Below are positions 1 through 30,189 of a stretch of 30,189 bases of DNA, one piece after another. The notes under the pieces were generated by a model. The model was not told the origin of the DNA, did no database searches, and worked only from the letters and a program-made list of their open reading frames with translations. Made by a program: the position numbers and the translations under genes. The DNA is from Candidatus Micrarchaeia archaeon (GTDB lineage Archaea; Micrarchaeota; Micrarchaeia; Micrarchaeales; CABMGC01): contig JBMFWW010000008.1 of NCBI GenBank assembly GCA_049964835.1, positions 1-30,189 of the forward strand. The letters are read 5' to 3'. Positions within the stretch are counted from its first letter, which is position 1; each line of letters opens with the position of its first letter.

Positions 1-75
1 TACATCCTTTGCAGGATGCAGTGGTTGCATGAATGTAAAGGAAGCCCACGCCGTTTACGGGTGGGAGGATGTCAC
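1..75 (+). mobile_element. Right end of an IS200/IS605-family (TnpB/IS1341-type) element, i.e. the 3' part of an omegaRNA scaffold; the element continues off the left edge
   Basis: GC-rich hairpins CATCCT-ttgc-AGGATG (3-18) and CCCAC-g-CCG-ttta-CGG-GTGGG (45-65). The end motif GAAGCCCAC...GTGGGAGGATGTCAC terminates in TCAC at 75, after which the sequence becomes abruptly AT-rich. A degenerate copy is at 13960-13992 (-). Confidence 0.75.
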
Positions 76-118
76 TAAATTTAAAAAGGAGTAATAAAAG
101 AAGTCAAATTTTACTTCT

Positions 119-466
119 CTAACTAATTCCTACAAATGCAGTTCCTAAAGCTATGCAAAGTATTCCTATCCATCTTAAAAGAGTTATAGGTTCATTTAAG
201 AATAGTAATGCAAATAGACTAGCAAATATATAACTCAAACCACCAAGTCCATATGTCCAACTAAGATGTGCTCTTCCTAGTACATAAAGATAAATTATAG
301 TAGAAATACCGTAGCTTACAATTCCTAAAATCAAAAATATAACTAATTCAATACCTGTGTTGCTTACACCTTCTTTGAAAAGCAGTTGACCAGAAGCACT
401 TAATATTGTGCTTATTATTAAAAGAAGTAAAAATTGTTTTTTTCCATTCATTAGATAACCATTCAA
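119..466 (-). CDS. Small 4-TM EamA/DMT (SMR/ArnE-ArnF-like) membrane protein; alternative ATG start at 451
   Basis: Four hydrophobic segments with the motifs SASGQLLFKEG, LSWTY and LFLNEPITLLRWIGILCI. Start overlaps the stop of the upstream paralog. Confidence 0.8.
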   Translation of the reverse strand: MNGYLMNGKKQFLLLLIISTILSASGQLLFKEGVSNTGIELVIFLILGIVSYGISTIIYLYVLGRAHLSWTYGLGGLSYIFASLFALLFLNEPITLLRWIGILCIALGTAFVGIS

Positions 467-825
467 TATGTTAAAGCAACTATGAAAATGCCTAAGATTA
501 TAAAAATTAAGCCAAGCAATCTGTGCATATTCATCTTTTCATTAAGTTTAAAGTGTGAAATTAAAAATATGAAGATAAATGTGCTTGCGAATGTTGGATA
601 TACAAACGATAGCTCTCCTGATGATAAGGCAACAAGGTAAAAAATCAAGCTTACTAAATATATTCCAATCCCCAATATTAAGTATTTATTTTTTATTAAT
701 GAAATTACTCCTTTAATCCCAAATTCAAACTTATGTACTGATCTTTTCAATATATATTGTGAAATAGCCGCTATCCCCGCAGCAATAAAGGTCAATGCTA
801 TTATATAAAATTCGTTTACCAACAA
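463..825 (-). CDS. Small 4-TM EamA/DMT (ArnE/ArnF-like) membrane protein, partner of the adjacent gene
   Basis: Motifs AISQYILK, ALSSGELSFVYP and LNEKMNMHRLLGLIFIILG match the single-EamA pattern. TTG start. Confidence 0.8.
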   Translation of the reverse strand: MLVNEFYIIALTFIAAGIAAISQYILKRSVHKFEFGIKGVISLIKNKYLILGIGIYLVSLIFYLVALSSGELSFVYPTFASTFIFIFLISHFKLNEKMNMHRLLGLIFIILGIFIVALTY

Positions 826-1102
826 ATCAACACTTTGAAGTTTTTAACAATTATTTAAATTTTATATTTAAATTTATTTATTGTATTGATTGCATTAGTT
901 ATTTATTCTTTTATTATTCTTTGTTTTTATTCGTTCTTTTATTTATTTTGCTTACTTTATTTTTTATTTTGAATTCTTTTAAATTTAATAAAATTCATAT
1001 ATCTATAAAAAGTAACTACTTCAAATTCTATTCTATTGATTATTACTTTTCTAAATTTTTTCTACTGTTTATTTTTAATTTTTTAATTATTTAGTTTAGC
1101 TA

Positions 1103-2767
1103 TCATACTTTCATTGACATTCTGAGTAATCTTATTTTATTTTCTAATTCTTCACAATTACTTCTTAAAAACTCTCCAATCTCTATGCATAAAATATTCG
1201 TTATTTTGCTGTACTTATCAAAATCAGAACCTTTACATATTACAATTACTACATTAAAATTACCAAGTCTTCCACAAATCATTTTTTCGCTATCTTGAAA
1301 ACTTTTTAATCCGGTTTCATACTCAATTGCATACTTGATATTGCTTTTTTCAGCTATAATGTCTGGCCCATTTGATCTATTATGTATTTTTGCATAATAT
1401 CCAAGCTTCAGAAGATGTCTTAAAATAATCTCCAATGTAATATCATGCTCTGTGCTGTTAATAGTTCTTAAACAGTACCATTCATCATCGTACTCTGTTT
1501 TATTATAAAAAGAGTAGCATCTTACTTCGTTTTTTGCTTTTGCCCTTTCTAAATATAAAGTAGCTTCAGATCGATCAAGTCCTTTTAAAGCTAAATACTC
1601 TTTTATTGAAGAAATAGGCATCGGTCTTGCTAGTATCTCATTTATTAAGTAATCTATAGGTTCCTTGTAAGTATTTGCTACTCTAAATCGTACCCATATT
1701 GGATCTGTATATTCATAATGCATTGCGAGTGCCTCTCCAACACGTAGTTTTCTAAATGAGCTCTTTATTTTAATTAATCGCTCACCATCATTTCCACAGG
1801 CTAAAAAGCTAGATATATAATTAAGCTCTTCTGGCTCTCTAGTATAGAAATTGAATATCAGCGAAGAGTTGCATCTTAAATCCTTATCAAGAGACTTAAA
1901 ATCTTGAGAAATAGCAATAATACCAACTCCATACTTTCTGCCCTCTGCACCTATTCTGCCTATGACCGGATTGCTGCCCAGTTTTCCAGCCTCATCTACA
2001 ATAATATAAAATCGTTGCTTATTGTTTTGATTTAAGGAGATCATATGTGTATATACCTGTCTAATTATTTCTTCCATAAAGATGCTTTGCGCTTCCATTG
2101 TTCCTAGTGAATCTAAACGTATTATTGTTCTTTCATTTAATATCCTAGATATACTTATTAAATTACATCCTTTTAAATAATCAAAGATTGAAAGTCTTGT
2201 AGATAGATTTTCAAGAATTGATACCTCTCCTCTTTTGCCTTTTTCTTCTGCATTTTTCTTAAAAACCTGTATCGTGAAGAGAAGAGAGCTAAAGTTCGGT
2301 TCTATCTTTTTTCTCTCAGATATTTCATAAGTGTATTTTATACATCGATATAGGCAATTTTTTTGAACATGTCCTAATCTTAAGTGTCTTTGGAATAGAT
2401 TTGATAGTTCATAACTCTTTTCTGTAATGCTTGCAAGACCTCTTTCAAAGATGTTTATACCTGTATTTTTAGCATTAATTATATTTGAGTTTGTTATAGC
2501 TGCAATACCTGTATAATCATTTTTTGGGTCTATAACTAAGAAGTTATATCCATACCGAGAAAACTCTTCAATTATCACATTTGCAGCATTTGACTTTCCA
2601 GAGCCGCTTTGTCCAGTTATTATTATATGTGGATTTATGTTGTCTATTAAATTTAGATATCTCTTAAATATAGTTTTTTTCCAAAAAAATGTAAAATCAC
2701 CGCTAATACTAACCCTTCTTCTTTTTAATTTATACAATATTCTACAGCTATTATTTGTTCTAACCAT
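1103..2767 (-). CDS. HerA/FtsK/VirB4-superfamily (DUF87-like) ATPase with a C-terminal PD-(D/E)XK-like nuclease domain
   Basis: Walker A NPHIIITGQSGSGKS, then VIDPKNDY, Walker B IIVDEA, and EGRKYGVGIIAISQ. C-terminus contains EH...GPDIIAE...AIEYETGLKS. Confidence 0.8.
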   Translation of the reverse strand: MVRTNNSCRILYKLKRRRVSISGDFTFFWKKTIFKRYLNLIDNINPHIIITGQSGSGKSNAANVIIEEFSRYGYNFLVIDPKNDYTGIAAITNSNIINAKNTGINIFERGLASITEKSYELSNLFQRHLRLGHVQKNCLYRCIKYTYEISERKKIEPNFSSLLFTIQVFKKNAEEKGKRGEVSILENLSTRLSIFDYLKGCNLISISRILNERTIIRLDSLGTMEAQSIFMEEIIRQVYTHMISLNQNNKQRFYIIVDEAGKLGSNPVIGRIGAEGRKYGVGIIAISQDFKSLDKDLRCNSSLIFNFYTREPEELNYISSFLACGNDGERLIKIKSSFRKLRVGEALAMHYEYTDPIWVRFRVANTYKEPIDYLINEILARPMPISSIKEYLALKGLDRSEATLYLERAKAKNEVRCYSFYNKTEYDDEWYCLRTINSTEHDITLEIILRHLLKLGYYAKIHNRSNGPDIIAEKSNIKYAIEYETGLKSFQDSEKMICGRLGNFNVVIVICKGSDFDKYSKITNILCIEIGEFLRSNCEELENKIRLLRMSMKV

Positions 2768-2813
2768 AAAATCGTCTATTGAGATTTACATAAAAATTAG
2801 CAGATCAAAAGAT

Positions 2814-3638
2814 TTATTGAATTAAACTTTTTACAATTTTAATTTCAGAGAGCTCTTCCTCTATGCTCGATCTTGGTGTTTCAAGTATAAAATCTTTTTC
2901 ACATATTTTCTTATTTGAAAAGAAGCTCTTAAAACCTTCTATTCCTATGTACCCGCTACCTATCCTCTCATGCCTATCTTTGAAAGAACCAAGTTCATGC
3001 TTAGCATCATTTAGATGTATTACTTTTATATTATCAGATCCAAACTCTCTTAGTATATCTTCAACTACCTCCTTTTTTCTAATGTCATATCCCGCAGCAA
3101 ATAAATGGCAAGTGTCTAAGCATAAGCCCTTCTCGTCAGTTTTTATTTTTTTGTAGATATAATTCAAATCTTTTATATCTGAACCAACGCTATTTTTCTG
3201 GCCAGCTTGGTTTTCTAGTAGTATGCTTACTCCATTATTGCTTCTCTTTATTGTATTTACTGCTGATATTACTCTTTCCATACCTTTATTTTTGTCTTCT
3301 CCTAAATAACTTCCAAGATGTAAAATTAAATACTCTATTTTTAGCAAACTGCACGCATCAACTATCTCAGAAATTAAAGCTATCGATCTTTTGTAAGTAT
3401 CTATTTTAGGTGAAGCTATGTTTGGAAGATAAGGCATATGTACAAAAACCGGTTCAATATCTGAATCGTTATCCTTTTTTATAAATCTTTGAATTTCATC
3501 TTTTGTTGGTTTTTTAATGGTCCATATTCTTGGACTTGAAAGGAATATCTGCATTGTTGTGCATCCTATCTCCTTTGCATAATCAAATGAATTTTCAATT
3601 CCTCCAGTTATTGAAACATGATATCCTACTCTTTTCAA
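2814..3638 (-). CDS. nfo: Endonuclease IV (AP endonuclease, TIM barrel)
   Basis: Metal-ligand motifs all present: GYHVSI, QIFLSSPR, VHMPYLPN, LHLGS, LLENQAG, CLDTCHLFAAGYD, IHLND, DRHERIG, ILETP. TTG start. Confidence 0.93.
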   Translation of the reverse strand: MKRVGYHVSITGGIENSFDYAKEIGCTTMQIFLSSPRIWTIKKPTKDEIQRFIKKDNDSDIEPVFVHMPYLPNIASPKIDTYKRSIALISEIVDACSLLKIEYLILHLGSYLGEDKNKGMERVISAVNTIKRSNNGVSILLENQAGQKNSVGSDIKDLNYIYKKIKTDEKGLCLDTCHLFAAGYDIRKKEVVEDILREFGSDNIKVIHLNDAKHELGSFKDRHERIGSGYIGIEGFKSFFSNKKICEKDFILETPRSSIEEELSEIKIVKSLIQ

Positions 3639-3642
3639 AAAA

Positions 3643-4191
3643 TCATCCTAAAAGTTTGTAAGCATTTTTAGCTATTATTAATTCGCCTTTATCTAATGGT
3701 TCATTTTTGTTAAATCTTTTATTATTAACTATAAATTCAAGTATCTCAATTCTTTGCACATTCTTCTTAGCACTTTCTGATAAGATTTTAGATGCATCAT
3801 TTAATTTCATAGCGTTTGAGGGGTCAGTTATCCATTCATCAATAACCTTAGCAAAGTTAATGAGTATTTTTATTTCGTCTACTGCCATGAGAAACTTTCT
3901 TAATGACTCTATTTGAAGTATAAGTTGCGGATCATCCGTATCCTTTTTACTATCTATAAAATTTTCATAACGCTCCTTTATCGAAGGTTCTTGTTCTAGT
4001 AAGTTACTTATTATAACCATATCCGTTTCTACTTCAGAAGATTTGTCAGGAAGTTTTATTGCGCCTCCTTTTACCTCTATTCTCTTTTCTTCTATCTCCT
4101 TATGCAATGAGTCTATAGCTTCAAGTATGAACTCATTTTTAGATTTTAAAAGAATTTCCTGCACCTTCATCCAAGCCGGAATCTTATCCAT
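3643..4191 (-). CDS. Hypothetical alpha-helical, charged protein (probable start MDKIPAW at 4191)
   Basis: Long open frame with natural composition, ending 4 nt before nfo. A TTTATATA box (minus strand, 4228-4221) lies about 30 nt upstream of the ATG at 4191. No family recognised. Confidence 0.65.
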   Translation of the reverse strand: MDKIPAWMKVQEILLKSKNEFILEAIDSLHKEIEEKRIEVKGGAIKLPDKSSEVETDMVIISNLLEQEPSIKERYENFIDSKKDTDDPQLILQIESLRKFLMAVDEIKILINFAKVIDEWITDPSNAMKLNDASKILSESAKKNVQRIEILEFIVNNKRFNKNEPLDKGELIIAKNAYKLLG

Positions 4192-4858
4192 GTATCTCTT
4201 ATATACTTTTCTAAAGAAAATATATAAATCAGGTGTTTTTATAAAATTAAATTTAGACATAAGTACTAATGAGAATGTTTACCAGCCTTCTGATGATACA
4301 TACCTTCTTTTAGATATGTTAAATGATTATCTTGAAAAAACGCAAAAGAATAATCTTTCTATACTTGATATGGGAACTGGAACCGGAATACTTGGTATAT
4401 ACGCGGCTTCTAATGCTAAGGTAAAAGCAGTAACGTTAGTTGATATAAATCCTGACGCAGTATCTCTTGCAAAGAGCAATATAGCAAAAAATTTAAGCGT
4501 AATAAAGGCGCAAATAACAGCTATTCAAAGCAATCTTTACTCAAATTTAAATTCAGAAATATTTGATATAATTTTATTCAATCCGCCATATCTGCCGGAT
4601 GAAGAAAAAGAGGTTATAATGAATGAAGCATTTTTTGGAGGCTGGAATGGTATAGAAGTAACTAAGAAGTTCCTAGATAGTTCAAAAGATAGGCTTACCA
4701 CTTCAGGCCGCATATTTATAATAAGTAGCTCGTTAGCAGACATATCCTCGCTTAAAGCGTTTATAGAGAAAATAGACTTTTCTATACAAAGAGAAAGCAA
4801 AGTGCATATTTTCTTTGAGGACATAGTAGCTATGGAGTTAGCATTAAAGGATAAATAG
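4190..4858 (+). CDS. HemK2/PrmC-like SAM-dependent (release factor glutamine) methyltransferase; start uncertain (ATG 4190 or ATA 4241)
   Basis: Motifs VYQPSDDTYLL, ILDMGTGTGILG, VDINPDA, DIILFNPPYLP, GGWNGIEV and IFFEDI are typical of archaeal HemK2/MTQ2. Confidence 0.88.
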   Translation: MYLLYTFLKKIYKSGVFIKLNLDISTNENVYQPSDDTYLLLDMLNDYLEKTQKNNLSILDMGTGTGILGIYAASNAKVKAVTLVDINPDAVSLAKSNIAKNLSVIKAQITAIQSNLYSNLNSEIFDIILFNPPYLPDEEKEVIMNEAFFGGWNGIEVTKKFLDSSKDRLTTSGRIFIISSSLADISSLKAFIEKIDFSIQRESKVHIFFEDIVAMELALKDK

Positions 4859-4879
4859 CATTACATTTAATATACTATT

Positions 4880-5200
4880 ATGGAAGTTGAAGAGCTTGTA
4901 TTTGAAGAGGCGGTTGAGTTTGCAAAGCAAAATAAGACATCGCTAGTTTGGATAGGTTCAGAACCTAAAGAGTATATCTCTGAATTACTTAACATTGAAG
5001 ATGGTCTATTAAAGCATTTGCAGCCTAACGAGATACTTAAGCTAGATAAAGATTCAGCTAAGAAGTATGAAAAGCATGTATTTGTATGTTATCATGGTAA
5101 TTCATCTAGGTATGTAGCTAACTTTCTTAAGGAAAAGCACGGAGTAGAATCAATAAGCATGAAGGGCGGAGTGACAAGCGTTGTAGGAGAGATTTTCTAA
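4880..5200 (+). CDS. Single-domain rhodanese/sulfurtransferase
   Basis: Active-site loop VFVCYHGNSS (GlpE-type) and C-terminal SMKGG. Confidence 0.85.
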   Translation: MEVEELVFEEAVEFAKQNKTSLVWIGSEPKEYISELLNIEDGLLKHLQPNEILKLDKDSAKKYEKHVFVCYHGNSSRYVANFLKEKHGVESISMKGGVTSVVGEIF

Positions 5201-5211
5201 AATAATAAAAA

Positions 5212-6042
5212 TTACTTTCCATTTCTCTTCATATCTTTTTTTATATTATACATGTTTATTTCTGCTAGATCAAAGAGCCTTTTGGCAAGCTCTTCAGGTG
5301 TTTTTTCAAGTATATGTACTGTTTTTATATCACTTATATTCGATACGCCGGATGCAAACGCAACGTTAAACGATATCTTATTTTCTTTTAATAATTTTTT
5401 ATTTTCTTCCTGATTTATTTCTAATAATTCATCTTTTATTCTACTTAAAATCCCTTGCGTGCTTTGCTTATCACAATTTAATATAAGTATAAATTCATCT
5501 GCCCCTTTGCCCTTTCTATATACATAATCGGATGTCCTAACAGTATTAGATATAGATTTGCCTAATCTCTTTATTGCTATATCTCCAAAGTGGTGTCCTA
5601 ATGTGTCATTAATATCTTTAAGACCATTTCCATCTAATACGGCAAAAGATATTGTTCTAGGAGCTCTTGCTTTTTTATTTCTCTTTTTATTATTTATATA
5701 CTGTTCAAACTCTCTTTTATAATTTAATAGAAGTTTATGTGAATCTTCAACATATCTTCTCTCATTACCTAATCCTGTTAATTCATCGGTCAAAAGCTTT
5801 GATCTTAAATCGGTATTTTCCTTGCTAAGCTCATTAACTCTTGTAAATATTTTAGTAAAAACATTAGCTAGCTCAGGATCAACACTTGCCTTTCTTATAA
5901 GCCTTTTAGCTTCAGCAACACTTATTATCGGATCTATCCTCCTTAAACTACCTAACTCCAATACTCTTATTTCACGTTCTAGTAAAGATCTTGAACCATT
6001 GCCGTTATGTTTTACTTCTCTATGTGAATTATCATTTACCAT
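5212..6042 (-). CDS. GGDEF-domain (diguanylate cyclase-like) protein with an N-terminal helical/coiled-coil region
   Basis: TDELTGLGNER, VLDGNGLKDINDTLGHHFGD, I-site RTSD, signature variant RKGKGADEF, FASGVS, AEINMYNIKK. Confidence 0.9.
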   Translation of the reverse strand: MVNDNSHREVKHNGNGSRSLLEREIRVLELGSLRRIDPIISVAEAKRLIRKASVDPELANVFTKIFTRVNELSKENTDLRSKLLTDELTGLGNERRYVEDSHKLLLNYKREFEQYINNKKRNKKARAPRTISFAVLDGNGLKDINDTLGHHFGDIAIKRLGKSISNTVRTSDYVYRKGKGADEFILILNCDKQSTQGILSRIKDELLEINQEENKKLLKENKISFNVAFASGVSNISDIKTVHILEKTPEELAKRLFDLAEINMYNIKKDMKRNGK

Positions 6043-6192
6043 TTAACCAAATATATTTATCTTTTTAGATATTTATAGTTTATGAATGGCCTCTAAATAA
6101 AAGAAGCTAACTTATTATAGTTAATTTTAGAGTTTTTTGTATATTTACTACATATCCGTAAATATCTCATATTTTTCATATTTCTATTAAAT

Positions 6193-6612
6193 TTAGTAAT
6201 ATTTGATCCGCATATTTAGACAAAATATTGCCATTAAAAACTCACGAATGGAAGATTCTGACCGGGAAGGAGGCATTTCTGCCTCCACGTTTGAACTATT
6301 CATCTCAACTGACTCAAGTCCATTCCCGCTTATGGTGCACTTTAGAGTTATCTTCTTAGAAACTCCACATCGCTCAAGCTCCTCACAGTTGTGTATTGCT
6401 TTAGAGATTATTGCAGAGATCCTTACCAACTCCCTGACCTTTTTATAGGTAGGTTCAGAAAATATCTTTAGAACATTGTACTGTGCATGCCATAACCTTT
6501 CATAAGAACCTTTTCCTATATGTAGGTCTTTGCAATCGCCCATTACATTTCTATTGATACTTTCCTTAAGACACTTCATAATTTTATCCCAGCCAGTTTT
6601 TCTTCCATTCAT
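6193..6612 (-). CDS. Orphan hypothetical protein (139 aa from MNGRKTGW)
   Basis: Strong RBS context GGTGAAAAAATG, identical to that before atpK (20965-20976), places the start at 6612 rather than 6663. Higher GC than its flanks. No recognisable domain. Confidence 0.5.
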   Translation of the reverse strand: MNGRKTGWDKIMKCLKESINRNVMGDCKDLHIGKGSYERLWHAQYNVLKIFSEPTYKKVRELVRISAIISKAIHNCEELERCGVSKKITLKCTISGNGLESVEMNSSNVEAEMPPSRSESSIREFLMAIFCLNMRIKYY

Positions 6613-6786
6613 TTTTTCACCCAGAAATAGCAAGACAATAAAGGATGTCAGCTCCCTAGTCATCTTATATAGCGTTTGACTGACGCATTCTGTAATCTTA
6701 TATACTATGGTAAAATATTTATATCTTACTAAAATGTTTAACCTTAAGTAGATAAATATATAAATATGTATATGAAAATAATATTA

Positions 6787-6840
6787 GCTGGAATAAAATC
6801 CGGCACACCCAGAAATAAGGGGCAGGTAAAACTGCCCCTA
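6787..6840 (+). ncRNA. Putative small structured RNA (two hairpins joined by an anti-RBS linker); alternatively a terminator or IS-end remnant
   Basis: GCTGGA-ataaaa-TCCGGC (U-G wobble favours the + strand), linker ACACCCAGAAATA, then AGGGGCAG-gtaaaa-CTGCCCCT. A TATATAAA box lies about 25 nt upstream (6757-6764). Confidence 0.35.
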
Positions 6841-6893
6841 ATAAAATGTTAAACTTGTTTGATTACAACTCTAAAAATAAGAATCAGATTTAT

Positions 6894-7250
6894 TTACAAA
6901 ATCTTGAATACAGATTCTCCTTCCTCTACCTTATATCTCAACTTTATACCTACCGAATCTCCAGAAGCAGCAGTGTATACTTCTTCTCTATTTATTTGCA
7001 TACTTTTTACTCGTTGCCTTATATACTCATCATCTGTTCCTATTTCTATCAAATCTCCGACATTGAGCTCATCATCTAACTTTATTGCAACTACATTTAT
7101 TTTTGGAAAGTAATTCTCTACAGTTCCAATGGCCTTTTTTTCAATCTGCTTATTCTGTTCTTCATTTACTTTATAATTTTTGCTACTCTTCTTTTCAAGT
7201 TCATTAAGTACATCCATAACATTGTCAAGATCATACATAATTTTATTCAC
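6894..7250 (-). CDS. Small beta-barrel 'translation elongation factor-like' / peptidase U32 C-terminal-like protein
   Basis: IGTVENYFPKINVVAIKL..LNVGDLIEI..QRVKSMQIN..A.SGDSVGIK..V.EGESVFK. Overlaps the hmgA stop codon. Confidence 0.75.
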   Translation of the reverse strand: MNKIMYDLDNVMDVLNELEKKSSKNYKVNEEQNKQIEKKAIGTVENYFPKINVVAIKLDDELNVGDLIEIGTDDEYIRQRVKSMQINREEVYTAASGDSVGIKLRYKVEEGESVFKIL

Positions 7251-8472
7251 CTTTGTTTCTGCCTAATTTTTGGTGTGCCTTTCCAAGCTCTCTTTTAGCT
7301 AGGGCACTTAAAAGATTTAATTCTCCCGCTAAAACAGCTGCAGTTATTATCTCTGCAAATTTTTTAGAGTTGTTTCCTACTGCTTCCTTGTTGTCTATGC
7401 CTAATATAAATAAAGATTCCTTCTGCTGCTCGAGGGAGGTTCCACCACCTACAGTTCCTACCTCTAGCGATGGCAGGGTGACCGAGATATAAAGTGAGTT
7501 GTTTCTTACCTCTGTCCAAGTATATCCACTACTGCTTTCAACTACCTGTGCGATATCTTGGCCCGTTGCAGCAAAGATTGAAGCAATAACATTTGCAAAG
7601 TGTGCGTTATGTTTGCTGCTACCGGCTCTTGAACTACCAAGCATATTTTTCTTCAAGTTCACTATATTTATTCTATCTGCAGAAACGCCTAAGTTCTTTT
7701 CTAGCACCTCCTTTTTAATAAGGCAATCAGCAACAACACCTTTGCCTCTTCCAAGTAGTTCATTTATATATGATTCTTTTTTATCAGAACACATATTTCC
7801 ACTAACAGCGACAAGTTTTGCGCCAGGAAAGCTTTTTTCTATATACTTACATATCTCTTCTGAAGCTATTGTAAGCATATTCATACCCATAGCATCTCCC
7901 GTATGCATAGATACTCTTATCCATACATTATTTCCAACTATAAAAGAATCAATAGACCTTACCTTTCCATGAGATGTTGTCCTGTTTCCTATCTCTGATA
8001 ATTTGTCTTTATTTTTCTCAATCCATTCTTTAAGCAGAACGGCCTTTTCAATAGATTCAAGTTCAAAGACAGGAGATCTAGCCATGCTGTCATTGTATAT
8101 ACGAACAGAAACGCCTCCAGATTCATTAAGCATCTTCATGCCTCTAGATACGCTTGCTATAAGAGCTCCTTCAGTTGTAGCCATAGGTACATAAAATGAG
8201 CCCTTAGCGTAAGCGCCATTTATAATTATAGGCCCAGAAATGCCCAAAGGAATACTTATACTTCCTATTATATTTTCTCCGTTTTTGTTTATTATCTTAT
8301 CATAAAAAACTCTTTGATTAGCTATGTTATCCAGCTTTGTTTTAGTTACTCTTTCTACAACACTTCTTCTTATTCTTACGGCGTCTTCTGGCTTAGCATG
8401 TTCCTCTATTTTATGAAAAGCTATTTCTCCATTGATTATCTTTGTAATAAGTTTTTCTTCATCAGTATCCAT
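7243..8472 (-). CDS. hmgA: Hydroxymethylglutaryl-CoA reductase, class I (NADPH)
   Basis: ENIIG, PMATTEGALIAS, TGDAMGMNM, SGNMCSDKK, TGQDIAQ, VGTVGGGT, and the catalytic His in AHQKLGR. Probable ATG at 8472. Confidence 0.96.
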   Translation of the reverse strand: MDTDEEKLITKIINGEIAFHKIEEHAKPEDAVRIRRSVVERVTKTKLDNIANQRVFYDKIINKNGENIIGSISIPLGISGPIIINGAYAKGSFYVPMATTEGALIASVSRGMKMLNESGGVSVRIYNDSMARSPVFELESIEKAVLLKEWIEKNKDKLSEIGNRTTSHGKVRSIDSFIVGNNVWIRVSMHTGDAMGMNMLTIASEEICKYIEKSFPGAKLVAVSGNMCSDKKESYINELLGRGKGVVADCLIKKEVLEKNLGVSADRINIVNLKKNMLGSSRAGSSKHNAHFANVIASIFAATGQDIAQVVESSSGYTWTEVRNNSLYISVTLPSLEVGTVGGGTSLEQQKESLFILGIDNKEAVGNNSKKFAEIITAAVLAGELNLLSALAKRELGKAHQKLGRNKGE

Positions 8473-8605
8473 AATATCACTTTTATAACATACTAACAAT
8501 AAGTATTTTAGCTTAAGTTTATTTACGTCAGTTGCATAACTATATACTAAGGTTATAAATCTATTGGTATACCTTAACTATTTGGTGTTACCAGAAAGTG
8601 TTAAT

Positions 8606-10351
8606 ATGTCAAGTGTTAGTGTAAGGATAGCAGGAGCAAATGGAGATGGAGTAGAGTCTAGCGGTGCTTTATTAGTCAAGATAGCCGCGAGAAATGGCTT
8701 AAAGGTTTTTGGTTATAGAGGTTACCAATCAATAATACGTGGTGGTCATGTATGGTATCAGGTTAAGCTAGGAGATGAAAAGCTTCATGACCATGGCGAT
8801 AAAATAGATATTCTTGTCGCGCTAAATCAAGACTCAATAAACAATCAAAGCTCTCATTTAAATACAGAAGCGTCAACTACATTTGTAATATATGATAATA
8901 CTAAGGTTAATGTAGACTCTCTAAAAAATACAAATGCTAAATTCATAGGATTACCATTATTAGATATAGCTGTATCTACAAGCGGAGATCCAATAATGAG
9001 AAATACAGTTGCAATAGCCGTTGTAATAAAGCTTCTTGGAATGCAGTTTTCTGCATTCGAAACTGTAATAAATTCAATGTTTGGAAGAAAGGGTCTTGCT
9101 GTAGTAAAGAGTAATGTAGACGCGGGTTCAAAAGGTTTTAATTATCCAGGTGTAGAGCCATTTTACAAGTTAACTGGAGATAATAAGCAGAGATACTCAA
9201 TGGATGGAAATACGGCTCTATCAATAGGTGCATATACCTCTAATTGCAAGTTTTACTCTGCATATCCTATGACTCCTGCAAGCGGCATACTTCATTGGTT
9301 TGCTGCACATGATCATAAGGGAGTCTTATTCAAGCAAACTGAGGACGAAATAGCAGCAATAAATATGGCAATAGGCGCTTCATATGCTGGTGTTAGATCA
9401 ATGTGCGGTACAAGTGGAGGAGGTTTTTCATTGATGGTAGAAGCTTTGGGCTTTGCTGGAATGATAGAAACACCTCTTGTTGTAGTCGAGTCACAAAGAA
9501 CTGGGCCTAGCACCGGTCTTCCTACAAAGACTGAGCAAGCAGATCTTCTTTTTGTGATGCACGCCTCACAAGGTGAGTACCCAAGAATAGTCGTAGCCCC
9601 AAGGGACATAGATGAGTGCTTTACAATAGCTACTCAAGCATTTAATCTTGCTGACAAATATCAATGCCCTGTAATAATATTAATGGATTTATTTATTTCT
9701 GAGCATATAGAAACTGTTGATGGATTTGATTTTGATTCTGTAAAAATAGAAAGAGGAAAGGTCGTTAATAGTAATCAAAACGGAGGGAGATTCAAACGTT
9801 ATCAATACTCTGAAGATGGAGTTTCCCCTAGAGCATTTCCAGGTACTGCCGGAACAGAGTTCATAGCGCCATCAGATGAACACGATGAGTATGGCGATCT
9901 TGTAAGCGATGCATTTTCAGGACTTGATGCGTATGTAGATGTAAGAGTAAAGATGCATGAAAAGAGGATGTCAAAGTTAGAGAGCATGCTAAAGTTTGAG
10001 TCATACTTTGTTCCGAATGTAGAAAATGATTCGGCTAAGTACTTTTTTGTAACATTCGGTTCAACAACTCAAGCTACAAGAGAAGCAGTTGCAATACTTA
10101 AGAAAAAAGGAGTTGAGTTTGGAATAATCTCATTTAATTATCTATTTCCATTAGATAAAGAAAAGACATTAGCAATTCTAAAGGATAAAAAACTAATAGA
10201 TGTAGAGTGCAACTACACTGCCCAACTGGCACAAGTAATAATGATGAATACAGGAATAGATATTAAGAATAAAATATTAAAGTATGATGGTGAAGCAATA
10301 ACCGGTGCAGAGATAGCCAAAAAGGCTGAAACCATCTACCAAAAACTGTGA
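8606..10351 (+). CDS. korA: 2-oxoacid:ferredoxin oxidoreductase, alpha subunit (fused gamma-alpha)
   Basis: IAGANGDGVES, YQSIIRGGH, AYPMTPAS, QTEDEIAAI, TSGGGFSLM, QRTGPSTGLPTKTEQAD. Probable ATG at 8606. Confidence 0.94.
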   Translation: MSSVSVRIAGANGDGVESSGALLVKIAARNGLKVFGYRGYQSIIRGGHVWYQVKLGDEKLHDHGDKIDILVALNQDSINNQSSHLNTEASTTFVIYDNTKVNVDSLKNTNAKFIGLPLLDIAVSTSGDPIMRNTVAIAVVIKLLGMQFSAFETVINSMFGRKGLAVVKSNVDAGSKGFNYPGVEPFYKLTGDNKQRYSMDGNTALSIGAYTSNCKFYSAYPMTPASGILHWFAAHDHKGVLFKQTEDEIAAINMAIGASYAGVRSMCGTSGGGFSLMVEALGFAGMIETPLVVVESQRTGPSTGLPTKTEQADLLFVMHASQGEYPRIVVAPRDIDECFTIATQAFNLADKYQCPVIILMDLFISEHIETVDGFDFDSVKIERGKVVNSNQNGGRFKRYQYSEDGVSPRAFPGTAGTEFIAPSDEHDEYGDLVSDAFSGLDAYVDVRVKMHEKRMSKLESMLKFESYFVPNVENDSAKYFFVTFGSTTQATREAVAILKKKGVEFGIISFNYLFPLDKEKTLAILKDKKLIDVECNYTAQLAQVIMMNTGIDIKNKILKYDGEAITGAEIAKKAETIYQKL

Positions 10352-10355
10352 TTTT

Positions 10356-11276
10356 ATGGCAGAAAATAATACAACTTCGAATATTAAAAATATGGCTCAA
10401 GGAGCACAGACAAAACAGGTTTATACCTCTACAAACAAGCCTATATGGTGTGCAGGATGTGGAGACTATTCGGTATTTGCCTCTATAAACAAGGCCCTTA
10501 TGGAGCTTAATATAGAAAAAAGAAATGTTGCAATTGTATCTGGAATAGGATGCAGCTCAGCAATGCCTCACTCATTTAGCACTTACGGTGTTCATAGTCT
10601 TCATGGGCGTTTGCTTCCTGTAGCTAGCGGTATAAAGCTAGCTAACTCAGCTCTTACAGTTATAGGCACGGGAGGTGACGGGGATGGTTATGGGATAGGT
10701 GGTGGACATTTACTTCATACAGCAAGAAGAAATCTTGATATGACGTATATAATTATGGATAATGAGACATATGGTTTAACTACTGGTCAAACATCTCCTA
10801 CTGCTTTACTAGGTCATAAAACTAAGTCAACTCCTTTTGGAGTAATTGAAATGCCAATAAATCCAATGGCTTTTGCAATAAGTGCAGGTGCAACTTATGT
10901 CGCAAGAGGTTTTTCAGGAGATCCTACCCATCTTTCGCAGTTAATAAAGGGTGGCATTGAACATAAGGGTTTTGCTTTAATAGATATCTTTAGTCCTTGC
11001 GTTACATTTAATCATGATAATACTTATGATTGGTTCCGTTCTAGAGTTTATAAACTTGAGTCTGCAGGTCACGATCCATCAAATATAAATATGGCAATGG
11101 AAAAGGCATTTGAGGATGTTCAGACAAAGTATGAAAAGATGCCAATAGGCCTTTTCTACAAAACTCAAAGACCTACTTATGAAGAGCTAGAACTTTCATT
11201 CCAAAATGGGCCTTTAGTAACGCAAGCATCGCCAACAAAAGAACAAATAACCTCAATACTAAATGAAAATTTATAA
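10356..11276 (+). CDS. korB: 2-oxoacid:ferredoxin oxidoreductase, beta subunit (TPP-binding)
   Basis: WCAGCGDY, SGIGCS, LHGR, GGDGDG, DNETYGLTTGQTSPT, SPCVTFN. Confidence 0.95.
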   Translation: MAENNTTSNIKNMAQGAQTKQVYTSTNKPIWCAGCGDYSVFASINKALMELNIEKRNVAIVSGIGCSSAMPHSFSTYGVHSLHGRLLPVASGIKLANSALTVIGTGGDGDGYGIGGGHLLHTARRNLDMTYIIMDNETYGLTTGQTSPTALLGHKTKSTPFGVIEMPINPMAFAISAGATYVARGFSGDPTHLSQLIKGGIEHKGFALIDIFSPCVTFNHDNTYDWFRSRVYKLESAGHDPSNINMAMEKAFEDVQTKYEKMPIGLFYKTQRPTYEELELSFQNGPLVTQASPTKEQITSILNENL

Positions 11277-11333
11277 TTCATAAAGCAAAAAGTTATTTTA
11301 TTTTTGATATTATTTTTATTTTTTAACAATCTC

Positions 11334-11626
11334 TTACTCACAGATTTGATATATTTTATTCATTAAGTATTTAACAGATACTCTCACGTTTGTTGAACCT
11401 CTTTTTAATCTTTTAAGTGTAATATTTATTCTTAAACCCAGAAGTAAAGGGTTACCAGTTATTTTTCATTAGTTACGCCATATTTTATTAATTCACTATA
11501 CTTTTTTCTTAAAGTTTCTGGATCTCTGCCTAAAAGTTGTGTGTTTGTTGCAATACTATCCTTCTCAACCCCCTCTCGTCTAGTAAGAATAAACCATTTT
11601 GTCTTATCTCGAAATAAGGTCTTCAC
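11334..11626 (-). pseudogene. Frameshifted remnant of an mTERF-like 31-aa repeat protein
   Basis: Manual translation gives GVEKDSIATNTQLLGRDPETLRKKYSELIKY-GVTNEK*. Adding one A to the A5 run at 11462-11466 continues it as GVTNEKITGNPLLLG, a second repeat unit. Confidence 0.5.
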
Positions 11627-11659
11627 AATAAAGGAATATGATTATGTAAAAAGTATACA

Positions 11660-11861
11660 AATCATGAAGAAGTTGACAAATAGAGGAATGAGATGGACTA
11701 AGTTGTTGAGTGTTATAACAATATGCCACATCTGAGTCTTGACACTACTCAAAAAATTGCATATTTTGAGAAGATGACACGAAAAATGGTTGAATACAAA
11801 ACAAATAAAAGGTGAAATGATGAGATTAATTATCGAGAGGACATTAAATCGGGATACTACA
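11660..11861 (+). mobile_element. Decayed 3' end of an IS481-like (integrase-core) transposase and its right end
   Basis: A frame with internal stops reads EMD*VVECYNNMPHLSLDTTQKIAYFEKM, resembling the rve C-terminal YN..RPH.SL motif. It is followed by TCGGGATACTACA, ending in ACA as in the TGT...ACA ends of IS481. Confidence 0.45.
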
Positions 11862-11883
11862 TTTGATGAATTTTAATAAGATA

Positions 11884-12122
11884 TGTGGTGCGCCGTAGCC
11901 CCTCTTCTGTTTTAGGTGACATTAGACTAAGCGGCGTATATTCGCCTTGCATGCTCATCGTACGCACATCGGCACGTTTCATCTCTTCATCATCGCTCGT
12001 AATGTCATCGCTTATGCTGATTAAGAGTATCGTTTCTGTTCCGAATAAGGCCTTAAGCCACACGTACTCTGCATGGAGAGAGCTTCCTCAGCCATATGGC
12101 CGTAAATCACCCGCGCACCACA
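11884..12122 (-). ncRNA. rnpB: Archaeal RNase P RNA, reduced type-M-like architecture
   Basis: 10-bp P1 (TGTGGTGCGC/GCGCACCACA) and P2 GGGUGAU/GUCACCU. CR-I GAGGAAGCUCUCUCC pairs with CR-V ACAGAAGAGGGGCU to form P4 with the bulged U. CR-II ACAGAAACG, CR-III UGAAACG, CR-IV GCUUAGUCUAAUG. TATA box at 12152-12145. Confidence 0.93.
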
Positions 12123-12154
12123 ATTTATATATGTTTTTAATAGATATATAAATT
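12122..12154. promoter_or_regulatory. Overlapping divergent TATA boxes for rnpB (-) and the BofA-like gene (+)
   Basis: 11-bp inverted repeat AATTTATATAT...ATATATAAATT. Each TTTATATA lies about 25-30 nt upstream of the respective 5' end. Confidence 0.6.
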
Positions 12155-12155
12155 C

Positions 12156-12479
12156 ATGCTTGATTTATTATTAACTACTTTTATTCTTTCTACAGTTATA
12201 TCTCCCTTATCTGCATTAGGAGGTTACATATTACTAGCAATACTTGCAGTAATACTAATTTATATAATAATAATATTAGGGAAATCAATAGTCAAGTTTT
12301 TAATAGGTTTAGTTGTAAACACAATACTCGGAATAATAGCACTCTTGATTCTTGATTTTGTTTTCTCATTTGGTATACCTTTATCACTACCTGTAATACT
12401 AGCAACAGCTCTTTTTGGGCTTCCGGGTGTTGGTGCAATAGCTCTCTTAAAACTTTTAGGCGTAATCTCATTTATTTGA
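12156..12479 (+). CDS. Pro-sigmaK processing inhibitor BofA-family membrane protein
   Basis: LVVNTILGIIALLIL...IPLSLPVILATALFGLPGVG matches the BofA family pattern. Three TM segments. Confidence 0.7.
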   Translation: MLDLLLTTFILSTVISPLSALGGYILLAILAVILIYIIIILGKSIVKFLIGLVVNTILGIIALLILDFVFSFGIPLSLPVILATALFGLPGVGAIALLKLLGVISFI

Positions 12480-12622
12480 AATTAGTAATATATTAATTCT
12501 AAAATTTTTAGCCAAAATAAAGTCCAATCTTATTAATCAATCTTCATATCGTAAAAATTCATGCAGAGTGAGAATATTTTGATAAGACTTAAATATATTT
12601 GTGCATATTTTTATACGAGCTA

Positions 12623-13963
12623 ATGGAAAAGATAGGTTTAATCGGAGCAACCGCTATAGGTTTGGGCGCGATAATAGGTGCGGGTATCTTTGTTCTAAGT
12701 GGAGTTGCAATAACACTTTCCGGTTCTGGCGCACTTCTAGCGTTTTTACTAACTGGTTTTGTAGCAATTTTGGTTGCATTCGAAACTGGAGAACTTTCAT
12801 CAAGAATGCCTAAGGAGGAAGGCGCAGCCTATTCATTTTCTTATAAGGTTTTTGGGAGCGAGCTTGGTTTTATTACAGGTATGCTAAGACTTCTATCATT
12901 TATAGCAGCAATAGCGGCGATAGCAGTAGGATTTGGTTCATACTTTGTATCATTTATAGGCATATCTCAAAGCTTTGCCCCATTATTTTCAGTTATTCTA
13001 ATAATAATTCTGGGCTACATAACACATAAAGGAATAAGAAAAGCTGCTAGAACTGATACTGCTTTAGTAACCTTTAAAGTCATTGTGCTTATAATCTTCG
13101 TAATATTCGGAATATATGCGGGCAAAGCGGCAAATATAACTCTAGATGGCTTCTTCTCAAGTGGTCTATCTGGGATCTTTGCAGCCGGAGTGCTCTCCAT
13201 GTTCGCATACTCTGGCTTTCAATCAATAGCTAGCATAACACCATACATAAAAGGTGGCGGCAAAACTGCAGCTAAGGCAATTATTTTATCAGTAATAATA
13301 AGTGCTATACTTTACGTTAGCGTTACAATAGCTATGCTTATGTTAGCTCCAAAATCAGCTTATGCCTTATCTGGAGATCCCCTTTCAATAGCTCTTAAAT
13401 CAGGATCAGCTCCTATTACATTATTTTTACTAGTTGATATAGCAGCAATGGTTGCTACTGCAAGCGCAACGCTTTCAATGATTGTAGGATGCGAATTGCT
13501 AATATTTCAAATGGCTAAAGATGGTCTTTTGCCTAAATTACTAAAAACTGATCGCTCAGGAAAGAGCTCGCAAAAGAACGCTTTAATAACTACAGTTCTT
13601 TTAGGTATCTCATTTCTTTCTGCAGGAAATATTTACATTATAGCTGCAATAAGTAACTTTGGAACAGTATTTAGCTATTTAATAAACAGCTTCGCTTTAT
13701 TAAAAATAAGAACACTTGAAAATGCTAAAAAACATAAAACCCTTCTTGCAAGTATTGGGCTTTCTAAAGATAATTTATTTTTAACACCACTATATCCATA
13801 TATTCCTATAGTTGCATCTGTAGTGCTTTTTCTATTCTTTTTCGGTTTTCCTGCAGATGCACTCGCCGGTGGATTAGTAGCAATAATGTTAAGTTTGTCA
13901 GTATATTATTTACTTAAGGAGATAAAGGAAAAACCCATAATAAAGGTACGACTGTTTAAGTGA
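12623..13963 (+). CDS. APC-superfamily amino acid permease
   Basis: AIIGAGIF (TM1), GELSSRMP..GAAYSF, FAYSGFQ (TM6), FQMAKDGLLP, PLYPYIP; about 12 TM segments. Confidence 0.92.
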   Translation: MEKIGLIGATAIGLGAIIGAGIFVLSGVAITLSGSGALLAFLLTGFVAILVAFETGELSSRMPKEEGAAYSFSYKVFGSELGFITGMLRLLSFIAAIAAIAVGFGSYFVSFIGISQSFAPLFSVILIIILGYITHKGIRKAARTDTALVTFKVIVLIIFVIFGIYAGKAANITLDGFFSSGLSGIFAAGVLSMFAYSGFQSIASITPYIKGGGKTAAKAIILSVIISAILYVSVTIAMLMLAPKSAYALSGDPLSIALKSGSAPITLFLLVDIAAMVATASATLSMIVGCELLIFQMAKDGLLPKLLKTDRSGKSSQKNALITTVLLGISFLSAGNIYIIAAISNFGTVFSYLINSFALLKIRTLENAKKHKTLLASIGLSKDNLFLTPLYPYIPIVASVVLFLFFFGFPADALAGGLVAIMLSLSVYYLLKEIKEKPIIKVRLFK

Positions 13964-13992
13964 CATCCTCTATCTCTAAAAGTGTGGGCTTT
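13960..13992 (-). mobile_element. Degenerate IS200/IS605-type right end (MITE-like remnant, possibly extending to about 14040)
   Basis: Minus strand reads AAAGCCCACACTTTTAGAGATAGAGGATGTCAC, compared with GAAGCCCACGCCGTTTACGGGTGGGAGGATGTCAC at 41-75. Confidence 0.65.
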
Positions 13993-14060
13993 ATGCTCAC
14001 CTTAATAAATTAGTGAAAAGTTTCATCCGAACTAAAATGTAAATAACAAAAGCAAACTTT

Positions 14061-14255
14061 TTACTTTGCCAAATCTATATCTGCCTTTTTAATTGTAGTT
14101 CTTTTTGCATGTGCAGAAAGTTTTACCGCTTTATTGCTTATGGTATATGCTATCTTGTTTAATGTATCTGCAAACTCTGCTGCGGCTTCATCGCTTACCC
14201 TCTTAGCTCCAGATGCAACGAGTATTTTTTTAGCTGTCATTTTTGTTATTGGCAT
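14061..14255 (-). CDS. Archaeal histone (HMf-like single fold, 64 aa)
   Basis: MPITKMTAKKILVASGAKRVSDEAA...A.KLSAHAKRTTIKKADIDLAK, with the RVS and HAKRxTIxxxD histone-fold motifs. The ORF-track start at 14405 is over-extended. Confidence 0.92.
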   Translation of the reverse strand: MPITKMTAKKILVASGAKRVSDEAAAEFADTLNKIAYTISNKAVKLSAHAKRTTIKKADIDLAK

Positions 14256-14306
14256 ATGGTAATTTTGTAAGTATCTTATTAAAAACTTTATCTTACTAAT
14301 CTTATC

Positions 14307-14810
14307 ATGGAATACATCAAATATAGAAAGCTTATGAAAAAGGACATAAAGAAACTTAGTGCTCTTATTATAAAAATATATAATGAACTTCCAGAATCTA
14401 TGCACTTCAATAACAAGCCTACAAAAAAGTTAGTACGTGAAATTTTAACCTCTAAACTAACACTTCAAAAAGGCTTAAATCTAGTTGATATTATAGCTCT
14501 AGATAAAAATGAAAATGTAATTGGAGAGTGCGAAATTGTTAAAAAATATGACTTAAAAAACGATTTTTACGGCATAATAGGAATAATAGTTGATAGCTCT
14601 TCAAGAAATAAAAATATAGGTACAACTCTTCTTAACAATGCAATATCAAAAACCTCTAGACTAGAGATAAAAAAGTTAGTTGCGGAGGTATCGCAAAAAA
14701 ACAAACCAGCAATAAACTTCTTTATCAAAAACAAGTTCAAAGAAAAAGAAGAAGCAATAAAAAAAGTGAAAAACAATGATTTTATACTTACCTTTGAAAA
14801 GAATTTATGA
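14307..14810 (+). CDS. GNAT-family N-acetyltransferase
   Basis: VIGECEI, GIIVDSSSRNKNIGTTLL (acetyl-CoA motif A), V..KNKPAINFFIKNKF. Confidence 0.88.
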   Translation: MEYIKYRKLMKKDIKKLSALIIKIYNELPESMHFNNKPTKKLVREILTSKLTLQKGLNLVDIIALDKNENVIGECEIVKKYDLKNDFYGIIGIIVDSSSRNKNIGTTLLNNAISKTSRLEIKKLVAEVSQKNKPAINFFIKNKFKEKEEAIKKVKNNDFILTFEKNL

Positions 14811-15428
14811 TGAGTTATATACTGTAGCTACTGATCCATTACTTCCATATAACAATGCATAAACCGAGTAATTTGATTTTAGAGCGGTATAATCAATAAC
14901 CCAAACCTCTTTGTACTTCTTCCCTTCGTAAACTGTTGTGTTGAAGTACTTTGCAGTTACAGAAACATTAGAGAAACCATACTTACTTACAAAATTATTT
15001 ATACTGCTAATATTAGCATCATAACTTTGAGTTATCGCTGCAGGATATGACCCTATAATATCACCTTGATTTAATCCCTTTTGATATAATACGCAGTTTT
15101 GTGTGTATATATTTTCTACCTTGTAAACAAAGTTATACTTAGGATAATCAAATGAGTATACTCCATAATCTGGACATGGCGTAGTGGCATTTTGTACTAC
15201 TGATGCTATAATGTGCCAGCTGCCTTGATATTGAGAAGCAGATACATTAGTTATATTTATTTGAGCTCCTTGGAATGTATTCTGAAGGTCATTTAAAACA
15301 AGGGTTTCTGCTTGAGCCTTAGTAACAATATAACTTCCAAAAACTCCTGCACTTTGTAAATAATACAATAAAAATACTATTAAAATAAATATTACAGCGA
15401 TTATAGCGGTTTTACTTAATAAGTCCAT
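14805..15428 (-). CDS. Membrane-anchored exported (probable surface glyco)protein
   Basis: N-terminal hydrophobic anchor, S/T/N/Y-rich, 9 N-x-S/T sequons, 2 Cys. Probable ATG at 15428. Confidence 0.75.
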   Translation of the reverse strand: MDLLSKTAIIAVIFILIVFLLYYLQSAGVFGSYIVTKAQAETLVLNDLQNTFQGAQINITNVSASQYQGSWHIIASVVQNATTPCPDYGVYSFDYPKYNFVYKVENIYTQNCVLYQKGLNQGDIIGSYPAAITQSYDANISSINNFVSKYGFSNVSVTAKYFNTTVYEGKKYKEVWVIDYTALKSNYSVYALLYGSNGSVATVYNSS

Positions 15429-15485
15429 AAAAGTATTATTATAAGAATAAATATAAAAAGATGTGGATAATATCAAAACGTATCA

Positions 15486-17714
15486 TTACTCAATTTCAAT
15501 CTTGTCCTTTCCAATACTAGCCTTCTTTTTAGTTGTTTTTGACCTTTTACCGCTCTTCTTCTTTGGTTTTTTTGATATTTTTGTAGCTTTCTTAGTATTA
15601 TCTCCTTCAATTTTTATAACTTTTTCATTGTTAGTTATTTTAGGAGAAGAACTTTGATTTTCATCCTTCTTACCCCAATTTTTTTTAGTTTCACAGTTTG
15701 TATCTAAGCACATTTCAAATACCTTGCCTTTTGAAAAGACCTTGACCTTAGGCGTTCCACATTTTTCACATACCTTTTTCATAGGAATTATCTTTGCATA
15801 TTGTGGCAACGGATAAGTGTTATTGCATTTTGGCCAGTTAGAACAACCTACAAATGACTTTCCTATTCTAGATCTGCGCAAGAGTAAGTCACCGCCACAT
15901 TTATTACATATACCTAGTATATTTGATTTTTCACTTTCTTTAAGACCTTCCGAGAGTTCCTTTCCTATGTTGTTACCATTTTTATTAAAATCATCTATTA
16001 TCTTCTTTATAAGCTCCTGCCCCTCCTCTATTATTTTATGTTCATCTAGCTCGCCTTTAGCTACCTTTTCCATATCCTCTTCGAGCTTTCTTGTCATTTC
16101 CTCATTTAATATTTCATTAGCATACTTATCTAGCGCTTTATAAACGCTCATTCCGAATTCGGTTACCTCTATCTTAGAGTTTGATATGTATCCTCTATCG
16201 AATAATGTGTCTATTATGGCTGCTCTTGTAGCCTTTGTTCCTAGCTCCTTCTTTTCTAAGGTGCTTATTAGCCCTGCCTTTCCATATCTTTTAGGTGGTT
16301 CGGTCTGCGCCTCCTTGATGTAAGCATCTTCTAATGAAACCTCAGAGCCAACTTCAAGCATAGGTATCTCTAACTCCTTAGGTTTGTAATATGGTTCATA
16401 AAATGATAGCCAGCCCTTTTCCTTTACAACATCTCCTACTATATGATATTTTTCACCGTTAGCATCTATTGTCAATGAGCGTTTTTCCATCTTTGAGTAC
16501 TCGGCAAAACACGATAAAAACCTCTTAACTATTAAATCATAGATCTTTGCCTCCTCAGGCGTTAGCTTTTTAGGCAGAACCCCTGTTGGATATATTGCAG
16601 GATGTGCTTCATCTTGTTTTGCTCCTTCATTAGGTCTAATTCTATTTTTATCAAGAAGCTCTTTTACTTTTTCTGCATATGTTTCATTTTTCGCTATTTC
16701 CTCTAAAATCTTTTTAAGCCCTAATGTATAAGGTAATTTTTGAGAAGAGGTTCTAGGATATGATATATATGATTTTTCATATAATGATTGCGCAATAGCA
16801 AGAGTTCTTGACGGATCTATTCTAAATACCTTACTTGCTTCTAACTGCAGTGATGTTAAGTCGAATGGTGGAAAAGGAGCATGAAGTTCATCTTTTACAA
16901 ACAGCTCTTCGACAATTGCTTTGCCATCTTTAGTTTTTTTAAGACCTTCTTCAGCAACACCCTTTTCGAATATACTTCCCTTTTTATTTTCAAGTTCTAA
17001 TCCATTTGTCTTTATAAAAAGCTTCCAATATGGTTTAGGAACAAAGTTCTTAATCTCTAACTCTCTTTTTGCAAGTATACCTAATGTAGGTCCTTGAACT
17101 CTTCCTATACTAAGAACCTTTTTTACTCCTACTGAAGATAGTGAGCGCATAAGTGCTCTGCTTAGATTGATGCCCCAGTACCAATCAAGCATATGTCTTG
17201 CTTCTCCTGCAAAAAAGTTGTTAAAGTCGAATTTACCAGTTTCATTATATGAACGTACTAAGTCTGGTTTTGTCGTTGTAGAAAAGTGCATTCTACCTAT
17301 GTTTTCATTTTTAAGTTCTTTATTGACGTCATTATTCAGAACAAACTTTAGTATGTTTGTTCCTATCACAGTACCTTCTAAATCGTAGTCGCATGCATTT
17401 ATGAAGTAGTTGCACCTTCTTGCTATATCTGTAATTGTATCTAGATATTTTTTTGTGAAGTAAGAACTTTCATTTACCTTATATGAAGGTATCCACTGTA
17501 TATCAAATACTGGCAGTTCTTTTTTCTCTTTGTCCTTTTGCTGTAATGTAAAAAGATGTCCTGCAGCAGCAACAATGAATAGTGTGTCATCACCACTTTG
17601 AACTTCAAAGTAGCCAACTCCATTATTGTTGTATCTTTTAGGCTGCGAATCACCAAGTGAAAGAGCCACTCGAAGAGCAACGCTTGGTTTTTCAGCTATT
17701 ATAAGTTTATTCAT
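15486..17714 (-). CDS. topA: DNA topoisomerase I (type IA) with C-terminal Zn ribbons and a Lys-rich tail
   Basis: IIAEKPS, GHL, NACDYDLEG (TOPRIM), SIGRVQGPTL, catalytic ISYPRT, AHPAIYPT, LGTKATRA, two C4 motifs. Confidence 0.97.
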   Translation of the reverse strand: MNKLIIAEKPSVALRVALSLGDSQPKRYNNNGVGYFEVQSGDDTLFIVAAAGHLFTLQQKDKEKKELPVFDIQWIPSYKVNESSYFTKKYLDTITDIARRCNYFINACDYDLEGTVIGTNILKFVLNNDVNKELKNENIGRMHFSTTTKPDLVRSYNETGKFDFNNFFAGEARHMLDWYWGINLSRALMRSLSSVGVKKVLSIGRVQGPTLGILAKRELEIKNFVPKPYWKLFIKTNGLELENKKGSIFEKGVAEEGLKKTKDGKAIVEELFVKDELHAPFPPFDLTSLQLEASKVFRIDPSRTLAIAQSLYEKSYISYPRTSSQKLPYTLGLKKILEEIAKNETYAEKVKELLDKNRIRPNEGAKQDEAHPAIYPTGVLPKKLTPEEAKIYDLIVKRFLSCFAEYSKMEKRSLTIDANGEKYHIVGDVVKEKGWLSFYEPYYKPKELEIPMLEVGSEVSLEDAYIKEAQTEPPKRYGKAGLISTLEKKELGTKATRAAIIDTLFDRGYISNSKIEVTEFGMSVYKALDKYANEILNEEMTRKLEEDMEKVAKGELDEHKIIEEGQELIKKIIDDFNKNGNNIGKELSEGLKESEKSNILGICNKCGGDLLLRRSRIGKSFVGCSNWPKCNNTYPLPQYAKIIPMKKVCEKCGTPKVKVFSKGKVFEMCLDTNCETKKNWGKKDENQSSSPKITNNEKVIKIEGDNTKKATKISKKPKKKSGKRSKTTKKKASIGKDKIEIE

Positions 17715-17808
17715 TTTTATTCCTTAATCTTTTCCAAGATATTTTAATATAACTGCATAAGTGCTTTGACCTAGAACTTATAAAAAAGTATCCGAATCAA
17801 ACAAAAAG

Positions 17809-18039
17809 CTAACTTCTTGTTTTTTTGCTTGAAGTTTTTTTTAGTACAGTACTTTCATTAGATATTCTTAAGGACATATACAATCCTATTATTATAGTTA
17901 ATACTGCTAAAACTCCAAATATTACTCCAGCTCCCACATAGAAGTACGACAAAATAGTAATTATACCTAATATAAGCATAAATATTGCTAAAAAGAAGTT
18001 TTGTCTTTCATATTCTGATAAATTGGATATAGATTCCAT
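17809..18039 (-). CDS. Small 2-TM hypothetical membrane protein
   Basis: Two hydrophobic helices and a basic tail. TTTAAA box about 25 nt upstream. Confidence 0.65.
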   Translation of the reverse strand: MESISNLSEYERQNFFLAIFMLILGIITILSYFYVGAGVIFGVLAVLTIIIGLYMSLRISNESTVLKKTSSKKTRS

Positions 18040-18128
18040 ATATCTTAATTTAGATGCTAAACTTTAAATTCTTTCCCTAATTTTCAATAAATGCACATAA
18101 ATATATGGCGGAAAATAAATCTTTGATA

Positions 18129-18644
18129 GGAACTTGACAAATCAAATAACTTATGGTTTTATATAATTTGGAGGTTTTTCTCTTCTCCTTTTTCGTAGTA
18201 AAGATGGATTACTGTGAGTCTCCCAACAGATGCAACAAGCGCATCGGTCAAATGCCAGGAGAACGAAAACATGGAAATATACGAGTTAAAGAATAAAATA
18301 GTAGATGTTTGGGCCGCTGCACGCGTAACTGTGCAGAAGTATGGGCATACGCGGAAGTTTGCAAAACATCTTGTTGCTCTTGCAATAAAACAAATAGAGA
18401 ACTTCAACGGTGTTAAACTTGTTCATTTTCTTATTAATAATAAGATTGGAAGAATTCTCGGCTATAAGAAAACTTTACACGAATCAACGTTTTCAAAGGT
18501 TAGAGGAAGGTCAGATCCGATGACGTTTCAAGATTTGATAAATCGGATCGTTGAAGATATTTTCTTACATTCTCGGTTATCTTATTAGTTATTGAGGGTA
18601 CTTTTTGAAATTGACGAGGTGAATGAATGTAAATGTCAACTCCC
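18129..18644 (+). mobile_element. Internally deleted IS (IS5/IS4-like DDE type), non-autonomous
   Basis: Imperfect terminal IRs GGAACTTGACA (18129-18139) and TGTCAACTCCC (18634-18644), each flanked by TA. Encloses a truncated ORF with the transposase N-terminal motif RILGY..LHESTFSKVR. Confidence 0.75.
18214..18588 (+). pseudogene. Truncated transposase (N-terminal DUF772-like domain only)
   Basis: LVALAIKQIEN...LVHFL....IGRILGYKKTLHESTFSKVR. No DDE domain follows before the right IR. Confidence 0.65.
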
Positions 18645-18717
18645 TATCTTAGATATATGATAAAGGATTATAAACTTATACTAATTATATGTAAGTGTTA
18701 TAATTGAAGGTTAATTT

Positions 18718-19035
18718 ATGGGAGAAATGGACTCTATCTCTGGCATAATAAGTGTTGAAGAAAAAAACAAGAGTTTAATGGCAAAGCTAAACAAGGAAAA
18801 AGAAGTAGCATTATATAGAGCAAGAATAGATGCTGAAAAGATGGTTCAAGATGCAACTGAAAAGGCCAATAAAATAAAGGTAGATGCCATATCTAAGGCA
18901 ACCCATGATGCAGAAAAGCTTCACAATAGCATGATACAAAGTGCAGAGTTAAAAGCAAAAAAGATAGTTGTTATGAAGTTAAGCAAAGAAAAAGAAAAGC
19001 AGATAATTAACGAATTCATAAATATCTTACTTTAA
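18718..19035 (+). CDS. atpH: A-type ATP synthase subunit H (G)
   Basis: Short A/E/K-rich coiled coil, first gene of the operon. Confidence 0.75.
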   Translation: MGEMDSISGIISVEEKNKSLMAKLNKEKEVALYRARIDAEKMVQDATEKANKIKVDAISKATHDAEKLHNSMIQSAELKAKKIVVMKLSKEKEKQIINEFINILL

Positions 19036-19051
19036 TTTTATTTGTGTATTT

Positions 19052-20959
19052 ATGTTCAGAACAGAAAAAATGAGCAAAATAAGAATAATATGCCTACAGG
19101 AAGATATGGAAAATGCTATAAAAGCACTTCATAATTTAGGCATGATAGAGCTTAGGCGCTCAAAGTTGCAGTTAAGAGAGGATCAGCAAAGCGATTACTC
19201 TAATAAATTAAATGAGTTTTTAATAAAGGTTGATGGCGCAGTATCAATACTAAACTCATCAATAGCTTCAGATAAAAAGTATAAAAATGCTAAATTAAAA
19301 AATATTAAAAAAGCGCAAACACAAAATCAAAAGCATTTATCATTTGAAGAGCTATCAAAGAAAATAAATTCAGATGCAAAGCTATCAGAAGTATACGAAT
19401 TAAATACATTAAGAAAGACCATTGAAGATGAGCTGAAGTTAGCAAAATATGCAAAGAGTGTAGCAGAGAAGCTTACAAATATAGATATAAACTTTTCAAA
19501 GCTTAGCAGCGATTTACTACATATTAAAGCATTTGAGTTTAAAAATAAAGATGTAAAATCAATACTTAAAAAATTGAGTGCAATTAAAAATATAGAAGTA
19601 ATACATGCAAAAAACAAATCAGATACAGTTCTAATACTTGCATATCCCAAAGAGTTATCATTAGATGAAATAGTAAAGAGTTATGATTATACAGAACTTG
19701 ATTTATCTTCTAAATATCTTACGGGTAAACCTTCTCAAGTTATTTCTTCAATGAAAAAACTTATAGAAAAGCTTGAAAGCCAAAACAACTCTTTAATGGA
19801 AAAGACAAAAAGTTTGTATGAAAGTTCTATTGTAAGATTTTTATCATATTCTGAAATGCTTGGCATAGAGCTTTCACGATCAAACGCATCATTAGTATTC
19901 AAAAAAACAGATTACACCTCTATTATAGAGGGCTGGATACCAACAAAGAAGCAAAAGATTATTACAACAACACTAGAAAAAAGTCTTAATAAAAAGGTAT
20001 TTATAGAAAATATAGAGGATAAAGAAGAGCTTGCTCCAACATTGATAAATCATCCGAAATTTCTGCGATCATTTGATTATATGCTTGAGTTTTTTTCATT
20101 ACCAAAGAGTGATGAAATAGATCCATCGTGGATTTTTATACTTTCATTTCCTATTTTTTACGGATTTATGATCTCTGACGTGGGCTACGGAATAATGTCA
20201 TTGATTCTTGCAACATTTATAAAAAGAAAAACTGATCCTAACGGTCTTATGTATAATACTGCCACACTCTGGCAGATAAATGCCTTTTCTGCAATGTTTT
20301 TTGGATTCTTATCAAATCAATATCTCGGGATGCCATTTAATCAGTTCTTTACCGGATTTCAAGGCTTAAATTGGTTTACAGATATAAGTTACATTGCTGT
20401 AATATCAATAGTATTTGGACTTATACAGATTCTTTTAGGTCTTGTATTCGGATTTATAAATGAGTACAGACATCACAAGAGAAAACTTGCAGCTGCAAAG
20501 TTAACCTCATTTATTTTAGTACTTTCAGGTACCTTTGCAATAGCTGGAGGACTATTCGGAGCGCTAAGCTATAATTTAACTATTCTAAGTACAATAGTGG
20601 CAATTTTATCATTAATACTAACATTAGTACTTAGTGGAGAACGTGCATTAGAGGTAATAGACTTAATATCGCACACGCTAAGTTACATGAGAATAATGGG
20701 TTTTGGACTTGCGAGCGTAATTATAGCATTTTTAATAGACTTTGCATTTACTCCTAAGTTAAGCGACGGTCCATTATTATTCATATTTTATTTAGTAATA
20801 TTTTTATTATTACATGTATTAAATATGATTGTATCTATCTTTGAGGGATTGGTTCAAGGATTAAGGCTCAACTTTGTAGAGTTTTTTACAAAGTTCTATG
20901 AAGGGGGAGGCGTTAAGTTCAAGCCATTTTCCTACAAAAGAGTTTATACTAAAGAATAA
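19052..20959 (+). CDS. atpI: A-type ATP synthase subunit I (a)
   Basis: MFRTEKMSK, IEGWIP, EIDPS, FPIFYGFMISDVGYG, SYMRI (essential Arg), LRLNFVEFFTKFYEGGG. Confidence 0.96.
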   Translation: MFRTEKMSKIRIICLQEDMENAIKALHNLGMIELRRSKLQLREDQQSDYSNKLNEFLIKVDGAVSILNSSIASDKKYKNAKLKNIKKAQTQNQKHLSFEELSKKINSDAKLSEVYELNTLRKTIEDELKLAKYAKSVAEKLTNIDINFSKLSSDLLHIKAFEFKNKDVKSILKKLSAIKNIEVIHAKNKSDTVLILAYPKELSLDEIVKSYDYTELDLSSKYLTGKPSQVISSMKKLIEKLESQNNSLMEKTKSLYESSIVRFLSYSEMLGIELSRSNASLVFKKTDYTSIIEGWIPTKKQKIITTTLEKSLNKKVFIENIEDKEELAPTLINHPKFLRSFDYMLEFFSLPKSDEIDPSWIFILSFPIFYGFMISDVGYGIMSLILATFIKRKTDPNGLMYNTATLWQINAFSAMFFGFLSNQYLGMPFNQFFTGFQGLNWFTDISYIAVISIVFGLIQILLGLVFGFINEYRHHKRKLAAAKLTSFILVLSGTFAIAGGLFGALSYNLTILSTIVAILSLILTLVLSGERALEVIDLISHTLSYMRIMGFGLASVIIAFLIDFAFTPKLSDGPLLFIFYLVIFLLLHVLNMIVSIFEGLVQGLRLNFVEFFTKFYEGGGVKFKPFSYKRVYTKE

Positions 20960-20973
20960 AATTTGGTGAAAAA

Positions 20974-21210
20974 ATGTCAATAACATTAGAAGCAGCAATA
21001 GCTTCAATAGGAGCAGGACTTGCTATATTCGGTGGAGCCGTAGGAACAGGAATAGCTCAATCTGGAATAGGAAGCGCAGGAATGGGTCTCTTGGCAGAAA
21101 AGCCTGAGGAAATAGGAAAGGTAATACTATTTTTGGTAATACCTGAAACACTTGTAATTTTCGGTTTGGTAATCGCAATACTAATCGCACTATCAGCTGG
21201 AATAATATAA
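20974..21210 (+). CDS. atpK: A-type ATP synthase subunit K (c, proteolipid), single hairpin
   Basis: GTGIAQSGIG...AEKPE...IPETLVIFGL with the ion-binding Glu. RBS GGTGA. Confidence 0.95.
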   Translation: MSITLEAAIASIGAGLAIFGGAVGTGIAQSGIGSAGMGLLAEKPEEIGKVILFLVIPETLVIFGLVIAILIALSAGII

Positions 21211-21220
21211 AGGTGCAGTG

Positions 21221-21781
21221 ATGGGCCTTTCTGAGTTGAAAAACCAGATAGAGAAAAAGTCCAGACATGACTTTGAGGTAGAAAAAAGGTCATTTTTAGA
21301 GGAGCAAAGTTCAATTATTAGAGAAGCAAGAAAGAAAGCAGAGGAGATAATAAAAGAGGCAAAGCAGGAAGCGTCAAACCTTTCAGAGAGTATACTCTCT
21401 GAAGCAAAGGCAGAATCAGAGTCCGAGTCTAATGCAATAATAGCTATGGCTGTAGAGTCGAGAATATCCTCTGCTATAGCAGATATGCAGGATACAGCAA
21501 TAAAAGCTTTGTTAAATAAGGAAAAGGAAATAGTAAAATCAGCTATAAAATCCTTTTCAAAGATAGTTGATATCCCTTCGTCTACCTTTGAGTCAAATAA
21601 GGACAACATAGAACTGGCGAAGGGCTTTGCAAAGAAGTTAGTGAACAATAAAATAAATGGGGTTATTCTTACCTCGTCTGATGGAAGTATAGTACTAGAC
21701 GCAACGGTGGAAAATATACTCTCTAGCAATATAGATAAACTTAGAGGAGTTGTTCAGAAAAATATCTTAAAAGAGCAGTGA
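21221..21781 (+). CDS. atpE: A-type ATP synthase subunit E
   Basis: MGLSEL start, long coiled coil, C-terminal GVILTSSDGSIVLDAT, operon position. Confidence 0.88.
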   Translation: MGLSELKNQIEKKSRHDFEVEKRSFLEEQSSIIREARKKAEEIIKEAKQEASNLSESILSEAKAESESESNAIIAMAVESRISSAIADMQDTAIKALLNKEKEIVKSAIKSFSKIVDIPSSTFESNKDNIELAKGFAKKLVNNKINGVILTSSDGSIVLDATVENILSSNIDKLRGVVQKNILKEQ

Positions 21782-21787
21782 TAAAGA

Positions 21788-22846
21788 ATGTTACAAAGCC
21801 GTTCTACAATGTATGGGTATGCAAGTACAAGAGCAAAAGGCATGCGCTCTTATCTACTATCAAAGCAACAGATGCAGAGTATAATTTCTTCAAAGGATAT
21901 TAACTCACTGTTGTCTATATTAAATCAGACAACATACAGCAAATCACTTTCTAAATTCGGAGGGGTTGAGGTTAAGGCATCTTTGATAGATTATGCATTG
22001 AGCGACGATATGGCACAGCATATGATAGCGGTAATGAGGCTCACTCCAAATCAGGACAAATCAACAATGCGGAGTATAGTTGGTAGATGGGATTTACACA
22101 ACATAAAAATAGCATTAGAAGCAAAGGCGAGCAAGAGATCCTTTGATGACATCTCAAGTTTTATAATAGATTATGGCCAATACAACAAACTCAAAATAAA
22201 GGAGGTAATGAATGAAGACTCAATAGAACATATGCTTCAAAGATTCATTATAAACTCTAACTATTCTGACATATTATCTCAAGCTCTCGAGAGGTACTCT
22301 TCCACAAAGAGTGTTTCAGAAACGATAAATACAATAAATGCGCTTTACTATAAAAATATTTCAAAAAGTATGTCTCAGCTTTCAAGCAAAGGCGAGAGGG
22401 CTGCAAGAGTTATACGTCTAGAGATAGACATGAGAAATATAACTACACTTATAAAAGGAAGGGCGCTCTCTCTTGATTTTTCTAACATAACCCACATATT
22501 AATAAGTAATGGGAACATAAATCAAGTAGAGCTTAAAAAGATCTATACTACTTCTGATTCAATCGAGTCACTTATATCAAAGATAACGCTCTTTGATTTA
22601 AAGCCCGCTCTAGAAAGTTATAAGAAAAACAAGCGATTATTAGTCTTTGAAATATCAATGCGAAGCAAAATCTTCGCATTGGCAATTAATGCAATAACAC
22701 AAAGTGTGCTCTCGCTTACAACTGTTATAGCATATGTTTACTTAAAAGAGATAGAGCTATCTGTATTGCGTGCTGTAATAACAGGTAAGGAGTATGGCTT
22801 AGATAAGGATGAGCTATCAGGGTTGATGATTTGGAAAGCAGAGTAA
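21788..22846 (+). CDS. atpC: A-type ATP synthase subunit C
   Basis: YGYASTRAKGM...LL, RWDLHNIK, EIDMRNI, YVYLKEIE..LR.VI.GK. Confidence 0.92.
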   Translation: MLQSRSTMYGYASTRAKGMRSYLLSKQQMQSIISSKDINSLLSILNQTTYSKSLSKFGGVEVKASLIDYALSDDMAQHMIAVMRLTPNQDKSTMRSIVGRWDLHNIKIALEAKASKRSFDDISSFIIDYGQYNKLKIKEVMNEDSIEHMLQRFIINSNYSDILSQALERYSSTKSVSETINTINALYYKNISKSMSQLSSKGERAARVIRLEIDMRNITTLIKGRALSLDFSNITHILISNGNINQVELKKIYTTSDSIESLISKITLFDLKPALESYKKNKRLLVFEISMRSKIFALAINAITQSVLSLTTVIAYVYLKEIELSVLRAVITGKEYGLDKDELSGLMIWKAE

Positions 22847-23178
22847 ATAACAGTTATAAAATTGGGTTTGTCGGGGGAGAGGAGCTAAAACTAGGCTTAA
22901 AACTCGTAGGTATTAGAAATGCTTTTTCTGTTCAAGATGGGCAAGAAGCCGAGTCTAAAATAGGAGAACTAATGCAAAATAAAGAGATAGGAATAATAAT
23001 TATTTCATCAAAGATACTACACGAAATAAAAGATAGAAGGATACTTAACGCAATAGACACAAGTATACTGCCTTTGTTTGTAGAGGTTCCAGATTACGGT
23101 TCTAACTACACACCAGATACTTTAGGAAGGCTCATACTGCGCGCTATAGGTATAGATATAACTAAAATGGGTAATTAA
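22831..23178 (+). CDS. atpF: A-type ATP synthase subunit F
   Basis: KIGFVG....LGLKLVGI, IGIIII, P.FVEVP, LI.RAIGIDI. Confidence 0.92.
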   Translation: MESRVNNSYKIGFVGGEELKLGLKLVGIRNAFSVQDGQEAESKIGELMQNKEIGIIIISSKILHEIKDRRILNAIDTSILPLFVEVPDYGSNYTPDTLGRLILRAIGIDITKMGN

Positions 23179-24969
23179 ATGGGAATCATAAATAGAATTT
23201 CAGGACCGCTTGTAATAGCAAACTCAATGCTAGGTGCAAGCATGTATGATGTTGTAAAAGTAGGAAATGAAAAACTTATCGGTGAGATAATTCAATTAAA
23301 GGCCGATAAAGCGGTAATACAGGTTTACGAGGATACTACCGGTTTAAAGCCCGGAGAGCCTGTTGAGTCTACCTCACTTCCTTTATCTGTTGAGTTAGGG
23401 CCAGGACTTTTAGGTATGATTTATGATGGTATTCAAAGGCCTTTAGAAGAGCTTGAAAAGAAGAGCGGCAGCTTCATAAGCAAGGGAATAGAAGCGAATG
23501 CATTAAATAATAGAAAAAAATGGCACTTCATTCCAGACAAATCAATTAAAAAAGGAGCAACAGTTAAACAAGGTATGGTAATAGGCTACGTACAAGAAAC
23601 TGAAACATTAAAACATTATATAATGATTCCGGAGGGTGTATCTGGAAAGATTACCTCTATAAAAAGCGGTAACTTTACAATAACAGAAAAGATAGCTGAG
23701 GTAGAAAACAGAGGTAAGAAGTATCAAATAACAATGCTTCAGAAGCGTTCTGTTAGAAAGCCTTCGCCATTCAAAAGAAAGTTTAAATCAGAAGATCCAC
23801 TTATAACTGGGCAAAGAATAATAGATACATTATTTCCTGTAGCAAAGGGAGGAACGGCTGCAGTTCCTGGGCCGTTCGGAGCCGGAAAAACGGTAATACA
23901 ACACTCACTTGCAAAGTACTCTGACGCAGAGATAGTTGTATACATAGGTTGTGGAGAGAGAGGAAATGAAATGACTGAGATACTTTCAGAATTTCCTCAT
24001 CTTAAGGATCCAAAAACTGGAAAATCACTTATGGAAAGAACGGTATTGATAGCAAATACAAGTAATATGCCAGTAGCTGCAAGAGAGGCAAGCATATATA
24101 CAGGTATAACAATAGCTGAGTACTTTAGAGATATGGGTTATAACATTGCAATAATGGCCGATTCAACATCACGTTGGGCTGAGGCTATGCGAGAGATCTC
24201 TGCAAGATTAGAAGAGATGCCTGGAGAGGAAGGATATCCAGCTTATCTTCCAAAGAGGCTTGCCGAGTATTATGAAAGGGGCGGCAGTGTAGAGTCTATA
24301 AATGGAAGAAAGGGCTCAATAACGCTTATAGGAGCAGTATCTCCACCTGGTGGAGACATATCTGAACCGGTATCTCAGGGTACCTTAAGAGTTGTAAAAA
24401 CCTTCTGGTCATTAGATGCATCTTTAGCAAGGTCAAAACACTTTCCATCAATAAACTGGCTTAATAGCTACTCATTATACTTAGATATACTCGAGCCTTG
24501 GTATATAAAAAATATAAACGAGGAGTTCGTATTCGATAAAAAGGAGGTAATGAAGCTTCTTCAAAGAGAGGCCGAGTTAAAGGACATTGTTCAGCTAGTC
24601 GGAGAGGACGCACTGCCAGAAACCGAGCGTATAATACTACTATTGGGAAGAATAATACGAGAAGATTATCTAAGGCAAAATGCATATGATGATATAGATG
24701 CCTATACATCTATGAAAAAACAAGCTGGTATGTTAAGTGCAATAATGCTTTTCTCCACGCTAGCTAGGAAAGCAGTAAAAGAGGGCGTGAGCATAAGTAA
24801 AATATCTTCTCTTCAATGCAAGTCTGATATTTCAAGAATGAAAACTGTAAAGGAGGAAAACCTTGAGGCACATATTAAAACACTAAAGTCAAAGATAACC
24901 TCAGAGTTTAACGCATTAGTAAAGGCAGAAAAGACAACAACTGAGTTTGTTGCAAACAACAAAAAGTGA
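23179..24969 (+). CDS. atpA: A-type ATP synthase subunit A (catalytic), no intein
   Basis: [47 protein letters not shown]. Confidence 0.98.
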
Positions 24970-24973
24970 GTTT

Positions 24974-26353
24974 ATGAACTTCGATATAGAGTATAAAACA
25001 ATAGAAAGTGTTGCTGGACCTCTTATAGTTGTAGGTCAGGTAAAAGCAGCATCTTACAATGAAATAGTAAAAATAAAACTTCAAAACGGCGAAATTAGGC
25101 TTGGCCAAGTTTTAGACACAAGCGAAGGAAAGGCAGTAGTACAGGTGTTCGGTCCTACAAACGGAATAAACATAAACAAGACCTCTGTAAACTTTTTAGG
25201 TGAGACCTTTACAGTAGGGGTTAGTGATAAAATGATGGGAAGAATTTTCGATGGTCAAGGACGTCCAAGAGACTCTGGTTCTCCAATTCAATCAAAGGAA
25301 AAAAGAGATATAAATGGCTATCCTATAAATCCAGTATCAAGACTTTTTCCAAGCGATTTCATCGAAACAGGAATATCTACAATAGATGGACTTAATACTC
25401 TTGTTAGAGGACAAAAGCTTCCTATCTTTTCTGGGTCTGGTCTTCCTCATAATCAGCTTGCGGCGCAGATCACTAGGCAAGCAAAGGTAAAAAACAAGAA
25501 TGAAAGCTTTGCAGTTGTCTTTGCAGGTATAGGCATAACTTATGATGATGCAGAGTACTTCACAAATGAGTTTAGAAGAACTGGCGCTTTAAATAGGACC
25601 GTTGCATTTATTAATCTTGCAGACGATCCAAGTATAGAACGTATACTTACTCCAAGGCTCGCACTTACAACCGCAGAGTATCTTGCATATGAAAAGGGTA
25701 TGCATGTACTCGTAATTTTGCACGACATGACCAACTATGCAGAAGCATTAAGAGAGTTGTCTAGCGCAAGAGAGGAGGTTCCTGGAAGAAGAGGATATCC
25801 TGGTTACATGTATACAGATCTTGCAAGTTTGTATGAGCGTGCAGGAGTAATAAAGGGTAAAAAGGGTTCAATAACACAGCTAGATATACTCACAATGCCT
25901 AGCGATGACTTAACGCATCCAATACCTGATCTTACTGGTTATATTACAGAAGGACAGATCTTCCTTAGCAGGCAGTTAAACAACAAAGGAATATATCCGC
26001 CTATAAATCCTATAGGTTCACTGTCAAGATTGATGGGTAATGGAATAGGCGAAGGGAAAACTAGGGAGGACCACAAAGGCGTTTCAGATCAGTTGCTTGG
26101 TGCTTACTCAAGAGTACAAGAGGCTAAGGATTTAAGCTCAATAGTAGGAATTGAGGCATTAAGCGACACAGATAAACTATATCTTAAATTCGGAGAGGCC
26201 TTCGAAGAAAAGTTTATCAAACAGGGTTTTGATGAAAACAGAAGCATAGAAAAAACGCTAGACATCGGCTGGGAGGTTCTATCTATACTACCAGAAACGG
26301 AGCTAACAAGAATAAAAGAGGAGCACATCAAAAAGTATTACAAAAAGGCATAA
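24974..26353 (+). CDS. atpB: A-type ATP synthase subunit B
   Basis: [45 protein letters not shown]. Probable ATG at 24974. Confidence 0.98.
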
Positions 26354-26364
26354 GTGTTTTTTAA

Positions 26365-26985
26365 ATGGAAAAGATAAATCCAACAAGAATTAATCTAATA
26401 AAAACTAAGGAAAGGACCAAAACCGCTAGTAAGGGTTACACTATACTTAAGAAAAAAAGAGAGGCACTTGTACTCGAATTTCTAAAATTATTGAAAGAGT
26501 CTGGAAATGATCGTGATCACTTATATAACATACTTCAAAGAGCATACAAAACCGTTGCATTGTCAACTGCATACTCTGGAAACTTTGAGCTAGAATCATC
26601 TGGAGAACAGGTTGCAGAAGCAGACGCAATAAGAATCTCTATAAAAAACATAATGGGGGTAAAAATACCAGAAACTTCAAAGATGGAGTTTGAGAAAAAA
26701 CCGGACACGTTGTTATCTACAAACACCTCAATTGTCGATGTTAAACTCTCCTTTAATGAGGTTTTGAATACACTACTTGATGTTGCACAAAGAGAGCAGG
26801 GCTTAAAGAGGCTTGTTTTAGAAATCGAAAAAACAAAAAGAAGGGTAAATGCTCTTGATTACATAGTAATACCAGGACTAAAATCACAAGCAAAGTACAT
26901 CTCAATGCGTCTTGAAGAATTTGATAGAGACACCTTTTCAGCATTGAAGCATGTAAAGAAAAAGTTATCAAAGGTAGAAAAATGA
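26365..26985 (+). CDS. atpD: A-type ATP synthase subunit D
   Basis: INPTRINL, GYTILKKKREAL, NIMGVKIP, EIEKTKRRVNALDYIVIP. Confidence 0.96.
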   Translation: MEKINPTRINLIKTKERTKTASKGYTILKKKREALVLEFLKLLKESGNDRDHLYNILQRAYKTVALSTAYSGNFELESSGEQVAEADAIRISIKNIMGVKIPETSKMEFEKKPDTLLSTNTSIVDVKLSFNEVLNTLLDVAQREQGLKRLVLEIEKTKRRVNALDYIVIPGLKSQAKYISMRLEEFDRDTFSALKHVKKKLSKVEK

Positions 26986-27650
26986 CAAATGCTTGCCTAT
27001 TCAGTGGGGGCAAAGACTCAACATTAGCACTCCACAAAGTAGTTGATTTGGGTATAAAGATAGATCTTCTAATAACCTTCTTATCTAAAAATAAATTCAG
27101 CTACATGTTTCATTATCCTAATGCAAAGTATACCTCACTTCAAGCAGAAGCATTAGGAATAAAACAGGTATTCATAGAAACAGAAGGCAAGAAAGAAGAG
27201 GAACTTAAGGATCTTGAGCAGTCGCTAATAGATAATGACGTAAAACTCTTAGTTACAGGTGCAACCTTTAGCAGATATCAAGCCGATAGAATAAAAAAAA
27301 TAACAGACAAAAATAACATAGAAAATATAGCTCCATTATGGCACATCGATCCAATATCAGAGTTAACTGAGCTATCAGAAAAATATGAGGTAATAATGAG
27401 TGCTGTTGCTGCAGAGGGTCTTGACGATACATTTTTAGGCAGAAGAGTTGATAATAAACTCATAGCAGAGTTGGTAGAGCTTAACAAGAAAAACGGAATA
27501 AATCTTGTTTTTGAAGGTGGAGAGGCGGAGAGCTTTGTTCTTAATGGTCCACTCTTCAAAAAAAGAATAAAAATAGTAAAGGCTAAAAAGGAGTGGAATG
27601 GAGAGCGAGGCGTATTTGAAATACAAGAAGCAGTTCTTGAAAATAAATAA
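26982..27650 (+). CDS. dph6: Diphthine--ammonia ligase (PP-loop ATP pyrophosphatase)
   Basis: LFSGGKDS, SYMFH, QAEALGI, APLW, EGGEAESFVL.GPLFKKRI. Confidence 0.9.
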   Translation: MTNACLFSGGKDSTLALHKVVDLGIKIDLLITFLSKNKFSYMFHYPNAKYTSLQAEALGIKQVFIETEGKKEEELKDLEQSLIDNDVKLLVTGATFSRYQADRIKKITDKNNIENIAPLWHIDPISELTELSEKYEVIMSAVAAEGLDDTFLGRRVDNKLIAELVELNKKNGINLVFEGGEAESFVLNGPLFKKRIKIVKAKKEWNGERGVFEIQEAVLENK

Positions 27651-27662
27651 CAAGTAGATTTA

Positions 27663-28880
27663 ATGTCATCATTTGTTTTAGATAAGATAAGCATGGTTGA
27701 AAATCCAATAGCTGAAACGTCTCATATAGCGGAGCAGCTTGAGAAGAACGGAAAACATGTACTTAGATTTAGCATAGGAGATCCAGCAGCATACTTTAAA
27801 ACTCCCGAGTACATACTTTCTGCATATAAGCTAGCATTAGAAAATCATAAAACTGCGTACTCAGATTGGAAAGGAAATGAAACTTTAAGAAAGGCAATAG
27901 CATCACGATATAAAGATTTATACAATGTTGATTATAATCCTGAAAATATACAGATAACTCAAGGAGTAAGCGAGGCTCTGCAATTTATAAATATGTCATT
28001 AATAGAAAAGAATACAAAGGCCATAATAATAGCCCCCTTTTTTACCCAATATCTGCCATATATTCTAATGGAAGGGGGAGAACCAATACTATCTTTTCAT
28101 GATTTCTCAAACAACTGGAATATAGATACAGAGAGCATAAAAGAAAAGATTAAAAATGCAGGAAAGAACAAACCAAAGTATATTCTTGTAACAAATCCAA
28201 ATAATCCAACCGGAACAGCTCCATCTGAAAAATCATTAAAGGAGGTAGTTGAAATAGCAAAGGACAACGATATCTTTTTGATATCAGATGAAATATATGA
28301 TGAAATTCTTTATAACAATACAAAGTTCATCAGCGTTTCCTCTCTAGCAAAAGGTGTGCCCCACATGATTTTAAATGGCGCCTCAAAAAATCTAATAGCT
28401 ACTGGTTTTAGAATAGGCTTTTGCATAACTCCTGAAGATGATAAAAAGTCAGTATCATTAAGAAACTCAATCTCAATTTTATCAAACTCAAGGCTTTCTG
28501 CAAACACTCCTGCCCAGTACGCAGTTGCAGAGGGAATAAGTAATAAAGTTGAGCATAAAAAAGCAGTAACTGATTTTATACGTCAAGTAGAAAAAAGATC
28601 TGCTCTTTCATACAAATTATCACAAGAAAGTGCATTTTTAAAGGTAATAAAACCCAACTCTGCATTTTACATCTTTCCTCAAATAGGCTTAAATATTTTA
28701 AAGATTAATACAGATAAAGAATTTGTAGAGCTCCTTTTAAAAGAAGAGCATCTTCAAGTTATTAGAGGTTCAGGTTTTGGAATGCCTGGCTTCATAAGAA
28801 TGGTAACGCTTCCAAGCGAAGATAAAATAACTGAAGCATTCTCTCGAATAGAGAAATTTTGTATTAGGCATAAAAAATAG
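27663..28880 (+). CDS. Class I/II PLP-dependent aminotransferase (Asp/Ala aminotransferase-like)
   Basis: IGDP, TQGVSEAL, NPNNPTG, ISDEIYD, GASKN...GFRIG (Schiff-base Lys), GSGFG...FIR. Confidence 0.93.
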   Translation: MSSFVLDKISMVENPIAETSHIAEQLEKNGKHVLRFSIGDPAAYFKTPEYILSAYKLALENHKTAYSDWKGNETLRKAIASRYKDLYNVDYNPENIQITQGVSEALQFINMSLIEKNTKAIIIAPFFTQYLPYILMEGGEPILSFHDFSNNWNIDTESIKEKIKNAGKNKPKYILVTNPNNPTGTAPSEKSLKEVVEIAKDNDIFLISDEIYDEILYNNTKFISVSSLAKGVPHMILNGASKNLIATGFRIGFCITPEDDKKSVSLRNSISILSNSRLSANTPAQYAVAEGISNKVEHKKAVTDFIRQVEKRSALSYKLSQESAFLKVIKPNSAFYIFPQIGLNILKINTDKEFVELLLKEEHLQVIRGSGFGMPGFIRMVTLPSEDKITEAFSRIEKFCIRHKK

Positions 28881-28893
28881 AAATAAAAATAAT

Positions 28894-28964
28894 GGAGGCA
28901 TAGTCTAGTGGTAGGACGTCACCTTTACACGGTGAAGGTCTGGGTTCGATTCCCTGTGCCTCCA
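28894..28964 (+). tRNA. tRNA-Val (anticodon TAC), intronless, CCA not encoded
   Basis: Acceptor GGAGGCA/TGCCTCC+A, D arm GTCT-AGTGGTA-GGAC, anticodon arm TCACC-TTTACAC-GGTGA, T arm CTGGG-TTCGATT-CCCTG. Confidence 0.95.
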
Positions 28965-29039
28965 TTCTAATTAAAGGCTAATTTCACACAATTATTTGGA
29001 GTTGGTTGCAAAAGGACTGGAACTTAATATAATTATTTA

Positions 29040-29188
29040 GGAACTTGACAAATTAAATAACTTATTGTTTTATATATTAGAAGCTTTTTTTCTTCTTTTT
29101 TGTCATCTTAAAAACGTGTTATTATGAGTCTTCTGTGCAACAGATGTGATAAGCGCATTGGTGGCTTGCCAGGAGATATATAATATGG
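29040..29188 (+). mobile_element. Degraded left-end copy of the IS at 18129-18644
   Basis: TA-GGAACTTGACAAATTAAATAACTTATTGTTTTATATA is nearly identical to 18127-18165. CAACAGATG, AAGCGCAT and TGCCAGGAGA are also shared and collinear. Confidence 0.8.
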
Positions 29189-29251
29189 CGGCATGCGCTA
29201 TATTTTAATTTTTTTGATACATTTTTATATTTATCTTGTTTATAGTTTATC

Positions 29252-29809
29252 ATGGTAAAAAATACAAAAATGGAAAATACATTTACGCATTTGCCATTGT
29301 CAAAACAGTCTAAAATAATTATTTTGCTATCATTGATAATAACAGTACTTGCAGTAATAGTTCTTTGGAATAATTACAACGCTCTACCAAATACGGTGGC
29401 AATACATTATGGTCTTAACGGACAGCCTAATGCTTATGGCCCTAAAGCTGCACTTTTAATACCTACAACGCTTCTTATACTAATAACATTTCTATTTATC
29501 TTAATTTTAAGGTTTAGATATACTCTTATAGAAAAATATCCTTATTTGATAAATCTTCCATCATTCGTATATAAAATCGGGTTTGAAAAGAACAAAAAGG
29601 TTAAATCAGAGCTAATAAATAAAGTATTTACAGTGTATACTCTTTCAATACTATATATATCAATTCTTAATCTTTTAATAACCTTTTCAATATCAACCAG
29701 TAACGCATCACTACTTTTGCCATCACTATTTGTTATTATAATAATATTTGTTGTTTCTGTACTCGCCTTATACCGAAATATATACAAGGCAATATCAAAC
29801 AAAAAATAG
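29252..29809 (+). CDS. DUF1648 (SdpI-like) membrane protein
   Basis: YNALPNTVAIHYGLNGQPNAYG.K signature, 4 TM segments. Confidence 0.85.
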   Translation: MVKNTKMENTFTHLPLSKQSKIIILLSLIITVLAVIVLWNNYNALPNTVAIHYGLNGQPNAYGPKAALLIPTTLLILITFLFILILRFRYTLIEKYPYLINLPSFVYKIGFEKNKKVKSELINKVFTVYTLSILYISILNLLITFSISTSNASLLLPSLFVIIIIFVVSVLALYRNIYKAISNKK

Positions 29810-30189
29810 GCGCATCTAGGCCTTGTTTAAAAACTGTGGCTTTATGGACAACTTACAAAGTTTATGGACAGACTTGTGCTGTGCAGATTTTCTTACTGGC
29901 TACCGCTCTTGGAATGAGGCGTATTCTACAGCAGATGGTAGTTCCCCAAATTTTTTGGTTAGTGAGATAAATGAATAATAGCAACACAATCAACGCAAAA
30001 TTTAATAAACTTCTTAATACATTTATTAACATGGCAAGAGAGCGAGAGTTTAATTTACTTTTTGGAAGGATGTACATATCAAAATGGGAAAAAGCAGAGT
30101 TTGAACCTCTATAATTGATTTATTATCCAAATCCGATAAAGTAACTGATAATAGATGTGATCATTGGCGTTTTGGTGGTTGATTGTCGG

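Follow-up and report, generated by a model that had tools for sequence, protein, structure and literature searches.

A GGDEF protein with a clade-fixed GADEF loop in Micrarchaeota and a neighbouring orphan gene with predicted small-RNA control

We analysed a 30,189-nucleotide stretch of DNA (hereinafter the window), which constitutes an entire contig of a Candidatus Micrarchaeia archaeon, a tiny, symbiotic organism whose assembly spans 805,809 bases with 94.4% completeness and 0.53% contamination. It features a stand-alone gene for a 276-aa coiled-coil–GGDEF protein, P0001 (5212–6042, minus strand), identified by profile, predicted fold and Foldseek matches. What is new about this gene is its signature loop, R-x-x-x-G-A-D-E-F, which is fixed across a clade of 10 members. 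Upstream of it lies a conserved cassette, absent from the earlier note on this DNA, that couples an orphan gene, X, with a divergently oriented predicted small RNA. Based on the evidence laid out below, we tentatively interpret P0001 as an active diguanylate cyclase and consider X to be quite probably under RNA control.

The Pfam GGDEF profile (PF00990), proposed earlier as a check, recovers P0001 at 67.1 bits (E 2.1e-18; cut-off 23.8), and TIGR00254 does so at 63 (cut-off 37.4); P0001 further retrieved 31 matches among the sequences of solved structures. The same contig codes for an archaeal HemK2-type methyltransferase, recovered above its cut-off, and, per Pfam, for a histone fold and an HMG-CoA reductase. 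P0001 found matches in 17 of 41 genomes, one of them a bacterial-looking GAF–GGDEF. In 10 of these 17, its own genome included, we observed the gene order methyltransferase–rhodanese–GGDEF, with the GGDEF gene facing the pair, and because this order recurs a chimeric join at the locus is excluded. Canonical GGDEF genes occupy the same locus in G009, G022 and G083. The codon adaptation of the gene falls in the 93rd percentile among 467 genes, and its dN/dS is 0.17–0.49 over 10 pairs, with lower values (0.08–0.23) for the adjacent rhodanese. The codon use and dN/dS agree with the previous impression of an archaeal gene that is not a very recent import. The contamination or chimerism named as a potential refutation proved not to be the case: synteny and codon use rule it out, and the flanks are archaeal with low contamination across the assembly. 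Together these sequence features indicate a real, archaeal (Micrarchaeota), vertically inherited gene under purifying selection. In two genomes, the whole locus appears twice in near-identical form in the assemblies (G084: L068, L072; G005: L063, L065), probably due to mixed strains.

All the GGDEF motifs recognized earlier are present in order at defined positions of P0001: D86-E-L-T-G-L-G-N93, D137, K142, N145, D154, R169-T-S-D172, R176-K-G-K-G-A-D-E-F184 and M264-Y-N-I-K268. We take D137, D182/E183, N145, D154, K142 and K268 to be the metal ligands, the guanine-binding Asn/Asp and the transition-state Lys; the segment bearing D137, K142, N145 and D154 maps to 5581–5634 (minus strand). R169-x-x-D172 (5527–5538, minus strand) together with R201 presumably forms the RxxD inhibitory site (I-site), with the first Arg and R201 each found in 10/10 clade members and the Asp in 8/10. 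The AlphaFold2 model (mean pLDDT 90.2) bears out the helical N-terminus proposed earlier, with a long predicted stalk helix (residues 56–83; 5794–5877, minus strand) that runs into the DxLT turn and, judging from the model, is likely a dimerisation coil. The signature loop (5491–5517, minus strand), whose atypical form had been correctly noted, is located at residues 176–184 between strands 173–177 and 183–188, and combines an insertion of two residues with the replacement of the second Gly by Ala. Thus, P0001 has the conserved metal, guanine and Lys residues and the RxxD site typical of class I diguanylate cyclases, but not their GG(D/E)EF loop with R-x spacing. A Ser at the guanine-binding Asp position, described as the signature of the cGAMP-making (Hypr) GGDEFs in PMC13725321, is likewise not what P0001 has: D154 is kept in 9/10 clade members, with an Asn in the remaining one.

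The best Foldseek matches of the model are solved diguanylate cyclases, with SiaD recovered at E 2.2e-12. Pseudomonas SiaD (7e6g), the GCN4–WspR fusion (3i5c) and the coiled coil–GGDEF protein DgcB of Caulobacter (6ttr) share with P0001 the helical stalk, DxLT turn, GGDEF fold and RxxD motif; they differ in their canonical GG(D/E)EF loop and show only ~20% identity to it. SiaD, WspR and DgcB also belong to bacterial networks with phosphodiesterases and receptors, whereas no such known partner was found in the P0001 assembly.

Our examination of 66 loci from the order recovered the R-x-x-x-G-A-D-E-F loop in nine, comprising seven of the eight genes of the source genus and both genes of genus g34. 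These nine and one database protein form a single branch (SH-aLRT 89, not starred) in a quick tree of 101 GGDEF domains, whose backbone support is too low to speak for or against a single origin of all Micrarchaeales GGDEFs. Their closest neighbour in this tree (L111) has the insertion and keeps the Gly. Pairwise domain identity within the clade spans 26–71%; at this divergence, D137, K142, N145, R169, R176, G180, A181, D182, E183, F184, R201 and K268 are invariant in 10/10. A181 never drifts and is always accompanied by the insertion and G138. With the metal, guanine, I-site and loop residues so widely kept over this range, the sequence pattern reflects selection rather than decay. Not all positions are so constrained: position 273, that of the C-terminal phosphate-binding Arg, is not conserved in the clade, and the G006 and G010 versions are without N93, H150 and Y265. 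Altered loops are also seen elsewhere among the Micrarchaeales GGDEFs, namely RCGDRGDEF (L111), RPSGDEF (L134), RWRDEF (L136), ETGDEG (L137) and RRYMTGDEF (L142), a diversity that reflects repeated remodelling of this loop.

The order as a whole features GGDEF matches in 113/248 genomes, with 82 above the cut-off. Short stand-alone GGDEF genes (frames of up to 340 aa) are present in 70/248, distributed as 50/118 in the source family and 20/129 in the other large family, so that, for this order, the earlier statement that GGDEF proteins are rare in archaea is not supported. The earlier note found no EAL, HD-GYP or PilZ partner in the window; this extends to the whole assembly (94% complete), where the EAL, HD_5, HD, HD-GYP, PilZ and MshEN profiles gave no match. 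Across the order, EAL and HD-GYP are each found in just 2/248 genomes. Three DHH proteins of the source assembly are candidates for dinucleotide turnover. A c-di-GMP-I riboswitch search of the assembly returned no match, but the control of that search also matched nowhere. The assembly contains no full-site GGDEF other than P0001. A 405-aa protein (G000:C18:5594-6811, minus strand; L002:1216-2433) combines a receiver domain (91 bits), the sole one above cut-off in the assembly, with a degenerate GGDEF of the form NGDDF (21.2 bits, below cut-off); it is a candidate receptor. Most of the weak GGDEF matches in the order reside in ~400-aa frames of a similar size. As the assembly yielded neither a dedicated phosphodiesterase nor a known receptor, P0001 would be an orphan cyclase. 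The occurrence of a cyclase gene in 70 genomes with almost no known hydrolase implies the existence of unknown archaeal turnover and receptor proteins. Separately, we recorded an 818-aa frame with both GGDEF and HD-GYP matches (G137:C21; L021, L152), which accounts for one of the only two HD-GYP matches in the order, and bacterial-looking GAF–GGDEF, REC–GGEEF and EAL genes in two bins (L019/L024 in G005:C5; L022 and L154 in G090), probably on contaminant contigs.

Archaeal GGDEF proteins have been described by Sidorov et al. 2026 (PMC13725321), whose set includes 20 from metagenome bins, most of which represent DPANN and class II archaea; several of the proteins showed cyclase activity in vivo, and one Micrarchaeota protein is listed in the supplement. 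A prior description in archaea, which the earlier note had named as a refutation, thus exists, and the novelty that the note had seen in an archaeal GGDEF gene is not supported. As described there, the set resembles P0001 in including short GGDEF-only DPANN proteins without a known receptor and in showing loop insertions (GQGDEF, RYGGDKGDEF and RIFHPSGDEF). The last is from the Micrarchaeota protein, which by eye is different from and longer than P0001. Unlike in P0001, the GADEF variant is absent from the main text of that study (0 matches), which also provides no systematic archaeal survey and counts hydrolases, receptors and deviant motifs among the questions still to be answered. Three archaeal loop-insertion proteins (two GQGDEF and one GGDKGDEF) are described there as without evident catalysis when assayed in heterologous systems, where some canonical versions failed as well.

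The earlier note had posed an active synthase and a c-di-GMP/GTP receptor as the alternatives for this protein, and we judge this to be the right pair; its further suggestion of a role in host attachment or sensing found no support. With confidence just short of even, we favour P0001 being an active diguanylate cyclase. P0001, which has no sensor domain, would dimerise through the 56–83 helix, bind GTP–Mg in both subunits and make c-di-GMP slowly under product inhibition; the two-residue insertion might loosen the β-hairpin and thereby accommodate an Ala at a position for which bacterial enzymes require Gly. The invariance of the catalytic residues, the dN/dS of the gene and the presence of canonical GGDEF genes at the same locus are in favour of such an activity. 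Against it count the inactivity of GADEF in Vibrio, the silence of the insertion proteins, the unconserved position 273, a dN/dS above that of the rhodanese, the loss of N93, H150 and Y265 in two versions and the near-absence of EAL and HD-GYP from the order. If active, a natural GADEF loop would overturn the null-mutant rule and show how an insertion rescues it.

Alternatively, the GADEF protein might no longer cyclise GTP and instead serve as a scaffold or sensor that binds GTP or c-di-GMP, with any c-di-GMP coming from the host or the environment. We regard this as possible, if somewhat doubtful. In Vibrio cyclases, GGDEF→GADEF has been engineered to abolish activity (PMC3359988, PMC10402110), making it a standard null in bacteria, and a review terms one natural GADEF protein degenerate. 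The three tested archaeal insertion proteins, the retained I-site and guanine residues and the negative phosphodiesterase search are all compatible with a non-catalytic binder. However, the metal ligands and K142 are equally invariant, P0001 has no output domain and the assembly offers no second intact cyclase, the C18 paralogue being below the cut-off; a pure c-di-GMP receptor would therefore lack an internal source of its ligand. A decidedly less probable option is that the remodelled loop alters the product, yielding linear pppGpG or another dinucleotide instead of c-di-GMP. The three clade-fixed changes (G138, the insertion and A181) are grouped at the metal site, and the order has almost no canonical c-di-GMP hydrolases even as the assembly codes for three DHH proteins; yet D154 is an Asp rather than the Ser marking the cGAMP-making versions, and the absence of hydrolases is not specific to the GADEF variant because the canonical GGDEF orthologues of the order also lack them. 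Finally, decay of the gene into a relic, or its origin as a bacterial contaminant, is most improbable: its somewhat relaxed dN/dS and its disappearance from the locus in certain genomes would fit, but this reading is already largely refuted by the synteny, dN/dS and invariant active-site residues, with host-like codon use and archaeal flanks also opposing it.

Gene X (P0121; 6193–6612, minus strand) codes for a 139-aa protein with a conserved ~115-aa core of three helices and a β-hairpin (model pLDDT 86) and an unconserved tail. It is present in 11/11 genomes of the source genus, with remote relatives in other genera, and has just 24 matches among 1.84 billion representatives. Searches of Pfam, PDB, PADLOC, PHROGs, ESM Atlas, BFVD and VIA-align yielded no usable match for its family or fold (best VIA-align match: Z 6.2, rmsd 3.4, 60 aligned), which does not itself show a new fold. 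Its codon adaptation is the lowest among the 467 genes. In five unsaturated pairs of ten, dN/dS is 0.16–0.30, indicating purifying selection; these values and the stops in nearly every other frame rule out X being a non-coding RNA. Some relatives start at GTG or ACG. The conserved part stops at a 3' hairpin, beyond which (window 6193–6285) the tails vary freely in length and sequence. In bacterial arfA, the transcript ends before the stop codon; by analogy, an X transcript ending at the 3' hairpin would lack its stop codon.

The DNA upstream of X is strongly conserved and displays back-to-back TATA-like boxes. One (6716–6723, minus strand), a putative promoter, is directed at X, with a conserved GCGT-N7-ACGC inverted repeat (6672–6686, minus strand), possibly an RNA hairpin or an operator, showing compensatory variants near the presumptive 5' end of its transcript. 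The other (6757–6764, plus strand), accompanied by a purine-rich BRE-like run, would serve as the promoter of a predicted small RNA (6787–6839, plus strand; model match 6783–6848) starting ~30 nt downstream. This RNA consists of hairpin 1 (6787–6804), a single-stranded seed, CACCCAGAA (6806–6814), and hairpin 2 (6818–6839). Its predicted target is the X ribosome-binding site (6618–6629, minus strand), to which it offers a 12-nt perfect complement in the source genome; across the source genus, the seed–RBS match is only 7–13 nt. The model matches 72 genomes, 63/118 in the source family and 9/129 in the second family; the single-contig genomes G042 and G069 are among the carriers. Rfam reported nothing at the gathering score in eight small-RNA loci (best E in the window, 0.99). 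By eye, we set aside a replication origin, CRISPR repeat, split tRNA, H/ACA guide and transposon end, as the element is single copy per genome and its G–U pairs favour one strand. The two copies of the seed/target motif could also be a DNA repeat.

In three of the five covariation measures for the small RNA, namely cells paired, double changes and score, none of 500 shuffles matched the observed value; the structure was derived from the same sequences, and the alignment registers hairpin 1 poorly (60% paired). The cognate RNA:RBS duplex averages −27.5 kcal/mol versus −24.2 for permuted pairs (0/20,000; full set of 16 loci, not a hand-chosen nine-lineage subset; kin not independent). The cognate target ranks first in 4/16 loci and between 7th and 14th (of 16) in eight g1 loci. 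When 1,560 start windows were compared in the source genome, X proved the best target, if narrowly (−25.5 versus −24.6 for the second best). Out of sample, all nine second-family loci beat 30 shuffles, and four of them combine a changed seed, CACCTGGAAAAC, with a changed target, GTTTTCCAGGTG. G067, which has an IS-like insertion at this place, retains neither the target nor X. Shine–Dalgarno-like motifs are found in only 27/467 genes of the source genome. No description of the cassette was found in the literature searched, which is weak evidence of absence. A covarying small RNA–mRNA pair in DPANN presents a testable case of bacterial-style antisense control of translation.

A second complementarity lies within X itself. 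A segment of its 3' coding region (6235–6255, minus strand) is complementary to the start-codon region (6601–6619), just 3' of a GC hairpin of the form GAGGC...GCCTC (6270–6285, minus strand) at about codon 110, which is recovered by pattern in 20/26 loci and missed by it in 6/26. Over the full set of 20 loci with the pattern, again not the hand-chosen lineages, the cognate fold-back pairing averages −24.1 versus −16.6 when permuted (0/50,000; kin not independent). In 15/20 loci the cognate fold-back ranks first or second, and in 16/20 the mRNA strand gives the stronger pairing; 3/20 show no cognate preference. An unguided scan exceeded all 20 shuffles in 13/24 loci. In the source genome, the X start codon pairs with 6244–6255, provided that the transcript extends that far. 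These patterns make it quite probable that X is subject to RNA control, wherein the divergently transcribed ~55-nt RNA would pair with the ribosome-binding site, the 3' region of the mRNA would fold over the start codon and X would thereby be kept translationally off.

Divergent layouts occur among bacterial type I toxin–antitoxin loci. The logic of those systems, as outlined in PMC8309996, is antisense RNA coupled to cis sequestration. By computation, the X unit shows both an antisense RNA complementary to the adjacent translation start and cis sequestration of the RBS region, features that the same source ascribes to zorO/OrzO, fst/RNAII and hok/Sok. The toxins there are described as typically hydrophobic peptides of <60 aa, with cytosolic exceptions, whereas X is a soluble-looking protein of 90–190 aa with a ~115-aa folded core. 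In contrast to the bacterial type I loci compared, the unit is archaeal, chromosomal and mostly single copy. The unit thus resembles type I control by analogy, and we say that it would work like, rather than is, such a system because X does not match the small hydrophobic toxins and its toxicity is only putative; it might nevertheless represent a type I toxin–antitoxin-like system in archaea. Within archaea, the RBS-masking sRNA162 of Methanosarcina, as described in PMC3510493, is likewise a small RNA that pairs with mRNA; the X unit differs in its fixed divergent RNA–gene pair and the added 3' fold-back.

The X/RNA unit often, but not obligately, adjoins the GGDEF gene. Of the 29 source-family genomes with both the RNA and a GGDEF gene, 17 place the two on a single contig no more than 4.5 kb apart, 11 place them on separate contigs and in one the pair is interrupted by contig ends. 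In 34 of the 63 RNA-positive genomes, no short GGDEF was found. X is kept at the locus without a GGDEF gene in G003 and G005, a gene is inserted between the two in G105, and the units are separated in G067, where X is lost. A short-leader promoter of its own is probable for the GGDEF gene, as suggested by a TATA-like box ~35 nt 5' of its start (6070–6077, minus strand) and by comparable matches 18–34 nt upstream in 6/7 clade genes examined. The RNA is therefore most likely not its direct regulator. Given the survival of X at loci without a GGDEF gene, the separations seen in G105 and G067 and the TATA-like box belonging to the GGDEF gene itself, adjacency through descent is the simpler reading. 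In genus g17 (L010:1143-1478, L013, L018, L038), a different small ORF, histone-fold-like by eye, is convergent with the GGDEF gene rather than upstream.

SiaC is a partner that activates SiaD. X might comparably be a protein partner of the cyclase that activates it through the stalk, with the small RNA gating c-di-GMP synthesis indirectly, a proposal we regard as quite unlikely. Their proximity in 17 of the 29 genomes and the fact that the top structural match, SiaD, is a partner-activated stalk–GGDEF would fit, as would P0134, a 413-aa in-frame X–linker–GGDEF ORF with a canonical loop known from two database records; but this may be read-through, its linker resembling translated intergenic DNA. 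The many RNA-positive genomes with no short GGDEF found and the persistence, separation or loss of X in G003, G005, G105 and G067 further argue against a partnership. The predicted complex of X with the GGDEF dimer scored 0.02, which we counted neither way. A more encompassing version of the RNA-control model, also unlikely, would see an order-wide, chromosomal type I toxin–antitoxin-like module with 5'–3' fold-back control, whose small-RNA family and protein fold would both be new, in which X acts in growth arrest or signalling and, in one sub-lineage, the module sits beside and gates an active GADEF cyclase making c-di-GMP without a known hydrolase or receptor.

Elsewhere in the window, the ORF at 18214–18588 (region 18159–18588) looks by eye like a transposase fragment, without a Pfam match; a similar-looking IS gene is present at the locus in G067. 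The window further codes for a HerA-like ATPase with a long C-terminal extension (1103–2767) and for a BofA-like membrane protein (12156–12479), recovered by Pfam above its cut-off in this archaeon.
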